A stretch of DNA of 64,000 nucleotides from Savitreella phatthalungensis (GCA_051599415.1 AP039701.1:62001-126000); one strand, 5' to 3'. Positions 1 through 64,000 are shown, counted from the first letter of the stretch. Numbers and translations are program-made. Notes: generated by a model from the sequence alone, not told the origin.

Positions 1-294
1 GTGACTGGAACTTACAAACTGCCGAATTGAGTACGACAGCCCTAGTGTAACTCTCTCTGCTCAACATCATGAAAAGCTGCATGTACTTTCTCCTGTATTT
101 TCCACGTGTGCGTCATCCTTAGTGTAGACCTGGAAAATTATTATGCACAAACCGCATCCACGCAGCGTACGATGAAAGCCTGTACAGAGACGAGGGCAGG
201 GAAGTGAGTTCTTTACGTCTATTGCTAGCGACGTCACATATGCAATAGATACGCATCAGACTGTCGAGGCGGTCCCGAGCTTCTCAGCAATCTG

Positions 295-1341
295 ATGAAG
301 CGGCATCCTGGTGAAGTGTCGAGTGCAGCGTCTAGCGATGAACAGCTTGTCAAGCGGCAGCGTGCAAGTGCCCAGCAAGTCAGTAGGTCCACAGGCCCTT
401 CGAGATCTGAGCGAAGACGAACCTCAGGCCTGTCTGCCCCGACTTTACAATTGAACGGACATTCCGGGTACATCTATGCTTCCAGATTCAGTCCCGATGG
501 ACGAAGTCTGGCGTCCTGTTCTTTCGATCGCTCCATCATGCTCTGGCAGACGTATGGCGACTGTGACAACTACGCAGAGCTGCGCGGCAGTAAGAATGCC
601 GTCCTAGATCTCCAGTGGTCCGCCGACGGGAAATCCATCTACTCCGCCTCAGCCGACCACACCGTCTCCACGTGGGATGTCCATACAGGTACACGGATAC
701 GCAAGCACGAAGGTCATCAAGATATCGTGAACGCCGTCGATGTCCATCGTCGTGGCACAGAAACACTTTGCTCCGTCGCAGACGATGCAACAATAGGCCT
801 CTGGGATCCGCGCACCAAGTCCGCCATTGACTACATGCAAGACGAGTATTCAATCACAGCAGTCGCATTCAGCGCCAATGGCACGCAGCTTTTCAGCGGT
901 GGTCTGGATGAGGTGATCCGCGTTTGGGATCTACGTCGCAGAAAGGTCCTATACACACTCGAGGGTCATGCTGGCACCCTCACGAGTCTCTCGGTATCGC
1001 CTGACGGCTCTACTTTGTTGTCGAATGCCATGGACAACAAGTTGAAGCTCTGGAACATACAGCCCTTTGCACCAGAAGACCGGCTGGTGAGGACGATAGA
1101 AGGAGCAGAGCATGGGGAGGAAGGCAATTTGCTGCGGTCATGCTGGTCTGCTGACGGTAAACGTGTCGCTTCAGGATCAGCCGATCGCACCGTGATGATT
1201 TGGGATGCCGGTACTGGCATGCCGCTCTACAAGCTACCTGGGCACAAGGGTACAGTTGTCAGCGTCGACCTTCATCCACATGAGCCAATCGTACTTACAG
1301 GCAGTATCGACAAAACGCTCTTGCTTGGCGAGCTTGCTTAG
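295..1341 (+). CDS. SNRNP40: U5 snRNP 40 kDa WD40-repeat protein (SNRNP40/Spf38/Cwf17-like)
   Basis: 348-aa ORF with seven WD40 repeats. N-terminal 'RTSGLSAPTLQLNGH' and C-terminal 'LYKLPGHKGTV..VDLHPHEPI..GSIDKTLLLGEL' are typical of U5-40K. Confidence 0.9.
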   Translation: MKRHPGEVSSAASSDEQLVKRQRASAQQVSRSTGPSRSERRRTSGLSAPTLQLNGHSGYIYASRFSPDGRSLASCSFDRSIMLWQTYGDCDNYAELRGSKNAVLDLQWSADGKSIYSASADHTVSTWDVHTGTRIRKHEGHQDIVNAVDVHRRGTETLCSVADDATIGLWDPRTKSAIDYMQDEYSITAVAFSANGTQLFSGGLDEVIRVWDLRRRKVLYTLEGHAGTLTSLSVSPDGSTLLSNAMDNKLKLWNIQPFAPEDRLVRTIEGAEHGEEGNLLRSCWSADGKRVASGSADRTVMIWDAGTGMPLYKLPGHKGTVVSVDLHPHEPIVLTGSIDKTLLLGELA

Positions 1342-1511
1342 CCGCATGAGGTACCACCGGGATTTGTGGAAACAACGTGTGGTTTCGGATGGTCTTCTTG
1401 GCTTCCGCGTGATCTGCCCCGTGGTCATGCGCTCAAAGTTCAGTTCAAGAGTAGTGGTCGTGATGACAAACGAACAAGAGGACGATCGAGCCGATCTGCT
1501 AGCGTCCAAGT

Positions 1512-2717
1512 ATGGGCAAGAAGAGAAAGGACGATGAGGCAGCTGAAGTGCCAGCGTTCATTGACGTCGAGCAGCCAGAGGCCAGTCCATATCTGCATGT
1601 GGACTCGAACATTTCTCGCCTGTCCACGGTGACTCCAAGGCTCTCCATGAGTCGACGCAATAGCCGCGATAGTGCCTCTCTCTTTGCCGGTGGAACCGGT
1701 ACCCTCTCTGCGCGGCACAGTCTTTCACGGCCTTTGACAAGCGTGTCCCGAGCATCGAGTCATCGCACAAATGGCCACAATGGCCACGTTGACTTCATCT
1801 CTGAGCGCGATGGTTTCAGCGTGAACGATGATGCACGCAGGTCAATACATAGTGCTTATTTGCGTCCCTTGGAGGACAAACGCCTTGCAGAGGGATTGGG
1901 TTGGGCCTGGAACGTACAGGCGCAAACCATCGAGCAGCCCGCCGCTATCTACGCACCTGTAGCAGGCACGATCGCCGAGCACGATCGCCATTCAGAGCTA
2001 CCACTCCCTCCGCCTTCCGTCTCCTCAAATAAAGCCTGGAACGCAGCTTGTGACGATTTGGCAGATTACGTCGACGAGCACTTCCCCATGCGGCCCCTGC
2101 CGCAGCAGCCTACGTACTCCCCAGACGTGCCTCAGATGCAGCACGAAGACTATTATGACCACCCTCGGCCGCTACCTATACCTCCGCCTGCGGTCGCCTA
2201 CAGGACGCCTTCGCCAGCTTATGACTCATACCAGGTCGCGTCACCGCCCGAACCACCTTCGCCGACCTTCAGCAACCGTCATCGACCATTTGACGAGGAA
2301 GGTGACCCGGACTTGACACCGGATGGCAGGGTCGCGTTTGCACAGGCCAGTCCTCGGGTGGACGGCGGGAAAAAGAAACCTAAAAAGACTGTCAACCAAT
2401 CACCCAAGGCGGTTCAGAAGCGTCTACTGACACCGCGCGATCGACGCGACTGGCGATCGAAATGGAAGCATCGCCGTCATCGCGACTGTGCATTCATCTT
2501 GCTCTACTGGGTACTCTTCCTCGGCGCGTGCGCAGGGTACGCAGTTGCCTTGGTCAGATCGAAGTTCTGGATTATGGATGATGAGAAGCGTGCTGCTGCA
2601 GGAGCAAAAGCAAGGATCGAGGGATGGGCACACGGACTGATCGTCATTGGTCTATTTTGCCTCTTGCTGATGGCGCTGGCATCGTGCGGTCGTTGGTGGC
2701 ATTCCTATCGCAGGTGA
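1512..2717 (+). CDS. Hypothetical membrane protein (Pro/Ser-rich N-terminus, two C-terminal TM helices)
   Basis: 401-aa ATG-initiated ORF with two hydrophobic segments (FILLYWVLFLGACAGYAVALV; GLIVIGLFCLLLMALASC). No family recognised. Confidence 0.7.
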   Translation: MGKKRKDDEAAEVPAFIDVEQPEASPYLHVDSNISRLSTVTPRLSMSRRNSRDSASLFAGGTGTLSARHSLSRPLTSVSRASSHRTNGHNGHVDFISERDGFSVNDDARRSIHSAYLRPLEDKRLAEGLGWAWNVQAQTIEQPAAIYAPVAGTIAEHDRHSELPLPPPSVSSNKAWNAACDDLADYVDEHFPMRPLPQQPTYSPDVPQMQHEDYYDHPRPLPIPPPAVAYRTPSPAYDSYQVASPPEPPSPTFSNRHRPFDEEGDPDLTPDGRVAFAQASPRVDGGKKKPKKTVNQSPKAVQKRLLTPRDRRDWRSKWKHRRHRDCAFILLYWVLFLGACAGYAVALVRSKFWIMDDEKRAAAGAKARIEGWAHGLIVIGLFCLLLMALASCGRWWHSYRR

Positions 2718-2783
2718 TCGGCGGCCGCCACCACTTGTGATCAGCTAGTTCTACATTGTCTGCTTGTGATCCAGTTCCACTCT

Positions 2784-4022
2784 TTACCAATTTCCTCGTA
2801 CGGGCTTTCCAACGAGCCAAACGACCTCGTCAACGCGAAGTGGCGGCGCGATCAGGCCGATCCATGTCTTTGCCTCCTCAAAGAAGCCGAACATGAGGTA
2901 ACCCTCTGTGTAGGACTCGCTTAGATATGCCCAGGTCAAGACAAAGATTGCACGGAAGAGCCAGTTGTGCTTGATGGTTGCGTATCGCGGCCACGCCTTC
3001 GTTTCCAAGTAGACTTCGATCGAGCAGCCGACCGCGTTCCAGGTGAAGTAGCGTATGTTTGCCCAACGGATATCGCCGAAAGCGATGTAACTCATGACCT
3101 CATGAAATGCTCCCGAGACGAGGAATGTCAAGAGGGCAGCCGAGCAATTCTGCCTGAATGTGCGCTGACCATGCTCTCTCGTGCCCTTGCTCACCGCATC
3201 CGGTCTGTGGAAAGACTTTGCGAGCGGGAAGACAAGGCCATTGAACACGACGTTCTTGAGGACATCGTGGACTGGCAAATTCCACCGACGTCCCCAGAGA
3301 TCCCGGAAGCCAGAGGAGATGAGTGGGCGATTGAACATGTGACGCATGTGGCGATCATTCACAAAGCCATACGCTGCGAAGAACCCACCGACAAAGCCCT
3401 CAAGGCAGACTAGCAGAATGACGCCGAGGATGGCGTAGTACGCGCGTGCCTGCAGCCAGGACATATCCGCAAAGCTCTCCGGCGGTGGAATGCACCGAAT
3501 CGCCACGCAAGCGAACACCATCTTGACCGCAGAGACCGCGAGGTCCTTCGCATTCTCCGCCCTCGCCGACGGACCTTGCGTATGCGACCGCGTTTCAGGA
3601 TCATACTCGACCACGAAGGTGAACAGCCGTCCCCAGTACTCTGTCGCCGACCACTTTGCCGTCTCTTCCGCATCTCTCAGGAACGCGATCCGGAAGATCC
3701 TCAGGGAGAGCACGAACGCGATCACCGCGAGACCAAAGTCGATCACTCGGCTGCCGGATGCCTCTGAGCCCCAGACGAATGGGAATGCGATGACAAAGAT
3801 GATGCAGGACCATCCTCGGACACGTCGTCTGCCGTTGGTCCGTGGGAGGGTGAGCCGGGATCGGAGGGAGTTCAGGACGCCGAGGTAGAGGACTGGCAGT
3901 GCGAGCACCATCCACAGAGGTCGTTGCAATTCGATCGCCGGCGGCGAGTATCGTCTGGTCACCGGCAGACCAAATGACTTGGCGAGCTCACCGACAGGCG
4001 AGAGCGTCGCGAGTAGCCCCAT
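2784..4022 (-). CDS. Membrane-bound O-acyltransferase, MBOAT2/wax synthase family
   Basis: Polytopic membrane ORF with 'FRDLWGRRWNL' and 'FLVSGAFHE' (catalytic His) motifs. First ATG is at 4022; the ORF track starts at TTG 4040. Confidence 0.85.
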   Translation of the reverse strand: MGLLATLSPVGELAKSFGLPVTRRYSPPAIELQRPLWMVLALPVLYLGVLNSLRSRLTLPRTNGRRRVRGWSCIIFVIAFPFVWGSEASGSRVIDFGLAVIAFVLSLRIFRIAFLRDAEETAKWSATEYWGRLFTFVVEYDPETRSHTQGPSARAENAKDLAVSAVKMVFACVAIRCIPPPESFADMSWLQARAYYAILGVILLVCLEGFVGGFFAAYGFVNDRHMRHMFNRPLISSGFRDLWGRRWNLPVHDVLKNVVFNGLVFPLAKSFHRPDAVSKGTREHGQRTFRQNCSAALLTFLVSGAFHEVMSYIAFGDIRWANIRYFTWNAVGCSIEVYLETKAWPRYATIKHNWLFRAIFVLTWAYLSESYTEGYLMFGFFEEAKTWIGLIAPPLRVDEVVWLVGKPVRGNW

Positions 4023-4292
4023 GCTCTGACTGCCTACCAAGGATATGCTTTATGCTGAAGGATGCGAAAGTCAAAAATCTGAGGAAACACACTTGACGTC
4101 ATAATCACGAGCCAAAAATCAACTTTTTTGCACATGCACATGCTGTGTAACTTTGTGTGGAAAATTTATGCTGAACTGTGGATGAAGAGTAAATACAGTT
4201 TGAGGCCACCCCGAAGTGTTTCTTCTATATGTGTCCTCCGGAAGCTATGAATATATTTCGTTATCGTCATTTGGCGGTCAAGGATGTCGCGC

Positions 4293-5264
4293 TCATAGGA
4301 TGACTGCTGCTACTGATGCTGCAATCATCAGAGATGCGAGCCATTTGCCCAAAGGCGAGGTTCTCGGTAGTGCAGCGTTTGCGCGCGACACCGGTGAGGC
4401 AGAAGTGGTGGACCTCAGAGAGGTGCCGACACTTGCGGTTGCGCTGGCGGATGCTGTGGACGCTTTCGAGTACAGGTAGCTCCGGCCGATCGTTGTCAAA
4501 TTGCCTGAAGCATCAAGGAAAGTAGCGTTGGTACCAACGTTGGAAGCGTTGCTCCTGAATCCTCCGAACCACGCGTATCGATCGACCCAGTCGAGCCCAT
4601 CGAGCCAGGACGTCATGCTATTGTAATTGGACAGAGTGTTGTTGTAAGAGGCGTGAGCATCGGCCAGTTCTGTAAGCCAGATCTTTCGCGTTGCGTTGAA
4701 TGTGTAGTACAGTTGACCTAGGTGGTCCGCGAGACCGGTGAATTCACCGTACCAGTGTGTGCAGAGGTATGCGACGTTGCATCCTGTGCAGTTGCCGAGA
4801 AACTGAGCCGTCCACTTGACGCCTCCGTCAGAACCTGTCGTACATGGTCCCACAAGCGTGTAGCCCGATTGCTCCCGCATCGGCTCGAGGTACTTGAGCC
4901 AAAGCCGAGCTGCTTCGGCAGGTGAAATATTGGATTGGCCGTTGCCGGTACCGTCTGGCTCGTTGAAGGTCATGATATGGGTTGCACTTGGGCTGTTGTC
5001 TGAGACGTCCTTGGCGAATGACTCGATGCCTGCGCCTCCCCATACCTGAGGGACGAATTCCAGTGCACCGAACCACGTAGCATTCCCTGGCCCAGAGCCA
5101 TAGTTGTACGCCCAGCTCATGGCTGTGCCGTTGATCAAGGTCGGCTGATCGCGAAATGAGTCGACATTGTTGACGCCTACAAGGCCTCTTTTGCTCGACG
5201 CATCACGCGCGCCAAACGCAGACGCCAGGCCGAGCGATAAAGATAGTGCAAAGAGGACCGTCAT
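4293..5264 (-). CDS. GH128 beta-1,3-glucanase-like (Asl1-like) protein, probably GPI-anchored
   Basis: Signal peptide; 'KRGL', 'WAYN', 'EFVPQVW', 'FNEPD', 'HWY', 'IWLTE' and 'VDRYAWF' motifs; Ser/Thr tail and hydrophobic C-terminus. Confidence 0.88.
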   Translation of the reverse strand: MTVLFALSLSLGLASAFGARDASSKRGLVGVNNVDSFRDQPTLINGTAMSWAYNYGSGPGNATWFGALEFVPQVWGGAGIESFAKDVSDNSPSATHIMTFNEPDGTGNGQSNISPAEAARLWLKYLEPMREQSGYTLVGPCTTGSDGGVKWTAQFLGNCTGCNVAYLCTHWYGEFTGLADHLGQLYYTFNATRKIWLTELADAHASYNNTLSNYNSMTSWLDGLDWVDRYAWFGGFRSNASNVGTNATFLDASGNLTTIGRSYLYSKASTASASATASVGTSLRSTTSASPVSRANAALPRTSPLGKWLASLMIAASVAAVIL

Positions 5265-7018
5265 GGATATATGGACGATCGAATGACTAGCTTGGCGCGT
5301 CAGGTCTTAGAGGACGATGTTGTGTCGCGTCGCGTCGAGATGTGTACCTCGATCGATCGATCACAATGGACATTGAATGGATGTCAATCATTCACGCACG
5401 CGCAAATCCAGTGCTTTGGATGATCAAGAAGATCTCCAAAGCATTCTGAGACTCTCGCTGTCTCTGGTTCTCTGCCCAGCTCTCTCTCACTCAGTCCCTC
5501 TCTTGCCGTCTTGTGGCAGCTCGTGGGCTTGGTTCGCTTCACCGGGCTGATTCCCATTGAAGGATCTGAACCTTAAAAAGGGTGAACACGGAGGCTTTGA
5601 CGAGTGTCGTTGAATGACTCTCGTTTACGACTGCCTGATTAAGATGTAAAAGCTGGAAAGGGTGAACTTGTCAGTCTGTCTGAGCGGACGTCTGATCAGC
5701 GCCCTTTGAAACTTTCAATTTTATTAGCTGACAAAGGTGATCGCCAGGTCGCCCTGTGGCCAAAGCAGTTGCAAGGATACTCAGACAGACAGTATAGAGC
5801 GAGCTAGGCTTTTAACAAAAGAGAACAGAACGCAGACAATGTAGCCAAGACGCTTGTGAGTAGCGTCGTAATGGGCGATGAAGCCTACTGTTCTTTGATC
5901 GCAGAGTGATGCTTGTAAGTGTAGTTGGCAATACACTCTCGATATGGTAGAAAGAGTAGTTGATAGCTTCACCCTGAGACTCGCACCATTTGACAACGTC
6001 CACGGATGTCAGACTTGAGTATATGCTTGATCGCATCAGATCTGCGGCGATAGCGATACAGCTGTTGGAAGAATCGTATCTCAGCGGCAGAAACACATAC
6101 ATATTCACACAAAGTTTGTTTACGATATCTCCGATCGTATATGCCTTGCGGCATCGCGTCACTGCCCGCGACACAAGATTGTTGGGAAGAATGACTTGCG
6201 GTGAGTATTATCTGCTAGTCCGTTGAATTTAATACCAGCAAACGTGCAGGTCGGAGACTGAAAATCTCCGCTTTATACTTTGTCCAGCTATAGCTCATGA
6301 TGAGCGAATGGCGTCGGAGGAGCTGTCAAGGTACTGCTCTATACCTGCTGACTCTCGGTGCTGTACAGGGCGAGTGTGTTCAGAACTTCTTCCCGAAGCC
6401 TCTTGAACGATCATGAAAACTTTGGGAAGTTTGGCGTTACGCCACATCCCTTAAAATTTCCTATCCGTTTTCCATTCCAAGCTATATCGGTCGGTCACGC
6501 ATACGCGCATCGTGTCAATCACAATCTCACGAAGAAAAGCTGGCCAGTCCAGGACCGTCATCCTGTTTAATGGCACGGTCGCATCAGAGCCGATAAAGCT
6601 GCATGCACCTTTTTCATGTTGTGTTAGCTTCGCACTTACTGACAATTGGCTGGCTGAGGATGTGGATGATGGCTGTAGTCCTCTAGACCATGCTCGAGAG
6701 ACCTACAATAATGTGTTTCAATATGCCGTCAAAGTGCATGTCCCATTGTGATGTCAACAGCCACAGAGTAGAGCGTCAGAACGTAATTTCGTTAAAAAGG
6801 TGCTAGACTAAGGCATCGAGGTCTAAGACTGCGTGATATGGTAGATAGTGCGTGGTTGTATTGCGCTGATCCGTCCTTGAGGAGAAAGGTAAAAATGGTG
6901 GACGATAAGGAAGAAAGTCCGCGATCGTTTCGTTCGAGGTCGTGATAGAAAGGGTGGAGTGAGTGAATAGGAATGATTGAAGGCGTGGTAGTGACGTGAT
7001 AAGCAAGCTGGTCTCTCG

Positions 7019-9229
7019 CTATGCGAGAACCTCGTTAATGCCATGCATCTGTGGGACGAACGAAGCCGACTTTGTTTTGCTGTGAGCACGTCCATTCAGA
7101 TTTGGCCTGCGAGGCGGCTGCTGCTGATTTGCGCTCGACGCTGCATTGCTCGGCGCGTTCTGCTTCGGCTGCTGGATTGTCCGTGCAAGGAGTGCCTCGA
7201 CCTTGCGCGGCGCGGCGACACCGATCGAGATCTCAGCTCGCCGTGGTGTTGGTGCGCTGACTCCGTCATAAGTGCGTGAGCGCCTGCTGCTCGAGCGGCG
7301 ATCACTGCTGCTGCTCATGCCCATACGAGGCGATGTACTTGGCGAAATAGACCCTGTAGCGGCCTGTGAGAGGCTCGGACACGAGACAGAGCTAGACAAC
7401 TGAGGAGAGACACGTCGTGCGCCGTTCCCAATCGACAGAGCCTCAATGTCAGTGTCGCTGTAAGGGACAGCGACGTTCGACCTGACACGTTTCAGTGCAT
7501 CCCGTGCCGCAGCGAGCTTTGCCTTTGCCGCTTGCTGCTCAGCTGTCGATGCTAGCAAAGTGGGACTGCCGACCTCAGCTGCGGCCTTCTTGGCCAATAT
7601 CAGGACGTCCTTGAGTGATGGCTCGGCAGAGGAAATGGGCGAAGCCTCAGAAACCGGCGTAGATGCAATGTCGACCGAGGCTGCGGCAGAGGCTGTTGCG
7701 GAGGTGGCCGTTGATGATATCAGCATCGGAGAGTCGATTCTTAAAGCCGCTTGACGAGAGAGCGATTCCCGAAGGGCTCGTGCATCCTTCTGCTCCTGTA
7801 GCTCGCCCATCAGGCGCTCGCAGACGATTGCGAAGTGCTGAGCATCGAATGAATCGGTGCGCGGCAGATCAACAGGCCGCTTCTCCAGGCGGAAGTAGTC
7901 CTCGCTCGAAGTTGTGCTCTCGGCAGAGATTGCCGGGATCAGCTCCGGTAGACTCTCTGCCTCCGATGCATCGGATGGACGCTTCTCAGCCAATCTGGCA
8001 GGCGAGAGGTTTTGTTCGCTAGTATCTAGCGGATCTAGCTCATTGATGGCATGTTTGGTGAAGTCGCTTGTGCCAGCACTCGTGAAATCCCATTGTTCTT
8101 CCTCAGTTACCACAGCCACAGCCTCGAGGCTTGCTTCGATCTCTAATAGTTCCGGCTCGGTGTCTGGTTGTTCTGGCTCGATCTCGATAGTGATAGAGGG
8201 CAACTGCTGCATCTTGACTAATGGCAATGGCCTGAGACCGAGGCCGACAGCCGCAGCTTGCACTCGAGCGGATACCTGCTCCATGGCAGCATCGCTACCG
8301 TCCTCACTGCGAGAGCGCTGCAGGTCGTAGCCAAAGGCCCGGTCAACAAGATCGCTGCTGGTGAGTATCGTGAGATCTGTGACTGTGTGATTGCGCTTGA
8401 GGTTGAGGGATTCGGAGCTGCCCAGGCTCAGGTCAGTCCCCAAGATACGAGCTAGCTTTGTGCTCGAGGCCACAGAGGCAGCGGAAGTGTTGAGCTCGTT
8501 GCCAAGCATTTGGACAAGTTTGTTCGCATCGCGCTTGCGCTCTAGCTCGTCGTCCTCCGGCAGCACCGCTCTTTCTGGCTCGAAGACCGGAATAGTCTCC
8601 TCGCTTGCGACGCTGGCTACCGTTGCGGCGCTCGATCGACGACGCAGCCGAATGGAGGATGTGCGCTTCAACGTACGCTTGAGGCTCTTGAGCATCTTTG
8701 GCGGGAGCTCCGGTTCGTAGTTGAGCAACGGCGGGACTGAAAAGGCGGTTGTGCTCTTTGAAACCCGATTCGAGACGGCTTCGCGAGAGAATTGCTCTGA
8801 TAGCTCTTCCGGCTCAGCAAGGTAGCGCTGAAGTGCGAAGGAGTGCGACGATTCCTCCGGTATCGCGTTGCGTCGATGTTGGTGATGTCGGTGTGGGAGG
8901 CAGGCGGACTTTCTACTCGCCTTCGCGTTGACAATGTCAGCAACTGAGCTGGTGGTGAGGCTAGTAAAGACAGGATCGGGAACAGGCCATTCTATAGAGT
9001 TCAGGCGCAGTCGACCTGAAGATTGCCAATAGTGTGCTTCCGCCCTAGACTGATAGCTCTCCGGCAGGAGCGTTGAACGATCCCTCGGGAGATTCAGTAA
9101 AGGGACCGAGCCATAGTACGGGAGGGATGTAAGGGTTGACTCGCTGTGAGCAATTTCCTGGCGCCTGCCCGTCGGATAATGACGCTCATGTTGCTGCTCG
9201 CGCAGCCATCGATCGAATAGATCGCTCAT
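7019..9229 (-). CDS. Hypothetical low-complexity, Ser-rich protein
   Basis: ~736-aa open frame from the first ATG at 9229. Disordered composition, no recognised domain. Confidence 0.7.
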   Translation of the reverse strand: MSDLFDRWLREQQHERHYPTGRRQEIAHSESTLTSLPYYGSVPLLNLPRDRSTLLPESYQSRAEAHYWQSSGRLRLNSIEWPVPDPVFTSLTTSSVADIVNAKASRKSACLPHRHHQHRRNAIPEESSHSFALQRYLAEPEELSEQFSREAVSNRVSKSTTAFSVPPLLNYEPELPPKMLKSLKRTLKRTSSIRLRRRSSAATVASVASEETIPVFEPERAVLPEDDELERKRDANKLVQMLGNELNTSAASVASSTKLARILGTDLSLGSSESLNLKRNHTVTDLTILTSSDLVDRAFGYDLQRSRSEDGSDAAMEQVSARVQAAAVGLGLRPLPLVKMQQLPSITIEIEPEQPDTEPELLEIEASLEAVAVVTEEEQWDFTSAGTSDFTKHAINELDPLDTSEQNLSPARLAEKRPSDASEAESLPELIPAISAESTTSSEDYFRLEKRPVDLPRTDSFDAQHFAIVCERLMGELQEQKDARALRESLSRQAALRIDSPMLISSTATSATASAAASVDIASTPVSEASPISSAEPSLKDVLILAKKAAAEVGSPTLLASTAEQQAAKAKLAAARDALKRVRSNVAVPYSDTDIEALSIGNGARRVSPQLSSSVSCPSLSQAATGSISPSTSPRMGMSSSSDRRSSSRRSRTYDGVSAPTPRRAEISIGVAAPRKVEALLARTIQQPKQNAPSNAASSANQQQPPRRPNLNGRAHSKTKSASFVPQMHGINEVLA

Positions 9230-11905
9230 GACTAAGAGTTTGGTAGGCAATGTTTTAAGGTGTGGATGCGTTTGGCGTCCGATGAGGCGTCCACGACAGC
9301 TCCAATGATCTTCGGTATGTTCAAGCTGGGAGGGGGGAATGAGAGGAAAGGGAAAATCGAGGGAGGTTCATGCCTTTTAAGGACTGACAAAACAATTCAT
9401 GTGGGTAGTGCATCATTATGCACTTTCATCCTGCACGCTCGCTCAAGCAGTCCTGGTCAGCGCGCGTCGTCACTGATACGACGACAGAATCTATGTCTCG
9501 TCTGTTCATCACTCGAGCGTACACGGGTCACTCAAGATCTGAAACATCAAGAGCATCGCTTGCAAGGTCTTTCTTGTCATCGAGTGTACGAGACGTTTCT
9601 CGACAATTTGACCCTGGTCAGATATAATCCACCTCTGTGCTCGGCTACCGAATGACGAACGTGTATCTGCAATGGTTCTGTCAGGTGAGCGTCCTTTTCA
9701 AGGCAATGGAATACTATTCTTTGTAGCCGTTCGAAGAAGCAAGACCGAGCATCGGAGTGTCTGTGCGCTGATGAATGGGATTGTTGCAGATGTTTCTCGC
9801 TTCTCAATCAATTTGTTCTTGGAGGGAAATGTCCGTGTCTGAATTGAGACATTCTATGCTGACGCCACATAATGGGTATCTGAACACTGTCAGAATTAGA
9901 TAAAGCCTTTTAAGAGGTGCCGCCTGCTGGGACACTGCCCACAGAAGGGCGGGAGTCATTCGACTGCTCATGCTCACATCTGATTGAATAGACTGAGACA
10001 TTTCAGTCTTGAGCTATGCAAGGTCGAGATCGCCAGTGGACGATGAAGCTGGTCTTAAAAAGAGACTTTCATTCTGCGTAGGCCAGCTCAGAGCTCATGT
10101 CAAGACAATGTCAGTCGCCGAGATGTATGGACGCTATCCAGCGTGAGGCTTTGCAGGAGAAGGTCGTGCAAAACAATAGGCACAAAGGAATACTAGCCCA
10201 TATACTAGCCCAGCGATGCACGAAATCCTCGTGGTTATCATCGCCGGCCTTGATCCATATTCTTTTGAGCTCGTGGCAGGTTTTGCAGAAGTGACGTCGA
10301 CGAAAGTCGCTAATTGCCTGTGACGCATGGTCAAGCGAGACAGCTAATGTCTCACCCTTCTAGCGATGTCTCGGAGACTTTCTGATCTGGAGCTGTATTC
10401 CTGTGTAACCTGTCTTGCACTTCCCCACAAACGATCTCGACAAGAGGTCTCGCAGGGCGTCTAGTGGAGTTACTGATGGAGCACCAGCCAAGCAGTCAGC
10501 TGAACCTTCGGCGTACTCTCAGCAAGGAGTTTTAGTGCATTTCCCATTAATCAGACATGGTAGCGAGAGACATCCTCGGTAAATTCCAATTTTGTGCATA
10601 TTTCACTGCAATAGTATGGTACCTGGCCGATTTAGACCATTCCCCTTACACTGAAGGCGCCCGGGTAGCGGCGATCTAAGCGATTCGGCATCTCGCCATC
10701 TGGGAAGCAAGTCCGACTGAAGCGATTTTGACAGTCGAGCTGTCCCTTGATTTGCATACTTACGCCTTGCCGAAGATCTGCCACGAAGGAGTTGTGGGAT
10801 CGATTGTATGCTTTCAGGAGAACACCACAGAAGCTCCTTCCAATCTCGACAAATCTCAACAATTTGACATGATCAAGCTTTTAATCAGAAGGAGGCTTTG
10901 TGAGCTCGGACGCAGCCCGCTGATATGATCGTCGAAAGCACAGTCCAATTTATTTAAGAATAGACCCCTTACGATGTGCGTAAGCCGGGTCAAGCTGTAA
11001 GTCTAATACGGAGGTGAATTCAGCATTCTTGAATAATACTTGATTACGGTGGATCTGTCAAGTTCTGGAGCTTGAACGGGCGCTTCCAGAGCACCAGAGA
11101 GTCTTAAGCACTGTCACACGACCGCTTTGGCCCGGGGAGGTCTGTAGTCGCATGACACCCCGGACGGAGAAGATAATGTCCAGAATGAGAGCAATTTGAA
11201 TGTCTCGTCTGTGGTAATCGGCTTTACTTCTCCACATTCTTACATCCATCTGGTCGGTATGCAGCTTACTCGGGATTCCCCAGACTCCCGTCGACGGAGC
11301 GCCCTGCGCAAGGTAGCATGCCGAAATTGCTCAGATCTTCCGACTCCGATTTGTGGACCAATTGCGATCTCACTCGGACTGTCCTGCAACACGCTTCTCT
11401 GAGCCTTTGTCTTCTCAGTGCCTCGTGCGCGCTCGTCTCACATGTGTAACTAATGAGATCGTGCATATTTTATCAATCTGTCTTTGAACCACATGCACCA
11501 CATTAGCTGCATCCCTCCCCGTGGATGGGGACGAACGGCTTGAATTGTTCACAGTGGAGATTAGCGCATGCTTGATCAATACCGCTGCTGATTGGTAGAT
11601 ATGGTTTTGTTTTGTGTTGATGTTGAATCTGATGACTGTCAGATCAGAAAGTATGACGCGCTGAAATCGATCGGATTCGATTTGATTGAGCGAGGATGAT
11701 CAATTGTCCGAAGGGAAGCTAGCTATAGGCAATTGGGGTTGCACAGGCAAGCACTCTGTATCGTGTCGACCTGTGCGCCTCTCCTTTCGCGGTGACTCAT
11801 CGGTACGTGTTGCTGTGCAGGACGGCGCGCGTACACAAGAAGAGATTGCGCAAGTACCGGCGCCTCCATATTCATGCTTGATACTGCTCTCCGGATAGCG
11901 TTGTG

Positions 11906-13408
11906 ATGACGTTGCGCGCAAGCACGATACAGCCGCTCGTCTTGGCCACGAGCAAGCGCATGTTTGCAATGCGAGAGGCAGACCGGCGCGCCCAAGCCCA
12001 GCGACAGACGATGGCTCTGATGGCGCGCCCAGATGTCTTCGAGCCAACGAGCCAGAATCCACTTGGCCAGCAGAAGCTCGAGTGTGAGCACGGTGGCCGG
12101 GTGATTGACGCCCATCTTTCCTGCTTCCACCACGACACAGAGGGTTTGATCAGTGAGGTCTACAACTCTGGCGCGCACGTCGACAGCATAGTCGACAATT
12201 GGGAGAACTTCTTGATGGGCCAGGTGACACGTACGATTCGGCGGCGGGCCGTGGAAGCCATGCAGCCACTTCCGGATTTCTGTGAGACCTGTCTGCGCAC
12301 GCACGTCTCGGAGATTGTGGCACGGATGCGATTGGAACTCGCCAGCCCTGCTTTGTCGCCAGGGATCCCTCCTCGGCCCGTGTCCCAGCGCCGCAGGTCG
12401 AGTGCGGGATCTGATGGTGGCAAGCCTCTGCGCGTCTGGACGCTCGACACACTCGACCTGCAGCTTTATGTGACCGAGAGTTATATCGATCTGTTACGGC
12501 GATCGCCAGCATCTTGTCTGGAGGAGAGTGAGGCTCACTACTTGCCCCTTTACCTCTCGTTCAGACCACGGGACGTCGCTGCTCCTGTCAATGTCTCGCG
12601 CTACTTATCCGTCCACACACTGGCCCTCGATCGCGAGTCCAAGACGATTCTGCATACACCCAATGCAGGTGGCGACTCTGTGGACTCTGAAGTGCTCTCG
12701 TTTGAGGTTTTGAAGCGGATCATGCCGTTCTGGGAGCTTTCGACAATGGAGATGCACACGCGTTACAGGTGTCCCGGGCCGATGACTGATTTTGTTGCCA
12801 GATCTTCCCTTCGCAACGAAGCTGAAGTGTCGGTGTCGGTCACAAGGATCTTCGGCTGGCGATCATCGATGCACATTTCCGCACGCGACCTTGCTCCCCT
12901 GCTGATCCGAAAACTGTCTGGTCTGCGATCGGCCACATCTAGAATCTTGCCTCGGAGACGTCGGGGTATGGTCTTGTTTGTGTGGGTGCCCGATGGCCGG
13001 GTAGAGAAGAATGTGCGGAAAGTGTGGCAAAAGCTGAGAGACCTCGACGGACTGTATGCAAAGTCTCCTGCCGCTGCACGGTACCGAGAGCTGTACGGAT
13101 GCACGTTTGAACGCGGCCTGACAGATAACATTGTTCTGTTTGTGGCAGTGTGCAAGAAGGAGTCATGGATGGATCTGACTGGCTACTATCGTGTATTTGG
13201 CAAACAGGACAAGCTGGAGCGTGATTTCGTCGCCAATCTGCAACGCGCTGCAGAGAACGCAGAGGCGCGATCTCATCGACCTCCAACACCACCATACTCA
13301 TCTGCTGGATCTAGTGACGAGAGCGTGGCGTCTCCAAAGTTGATGCCGCTACCTCGGCTGCAACGGCATGATTCGATGGAGTCTGTATGTCTAAGCATGC
13401 TAACATGA
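11906..13408 (+). CDS. AAC4-like (AAC-rich mRNA clone AAC4 family) protein of unknown function
   Basis: ~500-aa ORF with the motif series 'TPNAGGDSVDSEVLSFEVL..MEMHTRY..MTDF..VSVSVTR..LLIRKL..LFVW', which matches my recollection of the AAC4 family. Confidence 0.7.
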   Translation: MTLRASTIQPLVLATSKRMFAMREADRRAQAQRQTMALMARPDVFEPTSQNPLGQQKLECEHGGRVIDAHLSCFHHDTEGLISEVYNSGAHVDSIVDNWENFLMGQVTRTIRRRAVEAMQPLPDFCETCLRTHVSEIVARMRLELASPALSPGIPPRPVSQRRRSSAGSDGGKPLRVWTLDTLDLQLYVTESYIDLLRRSPASCLEESEAHYLPLYLSFRPRDVAAPVNVSRYLSVHTLALDRESKTILHTPNAGGDSVDSEVLSFEVLKRIMPFWELSTMEMHTRYRCPGPMTDFVARSSLRNEAEVSVSVTRIFGWRSSMHISARDLAPLLIRKLSGLRSATSRILPRRRRGMVLFVWVPDGRVEKNVRKVWQKLRDLDGLYAKSPAAARYRELYGCTFERGLTDNIVLFVAVCKKESWMDLTGYYRVFGKQDKLERDFVANLQRAAENAEARSHRPPTPPYSSAGSSDESVASPKLMPLPRLQRHDSMESVCLSMLT

Positions 13409-14651
13409 CAATTCGAAGACACACTCTTGAAACAGCGATCATCGGTTCTCAGACGATCGAATGCCTGACTCGCAGAACAGGAGTCAATCTTGCTCAATGC
13501 ATTTACGAAGTCGACAACATCGTTGGCACTAGAGGCTTGGAGGAAGAACGCGCGTGGCGTTGGTAGGAGAAAGGTCGAGCTCCTGAGAAATCGACTTCGT
13601 ATCCTTCGGTCTGATCTGACCCAAGCCAGACCTTTCCCGGGACATATTGGGGGGCGAGGGTGAGGAGTAGTCAATGGCCAAGGACGTGTGATGCCACATG
13701 CTTTCACGAGTTGCTCCACTTCATCAGCTTCAACCGCCCATGAATGAGACACATTGACCCTGCAGGTGCATACCCGGAGAGCGGAAGCTCACTTTAGCCC
13801 AGATCATTCAATCTTTGAAGTCATGGGTGATTGTAATTAGAGAGCACTGGTTCCAGATTGTAGTTCTTTGTGATAGCCAGTAGATAGACTCATTAAGTTC
13901 AATCGCATTGACTTTGAATAGATTCGAGACTCTTTGGTGAGGTAGAAGCAGCTGAAGCATCCACATGGCCTGCTCGGTTACGTGGCTTTGCTATATATAG
14001 CAAGATCTCTGAAGAGCGGGGGTCAGATTGAAGGTGGTGCCGTCTACACATGCCGTCTACATGAATAGATGGCATGGAAAATATCCTTGAAGCGCAATTT
14101 GGTTCCAGTTGAATTTCAACTTGGACCGCCGTGAGATTCAATCGAGCGGAGTCGCGTGAACACACATGGCACCCACCCCCACCCTAGGAGAACCATTCCG
14201 ATTACTGGCTTGTGTAGTTTGCTATAGAGTTGGCAACGCATCAACCGCACCTCACATGGTAATGCTGCAGTTTGCCATGTTTTAGCCTAGCTAGTTATCA
14301 CAGATGAAACGTACATCGATTGACAAAGTAGAATGCAACTGCAGCCTTGAGTAGAGAGGTACACGGACGATGCATATACTTCAAGATGGGTCTCACACTT
14401 CATGATCAGGATCGGTAAAGAATGTCTGAAGGAGTGTCTTTACGGGAATCGAAGGAGACCGGTCGTTTGGACTTTTATGATGAAGGGAAAAGAGATGGGC
14501 AAGAGCGTATATAGGTGAATGGCTGACTCGCTGACTGGCTTGGCTCACTTGCTGGCACCATGTGGAAGTATAGTTTATGCTTCTGTGCTCGGAAGCGCCG
14601 GCTGAACGGGGAAGGGAAGCCCCACCTTACAAGAGTTGTTCAATTGTTCTC

Positions 14652-14712
14652 TGCTGCCACTGTCACTGGAACTGCCACTGCTACTGCTACTGCTCCTGCT
14701 ACTGCTACTGGC
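14652..14712. repeat. Degenerate hexanucleotide microsatellite (CTACTG/CCACTG)n
   Basis: tgccactgtcactggaactgccactgctactgctactgctcctgctactgctactggc. Confidence 0.75.
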
Positions 14713-15302
14713 TGACTCCAGAGCTCTTTGATACGATCGAAGGAGGATCTCGATCGTGGTCGGTCATTTAATTCGTGCTCTACCCACATATGAAGTGAAT
14801 TATAATTTATATATGCATAAGTAGTTAATTGTATATACTCAAATTGCACTCGATCATTTTCCAGAGATCGATCTTGTTGAAATCTTGGCAGCCGCTCCTT
14901 GAAACTCTTTTTAAAGATTCTGAGCTTGTTCAGTATCAAAAAAGAAGAACTTTCTGTCATTATGAATTGCCATGTGCATATCAATCAATTGTCCCGTGTG
15001 TGTGTCTGTGCGTAGAAGGCCCGGGGTTTTGGAGTATGTGTATGCCCATGTGTAGCCAGCTCAAAGGACATCTCTTGAACTTAGTCCAGTCTAGCACAGT
15101 ATATACAATCATTAGGTCGACAGCACAGCTCTGCCATTGTACCACCCGCCTAGAGTCCTAGCATCTTCTCGTTTTCCCTAACTCGTGCTCACCTGAGATT
15201 GAGAGGATATTGACAGGAACCGACATCAACTGGACACTCACAACGTGTTAAACGGTTAGGTTCGATACAAAGAAAGCTATTGACAGGATTGCGCGTGATG
15301 GC

Positions 15303-16931
15303 ATGATGACAAAGGGACGCGCTTCAGTCGACGCTGGCGGCTTCGTCATGGAAGATTTGCACCACAACGCCGCGTCCACCACATCCGACGCGTCTGCATC
15401 ACTGCTTCGCGAAGAATCGTCGATCCAGCCTAATGGCAATGATTATCGGGCAGGTCTCGCTGCACGGCTACGGGGAATCCTCGGAGGACACTCTGCGAGT
15501 CCTCAGGCCAGTCCATGGGCGCGTCGCATCCTTGGCTACCCAGAACCAAACATGAATCTTCGCGAAACTGCCTGGCTAGACGGCATGCGCGGTCTCGCAG
15601 CTTTCCAGGTATTCATCTTCCACTACTTGGACGGCTGGACAGATAAAGAGCTATCGTACGGTACAGGACCGCGGTGTGATCCAGCAGGCTGGTGGCGGAT
15701 ACCATTTGTCCGCACGCTCTATTCCAGTGGTAACGCGGCCGTGTGCCTCTTCTTCTGCATCTCCGGCTACGTTCTCTCTTACCGGGTGCTTGGCCTCATT
15801 CGCGCTCGCAAGCTTGACGAGGCAGTAACAAGCCTCTCATCCGCAGTCTTTCGACGAGCTTTCCGCCTCTACACGCCGATCGTCATGGAGACCTTCGCGT
15901 TGCTCTTCCTCTGCAACGCCTTCGGACTGCCGAAAGCCAGAGCATTCATTCCCGCCGACAATTGGTTCTTGGAGATCATCCGGACGATCCGCAGACTGAC
16001 GATGCTCGGTATGCCTCTTCGGTATCCAGATCGCTGGCTCCAGCTGCAGAATGACTACGATGGCGGTGTCAGCTGGACAATCCCGCTCGAATACTACGGT
16101 TCCCTCGTAGTCTACATCACGCTTCTCGCCACAATTCGCATTCAGCGCTTTGCTCTGCGCACTGCCATCATCGCCTGTATCTTTGCTCAGGCTCTGATCC
16201 AGGACGAGTGGTACGCCTGCCAGTTCCTCATGGGAGTTGTTCTGGCCGAATACTCGCTTGTCGAGAAGGAAAAGCGACAGGAGACAGGTAAATCGATTGA
16301 CGAGGCAGAGGCAGAGGATCCTAGACCATGGCGTATCGCAAAATGGGTCATGTTTGCATTCGGCTTCTATCTTGCGGGCTTGCCGCCTGGTCGCATGACA
16401 TCCGACAATGTCACTGTACATCCACGACCGTTTTTCGAGTGGTTCGTCTGGTGGGCAAGTCCATTGCAGCTATACGCAGGCCGACAGTGGGATAGAAACT
16501 TCTACAATTTCGCTGCTAACCTGCTCCTCTTCAGCGGTGGCCGGCTTTTGCAAGTCCGCAACTTCTTATGTACGCGACCGGTGCAATATCTCGGCCGCAT
16601 CAGTTTTGGACTCTACCTCTGCCACATCTTTATACGCCCCTGGCTATTACCGATCCTTCCTGGCATTATCACCGTGGTCGGCCTCGATTCGACCCTGCAC
16701 GTCGATCAGCTGCCAAAGGGCATCCAACTCTTCACGGCTTATCTGGTCTGGATGGGCTTGTCGACTGTCATCAACTTCGCTGTCGCAGGCCTATTCGAGC
16801 GACAATTTGATCAGCGATCCATCCGATTCGCCCGGGACGTCGAACAATTCTGCCTCGACCTCAACAGTGGCAAGCGTAGCCTGCTGCGCAAGTCCGCAGA
16901 TCCACAGGTACCATTTACCAACGGTCATTAG
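15303..16931 (+). CDS. Acyltransferase-3 (OafA-like) family membrane O-acyltransferase
   Basis: 'WLDGMRGLAA', 'AVCLFFCISGYVLS', 'RRAFRLY', 'WTIPLEYYGS' and 'LGRISFGLYLCH' motifs; multiple TM helices. Confidence 0.88.
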   Translation: MMTKGRASVDAGGFVMEDLHHNAASTTSDASASLLREESSIQPNGNDYRAGLAARLRGILGGHSASPQASPWARRILGYPEPNMNLRETAWLDGMRGLAAFQVFIFHYLDGWTDKELSYGTGPRCDPAGWWRIPFVRTLYSSGNAAVCLFFCISGYVLSYRVLGLIRARKLDEAVTSLSSAVFRRAFRLYTPIVMETFALLFLCNAFGLPKARAFIPADNWFLEIIRTIRRLTMLGMPLRYPDRWLQLQNDYDGGVSWTIPLEYYGSLVVYITLLATIRIQRFALRTAIIACIFAQALIQDEWYACQFLMGVVLAEYSLVEKEKRQETGKSIDEAEAEDPRPWRIAKWVMFAFGFYLAGLPPGRMTSDNVTVHPRPFFEWFVWWASPLQLYAGRQWDRNFYNFAANLLLFSGGRLLQVRNFLCTRPVQYLGRISFGLYLCHIFIRPWLLPILPGIITVVGLDSTLHVDQLPKGIQLFTAYLVWMGLSTVINFAVAGLFERQFDQRSIRFARDVEQFCLDLNSGKRSLLRKSADPQVPFTNGH

Positions 16932-17143
16932 CATCTAGACGTCACCGGCGTGTACGTGTCTACGCATTATGAGCTCATCCGGATTAATTCCATATCTGTT
17001 AGGGTGGCCTAGAGATAAGATTTAAATTTTCAATGTATTCATGAATTATAATGCCTAGAGAGCCAGGATATCTACCCGCACATCTTCACGGGCAACTTGA
17101 TTTCGGGCATCCTTCAGACGGAAACAGTTAGTCCCCAGTCATC

Positions 17144-18202
17144 ATGGGTCGATCCTCGAAGGATAAGCGCGACATCCACTATCGGTTAGCGAAGGAGAAA
17201 GGTTACCGCGCTCGCTCTGCCTTCAAACTGATTCACTGTGACGAGCTATATGGCCTGTTCGATTCAGGTACACGTCGGGTTGTCGATCTGTGTGCGGCGC
17301 CGGGATCCTGGTCGCAAGTCGTCGTCGAGAGACTCCTGAACCTGACGTCGCAGACTGCAGACCTGTCTGCGCTCTCGCCCCAGGAGAGACGCCGTCACGA
17401 ACGAACACCTCGGCTTGTCAGTGTCGATATCCAGCCGATCGCTCCTATCCACCCAACCATATGCACGATTCTGAAGGCTGACATCACTCTGCCGAGTACG
17501 CTTCGCCAGATTTCCGAAGCGCTTCGCGGGGACGACCCTTCCGAGGATGGTGGGCTGGCTGACTTGGTGATCTGTGACGGTGCGCCTGATGTCACGGGCA
17601 TGCACGACCTCGATGCGCACCTGCAGCAGCAGCTGCTGCACGCGGCTATGACGATGGCCGCATGCTGTTTGAAGCCTGGTGGCGATTTCGTCGCCAAGGT
17701 GTTCGTCAAGCCGCTCGAGCAACCCCATCGGTCGTACCATATCGCCGACGACGACGATCGTCCGACGAGGCGAGCTCAGGCAGAAGCGGTTGACGAGACG
17801 CTCGATCGGACGGTGCCCCTTGTGAGTCAGTTCAGAGTGCTCTTCGAGAGCGCAACGTTGTACAAGCCGGCGAGCTCTCGCGCTCAGAGCTGGGAGCAGT
17901 TCGTCGTCTGCCAGGGGTATCGCCCACCAGCCGGGTTCAAGCCGTCCCTGGATGGCGAGTTCATGGTACCAGCTGATTCAGTTGACGCCGGACCCATCAC
18001 AGCCTCCGCAGCCCCAATCGCCCAGTCGTCCTCCATCGATGGAGAAGTCGGAGCGTATCGCAAGTGGAACTGTGCGGACTTTCTATCAACCGGAGACTTG
18101 TCGGCATTCGACATGCCTCCAAAGGAGGCTATCAGGCGTGCCTCCTCCTCAGTAAACGTTCATGACACCACACACAAGATGGCTATGACATCGATCTCAT
18201 AA
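17144..18202 (+). CDS. TRM7: tRNA (cytidine32/guanosine34-2'-O)-methyltransferase
   Basis: 'MGRSSKDKRDIHYRLAKEKGYRARSAFKL', 'VVDLCAAPGSWSQV', 'CDGAPDVTGMHDLD' and 'KPASSR' motifs (FtsJ family). Confidence 0.95.
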   Translation: MGRSSKDKRDIHYRLAKEKGYRARSAFKLIHCDELYGLFDSGTRRVVDLCAAPGSWSQVVVERLLNLTSQTADLSALSPQERRRHERTPRLVSVDIQPIAPIHPTICTILKADITLPSTLRQISEALRGDDPSEDGGLADLVICDGAPDVTGMHDLDAHLQQQLLHAAMTMAACCLKPGGDFVAKVFVKPLEQPHRSYHIADDDDRPTRRAQAEAVDETLDRTVPLVSQFRVLFESATLYKPASSRAQSWEQFVVCQGYRPPAGFKPSLDGEFMVPADSVDAGPITASAAPIAQSSSIDGEVGAYRKWNCADFLSTGDLSAFDMPPKEAIRRASSSVNVHDTTHKMAMTSIS

Positions 18203-18247
18203 AGCAGATTTCCATCGTTCTGGCTATGACGGTAGCGGAAGCTGGGC

Positions 18248-21200
18248 TCATTCCGATGGTGGCATCATGTCGAAGGTGTAACCATCCCCAGGCTCGAGAC
18301 CGAGACCGACAGAACCTGACTCGGGTGGGCCGTACCTGGAGTTGCTCCAATTGTCTGTGAAATTGATATGGACGCGAGTGACGAGAATGGTGGGCGCGAG
18401 CAACCAGAGCTTGAGCGTGTGCGCGGTATTGGGCGTCGCATCGAGCGCCAGCACGAAGCTCGTGTAACGCACCGTCTGCGTCGCCATAGGTACCCAGAAA
18501 GGCTTCAACGGCCATGTCGCACCAGTCTCATTCGCAGCCAGCGGCAGCACATCCACCACCTGCGGACTGCCGCTGTCGATCGCTGCGGCCACCTGGAGGC
18601 GCTGCTTCGGGTCGGTCTGGAGGACCGGGTCGACGTGGAGGATGATGGTCGCATTGCTGACGGCGGAAGTCTTGAAGAAAGCGTACTGGAGCAGCGGCGC
18701 GTCGGGTGCTCTGAAGGTCGGTGTCGTCAGCGGCAGAACGGTAGCGCCGCATAGCTGACGACCGCTGTACGGCACAGTGACCAGCTCGTACCCCGTCGGC
18801 GCCGACCGATTCGTCGCATGGCAGCCCTCCATCATCACGAATCCGCCCGACTCCACAAAGCCACGGAAATCAGCAGGCACGGCGATCTTGCTCAGGTTGA
18901 ATTCCATCTGGTCACCCCTGTTTGGTCCAAACTGTACGAGCACCCGGGTATTACCCGATGGCAGACTGTCCCAATCAATGTCGACTGGCATCTTCACCAT
19001 CGGCGTGCTTGGCCATGAGAGCTTGTACGTGGCGCTCTTGATCGCTGAAACGGAGACGTTGAACAGGAATTGTCGGTCGGTCTTGCCTCGCATAAACAGC
19101 CACAAATACTGCTTGATTCCATCGAAATTTGTCCAGGGTGTCTTGAGCGGCGATCGAGGTGGCTTGTCTGCGCGCGAGAGCGGCGGTTCTCGATAGTATT
19201 TTGCCACTACGTCGGTCTGCTGGATGTCGTCGTTCGGCCATGGCGCATCGAGTGTCAGGCGGTATCCCCTCGGACAGACAGAGTAGGACGGCATGTACCA
19301 GTGGTACTTGTCCCAGTAAAGCGTCGGCAAGTCGGTCGAGTAGATGAATCGTCCTCCCGCGACCTGGTTCATCTGCGCGCGAATCCATGCCTCATGGTCA
19401 CACAAGAAGTCGAGCTGGTCTGCCATTTGATTGGTGACAGAGGCGAATGAGTACGCGAACACTTTCTGTCGATCGACGAGAGAGAAGATCGCATTGGCGG
19501 TATAGCCAGTGTCGACTTTATGGCCGAGTTGCTGCCACAACGCCGCGTGCTTGTTCTCAGGAATCTTATTGCGCACAGCCGAAACGGAGTCATTGAGCGC
19601 TTGCCAGCGAGCACTGTTCAAGTATGCTTCGTCGAACCATTGCGCATCTGTCTGACCTTGTGCAAGCAGGTCGATTTTCGTCCTCGAACTCAGCAAACTG
19701 TACTCCAGGAATAGCCTACCGATTTTCCGAGCGAGTGACTTGCACGCAGCCGAGTCGTGCTCCGATGGACTGCAGAACTCCCGCTTGGCCAGAGCTATCG
19801 CCCATGAGGTGATGCTGTCAGGTCGGGTGTAGTCGATCGTCTCACTCTTGTGATCGTACAGGAGATCCAGCCAGTGAGAGAAAAAGACTTCATCCGTCTT
19901 GAACTTGCCCACATTCATGACTCCATAGTTATTGATGCCGCGGTCGATCGCAGTCGACACCTGAAGCCATGTGTGAGCGAGGGAGACTGTGTCGATCATG
20001 CGGTAGTCTGCCGGGCCGCCGTGATTGTCTCCGTGGTAGTATAGTGAATGGAGTCGCTTGCCAGTCTTTGAAGCACTTGTGCTCGAGTTCGGGTTGGCCA
20101 CATAGATCTTGTCATCTGAGGGACTTGGAAGTCGACGAATCTGAGCCCAATTCTCGTCGACCCAAGTCACAGGGATGTCATCGTCAATTTGCAGCCCTTG
20201 ATCGAAGAATTGTAGTACCTCGTTGTAAGGAATGAAGCTCCGAGGCACTTTCTTCGCGGCCTCTTCGCCATAAATCTCCACAATCAGCTGCTGCTGCAGT
20301 CGTAGTACAGTGTTCAAATTCTGAGCGGTTGCTGAAAGTGACGCGTAGTCGTTGAGTCCTCTGAAATCCAGGGTCAGGACGACATCGAACGGTTTCGCAC
20401 GCTTCAGAGAGCTTCGCCACAATGCGAGTACAGCTTCTCGTCCACCATCGAGATTGTAGGTTTCATCTGTGATTCCGGCTGAAAGCGCTTCACCTTGGTA
20501 GGTCGAGAGCGGTTCTGTGTGAGATGAGCCAGTGAAGACGCCAAATAAGGTGGCCATAGGTAGACACCGGTTGTCGGAGAAAGGGCATGCTGCTACCCAG
20601 CTTCCAGGCCAGTACAAATTACCTCGCGACCGGACGATCAAGTCCCACAAAGGACCGTACGACTCTGCGTTGAGTACGCTGGTGCTTGTTGTCCCGTCGA
20701 CAAGTTTCTTCCCGGGAAATGTCGTGTTGGACCACGGAATGAGATTTTGCTCCTCGTTGATGAAAAGGCCTCGGTATTTGACCGTCGGTGGTCCCTGTAC
20801 GTAGCTTTCAGGAGCAAACGCCTTCTGATCAGCGATGAGAGGAGTCGGTTCGTTGAGTGTCCACCACCACAACGGACTTATGCCCAGTTCTTCGACAACT
20901 CGCGTCATCGCGTAGATTGTGCCCAACTTGTCCGCGCCGATGAGCACGTGTGCTGCAGGTATTGTGGTTAGGCTTGAAAATGGAGACGCTGCGAATGGCG
21001 TCTGTACCACGGCTGAAGTAAATGCTTGAGCCATATCGTCGTCTTCATTATCAAAGCCAGTCACATTGAGTGCTGTCTTGCCCGCAGAAGTCGCAGGCGT
21101 AGCGAGTCGACTTTTATTGAAAGTGGCAGCAACAATGACAGGTTGCTTCGCATCGATTGCTGCGGGTGTCAACGTGAGGCTGAAAGTCCCATTGCCTGTA

Positions 21201-21541
21201 TTTTTGCTAAGGAAATCGACGACGTCTGCAAAGTTGTCCATAGGCAGTTGTTGGTGAAACCACAAGGGCGAGAATGTAAACCAATCGAAACCTCCAAACT
21301 TGACGAGCGAGCCATCACGCTGGAGCACAAGGACAGTGGCGTTGATTCCAGTCAGCTTGCCGAAATCAGTGGCGATTCGGTCAGCCCAGAACGTCACACT
21401 GGGAAAGTCTTCAGCGTCGACGATGATCTGAGGAGAAAGCTTCTGACCAGCGATCTGGTATGTGCCATTACCCCATGAGAGCAAAGGTTTCTGACCCAGG
21501 GCGAGAGCAGCAGACGCCCAGAGAACGACTTGGGTGAGCAT
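18248..21541 (-). CDS. Secreted glycoside hydrolase family 115 (alpha-glucuronidase-like)
   Basis: Signal peptide from ATG 21541 (MLTQVVLWASAALALG). 'GISPLWWW', 'GPPTVKYRGLFINEE', 'SSHTEP', 'RGLND', 'YNEV', 'LYYH', 'NVGKFK' and C-terminal 'YGPPES' motifs. Confidence 0.88.
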   Translation of the reverse strand: MLTQVVLWASAALALGQKPLLSWGNGTYQIAGQKLSPQIIVDAEDFPSVTFWADRIATDFGKLTGINATVLVLQRDGSLVKFGGFDWFTFSPLWFHQQLPMDNFADVVDFLSKNTGNGTFSLTLTPAAIDAKQPVIVAATFNKSRLATPATSAGKTALNVTGFDNEDDDMAQAFTSAVVQTPFAASPFSSLTTIPAAHVLIGADKLGTIYAMTRVVEELGISPLWWWTLNEPTPLIADQKAFAPESYVQGPPTVKYRGLFINEEQNLIPWSNTTFPGKKLVDGTTSTSVLNAESYGPLWDLIVRSRGNLYWPGSWVAACPFSDNRCLPMATLFGVFTGSSHTEPLSTYQGEALSAGITDETYNLDGGREAVLALWRSSLKRAKPFDVVLTLDFRGLNDYASLSATAQNLNTVLRLQQQLIVEIYGEEAAKKVPRSFIPYNEVLQFFDQGLQIDDDIPVTWVDENWAQIRRLPSPSDDKIYVANPNSSTSASKTGKRLHSLYYHGDNHGGPADYRMIDTVSLAHTWLQVSTAIDRGINNYGVMNVGKFKTDEVFFSHWLDLLYDHKSETIDYTRPDSITSWAIALAKREFCSPSEHDSAACKSLARKIGRLFLEYSLLSSRTKIDLLAQGQTDAQWFDEAYLNSARWQALNDSVSAVRNKIPENKHAALWQQLGHKVDTGYTANAIFSLVDRQKVFAYSFASVTNQMADQLDFLCDHEAWIRAQMNQVAGGRFIYSTDLPTLYWDKYHWYMPSYSVCPRGYRLTLDAPWPNDDIQQTDVVAKYYREPPLSRADKPPRSPLKTPWTNFDGIKQYLWLFMRGKTDRQFLFNVSVSAIKSATYKLSWPSTPMVKMPVDIDWDSLPSGNTRVLVQFGPNRGDQMEFNLSKIAVPADFRGFVESGGFVMMEGCHATNRSAPTGYELVTVPYSGRQLCGATVLPLTTPTFRAPDAPLLQYAFFKTSAVSNATIILHVDPVLQTDPKQRLQVAAAIDSGSPQVVDVLPLAANETGATWPLKPFWVPMATQTVRYTSFVLALDATPNTAHTLKLWLLAPTILVTRVHINFTDNWSNSRYGPPESGSVGLGLEPGDGYTFDMMPPSE

Positions 21542-22259
21542 GTAAGAGGAGCGACTGAATATCTGCAAAGCTTTACACGTCGGAGAAGAGGAAGAGCTGC
21601 CATCTTAAAGTATCGGGGTCAGTCTAATAGCGTCCGAGAGAAATAAACATTCGTCCTCCGGTCCGGCCAGAAGAGCGGGATGGCATGTGGCGGACGCGCG
21701 CATGCAGATTGTCAAGATCAGACTATACATAAGCGTCAAGGGTCGATGCCCCTCATTGACCGCCACGCCAACTGCACACATACAGACACTTCGGATATGG
21801 GACAGTAGGTGCGACTGATTGTAGGTCACTTCGGCTATTGTGCCTCAACGTGTGTCATGGTCTTTGTAATCTTGACATAAACATATTGTCAATTTGTTGC
21901 ATACGCGGGAAATTTTGTATGTTCGAGTATGTACACGTTTCGTTACAGCCACCCGGACGGATAATCGGAAGTCTTTCAACGGTGCTACACTCGAGTCAGG
22001 TATCACAGCACGCTACATCATCTGGAAACGGTGACCTGAAGGAAGGAAAAGCCATTCGTACATGCTTTGAATGACACAATATCCCATGCGAACCGTGATG
22101 AGCCGAGATATGTAGCTGTTCTGATCATGTCTGGCACGTGTCCGTCAGAACGACCGATGGGATTCGAGAAAGTCAAGAATGCTGTGATATTCCTTACATC
22201 ATGGCGCTACAGTTGGTGCTGCCATTCTAACACTGACCATAGTACTAAGTCCGCTGCCT

Positions 22260-24017
22260 CTACTGCTTCAGTGCTGGGAAGAGCAGGACCTGTCGGATGG
22301 AAGAGCTGTCGGACAAGAACATGGCAAGTCTGTCGATACCTGCTCCCCAACCGCCCGTCGGCGGGAGACCCCACTCGAGCGCTGTGCAGAAGTTCTCATC
22401 CACGAGTTGAGCCTCGTCGTCACCCTGATCTTTCTGTGCTGCCTGCTCCTCGAAGCGTGCACGCTGATCGAAGGGATCGTTCAACTCTGTGTACGCATTG
22501 CAGATTTCCTTTGTCGCGACAAAGACCTCGAAGCGCTCGCAGATTCCAGGCACGTCGCGGTGCGACTTGGCGAGAGGCGACATCATTTGTGGGTGACCGG
22601 TGATGAAGAGCGGTGAGACACCGAGGGGCTCGATGAACTCGCCGACGAGCTTGTCAAGCAGGCGAGCGGATGTCTGCGGAGGAGAGCAATCGAGCTTCTC
22701 GCGGGCGACAAGATCCCGCAGGAACTTGTTGGCCTCGTCCGTCTGGAGATCCTTAGCGGCCGGAAATTTGACGCCGAGACGCTCCTCGAGGAATGGGATC
22801 ATGTCGACGCGACGCCATGGTCGTGCCCAGTTGATCTCCATCTCCGGTCCCTCTGGTCCTTCCGGATGGTACTTGGTCACATAGCCACCTGTCAGCTCCT
22901 TGACGAGCTCCGAGATCATGAGTTCTGTCATTTCCATCAGATCGTAGACGTCTGCATATGCCTGGTAGAACTCGCAGGTGGTGAATTCTGGGTTGTGGGT
23001 GAGATCGATTCCCTCATTGCGGAACTGACGACCAATTTCGTAGACGCGGTCCATGCCACCAACGACAAGCATCTTCAGGAAGAGCTCTGGCGCAACACGC
23101 ATGAACAAGTCGCGCTTGAGCTCGTTGTGGTGTGTGATGAACGGCTTGGCTGTTGCACCGCCTGCGATCTGGTTCATCATTGGCGTCTCCACCTCAAGGA
23201 AGTCGCGCGCATCGAGGAAGCGCCTGATGTACTGGATGATGCGGGTCCGGGTGATGAAAACATCGCGACTTTGAGGGTTCATGATCAAGTCGAGGTAGCG
23301 CTGACGGTAACGTGTCTCGACGTCCTTCAACGAGCCCTTTGGAAGAAGATGCAATGTCGGTGTCAGTAGGGTGATCTCCTGGCAGAAGACCGAGAGCTCT
23401 CCTCCCTCGCGACCCTTAGGCGACGTAACGCCAGGGTATCCACGCACGCCGACAATGTCACCACGCTTGATGATCTCGTGCATCTGCACAAAGTCCTTGC
23501 CCTCAGCACAGTCCTGAACTTGGCACATGATCTGGATACGCTGGCCGTCAGAGATGATATCGTAAAAGCGCAGCTTGTTGCCTGCCTCACGCTTGTTGTG
23601 GACGCGGCCGGCAACGGTCACGGTCGTGTCCTTGACAAGGTCACCACGAGCGAGGTGGCTGTACTGCTTGACGAAATCGGGTAGCCGTGTTGAGACATGA
23701 AACTTGTGGGGGAATGGGTTGACAGCATCGGGATTTCCCGCAGCATATTCCGAGCGCATCTTGCTCACCCATGCCGACCGGTACTCATGGAACTCCTCTC
23801 CAGTGAACTCTCGCTCCTCAGGGTTGACAGCAGCCTTGACAGCTTCTCTCGGTGGCTTTGCTGCCTGCTTTGCAGCCTTTTCTGCTTGCTTAGCCCTGAG
23901 CTTCTCGCGCTTCTTGAGCTCGGTCTTAGAGACGTGCTCTCCAGTGACTGGATCAATCAAGGTCTTGACTGTTGTGGATTCCATCTGCGCAGTCACTTCC
24001 TGCACCTCGTCAGACAT
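22260..24017 (-). CDS. KRS1: Cytosolic lysyl-tRNA synthetase (class II)
   Basis: 'NPFPHKF', OB-fold, '[10 protein letters not shown]', '[15 protein letters not shown]' and '[15 protein letters not shown]' motifs. Likely start is MSDEVQ at 24017; an upstream in-frame ATG lies at 24146. Confidence 0.97.
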
Positions 24018-24485
24018 CTTTCGATCACCTAGTCTAGCAAGAAGAAGAAGACAGATGAGTAGTTGGATGACGGTGTCCAGGAGAACACAATTGTGACCAG
24101 AGTAACTGTATGTGTCTTTCCAGGAAGTAACTTGCTCATCCTGCATCCATCAGATTTTTTTTCTCTTGTACACTGATCATGTTCTTGGGCGCAAATATGA
24201 GTGCATTGAGTGAACTGCCAACCATAAATTAAATTAATTTATTTGAAAAAGATGCAATGTTCGTGTATCTACTGCCCACACGGTGAGTGATATGGACGTA
24301 TGCACGCAAGTACGTGTGCATGGTCAATGGTACTCTGAGCTGCAGCCCTTTGCTGGTGCTGTGCTCGTAGCATGGTCTAGAGGTCTTCCAATGGACAATA
24401 TGAATAGATTGATCATACATGACTCGTTAAGGAGTTTCAGCTGTGTAGGAGTTGCATTGTGGCCAAAATGGCGGACAATTCCTCC

Positions 24486-25268
24486 TTATCTCCATGATCC
24501 TATGTACTCGCGCATGCGCTGGGCAACCTGTTCAGCTGTGAAGTTCCGGCCGAAAGCATCGACAAACTCACCTTCTGGGTCCATCAGGTAAAAGAAAATG
24601 GAGTGATCCACAAGGTAGTCCTCACCTTCCTTGACCTCCCTTGGCGTACTGAAGTAGACGCGGTAGGCCTTGCATACCTGCTTCACTTCCTCGTAAGTGC
24701 CCGTCAGCCCGAGAATACTGTTATCAAACTCTGCCAGGTATCGCTTCAGGTCTTCAGGAGAGTCGCGATTCGGGTCACAGGTTATGAATACCGGCTTGAC
24801 CACCTCCCTATCCTTGTTGACCTCGGAGAGGATGATAGCCATCTTATCGAGCTCCTCGGGACAAATATCTGGGCAACGAGTGAAGCCAAAGTAGACAAGC
24901 AAGTACTTGCCCTTGAACGTATCCTGCGTGACGCGATTACCGTCATGATCAACCAAGCTGAACGGACCTCCCACTCTTGGTTTGCCTGCGGGCTTGTTGG
25001 CCTCAATCGCTTGCTGGACCTTCACCCGCTTCCTCTCTGAGTTGAAGTACAATCCCAGAAGAATCGCTGTGGCGACAAAAACGGCAGCACTTGTCGCTGA
25101 GAATGGTCCAATCCGAGATCGCTCTTTGTTCTGAGGGGCGTCTTCCCGCAGTACGCGGGAAGTTGTGAGTAATCGAGAGTCAACAGGTGACCGAAAACAT
25201 TGTGGACGAATGAAGCTGCGAGCACTCGATGGCAGCGAGCGTGCCAGACAGCGTCGTATTGGCAGCAT
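24486..25268 (-). CDS. SCO1: Mitochondrial copper chaperone Sco1
   Basis: Mitochondrial-type N-terminus, one TM helix, 'YFGFTRCPDICPEEL' (CxxxC) and 'YLVDHSIFFYLMDPEG'. Confidence 0.96.
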   Translation of the reverse strand: MLPIRRCLARSLPSSARSFIRPQCFRSPVDSRLLTTSRVLREDAPQNKERSRIGPFSATSAAVFVATAILLGLYFNSERKRVKVQQAIEANKPAGKPRVGGPFSLVDHDGNRVTQDTFKGKYLLVYFGFTRCPDICPEELDKMAIILSEVNKDREVVKPVFITCDPNRDSPEDLKRYLAEFDNSILGLTGTYEEVKQVCKAYRVYFSTPREVKEGEDYLVDHSIFFYLMDPEGEFVDAFGRNFTAEQVAQRMREYIGSWR

Positions 25269-25584
25269 TGATATCGATCTCTCTCAACTGAAGGTCTCTT
25301 CGCGGAAAATGTGCTGAAGTCTGTGCTTGGAAGAGCTTAACAATCTCTATGACATAAAATGTGGTCGATTGAAAGAAGTGTGCTCAGGTAACAGGGAACT
25401 CGATAAAATCATATGCACGCACGTGTATGCAGGCTAAGTGACCAGTCTCTCAATGCACAACTGCAGTCAAAGGCAAGATCTTCAGCACTTCCTCAGCATT
25501 TCATCGCTGTCTTGAGCACATAGCGGGAGCTTACAGAGAGCTTTATAGTGGTCTCGTTGCTCATGAGCTGCTGCTGATGGATAT

Positions 25585-28500
25585 ATGTCCATAAATTTAG
25601 GTCTGCAACGCATCACTCGCGTGCTTGAACGCCTAGGTGGACCGCAAAGGCGCTATGACGTGATCCATGTAGCTGGCACAAATGGCAAAGGCTCTGTCTG
25701 TGCTATCATCGCTGCAGCGCTGACAAGCGCTGGCTATCGAGCGGGAAGCTTCAATACGCCGCATCTTGCATATCCGAGAGATTCCGTGCGTGTCAACAAC
25801 GTGCCCATCACCGCTGTATCATTTGCAAAGACACAGCGCCGAGTGGAAGCAAAAGCTAAAAGATCTTTAAACGCAGCAGACGGTGATCTGACTCCATTTG
25901 AAAGTCTTTGTGCTACGGCGTTTGATCTGCTCGCTCAACACAAGGTGGATGTTTCCGTGGTCGAGTGTGGTATGGGCGGCCGGACGGACGCTACCAACGT
26001 CGTTAGTCCTGTGCTATCAGTTATCACTCGTATAGGTCTCGATCATCAGGGCTTCCTCGGAGACACGCTCACGGACATTGCAACCCACAAAGCTGGTATC
26101 ATCAAGTCTGGAGTTCCCGTTGTTGTTGCACAGGCGCAAGACTCGCCAGACGTCTTGAACGTCTTCCGGCAGGAAGCGAATGCAAAATCCGCCGACTTGA
26201 CCATAGCAGACAACACTGCTGCAAAAGACTTCATTCAGCAGAATCAGATCGTTGCTAGGACGGCATTACAAGTGCTTTCGGAGCGCTACCCAAGACTCAC
26301 GCATGATGTCATTGAAGCAGCGTTGCAGACACTTCCACCGGGCCGCTTCGAACAAATGGACTTGTCCAGCTTGGGAGGTCCAGCCACTGCAATAGTTGAT
26401 GGCGCACACAACGCGCAGGCATGGCGAGCGTTATGCGGTCAGCTACCGGCTAATCAGACAAGGGCTTTTGTGGTGGCTCTGACACGTGGTAAAGATGCAA
26501 AGGACATGCTAGAGCTCATCAGACCTGGTGACCATGTTCATGCAGTCGAGTTTGAACCTGTCGAGGGGATGCCCTGGGTGGCCTCGACTCCTGCCACCGA
26601 GATCGTACAATCATTGCAACAAGCTGGTGTGGAGAGCTGCACTGCCCATGGTAAAGATGTTCTCGCAGCCCTAGCTGCATGCAAGCACGAGCATACTGTG
26701 ATATGTGGCAGCTTGTATCTGGTCGGCCAGCTGAACCGGATGCTGGAGGCCAGCGAGGTGAGACTCAAGCTACTGTCTGACATTACGAAGAGTCGTGCTT
26801 ATGAGCCAGCGGCTATCGAGCGTAGTGTGTCTGAGTTCTGGGCTGGTAGCGAAGCGCCAGCCCGCAGAGGACCAACCCGATCGTTCTTGCTGCCGCCGCC
26901 GAACGTCACGGGCTCTTTACATATCGGACATGCGCTAACATTAGCCGTGCAAGATGCATACGCGAGGCACTACGCCGGTCAGGGCGATGTGGTGCAATGG
27001 GCACCAGGTACAGACCATGCAGGAATCGCTACTCAGAGCATCGTCGCCCGGCAACTTGTCAAGCAGGGTCGTGATCCGACCGCCATGACCACCGCAGAGC
27101 TCACAGAGGAAATCTGGCGTTGGTGCGATCAGTACGGCGACCGTATCAATGGACAGATACGACGGCTCGGAACGCGTCTCGACTGGGATCGCGAGTACTT
27201 CACTCTGGATGAAGACCGGTCGGCAGCTGTCAAAGAAGCCATCGGCCGGCTGTGGCAAGACGGCCTAATTTACAGAGCCGAGCGCATGGTCAACTGGTCT
27301 GTCGGGCTAGGAAGCGTAATAAGCGACATAGAAACTGATGCGCGGCCAATCGAAACGCCCGAGAAGGTGGACGGGGTGATCTTTGGGAAGCTGTGGCGGA
27401 TACGCTACACAGCTGTTGATTCCACTCAGGACGTCATCGAAGTCGATACGACCCGGCCTGAAACAGTGTTCGGCGATCGTGCAATCGCTGTACATCCTGA
27501 GGACGAGCGGTGGTCTCACTTGGTTGGTAAACGTGTACATCATCCACTTCTTGACGGCGTGACGCTCCTGATCATCGCAGACAGCTTTGTCGATCGCAAC
27601 TTCGGTACCGGAGCAGTCAAACTAACTCCCGCCCACGACGCTGATGATTACGCAGTGGCAAAACGCCGACACGATGTTCCAATCATTCCAGTCTTCGGCA
27701 AAGACGGCAAGATGCTGGAGAGCTGTGGCGTTCCCACTCTGGCCGGCATCGATAGATTGCAAGCTCGATTGCGGGTTGTCAAATTGCTGCAGCAGGCAGG
27801 TGCTCTTGCGGGCGAGCAGTCTCATCGCATGTCAATCAAGACTTGCAGTCGCTCGGGCAGCGTGGTAGAGCCGATGCTGCTTCCACAATGGTACATCTCC
27901 ATGGAACCATTGGCAAGAAGAGTGCTCGAGCAGGACAGCATTCGCATGTCCGCGCGCACAAAAGAGATATGGCATCAGTGGTTGACCAAATGTCAAGACT
28001 GGTGTATCAGTCGGCAGCTCGTCTGGGGTCACAGAATTCCTCTCTGGCGCCGCGAGGATGATCCAAATACTTGGTTCTTCGCAGAAGACGAGCAAGCAGC
28101 GGTTGCAAAAGCCGGGTCATCCGCCGTGGTCCAAGATGCTGACGTGCTCGATACCTGGTTCAGCGCAGGTCTGCTACCTCTGTCTGCCTACGGATGGCCA
28201 TCATGCCTCGAGAAGTCATCGTACCCACTGACATTCATCGAGAGCGGGCCGGATATCCTATTCTTCTGGCTGGCGCGAATGGCAATGCTCTGTACGCATC
28301 TGTCCCCGGACAACAGCGCGCCATTCCGTGAGATCCTCCTACACCCAATCGTTCGCGATGCACAAGGTCGCAAGATGTCAAAGTCACTCGGCAACGTGAT
28401 AGATCCGCTGGATGTGATCGACGGCGTTTCACTGGAATCAATGAAGGAGGCATTGGCGTCCGGAAATTTGAGCGCCGCCGAAGTCAAGCGCTCGTCTGCC

Positions 28501-29508
28501 GAACTTTCCCGGCAATATCCGGCAGGCATCAAGGCGATGGGTACAGATGCATTGCGATTCGCCCTCGTTCATGCTACAGTGCAAGAACACTATCTCAACC
28601 TCGACATGCGCGCAGTCCAACAAGGTCGATACCTCTGCGGCAAGCTCTGGAATGCCGCTCAATTCTTTTTGACGCACAAAGCTCAGGTGGTAGACACCGA
28701 CGACAAAGAAACCCACACGGCTTTCGATGACCGCTGGATCGGGTCTCGTGTCGTAGACCTGGCTGCCATCGTTGACGAGAGCGTGGAGTCACGCGAGCTG
28801 TGGCGTGCGGCAGAGGCTATTCGGAAATTTGTCGTGGATGACCTGTGCGACGTGTTTGTGGAGCTTGTGAAGCAAGAGGTATTTGTTTCTGGTGTCGCTG
28901 TGGCGTCGAAACTCCGCTTGCTGCGAACGATCCTGCTGCAGACGGTCGCGATCACCCATCCGTTCATGCCATTCGTGACAGAGGCCATCTGGCACCTCCT
29001 CGGCCAGACAGAGTCCCTTGCACATCACGTCCGCGATCGCAATCTCACGCTTCCGTCAGCAGGTTTGCATGATTCGGTCGCCATGGCGGCGATGTTGCAG
29101 ATTGTGCGCGCGATTCGAGAAGAGCGCGACACAAAGGTACACTCGGTGATCTGTAACATTCACGATACTCCGCTGGCGGACAGTATCGCGTCCAAGGCTG
29201 GTGTCCTTCGCGGCCTTTGCAATGTGCAATCGCTCACTGTTGGAAAGTCTTCTGCTTCTGGTGCTGGACTAAGCAAGGTCGTGGCGCCTGGTGTCATTGT
29301 TCACATCACCCGGAGCGCTGATGCTCAGTCAGCGCCTCCTGAGGATGTACAGGTGTCGAAGAGGCGAGAGAAACTGACAATCAAGCTGCAGAAGCTCGAG
29401 GAGCGGGTCGACTCTGCAGATTACCAATCGCGAGTGCCGCAACAAGTCAAAGATAAAGATGCGAAGCAGCTGGCAGAATTGCGAGCATTGCTTCGCCGTG
29501 TAGATTAA
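25585..29508 (+). CDS. FOL3-VAS1: Fusion protein: dihydrofolate synthase (Fol3/FolC) + valyl-tRNA synthetase
   Basis: Single 1307-aa ORF. Residues 1-~385 are FolC-like ('HVAGTNGKGS', 'ECGMGGRTDATN', 'IGLDH', 'KAGIIK', 'PGRFE', 'DGAHN', 'VEGMPWV', 'GSLYLVG'). Residues ~405-1307 are ValRS ('PPPNVTGSLHIGH', 'GTDHAGIATQ', 'TTRPET', 'GTGAVKLTPAHD', 'DWCISRQLVWGH', 'KMSKS', C-terminal coiled-coil arm). Confidence 0.92.
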   Translation: MSINLGLQRITRVLERLGGPQRRYDVIHVAGTNGKGSVCAIIAAALTSAGYRAGSFNTPHLAYPRDSVRVNNVPITAVSFAKTQRRVEAKAKRSLNAADGDLTPFESLCATAFDLLAQHKVDVSVVECGMGGRTDATNVVSPVLSVITRIGLDHQGFLGDTLTDIATHKAGIIKSGVPVVVAQAQDSPDVLNVFRQEANAKSADLTIADNTAAKDFIQQNQIVARTALQVLSERYPRLTHDVIEAALQTLPPGRFEQMDLSSLGGPATAIVDGAHNAQAWRALCGQLPANQTRAFVVALTRGKDAKDMLELIRPGDHVHAVEFEPVEGMPWVASTPATEIVQSLQQAGVESCTAHGKDVLAALAACKHEHTVICGSLYLVGQLNRMLEASEVRLKLLSDITKSRAYEPAAIERSVSEFWAGSEAPARRGPTRSFLLPPPNVTGSLHIGHALTLAVQDAYARHYAGQGDVVQWAPGTDHAGIATQSIVARQLVKQGRDPTAMTTAELTEEIWRWCDQYGDRINGQIRRLGTRLDWDREYFTLDEDRSAAVKEAIGRLWQDGLIYRAERMVNWSVGLGSVISDIETDARPIETPEKVDGVIFGKLWRIRYTAVDSTQDVIEVDTTRPETVFGDRAIAVHPEDERWSHLVGKRVHHPLLDGVTLLIIADSFVDRNFGTGAVKLTPAHDADDYAVAKRRHDVPIIPVFGKDGKMLESCGVPTLAGIDRLQARLRVVKLLQQAGALAGEQSHRMSIKTCSRSGSVVEPMLLPQWYISMEPLARRVLEQDSIRMSARTKEIWHQWLTKCQDWCISRQLVWGHRIPLWRREDDPNTWFFAEDEQAAVAKAGSSAVVQDADVLDTWFSAGLLPLSAYGWPSCLEKSSYPLTFIESGPDILFFWLARMAMLCTHLSPDNSAPFREILLHPIVRDAQGRKMSKSLGNVIDPLDVIDGVSLESMKEALASGNLSAAEVKRSSAELSRQYPAGIKAMGTDALRFALVHATVQEHYLNLDMRAVQQGRYLCGKLWNAAQFFLTHKAQVVDTDDKETHTAFDDRWIGSRVVDLAAIVDESVESRELWRAAEAIRKFVVDDLCDVFVELVKQEVFVSGVAVASKLRLLRTILLQTVAITHPFMPFVTEAIWHLLGQTESLAHHVRDRNLTLPSAGLHDSVAMAAMLQIVRAIREERDTKVHSVICNIHDTPLADSIASKAGVLRGLCNVQSLTVGKSSASGAGLSKVVAPGVIVHITRSADAQSAPPEDVQVSKRREKLTIKLQKLEERVDSADYQSRVPQQVKDKDAKQLAELRALLRRVD

Positions 29509-31148
29509 CGTACAATAGGCCCTTCTTCAGCGGACTGTCTTTTGAGAAGAACGACATCTCCCAGTCGTCTGGGATCATCGTGAAATCTGCTGTTGAACCA
29601 TCGCTTGTATTCGGTGTATCTGGTGCCCTCTGGAGTACCATCCAGCACCGCTTGGAGTGTTGCTTCGAAGGTCGCCACAAATGCTGGCCGTTTTTCCCAC
29701 TCGTCCAAAGCGATGATGACATCCCAGGTCAATCGATCAAGCTCTCTTTCCTTGCCTTCGTCGTCTGGCGTTAGCTGAGTATGCAGACGCGCAGGCTGAC
29801 CGAAGTACGGGGCAGCGTCGTAAAAGCGATCTGCTTCGTCGCGGTACGTGGCGTTGACTGCCAGTGGCTGTGTGAGCGTGTGAGGAGGTTCGCAGGTGAG
29901 GAAGCGAAGGTTGTGAGCGACTGTCGGACCTGCGTGGTGGTGAGCGTGCCACGGCGTCGAATGGCACGGCATCAGGAACAGGGTTCTGCCGACAGAGAAC
30001 TCGGTTGGGTGTTCCCGAATGTACGTCATCAAGTCCATGACGCCGCGCTGGTGTGTGTGCGTGCCAGCTCTTGCCAAGACAATGCTCAGAACGAGCAAAA
30101 TGAGGAATACGCCGCGCGCGAGGACACGCGAGCTGGCGTGTAGCCTTGCTGCGCCAGACGCTGCAAAACCCAGCAAAATGGGCTGCAACGGTTGTACGAA
30201 GCGCGCTTCCTTGTGGGCCAGCAGGGAATATGCGACCAAAGTGGAGGCGATCGTCGCCAAGAATTGGTGGCGATGAGGAGTACCAACGATAGAGCGGGTG
30301 CTGACCAAAACTCCGATGATGAAAATCGGCACGAAGGTCATAAGAAGCATGGGCAGACCCTGTGAGAGGTAGTAGTGCCAGTCGTTTACGCCGTAAAAGC
30401 TCGCCTTGCCGCGCAAGTTGAACGAGAAAAAATTGTACGCAGCCAAGGTTAGCTTACCGTAATAGAAGCTGTCGACGATGAGGTTATACATGACGATAAC
30501 GGCGGCCGCAAGTAATGATTCGAATGCGAACGTGTAGGTGTGGTCTCGGAGCTGGTACAAGGCAGGAACGAGCCAGAACAGGATCGTGGTTGGACGCAAT
30601 AAGGTTCCGAGGCCGATAAAACTGAACGCCTTAATCAAGGAGATGACGTAGCGTCCGAACTCATCGTCCGTCTTGAGCTGCCTATTTGCGTCGAACGGCC
30701 AGTAGTTCAAGGCCATAGCAACCAGCATCGTCTCTAGAGAGTTGGAAAATGTCCGAGGTGAGACATAGTAGTTCCACGGCGATACGACAGTCAGAATGAG
30801 TCCCCACCTACCTGTTGACGGCCATTGCTTTCGGATGAACTTGGCAATGAAGTAATCCGTGGCTGCTGCCTGGAGAGCGCCAATTATCTTCGGCACGAGT
30901 AAGATCGATGAAGGACTATCGAGACCGAGGAGCTTCAGCAAAAGGAAGGGTACAGCAAATATCATCTGATGAGCTGGGCCGCGAATTCCCGTCTGATACT
31001 CCCAGGGAACAAAGCCATACCCGAAGACGAGAGCATGCGCTGGCTCAATTGACTGATAGTGCTCGTCTGGCTGAAAGAAGGTCTCTATTGTCAGACTGTT
31101 CCACAGTCGAAAGACAAGCAATGCCAAGAACAGCTTGCTCTTGAGCAT
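29505..31148 (-). CDS. GPI10: GPI mannosyltransferase 3 (PIG-B)
   Basis: 'TFFQPDEHYQSIEPAH', 'RTFSNSLET', 'WHYYLSQGLP', 'HKEARF', 'LMPCHSTPW', 'FLTCEPP' and 'DEADRFY' motifs. First ATG at 31148. Confidence 0.95.
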   Translation of the reverse strand: MLKSKLFLALLVFRLWNSLTIETFFQPDEHYQSIEPAHALVFGYGFVPWEYQTGIRGPAHQMIFAVPFLLLKLLGLDSPSSILLVPKIIGALQAAATDYFIAKFIRKQWPSTGRWGLILTVVSPWNYYVSPRTFSNSLETMLVAMALNYWPFDANRQLKTDDEFGRYVISLIKAFSFIGLGTLLRPTTILFWLVPALYQLRDHTYTFAFESLLAAAVIVMYNLIVDSFYYGKLTLAAYNFFSFNLRGKASFYGVNDWHYYLSQGLPMLLMTFVPIFIIGVLVSTRSIVGTPHRHQFLATIASTLVAYSLLAHKEARFVQPLQPILLGFAASGAARLHASSRVLARGVFLILLVLSIVLARAGTHTHQRGVMDLMTYIREHPTEFSVGRTLFLMPCHSTPWHAHHHAGPTVAHNLRFLTCEPPHTLTQPLAVNATYRDEADRFYDAAPYFGQPARLHTQLTPDDEGKERELDRLTWDVIIALDEWEKRPAFVATFEATLQAVLDGTPEGTRYTEYKRWFNSRFHDDPRRLGDVVLLKRQSAEEGPIVR

Positions 31149-31574
31149 CTTCACACTCCGGAGGTTACCCTCGTGATATACTGTACAGATTATTGCTACA
31201 ACAAGTTCTCCGGGGACTTGAAGGGCATATCAGACCACCTCTCTGTGTGGTATATACTGTGATGATCGTCTGACGTGCATTCCCGGGAAATGAATGAATG
31301 AAACAGCTGAGAAGTGCTCATTCGCGTTCGTGGTTACGCGCGTTTGTGGAGATAATCAGCAATTGCAGGATATTGAGGAATACATGCACGTGTATGTCAC
31401 TGCAAGAGCACCATCTCTGAGCAGGTCTCAACCACTTTCCCATTCAACAGGATTCCCGAGGACCAGATTCTGTCAAGCAGGCAACACTCAATGTCATCAG
31501 GTAGCGCTTCTTTCAAAAGTCATAAGTCATTGAATAGTAATGTCGAAGGCCACTTGCGACCGCACAGTCGCTCA

Positions 31575-34262
31575 TTACTCCGTGGGTACAAGACTGCCGG
31601 CGATGCCATGGTAAAGTTCCTCCTGTCGACGGAACAGCAAATTATGAAAGTGCTGCAGCTTGTTTGCTTGAATCTTGCGTTGACGCGTTGTGTCCTGAAG
31701 TGCATGCAATTCAGCCAGATCTCGGCTGAGGTCAATCAGCCGGACGTCGGAGACAAAGTCTTTCAGATACCGCGCTGCACCGCGACCTACTCGCCTTTGA
31801 TACGCCGCTCGTTTAGGCCGACGTGACAGCGGCTGAGCGAGCGTTCTGTACAAATCGTCACCGAGCGATTTTCGTTGACGTTCACTACTAAACAATGCAA
31901 GTAAGCGGACGAGTGTGGCGTCATCAGCAGCAATGCCTTTCCTGACACTTGGAGTCAATTCGACATCAGCAGTCGAGTCTCGAGTGGCTGATTCATTGAG
32001 AGATTTCACTGTATCACGGCTGCCAGGTGTCGGCCGTGTTTTGAGCTGCTGCTCGAGCTCTGAGATCCGTGTCAGAAGCCGACTTTCCTCCTGAGCGCGT
32101 TTGCGCAGTACTTCACCACGCAATCTCTCCTCTTCTAGAGTCGCCTCTTTCTCCTGAATTGTCCGCTGAGCGGCATCTAAAGCCTGACGGAGCTTGTCGA
32201 GTTCCTGCGCATCTTGTTGAGGTTTCTTAGGGTCATCTCGCTGCTGTGCGTACCATGCTCCGGTGTGTTCTGCCTGGCGCGCAAGCATCTCACATCGTGT
32301 CAGAATGTCCTCGATCGTGATGATCGAAAGGACTTGATCTGAATCCGATGATGCGATCGCGCTTTCCACGAGGGCATTCAACTCTGATGCTGCCGCATCA
32401 GGTGCACGATGCTCGAGCCAGAAATCTTGTGCAGCCAGGATGCGGGATCGCACGTCTTGTGGATGATTAAAGGCGACCGCGTAGCCGTGTAATAAACCCA
32501 GAGATGCACGAGGACCAATCCGGAAGTAGTGCGCCATGCCAGTCAGCAGATCATCGGTGTCCTTCCTCAGCTGAGTATGCGACAAATTGCCTAGCACGAG
32601 CTCGCGTGATCGCCGAGCGAACGAACCCAGAAACTCTGCCAGGCGAGGATCTAAATTGCCCCTAACGCCTCGTTGTTGTTCTGTCGCGGCACACAACCTG
32701 AAGGAGAGGCGCGCAAGGCTCATCAACAAATCCGCCCTTTGTTTCCGAGGAGCCGCGTCGATGGCGGCCTGCGACATCAGCAGTGGAATTAGTGCGATCT
32801 CGAGCTCAAGCTCTCGAGCCCCTACCTTGGGTGACGAGCCTTCAACCTTGAGCAGGTCTGTGAGAATATGGCACTCGGATTTGCTGACTGCAAGATCCCA
32901 CTGCATCGCGGTCAGAACTTCGGCATTCCTGGCCTCGTCGAGACGTTGACTTCGAAGCTTCTGAATCTGCTGCGCGCTTTCTTGAGCGGTCGTCTGGACT
33001 CTTCCATGTAGGACATCGGCATCAATGAGCTGGCCTTGCAGGTTCTCGATGAGCTCCTTGAGCCGAACGATCGTTTCACCATATTGGTCCGCGCGCTCTT
33101 GTTCTTGCCTAGCAGTCTGCGAGAGCTCGGCCAGCGCGTTCTCGCGCTGATAGATTTGATCTCTCAACTCAAAGGCTTCGCGCCGTTGCGTCACGTCAAG
33201 CTCGTCAGCGAGATCTTTGAGGGCCTCGAGATCTGCAATCTCTTGCTTGCATACTGCTAGCTGTTCGGACAGCAGAAGATTGCGGTCCGCTAGAGCCTCG
33301 AGCATGTCTTCGGATCCTATTGAAAGGTCGAGTCTTTGTTTGAGGTCTTCGATGCTTGCTTCATGCTCATTGAGCTTTGCCAATGCTTCACGAGCTGCGA
33401 GCTTCGCATTGGCCAATTCTGCTTGCCTTCCGCCTTCTGCATTATCGTGTTCTTCAATCTGCTTCTGTTGCTCTCGCGAAACTTCATCTAATCGGACCAG
33501 TGCATCCTTTAGACGCTCATTTTGCGCTTCCAAGTTGCGAAGCGACCGAGACTCTGTCGATGCCTCTTCCTCCATCGGCACATCTTCTTTCATAATGTCC
33601 AGCTCTAGCTGCAACTCTTCGACACGCTCCCGCATTGCCTTGATGTCCAATGTGAGCAGCTCACGTTCCTCCTCAGCTTCCTCCTTCTGCAACGTCGCCA
33701 TCTCGAGCGCTTCGCTGAGCTCCGCAAGTTTGCCGTCGTGGATTGCGACATCACGAGCTTCGGACAACTGAGCCTTTGTCTGCAAGAGCTCTTCTTGTAA
33801 GAGCGCCAGGGACTTCCTGCACGCTCTCAAATCTGCCTGCTGACTCTGCAGCCGCTGCATGAGCTTGTTTTTGATAGTCGCCTCGATCTCATTCGTGGAC
33901 TCAAGCTCAGACAGACGCGCAAGACGCTGTGCATCGATCGATCTCTGGGCTTCCAAAGCCTTGATACGCCCAACTAATTCTGCTAGTGTACGACTGGTAG
34001 AAGTTTGAGTGTGCATTTCTGCTCGTTCTTCTGGCTCTTCGCTAACAAGAGCGACCTTGATAGGGCGTACAAAGACGCCATGCTCAGGAGGGCAGCTGAA
34101 GTAGCGCTCGCCTTGCACTTCGCCATCATTCTTGCCGGTGGCCGTGTCGAGCTCGACCCCGACCCATTTTCCTGGAGCAAAGCGCGTCTCCCCGATGAAG
34201 CGGACCACACCGCGGACACCATTGATCTCACATAGCGCTCCTACGACTAGCGCCTTGCTCAT
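31575..34262 (-). CDS. NIP100: Dynactin p150-Glued subunit (Nip100/Ssm4-like)
   Basis: N-terminal CAP-Gly domain ('GKWVGVELD..GKNDG..RYF'). Long coiled coil with 'LEMATLQKEEAEE', 'QNERLKDALVRL' and 'LEALKDLADEL'. Confidence 0.88.
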   Translation of the reverse strand: MSKALVVGALCEINGVRGVVRFIGETRFAPGKWVGVELDTATGKNDGEVQGERYFSCPPEHGVFVRPIKVALVSEEPEERAEMHTQTSTSRTLAELVGRIKALEAQRSIDAQRLARLSELESTNEIEATIKNKLMQRLQSQQADLRACRKSLALLQEELLQTKAQLSEARDVAIHDGKLAELSEALEMATLQKEEAEEERELLTLDIKAMRERVEELQLELDIMKEDVPMEEEASTESRSLRNLEAQNERLKDALVRLDEVSREQQKQIEEHDNAEGGRQAELANAKLAAREALAKLNEHEASIEDLKQRLDLSIGSEDMLEALADRNLLLSEQLAVCKQEIADLEALKDLADELDVTQRREAFELRDQIYQRENALAELSQTARQEQERADQYGETIVRLKELIENLQGQLIDADVLHGRVQTTAQESAQQIQKLRSQRLDEARNAEVLTAMQWDLAVSKSECHILTDLLKVEGSSPKVGARELELEIALIPLLMSQAAIDAAPRKQRADLLMSLARLSFRLCAATEQQRGVRGNLDPRLAEFLGSFARRSRELVLGNLSHTQLRKDTDDLLTGMAHYFRIGPRASLGLLHGYAVAFNHPQDVRSRILAAQDFWLEHRAPDAAASELNALVESAIASSDSDQVLSIITIEDILTRCEMLARQAEHTGAWYAQQRDDPKKPQQDAQELDKLRQALDAAQRTIQEKEATLEEERLRGEVLRKRAQEESRLLTRISELEQQLKTRPTPGSRDTVKSLNESATRDSTADVELTPSVRKGIAADDATLVRLLALFSSERQRKSLGDDLYRTLAQPLSRRPKRAAYQRRVGRGAARYLKDFVSDVRLIDLSRDLAELHALQDTTRQRKIQANKLQHFHNLLFRRQEELYHGIAGSLVPTE

Positions 34263-34618
34263 CTTTGCCACAGCCTCATGATCTAGTTAGCGAGCAGCAG
34301 CAGCACCGAACACAGTACCCGTGTCGTGCTACCGATCAAGGCTGTCTGAAGTCCTAAGCTGAAGTTATGTGCATCCGCATATAATGAAAGCATCAGTGCC
34401 GCGCCTGTAGTCGTTCGTGCATCGCGGTGTCAATCGACGTCGCTTGGAAGCACAATCAATATTGAATGTGAACCACAGTTCACGTGACTATAGCTGAGGA
34501 ACGACGTCAAGGGACAATCTACAGGGTCATCTCAGCTCGCTCTAGACACTTCCTCAATCGAAGTCATCTCATCAAGATCAGTGATTGATCATCTACAGGT
34601 CAAGCGGCTGCTATAAGT

Positions 34619-36811
34619 ATGGGGGCTATCGCTGACCAGGTCAAGCTTACCCTGGCTCTCAAGGCTAAGCCATTCGCCTATGGACCTCTCTTCATCGCCA
34701 GTGCAGTCAATGCATCAAGCACAGTTCGTCTAGTTGAGCCTAGCTTCAAGGATGCAGATCTTATCTCTGAGAAGGAGGCAGGCTCAACAGCTTCGCTTAC
34801 CGGCACTGAGAAGCAGCAGACCCAGGTGCAGGCGATCATCGAAGAGCTCGTGAAGGTCTACCCTGACGTCCTTGCAGGCCGAAACCAGGCACTCACAAAT
34901 GAGTGGCTTGCATTTGCCGCAGATCGTCTTTCTGGGGACTTCAAGAAGGTTCAGCCAGCTCTTGTCGAGCTTGACGATCACTTGACGCTGCGCACATTCT
35001 TCACTGATCACAAGCTGACCGCTGCCGATCTTGCAATCTACGGTGCTCTACAGGGCAACGCTGCCGCGCTGGGCTCGATCAAGAAATCGACATTCGTCAA
35101 CCTCGGTCGCTGGCACAGACATGTCTCCTCTCTTTCCTTCATCTCTAGCGCGCTCGAGGAGATAGTCAAACAGAATGCAGCAGCCAAGTCTGCAGCAAAG
35201 GCTGCAAAGACTGCTTCCGGCAACGAGAAGAAGCAGGCAAGCACGGCCAACTTCGAGATTGGCCTACAGGATGCGAAGGAAGGTCAAGTAGTGACCCGTT
35301 TCCCTCCGGAGCCTTCAGGCTACCTGCACATTGGCCATGCCAAAGCAGCCATGCTCAACCAGTTCTTCGCAGAGAAGTACAAAGGAAAGCTGTTGATCCG
35401 CTTTGACGACACGAATCCGTCAAAGGAGAAGCAAGAATACCAGGACAGCATCATCGAGGATTTGGCTATGCTTGGCATCAGTGCTGAGAACCTGTCCTAC
35501 ACATCCGATCACTTCCAGACACTGTACGACTACGCAGTCCAGCTCATCAAGCAGGGCGATGCTTACGTTGATGATACGACGCAGGAGGTCATGCGCCAGC
35601 AGCGCATGGATGGTGAGCCATCGAAGCGCCGCGAGCGCTCCGTGGAGGAGTCTCTCCAATTGTTCACCGGGGAGATGAAGAACGCGACGGAGATTGGCCA
35701 GCAGAACTGCCTGCGTGCGAAGATGTCATTCGACAACGCGAACAAGGCGATGCGCGATCCAGTGATCTATCGTGTAAACTTGCAACCACACCATCGCACC
35801 GGCGACGCATGGCACATCTACCCGACGTACGACTTCTGCTGCCCGATCGTCGATTCGATCGAGGGCGTGACACATGCGCTGCGTACGATGGAGTATCGCG
35901 ACCGCAACCCGCAGTACGAGTGGTTCCTACACAAATTGAACTTGCGCTTCGTTCACATTTGGGATTTCTCCCGCATGAACTTTGTGCGGACGCTGCTGAG
36001 CAAGCGTAAGCTCCAGTGGTTTGTCGACCAGAAGCTCGTGGGTGGCTGGGACGATGCACGTTTCCCGACAGTTCGTGGTGTGCGGAGACGCGGTATGCAG
36101 GTGCCAGCGCTCAAGGAGTTCATTCTGTCCCAGGGACCTTCTCGCAACATCAACAACCTCGACTGGTTTGGTATCTGGTCAATGAACAAAAAGGTCATCG
36201 ACCCAATCGCGCCTCGCCACGTCGCTATCGTTGACCCGATCAAGATCAAGCTGAGCGGCGTCGACAAGTCGTACTCCGAGAAGCGTCCGAAGCACAAGAA
36301 GAATCCTGAGGTTGGCGAGAAGGACACCTACTTCTCAGCCGAGATTGTGCTTGACCGAGACGACGTAAATTCTTTCGACGCAGACGAAGAGGTCACACTG
36401 ATGGATTGGGGCAATGCGTTTGTGCGCAAGGCCGCAGATGGAACAGTATCGATGGACCTCCATCTCGAGGGCGACTTCAAGAAGACTTCGAAGAAGGTGA
36501 CGTGGTTGTCCACGACACCCGGTCCCCAAGAGGTCGAGCTCGTCGACTTTGACTACTTGATCACAAAGGAGAAACTTGAAGAAGGTGACGATGTCAAGGA
36601 CTTCCTGACGCCGCAGACTGAATTCCGCACACCTGCAATCGCCGACATCAATGTGCGAGAACTTCGCAAGGGGGATGTGATTCAATTCGAGCGCAAGGGA
36701 TACTACGTTGTCGACGAACCATTCACCGAAGGCAAACTAATCGTCCTCTTCAACATTCCTGACGGCAAGGCAGTGAGCAGGTACGGGGTCAAGCCCACAG
36801 ACACGAAGTGA
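34619..36811 (+). CDS. GUS1: Cytosolic glutamyl-tRNA synthetase
   Basis: GST-like N-terminal domain, 'TRFPPEPSGYLHIGHAKA', 'RFDDTNPSKE', 'LLSKRKL' and 'IQFERKGYY'. Confidence 0.97.
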   Translation: MGAIADQVKLTLALKAKPFAYGPLFIASAVNASSTVRLVEPSFKDADLISEKEAGSTASLTGTEKQQTQVQAIIEELVKVYPDVLAGRNQALTNEWLAFAADRLSGDFKKVQPALVELDDHLTLRTFFTDHKLTAADLAIYGALQGNAAALGSIKKSTFVNLGRWHRHVSSLSFISSALEEIVKQNAAAKSAAKAAKTASGNEKKQASTANFEIGLQDAKEGQVVTRFPPEPSGYLHIGHAKAAMLNQFFAEKYKGKLLIRFDDTNPSKEKQEYQDSIIEDLAMLGISAENLSYTSDHFQTLYDYAVQLIKQGDAYVDDTTQEVMRQQRMDGEPSKRRERSVEESLQLFTGEMKNATEIGQQNCLRAKMSFDNANKAMRDPVIYRVNLQPHHRTGDAWHIYPTYDFCCPIVDSIEGVTHALRTMEYRDRNPQYEWFLHKLNLRFVHIWDFSRMNFVRTLLSKRKLQWFVDQKLVGGWDDARFPTVRGVRRRGMQVPALKEFILSQGPSRNINNLDWFGIWSMNKKVIDPIAPRHVAIVDPIKIKLSGVDKSYSEKRPKHKKNPEVGEKDTYFSAEIVLDRDDVNSFDADEEVTLMDWGNAFVRKAADGTVSMDLHLEGDFKKTSKKVTWLSTTPGPQEVELVDFDYLITKEKLEEGDDVKDFLTPQTEFRTPAIADINVRELRKGDVIQFERKGYYVVDEPFTEGKLIVLFNIPDGKAVSRYGVKPTDTK

Positions 36812-37254
36812 AGGGCTCACATCAATCGAGAGCATATAGAGCATGGCCTAGAATTTTCTTATAAAGTCACTAGTCTCGCTGCTGAAGCGATGAAAGCAGA
36901 AGACGATGGCAAGTCTATCGGGCTGACAATGCCTGTCTACTCCCTGTCTAGCAAGCTAGGTGAGTAGACATCCTGCGCGAACTATCAGTGTTCGTGAAAG
37001 GGTGTTGGTAGGTACTTACAGTGCACGTGATGGCTTGAGTGGGATAAAATTGTGAGGATTTGCTTTTCAGCCAATCAATTTGATCGAGTAAGCTATTTGA
37101 TCAAATTTATCCTCAATCAGTCAGAAAAAAAGTCCTCGTTCAACACTCACACTCACACTTTCACACACGTACTGATAGAGTCCTTACAAGGACATACTTT
37201 AGCGCCGCTGTTCCTGCTCAGCTCTAAACCATTGCTTCTTGTTTGGTGACAACT

Positions 37255-38442
37255 ATGGTATCCTCTGGATCAATCAACAGGGGCGCATGCTTCGCCGCCC
37301 GTCTGAGTGCTCGACCTAGCGCTTTAAAAACTTGCGTCAGATTCTCCAGTACAGGCAGACCAACGAGTACCTTCACAGACGCGCTCAATAATGGGCCTTC
37401 ATTCGCGGATTTTGTCCAGCGCACGCCTTCGATGTCCGCTTCCGAGTTATATGAGCTTGATCCAGATTCACCGCACGCTCCCAGCAACACGTCAAAGGCG
37501 ATGCAGCGATCAAAGAAAGCTCACGTGAAACTGCCAGACTGGCTCAAGACTGACATCCCAACTTCCGCGAGCTTCAACAAGATCAAGAACGATTTGCGCG
37601 GCTTGAACCTTCACACTGTCTGCGAGGAAGCGCGGTGTCCGAACATCGGGACGTGCTGGGGAGGTGAAGACAAGGCCAAGGCGACGGCAACCATCATGCT
37701 TATGGGCGACACGTGCACACGTGGCTGTCGATTCTGCAGTGTCAAGACTTCTCGCACGCCAGGACCATTGGATCCAAAGGAGCCAGAGCATGTCGCGGAA
37801 GCCATCTCCCGCTGGGGTCTCGGCTACGTCGTCCTCACGTCGGTCGACCGAGACGATCTCCCTGACGGCGGCTCAGCACATATCGAGGAGACGATTCAGA
37901 GGCTGAAACACAAGCGACCGCAGACGCTGGTCGAGGCGCTTGTTGGAGACTTCTGGGGTGATCTAGATGCCACAGCGCGAGTCGCACGCTCGGGCCTCGA
38001 TGTTTACGCTCACAACATCGAAACAGTCGAGCGCTTGACTCCTGAAGTGCGTGATCGGAGAGCCACCTTCCGCCAATCTCTGGCAGCACTATCTCATGCC
38101 AAGCAAGTTGTTCCAACGCTCGTCACAAAATCTTCCATCATGCTGGGTCTTGGAGAGACAGATGACGAGATCAGGCATGCCATGAAGGAACTTCGAGCAG
38201 CTGGCGTAGACGTCGTTACATTCGGCCAGTACATGCGTCCGACGAAACGTCACCTGAAGGTGCACGAGTATGTGTCCCCTGTCAAGTTCGCGTCTTGGAA
38301 GACGGAGGCTGAAGCAATGGGATTCCTCTATGCCGCTGCCGGCCCACTTGTCCGATCTTCTTACAAAGCAGGAGAGTTCTTCATCGAGAACGTTCTCCGC
38401 AACCGCACCGCAACTGCTGCAGCCTCATCTGCTCCTGCATAA
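37255..38442 (+). CDS. LIP5: Mitochondrial lipoyl synthase
   Basis: '[12 protein letters not shown]' auxiliary cluster motif, radical-SAM 'CTRGCRFC' and 'RSSY'. First ATG at 37255. Confidence 0.97.
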
Positions 38443-38531
38443 ACTACTCCTTAACGACCACTCTAAAACACTTTCATGTAGATATTCTATCACATTCTAT
38501 TCAGTGTGATGAGTGTCTGCGAACTTCAATA

Positions 38532-40526
38532 CTACACCACGATCTCAACATTCCTTCTCGGAAGGCGAGGATCAGGAGCATACCTTCCGCCACCTGGTGC
38601 TTGCGGCACTGGCCCCTGATCGGTTAGCCTTGTTGCAGTCTCGGTGTCCTTGTTTGCCCCTGCCAGATCTCTGCCTGCGGCCGGTGTTGTGTAATAATTG
38701 TTCTGCTGTGCGATCTTGGTCGTCGTCGTCCCTGCACTTCCCATCTTCCCACCTCCATACCTCATCTTCTCAGCCTGTCTCCCTCGCAAAAACGGCGACA
38801 AGGACGACGTCGAAGACCCGCTGCCTGTGAGTGTCGCATCGGAATCGACGTCCCTTTCCACACGCCTTGTCACCTCAGGGTCAGACAGACCTCGACTGCG
38901 TGATCTCGCCCTCGCCCTATCTCGGTACGACCGCTTGTGACGTGCTTGGATGAGTGCTTTTTCCAACGCCAGCGCTCTCTCACGCTCTCTTTCGAGGGCC
39001 GCGTCCACACGATCGCGATCGCGATCTAGCAACCGCTCTCTCGTCCGGTGTATCCCCTCACGCTCACGCCGCTGCCGCCGTCGACGGCCATCCTCCCTAC
39101 CACCCACCCCGTCATTATCACTCACCACCTCCCGAGCGCCGTAGTTGGCCTGGCCCTCAAAATACTGCTGCTGGGGCGGGCCTGGTGGTGGAGGAGGGTA
39201 GTATGGTTGTGGGTGGGGTGGTGCGTAGATGGGGGTGGCGCTGGGGAGGGGTGGTTGCGGTGGACCTGCTTGGACGATTTTTGGAGGTGGTGGTCGATCG
39301 TCGTACCTTGAACGGCGTGAGGTCCGGTGGTTGGTGGTGGTGGTTCTGCGTGATCTCGATTTGGCAGACGACGCACAAGCGGCCGTGAGCGAGGTCACGA
39401 AGAACAGGATGATTGCGAGAACGTGGAAGGAGAAGAGCGTTTTCAGGATCACGCACGCATTGAAGACCCGATCCGCGATCGTACCTGCACCGCCACCGAA
39501 CAAACCCCCGCCAGACCCACCAAACCCGCCAACAACGGCGATGGTAGGCAATATCGAGGATACGCCGAGGCCGGCACCACCGCCAAAGGGCCCTCCTGCG
39601 AATGGGGAGAACCCAATGCCACCGCCGCCGACGAGGAGTGCGCGGACTGTGACTGCGACGACGTCGGTGCAGGAGAGTTGGAGTGTCTGGTTGAGTGCGT
39701 TGCCTAGGACGATGGTGGCTGCGAACCAGGCGACTGCGGAGATGGCGTCTGCGATGGCTACGAGGAGCGGCAGACAGGAGATGCAGCAGAATGAGAAGAC
39801 GACCCAGGCGGTGGTGACTGCTGCGACGACGATGCTGAAGATGAGCGTGCCTGGGATCTGGAATGCAAATGAAGTGGCGCCGGCAGTGGCAAACGCCGCG
39901 GTGTTTGTCAGAACGACAAATCGGTTGACTAGCACAGACACGATTGCCAGGTTGACCACGACCACCGCCAGCAGGAGTATTCGGAGGAGCACACCGCACA
40001 CCGTTGCACATGCACGCAGCGGGTACGATAGCCACGAGCTCCAGCTGCTGTTGGTCCTTGTCGTCCTCCTCTCACGCTCCTCCTCGCGATATACGCCGGC
40101 TTTGTAGTCCTCGTCGACTGTGGCGGTGCCGGCGCTGAGTGGACGGTTTGGTCGGAAGTACGATCGATAGTCTGGCATAGCGCTTACAAATCTGCTGCGG
40201 AAGGGCGCTTGGTAGGGTGGGTGTAGGTCTTGGGCAGGCTGAATGGCGTCACCTGCAACGCCGCCTCGCTTGTTCTTGTCGTGATACTCACGCGCACTGT
40301 AGGGGGCAAATACGTCCCACCACGAGTATTGCCACCAGGGTTTATTCTGCCGGCGCGAGCGTATAGGGTCAGCACTAGCAGAGGACAGGACTGGTTGGGT
40401 ATTCGGCGTTGGATAGAAGCGAGGTGAGTATGGCAGGGTTTGAGTATACGGAGAGGGGTGTGAAGTCGGCACCGGCTTGCGTCGAGGTGCGCTTTGACGA
40501 GGACCTTGCGGGGACGTTGCGGGCAT
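38532..40526 (-). CDS. MARVEL-like tetraspan membrane protein with long cytoplasmic tails
   Basis: Four TM helices, a Cys pair flanking the TM3-TM4 loop, 'DAISAVAWFAA', and a Pro-rich and Arg/Glu-rich C-terminal tail. First ATG at 40526. Confidence 0.65.
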   Translation of the reverse strand: MPATSPQGPRQSAPRRKPVPTSHPSPYTQTLPYSPRFYPTPNTQPVLSSASADPIRSRRQNKPWWQYSWWDVFAPYSAREYHDKNKRGGVAGDAIQPAQDLHPPYQAPFRSRFVSAMPDYRSYFRPNRPLSAGTATVDEDYKAGVYREEERERRTTRTNSSWSSWLSYPLRACATVCGVLLRILLLAVVVVNLAIVSVLVNRFVVLTNTAAFATAGATSFAFQIPGTLIFSIVVAAVTTAWVVFSFCCISCLPLLVAIADAISAVAWFAATIVLGNALNQTLQLSCTDVVAVTVRALLVGGGGIGFSPFAGGPFGGGAGLGVSSILPTIAVVGGFGGSGGGLFGGGAGTIADRVFNACVILKTLFSFHVLAIILFFVTSLTAACASSAKSRSRRTTTTNHRTSRRSRYDDRPPPPKIVQAGPPQPPLPSATPIYAPPHPQPYYPPPPPGPPQQQYFEGQANYGAREVVSDNDGVGGREDGRRRRQRREREGIHRTRERLLDRDRDRVDAALERERERALALEKALIQARHKRSYRDRARARSRSRGLSDPEVTRRVERDVDSDATLTGSGSSTSSLSPFLRGRQAEKMRYGGGKMGSAGTTTTKIAQQNNYYTTPAAGRDLAGANKDTETATRLTDQGPVPQAPGGGRYAPDPRLPRRNVEIVV

Positions 40527-40964
40527 TAAGAGGCCAACGCGTAGGTTGAACAAGGGAGCCGGTGTTTGGACAGTGTCAAACAGGCATGGCGTCCTTGCTG
40601 CAATGTTGTCGTTGCCTGATGGTGCACAAGATCGGGGGACAAAGCGGCGAGTATATCCCAGGAAGGACTTCTCAGTGGGACAAGGTCAAACAAGAGGAAC
40701 AATCACACAAAATACGTCTCAGCCGTGCGTGGTACACTGTCAGATGGTAGTTTGGCCATACGTAAGCCCCGGTAGAGTGACACACAGCGACACGACACAA
40801 ACAATCTAGCAGCTGGAGCTGTCTGACGTCGGACATCTTTCGACGATGCTTGTTGCGTTTCACTCGGAGAAATTGAGGAAGAAGAAACAGGATATAGTGA
40901 CCGAGATACGTGAAACATGTGCATAGGTATTAAGAGACCTGTCGGCGTCGAGGAAAAAGTGATG

Positions 40965-41569
40965 CTAAAGGTCGCGGCGCTTGACTTCGACCTTTGATGT
41001 GTCGACGATCTGGTCGACATGAACACCCCATGGCGATCCGTGGTCAAGCATGCTAGAAATGGTCAGCTCTAAAGCTCTTGTAGGGAGCGACGAGGATTGA
41101 TGGTCTCACCCAGGGTAAGAGAGTTGCCGGAACCGAGGGTATTCTGCAGATTGTATAAGGAGTCGGGCCTCTGCGGCCTCCTTGGCGAGGTTGTAATGCT
41201 TGACGTTGCGCTCCTCCCAGGTATTATCTGCTGGGAGATGGTACTCGATCGTCGACTGGAAGTATCCCTTGCCGTCATTTCCGTCTGCGTATGCCTTGTC
41301 GAACCTGTATACAGCATAGGCGAGGATACCGCCTGCGAAAGCATTGCGCCACATCGGGCTGAAGAACGTCTCTGTGAAAGAATCAGGTGTCAGAATGAGG
41401 ATCTTTGAGACTGATTGACTGGTCGTGCAAGGAGAGAAGTCGTACCTTCTGTCACGTAGTTGGTGGTATCTGCGGAGGGTCCCGCGTGTGAAGCATTGCC
41501 GCGCGCGCCTGAAACGCGTGACCGAGATGCGACTGATCTTAGCGTCCTAGCCGCTGCTGATCTGAACAT
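40965..41569 (-). CDS. NADH-ubiquinone oxidoreductase accessory subunit (fungal 17.8 kDa subunit-like), 3 exons
   Basis: Exons 41569-41446, 41371-41110 and 41052-40965 with GT..CTGAC..AG introns. Product MFRSAAARTLRS..ETFFSPMWRNAFAGGILAYAVYRF..WEERNVKH..SYPGMLDHGSPW..: mitochondrial presequence plus one TM helix. Confidence 0.7.
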
Positions 41570-41798
41570 GATAGACTAGGCACGTCACGATAAGCTCCGA
41601 GGACGATGTGCTCTAGCTTTTTGTCTTGTAGCTACGGATGATGATGGTCTCTGACTGGTGCGAGTGAGTAAGTAAGTGACTACAGTGATTGTCTGAGATG
41701 TGAATGTGTCGCTCATTCGGACAAAACTGATTCCGATGGGGGGAACATTCACGTGCACAATTAAAGTATGCAAGAGAAAAGGTAAAAATCAGCAAAAA

Positions 41799-41857
41799 TA
41801 ATCATCATCAGCAGCAGCAGTCAAGCTCAAGCTCATCCTCATCATTATCATCATCAA
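41799..41857. repeat. Compound trinucleotide repeat (CAT/CAG)
   Basis: atcatcatcagcagcagcag...ctcatcctcatcattatcatcatcaa. Confidence 0.6.
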
Positions 41858-42108
41858 CATGACCACTTGGAGGAACTGGTTGACTCATTCCTGCACCAAG
41901 GCGTCGTTGCTACTCGAATATCATCTTGCTCTATCAATCAGATTGTAAATATATGAGCTAGTTGGCCTGTTTTGAGCTGCTTGGAGTGATTCATGCTTGC
42001 TCCCTCGGAGTAGATTGTCATCCTCATCGTTCGATACCTCAAATGACAACCTCTTCCCCGGAAAGCCGTGTGATGAAGAACCTGAGTCAGCCCATTGCGT
42101 GTTTGCAA

Positions 42109-42577
42109 CTAGACAAGCAGCTTCTCGATCGCGTTACGGATCGTCTGAATCTGTGGGCGGAGGTCGGATGCTTCGTTGGTAGTGACGGATGCAGAGATGA
42201 CTGCTCGGGAGACACCGCAAGCACGGCCGAGCGCAGCCTTCGAAGGCACAAACACGTACGGCACGTTCTTGTCCTCACAGAGAAGCGGCAAGTGAAGCAA
42301 GATCTCGATCGGCTCCGTGTCGGCGGCCATGACGATAAACTCTGAGATACCACGGTTCAGTGTCTTTGTAGCTATTGAAGAGAGTTAGTTATTTGCCCAC
42401 AAAGGTGCGAAAGAAAGATCTCCTTGATGAGATCGTCCTGTCATGATTGTACTTACCTTCGTTGGCACCCTTGCGGAGCTGCTTGACGTGCGAAGCCTGC
42501 TGAACGAGGTCGAGAATTTGGTTGGACAATGCCTGGTCGGCGAGCGGGAAGGCCTTTGGGTTTGGTGTTGCAGACAT
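42109..42577 (-). CDS. SNU13: Snu13/15.5K kink-turn-binding protein, 2 exons
   Basis: Exons 42577-42457 and 42371-42109; intron 42372-42456 (GTAAGT..CTAAC..TAG). Product [61 protein letters not shown]. Confidence 0.97.
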
Positions 42578-42978
42578 GACGATTGCAGATGTAGATGTGA
42601 CAAGTATAAATTTGGGCACTAGATTATCTTGAAGATGCTCGAGAGACCCAGAGATCGGAGGCAGAGAGGATTCGGATGGATATGCGGTTTGCGTGAGGGA
42701 ATGAGTGATCGATTGAGTGAGTGAGTGCCTGAATCTGTGCCGATGCATTCGTACAACCTCATGCGCAATTTATTCTTGGCCGGATGCACAAACTTGTACA
42801 GCAATTTAGAGTCAGTAACTATACCCTAGCACAAGCACAGGATATCGAGCACGGTTCCCTCGGCATAGCAGTAGTACAAGAGCCTCTCTTGCTCTGACTG
42901 CTGGATCTCGAGCTCGGATGAGCCTATATGTGGCTATTTCGTGAAGTAGTCAGAGTGAGCTGAAAGATCTATACCATC

Positions 42979-43407
42979 ATGTCGTACATGCTCCCGCACC
43001 TGCGGACTGGCTGGCACGTTGATCAGGCAATCTTGTCAGAAGATGACCGTGTTGTCATCATCCGCTTTGGCAGAGATCGTGATCAGGAGTGTATGCGTCA
43101 GGACGAGGTGCTCTTCAAGATTGCAGATCGGGTCAAGAATTTTGCCGTCATCTACCTTGTGGATCTCGACCAGGTGCCCGACTTCAACAAGATGTACGAG
43201 CTCTATGACCGGACGACCATCATGTTCTTCTTCCGCAACAAGCACATCATGGTAGACCTCGGTACGGGTAACAACAACAAGATCAATTGGGTGCTTGACG
43301 ACAAACAGGAGCTCATTGATATTATCGAGACCGTATATAAGGGTGCTAGAAAAGGTCGCGGTCTTGTCGTCTCTCCTCGCGACTATTCCACCAGGCTCAA
43401 GTTCTAA
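42979..43407 (+). CDS. DIB1: U5 snRNP thioredoxin-like protein Dib1/Dim1
   Basis: 142 aa, 'MSYMLPHL..GWHVDQAILSE..VPDFNKMYELYD..DLGTGNNNKINW..GRGLVVSPRDYST'. Confidence 0.98.
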   Translation: MSYMLPHLRTGWHVDQAILSEDDRVVIIRFGRDRDQECMRQDEVLFKIADRVKNFAVIYLVDLDQVPDFNKMYELYDRTTIMFFFRNKHIMVDLGTGNNNKINWVLDDKQELIDIIETVYKGARKGRGLVVSPRDYSTRLKF

Positions 43408-43416
43408 GAAACGAAC

Positions 43417-44840
43417 TCACTCGCTGTCGCAGATTCCGCCGGCCTTAATAACGTATACGCATTCTGCCTCTGCCACGTCAGGGCTATCCTGTATCTTCGC
43501 CACACGCTCTTCGCCACGGCCTTTGCGCAGGAGAATCCGAGTAGCACTGGCATGGGCTAAAACATGCCCACCCACTGGTCTAGTCAGCCTTTCTCATCCT
43601 TCGCCCATCATCAGACCTTCTGAGCCATACCAGGCTTGCGATCAGCCCCGGCAAACGCCATCATGGCTCCGGGATCAGCCTGCACTCTGAATCGCAGTCA
43701 GCGCGGAACTCAATTGACATTGCATCTTGAAGAATTGTCACTCACTGATTCGTCATGAAGACGGCAACATTGAATTCCTCTGAAAGCTTGGTCAGACGGG
43801 AGAGCATGATGTTGAGTTTCTGCTGCCGCTCAGATAGTTCGCCTCGCCCGCTATAGTCCACGCGGAAGAGCGCCATGATCGAATCGATAATCAGCAGACG
43901 AAAGGACCCGTCCTCTGCAAAAAGTCCACACACGTTGTCGATCGCTTCTTGCTGCATCTCGCTCGAGCTTATGACTCTGTCAATCACTGGCTTCATCGCA
44001 GGGGAATCATCTAGAGCTTACAAGCACCGATTGTAGACGATGTTTTCCATTGCAGCATCAACATCAACACCAAATCTCTCAGCGATTGCTCTGCACCTCT
44101 ACCTGCAGTCAGCATTGACGATCACCGGGAACACGAAAATTTGCTCACCTCTGGGCGGAAAGTACCTTCTGTGTCGATGTAGGCGACTTTGCCCTCAGCT
44201 CCACCGAAGGCGAACGGCAACTGTGTCGTAATGCACCTGTGTCTCCCGTCAGCTTCCGGACGGATGCTTCGACAGCCCAGCCTGAACTTACAAGGTGTGC
44301 GCAAGCTGCGTCTTTCCACATCGGAACTCCCCAAACACCTCCGTCAGACTCATCGTCATGATCCCACCACCGAGCATCCCATCGAACGCCTTGGAACCAG
44401 TCGAGATCGCTCGCACGCGCTTTCGAAATTGACCTACTTCCAAGGCGCTCTGGAACTGTGCTGTGGGCTACAAAGGTCAGTTCCGCAGAGCCTGTGTGGG
44501 GCGGATGGCACGGTACCAGAACTTTCGACGCAGCGTCTTTGATCTTGTCGACCTGGAATGCATGGTCAGCGAGCGTCCTTGGGGTCGATGGGTGCAGCCC
44601 CTTACTTTAGCTTCGGAGAAGCCCTTGATACGCGCCAGGTGGCGTCGCGTCGTCATTGTCACTGCAGAGACCGTGTGCAGACCTGCCTGACGAAGTTTCG
44701 TGATATCCGCCATCCCAATGCCATGATTCTACATCTTGTCAGAACCAATGTATGCGAAGACGACAATGAATTCTGACCTGGAGTTCCTCGACGTCCGTAA
44801 ACACGGTCTCGATCTCAGAACGGACTTCGTGATCAGCCAT
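43417..44840 (-). CDS. DMC1: Meiotic recombinase Dmc1, 9 exons
   Basis: Exons 44840-44778, 44728-44606, 44552-44517, 44467-44292, 44236-44149, 44098-44022, 43967-43746, 43686-43631 and 43574-43417 splice in frame. Walker A 'GEFRCGKT', '[11 protein letters not shown]', '[18 protein letters not shown]', '[29 protein letters not shown]'. Confidence 0.93.
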
Positions 44841-45092
44841 ACTTCCGGACAGGTCGCAACGGCTATTACTGTGTTGTGACTGTATGTCTTGTGTAGCAGG
44901 TGTTCCTGCGAGTGATGAAGGTGGCGATGTCTTCAAGCACGGGCTCGCCTAAGCTGTGGACGAGATGCACGGACACATCAGCTTGAAATCTGACTTCGAT
45001 GCATAACGGGACAGGACAAGATCAGAAGCAGCAATCCACTTGACAGAGCTACCTTTACCTATATGTCATTTATCGAGGTGGATATGCCATCC

Positions 45093-46160
45093 TCACCACT
45101 CAAATTCACCGTTCGCCTTTGTGAATGCGTAGTCCTTGCCATGTACGGTGACCAAGCCGTCCCTGAGTATGCACTTCCACTTATTCTTGACACGCTGTAC
45201 CTTGTCGTACAGACACAGGATGGTGTATGCTCCTGGGCCTGAGCCAGGTCCGCCTGCTGCACCATTAGCTTCGGCGAGAGCATCGTCGTCATCGCCGAGG
45301 ATGTCGTCGTCGTCAGAGTCATCTAGATCCGAGCCGATATCGGAAGTGTCGAGATCGACGGCACGACGTTGACGAGCTTTGCGGGCTGCTGATGCGTCTT
45401 CGGCTGACGTGGACAATTTACGCTTCGCGGCAGCAGCAGACGCTGCGCTTGCAGCTGATTCGCCTACACCTGGAGGCTGTAGCGCAGGAGGCGAGTCAGA
45501 ACCGTCGACGCCGCTCCCGGGACCATCATCGTCGTCAAGTGCGGACTCAGACTTGATCGGTAGACCTTCGATCGGATCTGCCGAGTTGCCTGCTGGAGCC
45601 ATTGACATTGCTGGCGACGCGACCGGTGGAGTGGCCGCTAGAAGTCCACCATTTGCACGTTGTTGTGCTTCCTGTGCAGCGCGCATTGCCGCAAGTGCTC
45701 CGCCGCCGGCCGATGGTACCGTCATTGGCGGCGCGCCCAGATCATCTTCCGATTTCACACCACGCAATTCTCCATGCTCATCTAGAAGGCCGCCACTGTC
45801 GTCGACACCGAGATCGACCGCACCGAGCGAGTCCTGTTGTACACCGTCGACACCAGCATTCTCTGTACTCACCCATGGAAACTCTGCCGTCTTTGTCTGC
45901 TCAATCCGTGCTCTCCACAGCTACATTACATGCCTTGTCAGCCTCTGCCTAATGCTTCGAGAGGAGTAGAGCAGGCAGTCTTACCGTCCGGAAGTCCTGT
46001 AGTGTAGCTTCATCGATCCCTTCTTCTTGAAAATCGTTTCGTGCCTGTGTGATGACTTCGTCGATAATGGCGCTGTATAATTCGCCCTGTGTATGCGTTA
46101 GCGCTGAGCTAGACCTCGCTGTCGCGTTAGAATCCCGCTTACCACGACAGCGTTGCTCAT
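45093..46160 (-). CDS. TOA1: TFIIA large subunit, 3 exons
   Basis: Exons 46160-46143, 46086-45985 and 45920-45093. Product MSNAVVGELYSAIIDEVI..FQEEGIDEATLQDFRTLW..PW, acidic 'IGSDLDDSDDD' and C-terminal 'ILCLYDKVQRVKNKWKCILRDG..GEFEW'. Confidence 0.95.
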
Positions 46161-47087
46161 CGTGCCCGAAAGAGAGTCTCAAGCGGTTGACCTGCAGCGA
46201 AGCTCGTCGGAGTGATGATCAGAACCTCCTATCTCGAACCTGGGTGACCCTAAGATTGTGAATGCGCACAATGAGGTGTTCAGCGATCAGTTCGCCTTGT
46301 ATCTGCAGTACTGGAACAATGCGATCGATGCCGATCTGGAGCTATGCTGACTTCAGGCCGTCTCTTGCTATGTCTCAAGGTATTGAACGAGCTCTACGAT
46401 GCCACGGCTTGAGAGCTTGCTTGCAGGTGGGCTGTATGTGTAATGTTGTATGCCTGTCTGTGCGGGATTACGATGAAGTGTGGATATTGCGCCTGACTGC
46501 ATATACAGCATGCATAAATTAAAATGTGCGCACGGATGTCATAGATCACATTTTGACGCATGCAGAGGAGCACATCTGCAGCGCTATGAATACGCCTTCT
46601 TACAAGGATCTCTGCATGTTTGCCGAGAGCCTGAAACAGACGACTGTGCTGACCGTTGGACCGCGTGGTCCTTCCGTCTTTCGACGCCTTAGTGCTCTCC
46701 TCACCAATGGGGAGTCATCCAGGTGAATGTAGCATCGATCAGGGATATCGTTCCAGCTTTCATGGGTAGATCAGGTAGGTGAGTGTATTTGGCCTATAGC
46801 TATGTACAACGCGCTTGCTACCTATCTTGTGAGCCAGAGTATCTATGCGGCAGATGGTGTAGTAAACGAGAGATAGAGAGAGTGCGTGCGGGACTAAATC
46901 GACTTTTTGGTGATAACAGCCAGAGAGAGGCTGCAAGAACGGCTAGAGGATAAGAAATACCTTTGAGCGACGTTTCCAGGAGAGGCAAGCAGGTAAGCAG
47001 GGCCATTGGTCGTTGAGCACTTCATCGGACCAAACGCATGCGTTCATGACTGCGACGACTAGACGTCATGGCTGTCGTCCAGATTTA

Positions 47088-47882
47088 TCATGATGGCTGC
47101 TGTTGTTGTGGCTTAGCTTGCAGCGACGGACTAGCAGTGCGGAGTGTGGACAGAACGCTGCTTGCCTGTTTGTTATCGACGGGCTTAAGCAGCGAGCGTA
47201 GCCACTTGTTCTCGAGCTCGAGTTCCCTGATTCGCCCTTCGAGTGATGAGCATTTGTCGGACATTTGCTTCGCGCTCTCCTGAAGAGCTTGCTCTCGCTG
47301 CTTCTTCTTGACGCGGAAACGAGCAGAGGCGGCCGTGTTGCGTCGACGCTTGTCCTCCTCCTCAAACGTGCGCCCAATCTTGCCGCCAGTCGAGGTCGCG
47401 GGCGAGTCGACTGACTCGATCTCCCGCTTGAGCTGGTTGTCTCCCTTGTCGGCGGCCGACATATCGACTGAAGATTCGCGAGGGTGTTGCGTCACAGCCG
47501 GATACATTGGCTGGAATGCGTTCGCAGCAGCTTGCTGTTGCTGGCCAGCGTGCTGGCCAGCGTAAGGATGAGGAACACCATAGAAAGGCTGCAGTGCTGG
47601 CATATTGACAGCAGCAGAGGCATGATCGACATGCGCCTCGCTGCCAGCAATTGAACCAGCGACTGACATATGCTGCGACTGCGGGTGGTGCGCGTGCTGC
47701 GATTGAGGGCCATAGTTGTCGAGTCCATCAAAGAGATTGTTATCTTCTAGGAACTGAGAGTTGGTGAAAAGATCAAGCTCACGCTGAAGGTCTTCGTTGG
47801 AGAACTGCTCCAAGCCAGTCTGATTCACCCCAGCAGAGGCGTTGAGATTGAGCAGGTTCAGGTAGTGTGTGGAGGGCGGCAT
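47088..47882 (-). CDS. bZIP transcription factor, MetR/Cys-3/Zip1-like sulfur regulator
   Basis: Basic region 'EEDKRRRNTAASARFRVKKKQREQAL', zipper 'LEGRIRELELENKWLRSLL' and N-terminal 'ELDLFTNSQF' box. Confidence 0.85.
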   Translation of the reverse strand: MPPSTHYLNLLNLNASAGVNQTGLEQFSNEDLQRELDLFTNSQFLEDNNLFDGLDNYGPQSQHAHHPQSQHMSVAGSIAGSEAHVDHASAAVNMPALQPFYGVPHPYAGQHAGQQQQAAANAFQPMYPAVTQHPRESSVDMSAADKGDNQLKREIESVDSPATSTGGKIGRTFEEEDKRRRNTAASARFRVKKKQREQALQESAKQMSDKCSSLEGRIRELELENKWLRSLLKPVDNKQASSVLSTLRTASPSLQAKPQQQQPS

Positions 47883-50547
47883 GGGAAGATCCTTGGGGGT
47901 TTAATCAGGAGGAGGGGTAGGTCGATGAGGAAGATTGGCGCTTTAGTAGTATAAAGGCAGACCAGAGACAGAGCAGGATTACGCTGTCGCTTTAATACTC
48001 TGTTTGCCGTCTAAAGATTGAACGAAACTGTCTGAAGGATCGCGCCTGGAGATTCAGAGCAGCAAACTTGTTGTTCTTGCGTAAATGACTGAGAGCTGAA
48101 AATCTGGTGACTCAGATGATATCGTTCAAACAGTCACGGGATCGGTTCTGTCGCGCTGTATCCACGTTGGCGTTTCAAGTGTGCAGATGGTGTCAAAAGA
48201 AGTCACGCAACCGTCGCGCTGCAGGTGTGGTCTTCAAATGGTAGGCCTACGCTGGCTCGTATGGCAATGTGTGTTGTCAGTTGGTGGTGAGCGAAGGCGA
48301 TCGTCGACAATATTGGATATGGTATGGACGTGCCTTCAGGATGAAATGGGCGGCTGCCTCTAGTGCCGCCAACGCTTGCACAGTACAGTCGGATAGGTTT
48401 CGCCGCTAGCAGACTCGGTAAGGTCGATGAAATTGTCTGCAGAAGGACGCGCGAGTGGGCGAAAGTGTACGAGCGCACGAGGTGAAAATCACATTGAAAT
48501 GGCCGAAGAGGGGGATATCCTACAGTGTGAGGGCGTGCAGATCGAATAGGGAATTACTCATCCATCTCAGAAGATCGACAGAGCTCAAATTCAGCTTCAG
48601 AGGGAGAGAAAACCAAATAGAATTTCACTTTTCTATGGATACTTGTCGGAGAATAATGGAATAATCTGGTAAACTTTAAAGCGAAGAATTGGTCGCGAAA
48701 GATTCTATTTATTTGAAGGATTCAGTTCTATCGGCGCGGTCGACCTGATTAATCTGATGCTTTTCTCCCACAGTTTCGATCTTCGGGTAATTCACTGCCG
48801 GGCTTGTGCTCGGTTCGTGTTGAGCAAGAGCTCTACAAAGTAGCATCTGATACGGGGTGCTCACCAATTCAATAGTCATTTGCTCATTCCGAGTCAAGTC
48901 TCTTTATACAATCGGCCGGCGGCATGAATTATCAGAGTTCAGGTAATCAGACCTAGCTCAGCTTGGCTTAGTGTGCATTGGGTCAATCGCGGCAGTCATC
49001 ACGTCATGAACGTCCAATGAGCTTCGTAACCATGATGTGGGAGCAGCCGAGACGAGCAGAATGAAATCATGGAGGGAACAATCAATGCACAACTGAAAAT
49101 AATTAATGATCAGTCAGAGAAAGAAGGATCGCTGGAAACGAATAATAATCTGACGGAATGTTCAGGCCGAGGATCGTGGTCACGTGTAAGCACTACTAGT
49201 CCCATTCCATCGCATGATATACCCGATCGAGGGGCATCGATCGTGTATGCACTTGGGATCGTGCCAGGGGAAAATCCCTCAAATGCGCAGGACAACGTGC
49301 CAATTAAGAGACAGGCAACATATGCTGAGAAAACTTCGGGAGCAACGCATGTTCAGAGCGTGCTCGAAGACTCAGACGAATGGAGAATGAGGATATCATC
49401 TGAGAAGGGAGACTGCCCTGACGAGATCTTAGCTAGCCCGTTGAGTCATTTCGGGCTAGAGAAGCACGTCAAGGCATACTCTCTGCTTCACGTTCGATGT
49501 TCTGCCTGACTTCACGTTCATTATCCTGGGAACAACCACGACATTTGCCTGCCTGACTCTGGAGGATCGCGAGGTCCCGCGTGCATTTGCACATCATTGT
49601 GAGGGTCGGGCAACTTTGTGACGGAAACGTCCGTTGTGGTAGAGAATCACTTTTGTGCCAGACTTTCCACACTTCTTGAGCGGCTATAGAACACGGCCTC
49701 GGAGTACTAATCATCACCTGGACATTGTAGAAGAATGCATATCTCTTTCTCGTTCACTTCCAAGCACGGCGTCGATCTTTGCCGGTGTGGCCGGACACGT
49801 GAAAGATCAAGTGCACGACGTAGATCTGCGCGCAATTGTACATATGACGGTAGAGATTCTCATCGCCGAGAGCTGGAAGCGAGATGACTGGCACATTGAT
49901 CCAATCGATCAGCTGAATAATGTGCAAACGATCCATTACTCTCAACGATACAATAGACACTACGGGGAACTAACAGATGGAGACATATCAGATTGACCTC
50001 GTTCCAATTGTATAGTGCATTCTCATTCACCGATCCCCCACGTCTACCTTTTTTATCCCGAACGTATAAATTAAATTACATCTGCGTGCATGATTGACTG
50101 AAGGCACTGTTAATTAGTAAGTATAATACCCCGGGGTCGATGTATGCGTACGTCACTATACGCGAGAAACAGCTTTTTGCAATTGATTCAGCCAATCCCC
50201 GGCTATCATTACAGTCATCCATCCATCAATACGCTGAAGTGCAAACAGCTCCTCTCCCAGATCCTTGCACAGTCAGATCACCCACACACGGTACGACGAT
50301 TGCGTGTGCCAAGCATCGACATCCCATCCTCACGCAACAATCACCCCTTCATCCTTCCAGTCCATTCAACGATCCGCCGATAATCATCCAACGTTACCCA
50401 TTCGAGCGCGCGTGTGACCGCTACTTTACCTGAGACTTGACCGCCCTTTCTCTGACCAGTTCGTGACGCAAGTTGTGTCGCCGACCCTATTCTTGTTCTC
50501 TTAAAAGCATTCGCTCTGCCACTTCACCCTAGTGCAGGAATCTCAGG

Positions 50548-52119
50548 ATGAAGATCGAGCTGCTGGCATTGACTGCTGCAGCCGCTGGCTTCTCAATCTC
50601 TGATCGTGTGTCTTCTTGGAAGACAAAGTCCCATGACAAGCTAGCTCGTCTGAGCCAGGGTATCACCCCGCCGAGCGTTCTCTCTGGCTGTCACGGACAG
50701 CAGGAGCAGCATCTCGGTGTCGATACCCTCGACTTTGAACTGCCGGGTGGTCGTCGGATCTTGGACTTCATCAAGGGCCGACAAGACAATGAGCACGATG
50801 ACGATGACGAACATCCACGTCCCCCACATGGACCTCGTCCACCTCATGACGGGGAACAGGATCATCCGCGTCCTCCGCACGGACCCCGTCCGCCTCGGGA
50901 TGGACCTGGCGGTCGGCACCCTCGTCCTCCTCATGGCCGTCCTCCTCACGACGAGCCACCCCACCGCCGCAATCCTCATGACCAGCATGACAAGACGTTG
51001 TTTGAGGTGATCGAGAGCTCCAAGTACTTCACCAAGCTTTACGATCTCATCAGGGATGACAAGCACATCGTCGACGGCTTGAACACCACGAAGAGCAATT
51101 ACACGTTCTTTGCACCGACGGATTATGCGTTTGAGAAGCTCGAGAAGCACCACCACAGCTTCGACCCGGACTTCATCAAGAAGGCGCTATTATACCATCT
51201 TGTGGAAGGTGTCTACCCTGCAGGTCGCGTACTCAAGGCAAAGACGCTCGAGACCATGTACCATGAAAAGGAGATTGACGGCAACCAGCGCATTGCTATC
51301 GACATCAATCTGCGTGGCGTGACGCTCAATTACGTGTCACGTGTCATCTACGTCGACGTCTTCACGAAGAACGGTGTGCTGCATGCACTCGATGCGCTGC
51401 TCATCCCGCCACCACCGATCTACGACATTGCCGAAATCCTTCCGTCGTTCTTCAGCACGTTCGTCAATGCAGCTTGGAAGACCGGACTCGTGAGTGCCAT
51501 CAACGAGACTCGCAAGTCAACCATCTTTGCGCCTAGCAATCGTGGGTTCGCCAAGCTCGGCCCGGGTATCAATGCCTGGCTATTCAGCAAGCGTGGCGAG
51601 CAAGCTCTGACGAAGTTGTTGAAGTACCACGTCGTTCCGAATGTGCTCTTCTATTCGGACGCAGTTGAGGAGAAGTCTGAAACGTTCCCAGGCGGCAATG
51701 GTCCAGCTACACATTACGAATTTGACACACTACTCGAGGGCAAGAAGATCTCAGTGGACGTCAAGGAATTCTTCCGTTTCAAGTCGTTCATTTTCAACGG
51801 TCGCCCGATTGGTCTCTCAGACATTCCGGCAAAGAATGGCGTTCTGCAGAAGCTGGACGGTGTCATTCTGCCATACAAGAACGACCTGGGCGGCCGCAAG
51901 GTATCTGAACTGTCGATTGATGAATTCGAGGCACTCTTGGATGGCAAGGCAGACGAGAATGAGACGGAACAGTTCACCATCCTATTTGACGACGACCGCG
52001 AAATCACCTTGTCAGCTGACGAGATTGTGCCATTCTTTGAATCTTCCGAGCGCAGGCCGCCAAAGAAGCTCGAGCACAAGTCATGGTATGACCGAGTGAT
52101 TGAGCGTGACTTTCTCTAA
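50548..52119 (+). CDS. Secreted protein with two fasciclin (FAS1) domains
   Basis: Signal peptide; FAS1 motifs 'YTFFAPTDYAF..LLYH..NGVLHALDALL' and 'TIFAPSNRGF..LLKYH..NGVLQKLDGVILP'. Confidence 0.9.
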   Translation: MKIELLALTAAAAGFSISDRVSSWKTKSHDKLARLSQGITPPSVLSGCHGQQEQHLGVDTLDFELPGGRRILDFIKGRQDNEHDDDDEHPRPPHGPRPPHDGEQDHPRPPHGPRPPRDGPGGRHPRPPHGRPPHDEPPHRRNPHDQHDKTLFEVIESSKYFTKLYDLIRDDKHIVDGLNTTKSNYTFFAPTDYAFEKLEKHHHSFDPDFIKKALLYHLVEGVYPAGRVLKAKTLETMYHEKEIDGNQRIAIDINLRGVTLNYVSRVIYVDVFTKNGVLHALDALLIPPPPIYDIAEILPSFFSTFVNAAWKTGLVSAINETRKSTIFAPSNRGFAKLGPGINAWLFSKRGEQALTKLLKYHVVPNVLFYSDAVEEKSETFPGGNGPATHYEFDTLLEGKKISVDVKEFFRFKSFIFNGRPIGLSDIPAKNGVLQKLDGVILPYKNDLGGRKVSELSIDEFEALLDGKADENETEQFTILFDDDREITLSADEIVPFFESSERRPPKKLEHKSWYDRVIERDFL

Positions 52120-53340
52120 AAGTACAAGCTTCCTCAGCCCACGAGCGAGCTCGCGAGAAAGCCCTGCGTCGTGAGATGACCTAGATCCAGACGCGTAGAC
52201 ACATGACCATCCATCTTGACCGTTGCTCCCGTTTTAAGAACTGTCCAGTCTCGAGACGTCAGAGGTGTCGCAAGTGTTTGCCGTGTTCGGGGATTGTATG
52301 GTCCAATGTCAACGTGGCCCAGCCGCAAGTCGATTGGGACATGCATTTATCAAGAGCTGGAGATGACAGACCTCCATTCCCCACAAATTCCACCGATGCA
52401 TGGACAAGGTGACACGGTATAATGGATCAAGTGAAGGCAGTATATACTTTGGAAACAGCGGAACATCCACAGAAACTTCCGAGCGAATCGATATGCACAA
52501 TTTTCTGGAATGAAGTCTCACTCGCTCGCTCGCATGCTCCCTCGCTCGCTCAGGCCGTGTTACCGAGAGTCATGCAGCCTGTCAATCATCCCAATCGTAG
52601 CGACCAGTCATGTAATCTCGGTTGTTGTTGGGAATTGCCGATCGAATCATTTGAGCGAGCGAGCGAGCCACAAGACATGTACAGTCAGACACCGACTTGG
52701 TCGTGAGTGAGACTGAATGAAATTGAGTAAGCGATGTAGTGCATCACATGATATGACAGGGTGTAGGATTGACTTGTACTGTAGATGCTTTGAGTATGAT
52801 CATCTGGGATGAAGCGTTGCAGTCAAGTCAACTCAGGGTATCTATGACAATCAAATGAGTGCTCCATCTGCAGATTAGGTTCTTCGATTCAGGTTGACCC
52901 AAATTGCTTTGTTTACATGGCGCATTCCAATTGTTGACAAATTTCAATTTCCAATTTAATTTCAATCCACATCTACATTTCACATCCACCTCTGCCAGAC
53001 TAAATACTCAGAAGAGTAAATGCATACAATCTAAATGCTGTTGTGAGTACGTACGTAGACTTCGACAGACCACACATCTTTGACTAACTTGTAAGGGTCA
53101 AAAAAGCCTCCCCTGCGCACTCTGGCTTTTTCTCCCTTTCCGAACGCGAGATTTGAGAAGTATCCGATCTACCACAGGTCAAGCATGGTTGCCAAAGTTG
53201 TCAAAAGGGGGATTTCTTCCACACGTTCTCAATCAGTCTATGCTTCCAACATCCGTCAGTTCTACACAGGGGCTTCAGGCTGACATCAAACAGACCTTGA
53301 CCATGCTCAATGCTGCTCAAGTGATCATCAATGTCACTAG

Positions 53341-53415
53341 CTCAGTGCCTCAGTCAGTCCCTCAGTCAGTCAAATACTCAGTCAGTCAATCAGTCAGTTA
53401 GTCAATCACTCAGTC
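53341..53415. repeat. Degenerate (CAGT)n tandem repeat with ~12-bp higher-order units
   Basis: ctcagtgcctcagtcagtccctcagtcagtcaaatactcagtcagtcaatcagtcagttagtcaatcactcagtc. Confidence 0.75.
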
Positions 53416-54151
53416 GGCCAGACAAACTGACTGATACTAGCATTCGCAGAAGATCCCGGACAAGGAGGTCACGTTCACCCTGACTCTCCAAGCCAAAGAA
53501 TGTGACAATCTACAACGCCTACTTCCATACACCTTCATCCTCATCGAACATCATATCTCATCTGCCTTTGACGTCAACGTTGTCCATCACATCACCTCTC
53601 AGCTTTCTCAAATCCCTCATCACTCTCCACATTCGGGAAGTGTTGTAGTGAAACTCCTTTGAAGGCATCTATGCGCGAGGGGCCGTGCTTGTGAATGTGC
53701 ACTTCTCGTCACGCCCGCACTGCACAACTTCGCCATTCTACAATGTAACCTAGAGTCAGTGCGGCAGCTCAATGGGCTACCTTTCCCTGAAAACACATTT
53801 CTCGCGCACTCGACGGCTTGTCCTCGATCGGGCTAACCTCCTGCCTGCAAATCCCAATCCAGCCTCCCCACCAACAAGCCGGCCATCCGACCGACACAAA
53901 GTGAGTTACCAACAAACCGACCGATCTTCCGTGTTTGCTCTCGGGTTGCCATGTATCCACATCCGCAGCCAACCAACTGTACACACAGACAGCACACACA
54001 GACCCGGTCTTAACAAACGTACACGCTCGATGTCTTTATAAGTCAGACCTCGTCTCCTTTTCATCTTCCTTCCCTACGCTTGTCGACACCACATTCTCTT
54101 GCACAAACTTCACCCACATTCTCTAGCAAGAACCTTATTGCCATCATCATC

Positions 54152-54943
54152 ATGCAGCTCTTCGCACTCGCAGCAACGCTTCTCACAGCCGTCTCGGCTT
54201 ACCAGGTCACCTACCCGACCGCAAACCTGACCCTCACAAAGGGAACTGACCTCAACGTCCGTTGGACGACCGTCGACACTGACCCGTCCACTTTCTCCAT
54301 CTACCTGGTCAACTTCCAGACCGTTCACTGGCCACCGACGGTCATCTCGCTCGCACAGAACGTCCAGCAGTCCGCTGGCTCAGCCACTGTCCGCATCCCT
54401 TGCTCTGTCACCTCCGACTACGGATGGCAAATCAACTTCATCAACGGCACCAACACCTACGTCATCTACGCTCAGTCACCCATGTTCTCCCTTACCGGCC
54501 AGTGCACCGACCCTGCCCCAAGCGCCTCCGTCTCCCCCGCTCAGACTGTCCTGATCTCGAACCCCGTCGTCTGGTTCGTCCAGCCATCGAACCTCGTCGC
54601 TGCCGCTGCCATCTGCCCTCCTCAGGCCGTCCAGACCGTCACCGTCTACGCTAACGCACCTGCTGCCACTGGCGCTGCCGTCGTCTGCCCTGGCTCCGGA
54701 ACCTCGCCTAACGCCGTCGCTGCCGTCGTCGCACCGGCAGGCTCTGCTAGCGCAGCAGCAGGCGCAGCCGGTGCCGCTACCAACGGCACAAACGCCGGTG
54801 CTGGTGCAGCCACCACTACTGCCATCCGTGCCACCGCCACCGCCGTCACCACCGGTCTCCCGCGTGCATCCTCCAACGGTGCAGGCGTCGTCGGCTACAG
54901 TGCAGCAGCTCTCGTCGCTGGTGCCTTCGCCATGATGCTCTAA
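54152..54943 (+). CDS. GPI-anchored cell-wall protein with Kre9/Knh1-like N-terminal domain
   Basis: Signal peptide MQLFALAATLLTAVSA; 'VRWTTVDTDPSTFSIYLVN..IYAQSPMF'; Ala/Thr-rich stalk; omega-site-like 'SNG' plus hydrophobic tail. Confidence 0.85.
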   Translation: MQLFALAATLLTAVSAYQVTYPTANLTLTKGTDLNVRWTTVDTDPSTFSIYLVNFQTVHWPPTVISLAQNVQQSAGSATVRIPCSVTSDYGWQINFINGTNTYVIYAQSPMFSLTGQCTDPAPSASVSPAQTVLISNPVVWFVQPSNLVAAAAICPPQAVQTVTVYANAPAATGAAVVCPGSGTSPNAVAAVVAPAGSASAAAGAAGAATNGTNAGAGAATTTAIRATATAVTTGLPRASSNGAGVVGYSAAALVAGAFAMML

Positions 54944-55477
54944 GCACCCGCTCAATTATGGTGAAGGAAAATTCAACTCCGAATACCCTTCATCACTCCC
55001 CTTCCACCACAAGAATGACTCGAGATCGGCTCAAAAAAAGATGGTCTTGCCATCAAGAGCGATCAAAGCATTCTGATCTGTTTATAGGCCCACGGTGACC
55101 ACCTCTCGTACTCAAGTATGCCTTTTATTACTACTCCTGATGAGTCTCCATCGATGACTGTCCGCCTCTTTTCCATGCTGCAGTATTGTAGCTGCTCGCT
55201 ATACTGCATTGATCTTCCTCAGTGGAGTTTACTACAGGATAAAAACACTAAAAGCACGTGCATTGGATCGACTATAGGAAGCTGATCAAACTCAATTCAG
55301 CACGTACCATCGATCATGTGCACAGCTGTGATATGTGCCTGAAGACATCATCCTCTACGCCAGCTACAGAATACCAACAAGATCCAGCGTAAAGCAGCTC
55401 TAGCGCCGTTACGTTCACTCAAGCCGAGTTCCTCACTGTGGCCATGATTAGCTCAAGCTAAATCAGGGATCAACGAG

Positions 55478-58400
55478 ATGGAGAAGCAGGAAAATCGCCC
55501 TCACAGGGCAAAGTCGGCAGGCATTTCTGCAGACAAGAAGGCCGTCAAGCGCGACAATCATGGCGCAGGACCAGGGCAGCACAATGCCAAGGCCTTTGCG
55601 GTCGGTAAACGCATGGCAAAGATTGCTCGCCGCTCTGCAGACGTCGGACAGAAGCGACTCCACGTACCACAGGTCGACCGCACTCCCGACGAAGCGCCAC
55701 CTGTCATCATCGCCGTCGTCGGTCCACCTGGCACGGGCAAGACGACACTTATCAAGTCACTTGTCAAGCGCTTCTCCAAGCATTCTCTCACACAAGTCAA
55801 TGGTCCCATCACAGTCGTCTCTGGCAAGCACCGCAGATTGACCTTCATCGAGTGTCCAAATGACCTGAACGCGATGGTGGATATTGGCAAAATCGCCGAC
55901 CTCGTGCTTCTGCTGATCGACGGCAACTTCGGCTTCGAGATGGAGACCATGGAGTTCCTCAACATCCTCGCACCACATGGCATGCCAAAAGTCATGGGTG
56001 TTCTGACACATCTCGACCTCTTCAAAAAGCCCGCCACCCTGCGTGTAGCTAAGAAGCGTCTAAAGCAGCGGTTCTGGACGGAGATCTACCAGGGCGCTAA
56101 GCTTTTCTACCTCTCAGGCGTTATCAATGGTCGTTATCCGGATCGCGAAGTCATGAACCTCGCTCGCTTCATCTCCGTTATGAAGTTCAGGCCACTCATC
56201 TGGCGCAACTCGCATCCTTACCTCCTGGCAGACCGTCTAGAAGACATCACGCCTCCACAGCTGATCGAACAGGATCCCAACTGCGACCGCACAGTGACAT
56301 TGTACGGCTACTGCCGCGGAACCAACTTCCCCGAACGCGACGCAAACGTCCACATCCCAGGTGTTGCAGATCTCACCGTAACGCTGGCATCCGCACTTGC
56401 GGATCCTTGTCCTGCACCAGGTGCGACCGACAAGGAGAAGCGTCGGCGGAAGCTTGGCGAGAAGCAGAAGCTCATCTACGGCCCGATGTCCGATATCGGT
56501 GGTATCACTTTCGACAAGGACGCCGTCTACATCGATATGCCCACGAGCAGCTTCACTCGGCCTGAAAATGCCGATGGAGACGATGCTGATTCAGACCTCC
56601 AGCCCAAGGGTTTAGGAGAGCGGATGGTGATGGAACTTCAGAATGTTCGCAGGGATGCTGAGACGCCGAGGGCTTTCCAGCTGTTCTCGAATGGCGCTGA
56701 TGTGACATTGGAAGACTCAGAGGAAGTCCAGTCCGGGCGGCGCTCTCAGCGAAAGTCAAGTTCCCAGCTTGCCGCATACGACAATGTCGACGGTCTTGAC
56801 GACATCCCCACCGATGACGAGGCTGGCAGCGATGATGGCCAAGACTCAGACGACGATGATGCAGCCTATGCACGCCAAGCCGCAAAGCAGCGCAAACGCG
56901 AGGCCGCAGATGAAGCGAAGCACCGAGCGGGCGGTCAGCTCGATTTTGCTGATTCTGACAGTGACCTTGGATCGTTGTCTGGCGACGAAGACGACGTGTC
57001 TGTTGAAAGCGATGACGAAGCGGATGACCTCAACCCAGAAGACGCTGCGGCTCTACGCTGGAAGGACAACCTCGCTGAACGCGCCGGAGCGGCTTTCTCA
57101 CATCGCCGTAGGCGCAAACTCGCGACCCTGATCTACGACGATGACTACGACGTTGCTGAGGTCGTCGAGGAATACAGGACGGGTGTTCCTCGTGGCGCGT
57201 CCAACACAAACGCCACAGATGACGAAACGCATGAAGACGAGGATGACGACGGCTTCTTCCGCAAAGCCAATGCTGTCGATACCGCGAAACTGGAAGATCT
57301 CGCAGACTCCACGAAGCCGCAGTATACTTCAGCAGACTACGCCAAGCTTGAAGACCAGGACTTCCTGCAGCTTCTGACATCGCGCTTCATTGCTCGTGGC
57401 TTCGCAGCGCCAGCTAACGGCGCGCAAGCGGTCGATGAGCACGAAGAGCAGACTGCCGAGAATGCAGAAGAAGAACTATATGGCGACTTCGAGGATCTCG
57501 AAGACGAAGACGCTGATTTGGAAAAGGAAAAGGTCAAGAACGAAGATGAAGAGGATGCAGCGAAGCCGATAGATTACGATGCTGAGCGCGTCGCGAACGA
57601 GGAACGGAAAGCCGCTCTGCGGGCGAGATTCGAGGAGGAAGTCGAAGGTGGAGCTGTAGACGCCGAAAATGATGGGCCTGCAGCAGCAACGGGCGCCAAC
57701 CAGGACATGGACTGGCATGATCAGCAGAAGGCAAAGATTGCCGCACAACTCGAGCTCAACAAGGAAGCGCTCGCAGATCTAGACGACGCGACCCGCATCT
57801 CCGTCGAAGGTCATCGTTCAGGCTCCTATCTCCGCCTTCAGATCACCGGCGTGCCCTGCGAATTTGTTCGCAACTTTGATGCACGCTACCCGCTCGTCGT
57901 CGGCGGTCTACTCCAGAGTGAGCGCCAGTATGGCCTGGTCCAGTGCCGAATCAAGAAGCACCGCTGGCACAAGCGCATCTTGAAAACCAACGATCCGCTC
58001 ATTATGAGTATTGGCTGGCGTCGGTTCCAGACCGTTCCGATCTATTCGGTCAGTGACAATCGTGTGCGCAATCGTCTGCTCAAGTACACGCCAGAGCACA
58101 TGCACTGTTTCGCCACCTTCTGGGGACCCCTAACTGCGCCAAATACTGGCTTCTGCGCGTTCAGATCAGTCGCCAACACGGAATCCAATGCCTTCAGAGT
58201 CTCCGCCACAGGTACCGTGCTCGACGTCTCACAAGCGAGCGAGATTGTCAAGAAGCTCAAGCTTACAGGTACTCCGTACAAGGTGTTCAAGAACACCTGT
58301 TTTGTCAAAGACATGTTCACCTCGGCGCTCGAGATTGCCCGGTTCGAAGGTGCGAATCTGCGAACCGTGTCTGGCATCCGTGGTCAGGTGAAGAAAGCAC

Positions 58401-59170
58401 TTCGCAAGCCAGACGGCCACTTCAGAGCAACATTCGAGGACAAGGTGCTCATGAGCGACATCATCTTCCTTCGAGCATGGTACCCAGTCAAGCCGCGCAA
58501 GTACTGCAATCCCGTCACCAACCTGCTAGAGCCCGTCCACATCACACAGCGTGGCGTCGAAGACCAAGCAGCCTCCGCGCCCGGTTCTGACGATGAGGAT
58601 GAAGAAGACGAGGACAACAAACCTGCTCCGCGAGTTGTCATGACCCGCAACTGGCAAGGTATGCGTCTGACCGGCGAGGTCCGTCGTGACCAAGGTCTGA
58701 CAACTCCACTCGACCCGAACTCCCAGTACCGCGAGATCAACGAGCGCCCCGAACAGCGCAAGTTCAACCCGCTCCGCGTACCAAAGCAGCTTCGTGCAGA
58801 CCTACCATTCGCCTCGAAACCAACGGTCACCCTGCCACAGAACAAGCAGACGTACATGCAGCGTCGTGCTGCTGACGCCAAGGCTATCCTCGTGACGGAC
58901 TCTGGTGAGCGCAAGGCTCGCGACCTGATGAGACAAGTCATGACCCTCCGGAATGACAAGACGCGGAAGCGGCAGGACAAGAAGGAGGCTTCTCGGGTCA
59001 AGCACCGCGAAGCCGTTGCAAAGGAACAAGCATTTCAGGTCGACAAGGCCAAAGGCAAGAAGCGCGACTTCTTCGAGAGCATGGGCAAGCAGCGTCGTCT
59101 CGAAGGTAGTGCTCCACCAGGTGGATTCAAGCGCAACAAGAAATCAGCTAGCCGCGATGACCTCTCATAG
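55478..59170 (+). CDS. BMS1: Ribosome biogenesis GTPase Bms1
   Basis: 'GPPGTGKTTLIKSL', 'DGNFGFEMETMEFL', acidic central region, 'RIKKHRWHKRILKTNDPL', 'RLLKYTPEHMHC' and 'IRGQVKKAL'. Confidence 0.97.
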   Translation: MEKQENRPHRAKSAGISADKKAVKRDNHGAGPGQHNAKAFAVGKRMAKIARRSADVGQKRLHVPQVDRTPDEAPPVIIAVVGPPGTGKTTLIKSLVKRFSKHSLTQVNGPITVVSGKHRRLTFIECPNDLNAMVDIGKIADLVLLLIDGNFGFEMETMEFLNILAPHGMPKVMGVLTHLDLFKKPATLRVAKKRLKQRFWTEIYQGAKLFYLSGVINGRYPDREVMNLARFISVMKFRPLIWRNSHPYLLADRLEDITPPQLIEQDPNCDRTVTLYGYCRGTNFPERDANVHIPGVADLTVTLASALADPCPAPGATDKEKRRRKLGEKQKLIYGPMSDIGGITFDKDAVYIDMPTSSFTRPENADGDDADSDLQPKGLGERMVMELQNVRRDAETPRAFQLFSNGADVTLEDSEEVQSGRRSQRKSSSQLAAYDNVDGLDDIPTDDEAGSDDGQDSDDDDAAYARQAAKQRKREAADEAKHRAGGQLDFADSDSDLGSLSGDEDDVSVESDDEADDLNPEDAAALRWKDNLAERAGAAFSHRRRRKLATLIYDDDYDVAEVVEEYRTGVPRGASNTNATDDETHEDEDDDGFFRKANAVDTAKLEDLADSTKPQYTSADYAKLEDQDFLQLLTSRFIARGFAAPANGAQAVDEHEEQTAENAEEELYGDFEDLEDEDADLEKEKVKNEDEEDAAKPIDYDAERVANEERKAALRARFEEEVEGGAVDAENDGPAAATGANQDMDWHDQQKAKIAAQLELNKEALADLDDATRISVEGHRSGSYLRLQITGVPCEFVRNFDARYPLVVGGLLQSERQYGLVQCRIKKHRWHKRILKTNDPLIMSIGWRRFQTVPIYSVSDNRVRNRLLKYTPEHMHCFATFWGPLTAPNTGFCAFRSVANTESNAFRVSATGTVLDVSQASEIVKKLKLTGTPYKVFKNTCFVKDMFTSALEIARFEGANLRTVSGIRGQVKKALRKPDGHFRATFEDKVLMSDIIFLRAWYPVKPRKYCNPVTNLLEPVHITQRGVEDQAASAPGSDDEDEEDEDNKPAPRVVMTRNWQGMRLTGEVRRDQGLTTPLDPNSQYREINERPEQRKFNPLRVPKQLRADLPFASKPTVTLPQNKQTYMQRRAADAKAILVTDSGERKARDLMRQVMTLRNDKTRKRQDKKEASRVKHREAVAKEQAFQVDKAKGKKRDFFESMGKQRRLEGSAPPGGFKRNKKSASRDDLS

Positions 59171-59224
59171 AGCACAGTACTCCATCATCCATATATTACA
59201 GTCTAAGGGCATAAAATATTCACC

Positions 59225-60757
59225 TCAGGCGTCGTGTCTTACCCGGAACCGGCGTACCCAGACGACCAATGCGCCAGCCAGGAGAGCGACGCCGATCGCG
59301 TTAGACGCAGCGAAGTAGGCGGCAGCGAGGTTGAAGCATCTGACGCCTCTGCAGAGGGCTGCTGTCGGTGGTGATGTGGCGTTGGCGGCTGCATCGTAGA
59401 GCTTTGCATAGACGATTGCGAATGCTGATCCGCCGATTGCAGGAGCGACAGCCAGCAGTCCCCAGTATGTCGCTAGGTTGTCGATACCCCAGACGACAGA
59501 GACGATGACCGGGTATGCTGTGAAGATGCCACCGTTGCCTAGTCCCACGAGCACAGGAGCTGGCCAGAAACGATCCTGGCTGGATGCACCAGTTGCCAAC
59601 CACACAAATCCCACCGTCGAGCATCCAGCAGCCACCAGCAGCACAACCATCTTGCTCGCAATCGCAGATCGGGATATCAGCGGCACATCACAAAGACCAC
59701 CGAACGCCAAGCGACCGAACGTCGAAGCAGCGGCCAGCAGCGATACCTGTGTGGAAGCGGATGGAGACACGATTGTTGTGAGTGCACCGAGTGGTGACGG
59801 GCCGAGGGCGTAGTACATGGTGCCAACGTTGTTGATGAATACCTCGGCGGGACCTGCTAGGAGGATGAATGCAAGGAAGTACCACCAGGAAGAATGGTCT
59901 TTCAGGAAGGTCGAGATTCGTACAGAAGCAGTAGCCTTGTCGAGCTCAATCGATCGTGACAACAGCGCTGTCTCCTCGTCAGCAGCATCATCATCATCAT
60001 TGGCGTCTTCCGTAGATGGAGCGATCGATGCGCTTGAAGTTGAGTCGGCATCGATGCCACGCCGAGTGAAGTGTTGGCGGATAAAGTCAGATTGTCTGCG
60101 TGAGCGGGAGGATCGTGAGCCCAGGCAGGCGAGGCAGCCTGGGGTCTTGTATGACGCGAGGACGCAGGTGGAGACGAATGCGACGACACTCACCATCCCC
60201 CCGAGTGCAAAGAACAGCCTAGGCAGATCGAGCTCGCCTGTAACAGGCGATCTGAATAGCTTATCTGCCAATTGAACCTGCCAGAGCCCAGCGCTGCCGA
60301 AGGATGCAGTCACAAGGGCCATCGACAAGCCGCGGGACCGCGGATGATTCCGAGCGACGGTCGACAGAGCCGACATGTACATGCTTACAGTGGCCGTGCC
60401 GATGACGGCGTAGCATCCAGCGAGCACAGCCGCCGTCGGCCACTGCGGGTGCGTGTATGCCTCTGCAGCGAGCACGTACGCCGGCAGTGCAGACACACAG
60501 GCAAACCCTGCGATATACGCGGGACCATACGTGTCGCACACCCACCCGATCACCGGCACCGTCAGGTAGAGTCCCAGCTGGCAGGCGACCCCGAGCAAGT
60601 TGACCTGCAGAGACGTGTACGACAGCGGTGGACGCTGGAACGATGGCGCATACAGCGCAAACACTGCAGGCGTCCCACCGACCAAGCCGTTCAGGATAGC
60701 GCATGTGAATGCAGCCCACTTGCGCAAACCCCGAATCCGGTACAGGCTGCCGGACAT
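59225..60757 (-). CDS. MCH1: MFS transporter, Mch1/nodulin-like family
   Basis: About 12 TM helices; 'VFALYAP', 'GPAEVFINNVG', 'STFGRL', 'SVVWGIDNLATYWG' and C-terminal 'CRGVRC'. Confidence 0.8.
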   Translation of the reverse strand: MSGSLYRIRGLRKWAAFTCAILNGLVGGTPAVFALYAPSFQRPPLSYTSLQVNLLGVACQLGLYLTVPVIGWVCDTYGPAYIAGFACVSALPAYVLAAEAYTHPQWPTAAVLAGCYAVIGTATVSMYMSALSTVARNHPRSRGLSMALVTASFGSAGLWQVQLADKLFRSPVTGELDLPRLFFALGGMVSVVAFVSTCVLASYKTPGCLACLGSRSSRSRRQSDFIRQHFTRRGIDADSTSSASIAPSTEDANDDDDAADEETALLSRSIELDKATASVRISTFLKDHSSWWYFLAFILLAGPAEVFINNVGTMYYALGPSPLGALTTIVSPSASTQVSLLAAASTFGRLAFGGLCDVPLISRSAIASKMVVLLVAAGCSTVGFVWLATGASSQDRFWPAPVLVGLGNGGIFTAYPVIVSVVWGIDNLATYWGLLAVAPAIGGSAFAIVYAKLYDAAANATSPPTAALCRGVRCFNLAAAYFAASNAIGVALLAGALVVWVRRFRVRHDA

Positions 60758-61335
60758 TGCGCCAGGTGACCTTCCTCAGCACGTCCTCTCTTAGTCTCTA
60801 GCCTGTTCCAGTAGCCTCACAAGCGATCAATGATCAGAAGATCTTCAGACAGTGTAGAGTCTCGTTGTTGTACGTGAGTTTGGTGTGTGTCAATGACGCA
60901 AGAGTAAGTGAAGATGAGTTCAACAATTTCATACAAAGCAAGTTATCAGCCGCGTTGCATTCATTTAAAATGAAATGAACAAGCTACAACGGCCAATACA
61001 CGCTATCTACTAACCTATACCGAATCAGTGTCGACCGTTGTCGTCGTCATCCTCATCCATACCCATCACACCGAAGTGCGTCACCTCTTCCGATCAACAT
61101 ACTCGAGCCACCAATCTCTTGCGCACAAGCTCCATCGATCGTCCTTCACTTGAACACTCGGAATTTCCCTATACCAAGTTGAACGGCTTCCTATTCGGAG
61201 CGCCAAGACTTCAACTCTACCCCACCTTGGTCTGCGCTGACCTAAGCTACAAACAAGCCAAGCTCTCTCTTCGGTCAGCATAAATCGGCCAACGCGCTCT
61301 CTCACTCCCCTTGTTGACTCAAACCACCAGCAGTC

Positions 61336-62016
61336 ATGCAGGTATTCGACTGGGTGTTCGGCAAGAGCAAGACTCCAGCAGAGCGGCTGCGTATGCACCA
61401 GCGTGCGCTCGAGAAGACACAGCGTGAACTCGAGCGTGAACGTGTCAAGCTCGAAGGGCAAGAGAAGCGGCTTATTGCGGATATCAAGAAGAGCGCAAAG
61501 GCAGGTCAAGTGGGAGCAGCGAAGATCAAGGCGAAAGATCTTGTCCGAACAAGGCGGTACATCCAGAAATTCTACCAGATGCGCACACAGCTCCAGGCTG
61601 TCTCTCTCCGAATCCAGACCGTGCGAAGCAACGAACAGATGGCACAGTCAATGAAAGGCGCAACACGCCTGCTCGCAGGAATGAATAGATCGATGAACAT
61701 GCCGGCGCTCTCGCGGATCGCGGCTGAGTTTGAGCGCGAGAACGATATTATGGATCAGCGGCAGGAGGTGATGGACGATGCGATTGATGACGCGATGGGT
61801 GAAGGCGACGAGGAGGAAGAATCAGACGAAATTCTCAACCAGGTCCTCGATGAGATTGGCGTCGATCTCAACCAGCAACTCGCAGACGCGCCACAGGGCT
61901 TTGCAGGCACGGCACAGCAGGAGAAGTCAACGCGCGTCGCTCAGACAGCCGGCGGTGGTGCGGCGGGCGGCGATGACGATCTCATGGCAAGGCTCAATAA
62001 TCTGAAGGGTGATTAA
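61336..62016 (+). CDS. VPS2: ESCRT-III subunit Vps2/Did4
   Basis: 'FGKSKTPAERLR..QRELERER..AKDLVRTRRYIQKFYQMRTQLQAVSLRIQT' and C-terminal MIM1 'DDDLMARLNNLK'. Confidence 0.96.
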   Translation: MQVFDWVFGKSKTPAERLRMHQRALEKTQRELERERVKLEGQEKRLIADIKKSAKAGQVGAAKIKAKDLVRTRRYIQKFYQMRTQLQAVSLRIQTVRSNEQMAQSMKGATRLLAGMNRSMNMPALSRIAAEFERENDIMDQRQEVMDDAIDDAMGEGDEEEESDEILNQVLDEIGVDLNQQLADAPQGFAGTAQQEKSTRVAQTAGGGAAGGDDDLMARLNNLKGD

Positions 62017-62340
62017 GAGAAAGTCTTTTCAAGAATATACGACTACCTTTGAGAGACCAACTGATGATCGGTAGATCTTTTGTATCATTACGTCTAAGCG
62101 TTTACTCGATGCTCAACTCATGCTCGCTTCTGTACTGCCTTCCTAATCATAAATTGTCACCGAGCCTGTACAGTAACTGCACATGTGATGTAGTATGGAA
62201 ATTTTGTACACCGATTCGCGCTCATCCGTGTAAATAAAAACAAACCGGAAAAGCGTTGAAGGTGCACCAGCAACGACGACATTCTCCCTTACCACCTACA
62301 AGCATCGTCAAGAACAGTCATCCTGCGGACCACCAAGAAC

Positions 62341-63096
62341 ATGGATTCTCTGCCGCCAAAGATCCCACTCGATGCTGCAGGCGACCTCCTCTTCCTCCGG
62401 CAGCAACTCCAGAACGCGCTCTCCCACAGACTAGCACTACATCTCCCACAAGCAACATCAACCACGACGACAGGCGCATCGACGAAAATAGCATCCTCCA
62501 ATTCCTCAGACATCGGCAAAGACCCTCTGAGGGAGCGCGTGGAGCAATCTCTCCAGAGCTTCTTGCGAGATGTGATGACATCGGTGTCGAAGAACGTGCT
62601 GATCAACGGTCTCGATCCGCGGCCTTCGGACATTGCGAAGGGGATCATGGACGATGGACACTCTGGGAGGGTGGCTGAGGTGTTTGAGCCGTTCGACGTG
62701 GCACTGCAGCAGGCCGTTCAGCGGGAGTACGCTGCAGTTGAAGACCACATCCACACGGTCACCACACTCAGGCGCACCGCACCGCAAGCCATCGTCCAAC
62801 ACGCCAAGCGCAAGGCCGAAGAGGCACAGGAGCAGGTCGAGCGGAGTATCGTGGCCGGTGGTGACGATGTTGGCGAGGTGGAGGTTGTTGGCGGTGAACG
62901 GAAGCGCAAGAGTGAGGAGGACGAAGGGCTGGAGGTCAAGGTGGCGCGTATGTCAGAGGTGGTGGCGACGTATGAGAAGTCGGTGACACAGCTGGCGAAT
63001 CTTCGGCATGGCGTTGGCACGGTTGCCGCCAAGATCGATCGCGCCAAAGAAGTCCTCGAGCATCTCGTATCCACGACTAAAACCACCACGACATGA
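62341..63096 (+). CDS. NSL1: Kinetochore Mis12-complex subunit Nsl1/Mis14-like
   Basis: 'KIPL..DLLFL', 'NVLING', 'EPFDVALQQAV..VTTLRRTAP' and C-terminal 'LANLRHGV..VAAKIDRAKEV'. Confidence 0.72.
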   Translation: MDSLPPKIPLDAAGDLLFLRQQLQNALSHRLALHLPQATSTTTTGASTKIASSNSSDIGKDPLRERVEQSLQSFLRDVMTSVSKNVLINGLDPRPSDIAKGIMDDGHSGRVAEVFEPFDVALQQAVQREYAAVEDHIHTVTTLRRTAPQAIVQHAKRKAEEAQEQVERSIVAGGDDVGEVEVVGGERKRKSEEDEGLEVKVARMSEVVATYEKSVTQLANLRHGVGTVAAKIDRAKEVLEHLVSTTKTTTT

Positions 63097-63192
63097 CACC
63101 ACCGAGAGCGAAATTCCCGTATGTACATAGCAGCACAGGACGAGTACAATTGATGACGGTTCACGCCAAGACAGTATGAGGTGTTGAATGGT

Positions 63193-64000
63193 CTACAAGC
63201 TCGACAGGTAGTCGCCGATCTCATCACGAGAGAGTTTACGGTATCTTGGCGCTTTCGGGAGCTCGTCTTCTGGCTTGCCGTTCATCTTGTAGCCAAGAAG
63301 TCGTGGTTCCTCGACCGAGACAATTGCGATCTCGACCGTGTCTGAGGTCATCTCACCCTCGAATCCTTCCTTCAGGGTGAGCAGTGCTGTGTGGATGGCA
63401 TCCTCGAGCTCGAGACCCTGTTCAGAGTATCTCTTCTCGAGGAAAGTCTTTGAGGAGGTCGAGGACTTGCCAATCGCTGTAGCCTTCCACGGGTAGTATG
63501 AGCCGGACGGATCGACCTGGTAGAGCTGGTACCCGTGTGCTGCGTCCCAGCCTGCAACGAGCACGCTCACGCCGTACGGCCGCACGCCCCCGGACTGCGT
63601 CGCACGCTGCATCTCCTTTGCGATCTCCTGGACGAGAATCCGCGTAGGTGGGTACTCGTCGTAGATCCGCTTGTACGAAGCGTGAGACGCCTTTCGCGCC
63701 TTGTCCACCAGCACGCGAAAGTCAGGACCCATCCCGCTGTACACCATGCAGCAGTCCGGTGTGATCTTACACACCTTCTCGAGCGAGCTCGCATCCTGTA
63801 ATGGCGACGGAGTCTTCTTTTCTGTTGCCAGCACTACGCCATTTGTTGCTAAATCACCAGGGTCAGTCACACTGATTCGTCAGACCAAGCGTTGAGGGGG
63901 ATGCTTACCTTTGATGCCGAGCGATTGAACGCCCTGGTTGACAGCAGCTAGTGCATGCTCAATCTGACCGAGCTTGCCCTGCGGGCTGAATGTCGTTAGG
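63193..64000 (-). CDS. PRE8: 20S proteasome subunit alpha-2 (5' end beyond the window)
   Basis: 'LTTFSPQGKLGQIEHAL..SLGIK' | intron 63849-63908 | 'ATNGVVLATEKK..YSGMGPDFRVLV..TQSGGVRPYGVS..QVDPSGSY'. Confidence 0.96.

Follow-up and report, generated by a model that had tools for sequence, protein, structure and literature searches.

Genes for valyl-tRNA synthetase (ValRS) and for folate ligases of the FolC family are neighbors in many Gram-positive bacteria. In our counts, valS immediately preceded folC in 46 of 57 Bacillota genomes and 31 of 38 Actinomycetota genomes, an order that the original prediction had stated and that is now confirmed and counted. In S. aureus, the T-box-controlled valS transcript continues into folC (PMC5094136). 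In S. pombe, two ValRS paralogues have been described, with Vrs1 being cytoplasmic and Vrs2 mitochondrial; the latter is essential, and cells mutated in vrs2 lose their mitochondrial membrane potential (PMC8025305).

Fusions of translation components to other enzymes are also established. Synthetases are covalently joined to a second enzyme in LysX (LysRS with lysyl-phosphatidylglycerol synthase) and in IleRS-GNAT, both of which are named as NCBIfam models. In LysX the charged tRNA is consumed by the second enzyme, and we know of no substrate link of this kind between Val-tRNA and dihydrofolate synthesis, where Fol3 adds glutamate to dihydropteroate. Closer in descent is Aco2-bL21 of S. pombe, from the same subphylum as Savitreella, in which an N-terminal metabolic enzyme, aconitase, precedes a mitochondrial ribosomal protein. 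A fast-evolving linker joins the two parts, Aco2 carries a clear targeting peptide at its N-terminus, and polyadenylation at an internal site gives a truncated mRNA and a product that contains aconitase alone (bioRxiv 10.1101/2019.12.16.879015).

Like the bacterial operon, the locus described here brings together genes of these two enzyme families. However, the operon consists of separate ORFs of bacterial descent, valS and then folC, whereas the Savitreella gene is one ORF of fungal descent with FolC preceding ValRS, and membership in the operon family was therefore rejected in favor of analogy. Because both fungal halves are of fungal rather than bacterial descent, the two linkages arose independently. 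The fusion shares a variable linker with Aco2-bL21, but neither a clear targeting peptide nor an internal poly(A) site was found in it.

A continuous reading frame shared among Taphrinomycetes

The analyzed window comprises 64,000 nucleotides of Savitreella phatthalungensis (GCA_051599415.1, AP039701.1:62001-126000). This species is a leaf-surface yeast of the class Taphrinomycetes. The fused gene (Table 1) translated as a single ORF without internal stops, as the original prediction had stated, and its computed product of 143.7 kDa agrees with the anticipated size of ~143 kDa; the predicted motifs, from HVAGTNGKGS through KMSKS, all lie exactly where they had been placed. On its upstream side the frame is bounded by an in-frame TGA (25564-25566), so that the ORF has no N-terminal extension, barring an intron.

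Table 1. Features of the fused gene, with positions counted from the first letter of the window.
Feature	Coordinates	Strand	Basis
Whole fused gene	25585..29508	+	1307 codons plus TAG stop; intron unnecessary; architecture kept in 10 aligned proteins
FolC/Fol3-type dihydrofolate synthetase module (aa 1-391)	25585..26757	+	TIGR01499, trees, fungal Fol3 relatives
FolC P-loop HVAGTNGKGS	25666..25695	+	Aligns identically to the P-loop of L. casei FPGS 1FGS
FolC core motifs ECGMGGRTDATN ... HKAGIIK	25963..26106	+	Counterparts aligned in L. casei FPGS 1FGS
FolC C-domain motif DGAHN	26398..26412	+	D272-N276 at least 90% conserved in homologue alignment; aligns to 1FGS
VEGMPWV, fungal Fol3-type motif	26560..26580	+	Exact coordinate match
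GSLYLVG, FolC end	26707..26727	+	Exact coordinate match
Variable linker, FolC C-terminal helix to ValRS start (aa 392-403)	26758..26793	+	Poorly conserved in homologues
Vrs2-type ValRS module, complete (aa 404-1307)	26794..29505	+	TIGR00422, NF004349, trees, AU test
ValRS HIGH signature	26920..26931	+	Residues 446-449; H446-H449 invariant in 10/10 aligned sequences
Editing (CP1) motifs TTRPET ... GTGAVKLTPAHD	27448..27639	+	T622-T627, G674-G676, H684-D685 invariant in homologues
ValRS KMSKS signature	28372..28386	+	Residues 930-934; in 7/7 homologues reaching the region
Anticodon-binding domain (aa 1049-1182)	28729..29130	+	Pfam Anticodon_1, 70.6 bits (cut-off 25.1)
28-nt stretch	29407..29434	+	Spliced out as an intron by the public gene model; coding in the continuous ORF

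Two sequencing runs, X1 and X2, gave Logan contigs (depth 46 and 144, respectively) that agreed with the window at every letter of positions 25400-29700 and had no gaps; both runs represent one sample, probably the source of the window DNA, so that their support is not independent. Across the junction, for which a read-level check had been proposed, these re-assemblies show no stop or frameshift. When the 28-nt stretch near the 3' end is kept unspliced, it is translated as ADYQSRVPQQVKDKD..., and this sequence lines up with the C-terminal ends of the homologues.

The same junction was present in 10 aligned proteins, including those of Taphrina deformans and Protomyces lactucae-debilis, which answers the proposed check for a conserved fusion in related fungi. 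The T. deformans protein (1371 aa, 100% query coverage) is publicly named 'protein of unknown function' or 'valine--tRNA ligase'. Retention of the junction in 10/10 aligned homologues, which are 45-59% identical to the Savitreella protein, excludes chance as judged from the alignment, and given the re-assemblies and these 10 proteins, the fusion ORF is real and an assembly artefact is ruled out. Among the best 150 representatives of 1.84 billion proteins, the fusion occurred only in the Savitreella-Taphrina-Protomyces family. By this distribution it is a shared Taphrinomycetes trait and not private to the Savitreella genome. The expectation that the architecture was undescribed held in part: no description of a Fol3-ValRS fusion was found in the literature searched, but such proteins already stand, unremarked, in public protein sets. 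The fusion is a new, lineage-specific architecture of known enzymes.

Two enzymes of fungal descent

Full-length family models matched each half of the protein. TIGR01499 (folC, NCBIfam) covered residues 7-386 with 289.2 bits (cut-off 162.65; model positions 1-399 of 400). Pfam Mur_ligase_M matched residues 29-222 (32.6 bits, cut-off 24), and Mur_ligase_C (PF02875) residues 253-372 at 21.2 bits, under its cut-off of 28.4 in a region that TIGR01499 also spans. The ValRS half, whose best solved relative was T. thermophilus ValRS 1GAX, matched TIGR00422 (valS) at residues 404-1295 (719.9 bits, cut-off 612.1), NF004349 at residues 404-1305 (777.5 bits, cut-off 704; model positions 2-855 of 860), Pfam tRNA-synt_1 at residues 430-1000 (360 bits), and the editing domain tRNA-synt_1_2 at residues 647-708. 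The HVAGTNGKGS P-loop was kept in 7/7 fused homologues with an N-terminus, the motifs ECGMGGRTDATN and HKAGIIK presumably supply the metal-binding Glu and the carbamylated Lys, and a GTG..AHD motif was present among the ValRS motifs that we take to be those of the editing (CP1) domain. By these alignments, the catalytic signatures are intact in both halves.

The nearest stand-alone relatives of the FolC half, in a search restricted to proteins of 220-700 aa, were fungal dihydrofolate synthetases with 33-45% identity (mostly 35-40%) among the matches listed. All 120 stand-alone matches listed had 364-608 aa, those named by organism were fungal, and several carried the names dihydrofolate synthetase or Fol3. 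The Savitreella module has the same N-terminal start, P-loop, core motifs, and length as fungal Fol3, except that its C-terminus continues into ValRS where the Fol3 relatives listed end. In a tree built without Met7-type folylpolyglutamate synthetases and with bacterial FolC as the outgroup, the fused FolC halves formed one clade (support 98) nested in an Ascomycota Fol3 clade (94) that excluded Mucoromycota and chytrids. On relatives and tree placement, the FolC half is a fungal Fol3-type dihydrofolate synthetase that was inherited vertically, although its sequence does not itself separate dihydrofolate synthetase from folylpolyglutamate synthetase specificity.

In trees of ValRS, the other half fell in an Ascomycota clade with the mitochondrial Vrs2/Vas2 of Schizosaccharomyces and with Pneumocystis, Neolecta, Peziza, and Geopyxis (SH-aLRT 99 under LG+G4 and 100 under LG+C20+F+G4), whereas canonical Dikarya enzymes (Ustilago VAS1, Malassezia, Orbilia) clustered with those of plants and animals. 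A direct sister pairing with Schizosaccharomyces Vrs2 had a support of 84 under LG+G4 and was not resolved under LG+C20+F+G4. Forcing a canonical VAS1-type placement cost 157.6 lnL and was rejected by the AU test (p-AU 2.7e-25), the constraint group having been chosen after the tree had been inspected. In the alignment, the Lys-rich stretch by which canonical fungal ValRS is extended at the N-terminus was missing from this half. Phylogeny and alignment identify it as a Vrs2-type (mitochondrial-type) paralogue distinct from the canonical VAS1/Vrs1-type enzymes, and both halves as vertically inherited from fungi. As the fused ValRS halves formed one clade (support 100), like the FolC halves, a single origin is indicated.

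On each point that they address, these results agree with what had been predicted for the two halves. The full-length matches bear out that a complete ValRS follows a complete FolC-family ligase, the expected domains (FolC/Mur ligase, tRNA-synt_1, and Anticodon_1) were recovered with only Mur_ligase_C under cut-off, and the proposed separate phylogenies placed both parts among fungi. The Fol3 type of the first half, the missing cytosolic-type extension, and, as regards its clade, the mitochondrial-paralogue reading of the ValRS were likewise upheld.

The junction and the N-terminus

Like the Savitreella half, the Schizosaccharomyces Vrs2/Vas2 proteins are complete class Ia ValRS enzymes that include an editing domain and have no Lys-rich extension, but they stand alone, are 940-957 aa long, and begin with a basic leader. 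In stand-alone Vrs2-type proteins such leaders lie immediately before YDP...W, where ValRS begins. FolC and the linker fill this place in the fused proteins, whose ValRS has no basic leader of its own directly before its core. The alignment thus puts the 391-aa FolC module at the exact site of the short basic leader. The distance from CGSLYLVGQ to PPPNVTG was 42-63 aa in 7 fused proteins and the linker itself comprised roughly 10-30 residues (~8 in homologue P0007), with neither a Met nor a basic cleavage motif conserved in the aligned fused proteins.

No canonical presequence was recognized on the fused protein, which starts with a conserved FolC helix, as do 95/112 stand-alone Fol3 proteins. 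At the third residue, which is D or E in 52/80 stand-alone Fol3 proteins, the fused proteins had N or S in 7/7 cases, and their N-termini carried additional S, K, or R residues; since the other 28/80 stand-alone proteins also lack an acidic residue, this shift is only suggestive. Yeast Fol1 and Fol3 are listed among dual-localised mitochondrial proteins (PMC5494306), and by analogy a mitochondrial route for the Fol3 part of the fusion is plausible.

Origin, products, and meaning of the fusion

We favor, with a probability of about two in three, a one-time fusion of a Fol3 orthologue to the 5' end of a Vrs2 orthologue that gave rise to a bifunctional, partly mitochondrial enzyme in Taphrinomycetes. 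The fungal dihydrofolate synthetase gene would have been joined to the mitochondrial-type ValRS gene once, by the time of the common ancestor of the sampled Savitreella, Taphrina, and Protomyces, the named fused lineages all being Taphrinomycetes. Its product would be a bifunctional enzyme of ~144 kDa, some or all of which may be imported into mitochondria through the signal that already sends some yeast Fol3 there. The mitochondrial pool would charge mitochondrial tRNA-Val and make dihydrofolate alongside other mitochondrial folate steps, and through the fusion both activities would share a single promoter, stoichiometry, and compartment. The cytosol would presumably be served by a separate canonical (VAS1/Vrs1-type) ValRS, none of which from Savitreella, Taphrina, or Protomyces appeared among the matches listed.

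Alternatives differ in what they make of the gene, the FolC module, and the products. We attach next to no weight to a merging of two adjacent genes by assembly or annotation: the public model of the gene does contain a doubtful 28-nt 'intron', and record P0031 is indeed a bacterial valS-folC pair merged as one 'fungal' protein, but here the frame is continuous in the raw DNA without splicing, is reproduced by two re-assemblies, and has its junction in 10 proteins from separate assemblies and sources (NCBI, ENA, JGI, Logan). It is also highly improbable that the FolC module has been enzymatically retired and persists on ValRS only for structure, tRNA binding, or folate sensing. Non-catalytic appended domains occur on many aminoacyl-tRNA synthetases and Mur_ligase_C falls under its Pfam cut-off, yet the P-loop, EcGmGG..DATN, HKAGIIK, and DGAHN are all retained and align to a solved folylpolyglutamate synthetase, TIGR01499 matches at full length far above its threshold (289 vs 162.65 bits), and no stand-alone Fol3 from Savitreella, Taphrina, or Protomyces was among the 120 matches listed.

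A fused gene might still yield separate products, with internal polyadenylation, an internal promoter, or linker cleavage releasing free Fol3 and/or ValRS. Such a reading, for which Aco2-bL21 offers a precedent in the same subphylum and the variable, probably flexible linker some room, seems unlikely to us; the linker has no conserved Met, sequence, or cleavage motif and shrinks to ~8 residues in P0007, a ValRS so released would be leaderless, and no AWTAAA hexamer occurs on either strand of 25585-29508, an absence that says little given the degeneracy of poly(A) signals in fungi. Less likely again is that the fused protein is the sole ValRS, serving cytosol and mitochondria with FolC replacing the usual cytosolic N-terminal appendage. 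The missing canonical enzymes would fit this, though the matches listed are those nearest to divergent queries and a canonical ValRS is easily missed among them; so would the lack of an obvious presequence, by which much of the protein may by default remain cytosolic. Against it, the trees group the ValRS half with Vrs2, the AU test rejects its union with the canonical clade, and in the LG+G4 tree its paths to other members of the fused clade are long (0.73-1.44 changes per column), whereas the end branches measure 0.13-0.39 in Ustilago, Malassezia, and Orbilia and 0.97 in Dactylella. As a rule, long branches of this kind are seen more often in organellar synthetases than in cytosolic ones. 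S. pombe, moreover, retains both paralogues (PMC8025305).

As valS and folC are adjacent in most of the sampled Gram-positive bacteria, the two enzymes may be functionally linked. A bolder and rather doubtful proposal is that the fusion acts as a 'Rosetta stone' for an unrecognized direct functional or physical coupling of ValRS and FolC that is shared with bacteria. If so, it would also be what holds valS next to folC in some four-fifths of Bacillota and Actinomycetota genomes, with folate status tuning Val-tRNA charging, for example, or ValRS scaffolding or regulating dihydrofolate/polyglutamate synthesis. For the Taphrinomycetes, such a coupling would mean that mitochondrial translation is tied to folate supply in one polypeptide.

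Domain content and distribution of the FolC-ValRS fusion

The fused gene runs through 1307 codons without a stop, its frame shut upstream by an in-frame TGA, and the ORF listing, its translation, and Pfam and NCBIfam profiles bore out the original prediction, made from the sequence alone, that a FolC-type ligase and a complete valyl-tRNA synthetase (ValRS) share one ORF. Residues 7-386 matched TIGR01499 at 289 bits (cut-off 162.65) and make up a full FolC-family ligase, with Pfam Mur_ligase_M above its cut-off and Mur_ligase_C below. A full valine-tRNA ligase spans residues 404-1305, with scores of 720 bits for TIGR00422 (cut-off 612) and 777.5 bits for NF004349 (cut-off 704) and further matches to tRNA-synt_1 and Anticodon_1; the domains expected for the frame (Mur_ligase/FolC, tRNA-synt_1, and Anticodon_1) were thus found, and all predicted motif coordinates were exact. 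Both catalytic motif sets are intact: the FolC P-loop, ECGMGG..DATN, HKAGIIK, and DGAHN motifs are conserved and align to Lactobacillus casei folylpolyglutamate synthetase (1FGS), and HIGH, the editing-domain motifs TTRPET and GTG..AHD, and KMSKS are conserved in the ValRS half, for which the nearest solved structure is Thermus thermophilus ValRS (1GAX).

Logan contigs of two sequencing runs (depths 46 and 144) reproduced positions 25400-29700 with no differing letters and no gaps, crossing the junction without any difference, which rules out an assembler slip; both runs are from one sample, probably the source of this DNA, and are not independent support for one another. Contigs spanning the gene came from this sample alone; a run from another study contributed two short pieces (268 and 174 nt) that were ~99% identical. 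A search of 5.8 billion proteins recovered the public Savitreella phatthalungensis model (1296 aa, 100% identity over 97% of the query) and the FolC-ValRS layout in a Taphrina deformans protein of 1371 aa (44% identical at 100% query coverage), in a partial Protomyces lactucae-debilis protein that includes the junction, and in seven further ENA, JGI, or Logan proteins. Across the 10 aligned proteins the junction was constant, consisting of ICGSLYL(V/I)GQ, a variable stretch, Y(D/E/N)P..E...W, and LLPPPNVTG.LHIGHALT. Such comparative conservation is strong evidence that the fusion is real. Savitreella (species description, PMC8877625) is placed in the Taphrinomycetes, Taphrinales incertae sedis.

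When residues 1-1200 were scored against one representative per 50%-identity cluster (1.84 billion proteins), only four of the best 150 matches started ahead of query residue 393, each of them a member of this FolC-ValRS family. FolC was absent from the stand-alone ValRS-half relatives of other Taphrinomycotina (Schizosaccharomyces, Pneumocystis, and Neolecta). BLAST of the FolC half against 476 fetched proteins found FolC together with ValRS only in the fused proteins (P0001-P0010) and in P0031, a 1095-aa 'Hortaea werneckii' record with the order ValRS-FolC. We do not count P0031 as another eukaryotic fusion of reversed order: its identity to Paenibacillus valS-folC loci (among the bacterial loci L001-L080) reaches 89%, so it comes from a bacterial contaminant contig whose two neighboring genes were joined in a single gene model. 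No description of the architecture was found among about 8.4 million papers and preprints outside the subscription-only literature. Public protein sets already contain it, as uncommented automatic models. The two enzymes are known, and their joint architecture is new and conserved.

Gene model and neighborhood

Features of the region around the fused gene (window positions)
Feature	Position	Strand	Remarks
Glycoside hydrolase family 115 protein	18248-21541	-	xylan alpha-glucuronidase family; 1097 aa
LysRS	22260-24146	-	TIGR00499, 599 bits
SCO1/SenC gene	24486-25268	-	upstream neighbor, divergent from the fusion
Two very short upstream ATG frames	25563-25594		just 5' of the fusion start
First upstream ATG frame	25563-25577		ATG AGC TGC TGC TGA
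In-frame TGA	25564-25566		shuts the fusion frame upstream
Second upstream ATG	25577		out of frame; ends TAA, 25592-25594, overlapping the main ATG
FolC-ValRS fusion	25585-29508	+	one of three synthetase genes
GT..AG stretch	29407-29434		28 nt; excised as an intron in P0002
Alg9-like mannosyltransferase ORF	29505-31148	-	downstream neighbor, convergent; end overlaps the fusion stop codon by 4 nt
GluRS, archaeal/eukaryotic-type	34619-36811	+	TIGR00463, 610 bits

The public gene model of the fusion (P0002, 1296 aa) probably has an incorrect 3' end, since the splice it introduces shifts the frame into an unconserved 22-residue tail and the unspliced frame retains the C-terminal ADY.SRVP..V motif common to all homologues.

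The divergent upstream neighbor belongs to a mitochondrial copper-chaperone family. Three aminoacyl-tRNA synthetase genes lie inside ~14.6 kb of the window, a density that looks higher than chance for a yeast genome of ~13 Mb, and the glycoside hydrolase family 115 gene fits a plant-surface lifestyle.

Descent of the two halves

Three ValRS trees (FastTree, 168 sequences; IQ-TREE LG+G4, 48 rows; IQ-TREE LG+C20+F+G4, 34 rows) were concordant on the placement of the fused proteins, which were monophyletic (support 100 in both IQ-TREE trees, 1.0 in FastTree) and fell inside an Ascomycota clade (support 99 under LG+G4 and 100 under LG+C20+F+G4) that also held the Schizosaccharomyces 'mitochondrial valine-tRNA ligase Vrs2/Vas2', Pneumocystis, Neolecta, Peziza, and Geopyxis. 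Canonical (VAS1/Vrs1-type) ValRS of Dikarya, namely those of Ustilago (VAS1), Malassezia (annotated 'mitochondrial and cytoplasmic'), and Orbilia, grouped in another clade with plant and animal enzymes. Forcing the fused and canonical proteins together cost 157.6 log-likelihood units (p-AU 2.7e-25, for a group chosen after the tree had been seen). This rejection and the position in the Vrs2 clade uphold the proposal that the ValRS half is probably the mitochondrial paralogue; in Schizosaccharomyces pombe, Vrs1 is described as cytoplasmic and Vrs2 as mitochondrial and essential (PMC8025305). A sister relation to Schizosaccharomyces Vrs2 had a support of 84 under LG+G4 (48 rows) and was unresolved under LG+C20+F+G4 (34 rows). 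Three Pneumocystis proteins (P0018, P0103, and P0243), the only Pneumocystis ValRS clusters among the matches listed, belonged to the Vrs2-type clade and had presequence-like N-termini; no canonical-type Pneumocystis ValRS was among the matches listed. The best 120 matches to a Pneumocystis ValRS query, itself Vrs2-type, contained no Taphrina, Protomyces, or Savitreella entry.

The best 120 stand-alone FolC relatives listed were 364-608 aa long and 33-45% identical to the FolC half; all of them with an organism name were fungal, and several were named dihydrofolate synthetase or Fol3. In the FolC tree (36 rows, outgroup Bacillales FolC), the fused halves were monophyletic (98) and nested in an Ascomycota clade (94), outside of which lay Mucoromycota and chytrids, in agreement with the fungal Fol3-type identity first proposed. 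The placements in the ValRS and FolC trees indicate that both halves are native fungal genes that were fused once. With both halves nested among fungal sequences, we rejected an origin by horizontal acquisition of a valS-folC pair from bacteria.

The two enzyme families are also paired in bacteria. The T-box-controlled valS transcript of Staphylococcus aureus runs on into folC (PMC5094136), and adjacency was counted in evenly drawn genome samples, a pair being scored as adjacent when valS preceded folC on one strand with no more than 3 kb between them. Of 61 sampled Bacillota genomes, 57 had both genes (three without a folC match and one without valS over the cut-off were left out), and these were adjacent in 46, with a gap of ≤500 nt in 39; in 7 of the 11 non-adjacent genomes they were on different contigs. 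Among 41 sampled Actinomycetota genomes, 38 had both genes (G064 and G081, flagged unpublished, and one genome without folC were left out) and 31 had them adjacent, full-length matches of 515-600 bits being taken as ValRS where a genome had no higher match. Each sample contains a centre genome picked for adjacency, without which the counts are 45/56 and 30/37. The order valS-folC, anticipated for Firmicutes, held in both phyla. The same two enzyme families are thus coupled in an operon in these two large phyla of bacteria, and in one fungal class by a fusion of opposite order. We know of no explanation for the conserved bacterial pairing.

Proposed working and meaning of the fusion

Stand-alone Vrs2-type proteins have a short basic leader immediately before the ValRS core, and canonical fungal ValRS a long Lys-rich N-terminal extension. 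FolC takes this position in the fused proteins, with 42-63 poorly conserved residues from its end to PPPNVTG, so the ValRS half lacks a leader of its own, as had been predicted for both a cytosolic-type extension and a presequence. The fused protein starts at the conserved FolC helix where 95 of 112 stand-alone Fol3 proteins start. All seven fused N-termini compared (7/7) have N or S at a position that is D or E in 52 of 80 stand-alone Fol3, and fused N-termini have added S/K/R residues; these features hint, and no more than that, at an N-terminus closer to a presequence. PMC5494306 lists yeast Fol1 and Fol3 as dual-localized mitochondrial proteins.

We give a probability of about two in three to a reading in which the fused gene yields one bifunctional enzyme of ~144 kDa, at least part of which would be imported into mitochondria by Fol3's own signal, there to provide both Val-tRNA charging and dihydrofolate synthesis, and in which the cytosol would be served by a separate canonical ValRS; we infer the localization, the processing, and the second ValRS. 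The nearest precedent for this working is S. pombe Aco2-bL21, where an enzyme precedes a component of mitochondrial translation in one fused gene and a second product, the enzyme by itself, arises from an internal poly(A) site (bioRxiv 10.1101/2019.12.16.879015). No AWTAAA poly(A) hexamer was found inside the FolC-ValRS gene, which is a weak test. LysX is another fusion of a synthetase with an enzyme.

Synthetase fusions are rare and often a pointer to hidden biology, and mitochondrial translation initiation requires formyl-folate. If the link were a mere accident of neighboring genes, this would be an ordinary lineage-specific fusion; that the fusion exposes a real coupling of ValRS and FolC seems to us unlikely. 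The architecture would strike a specialist as pleasing, not startling. The finding corrects a public gene model, cleanly marks, at the molecular level, those Taphrinomycete lineages that were sampled, and offers a natural example of a probable mitochondrial protein having lost its own presequence through fusion behind another protein. The joining of a folate enzyme to an organellar synthetase happened independently of a bacterial pairing that is itself very widely conserved. If the link is functional, the fusion may show how mitochondrial translation is matched to folate synthesis and would give a testable route to the reason why ValRS and FolC travel together.
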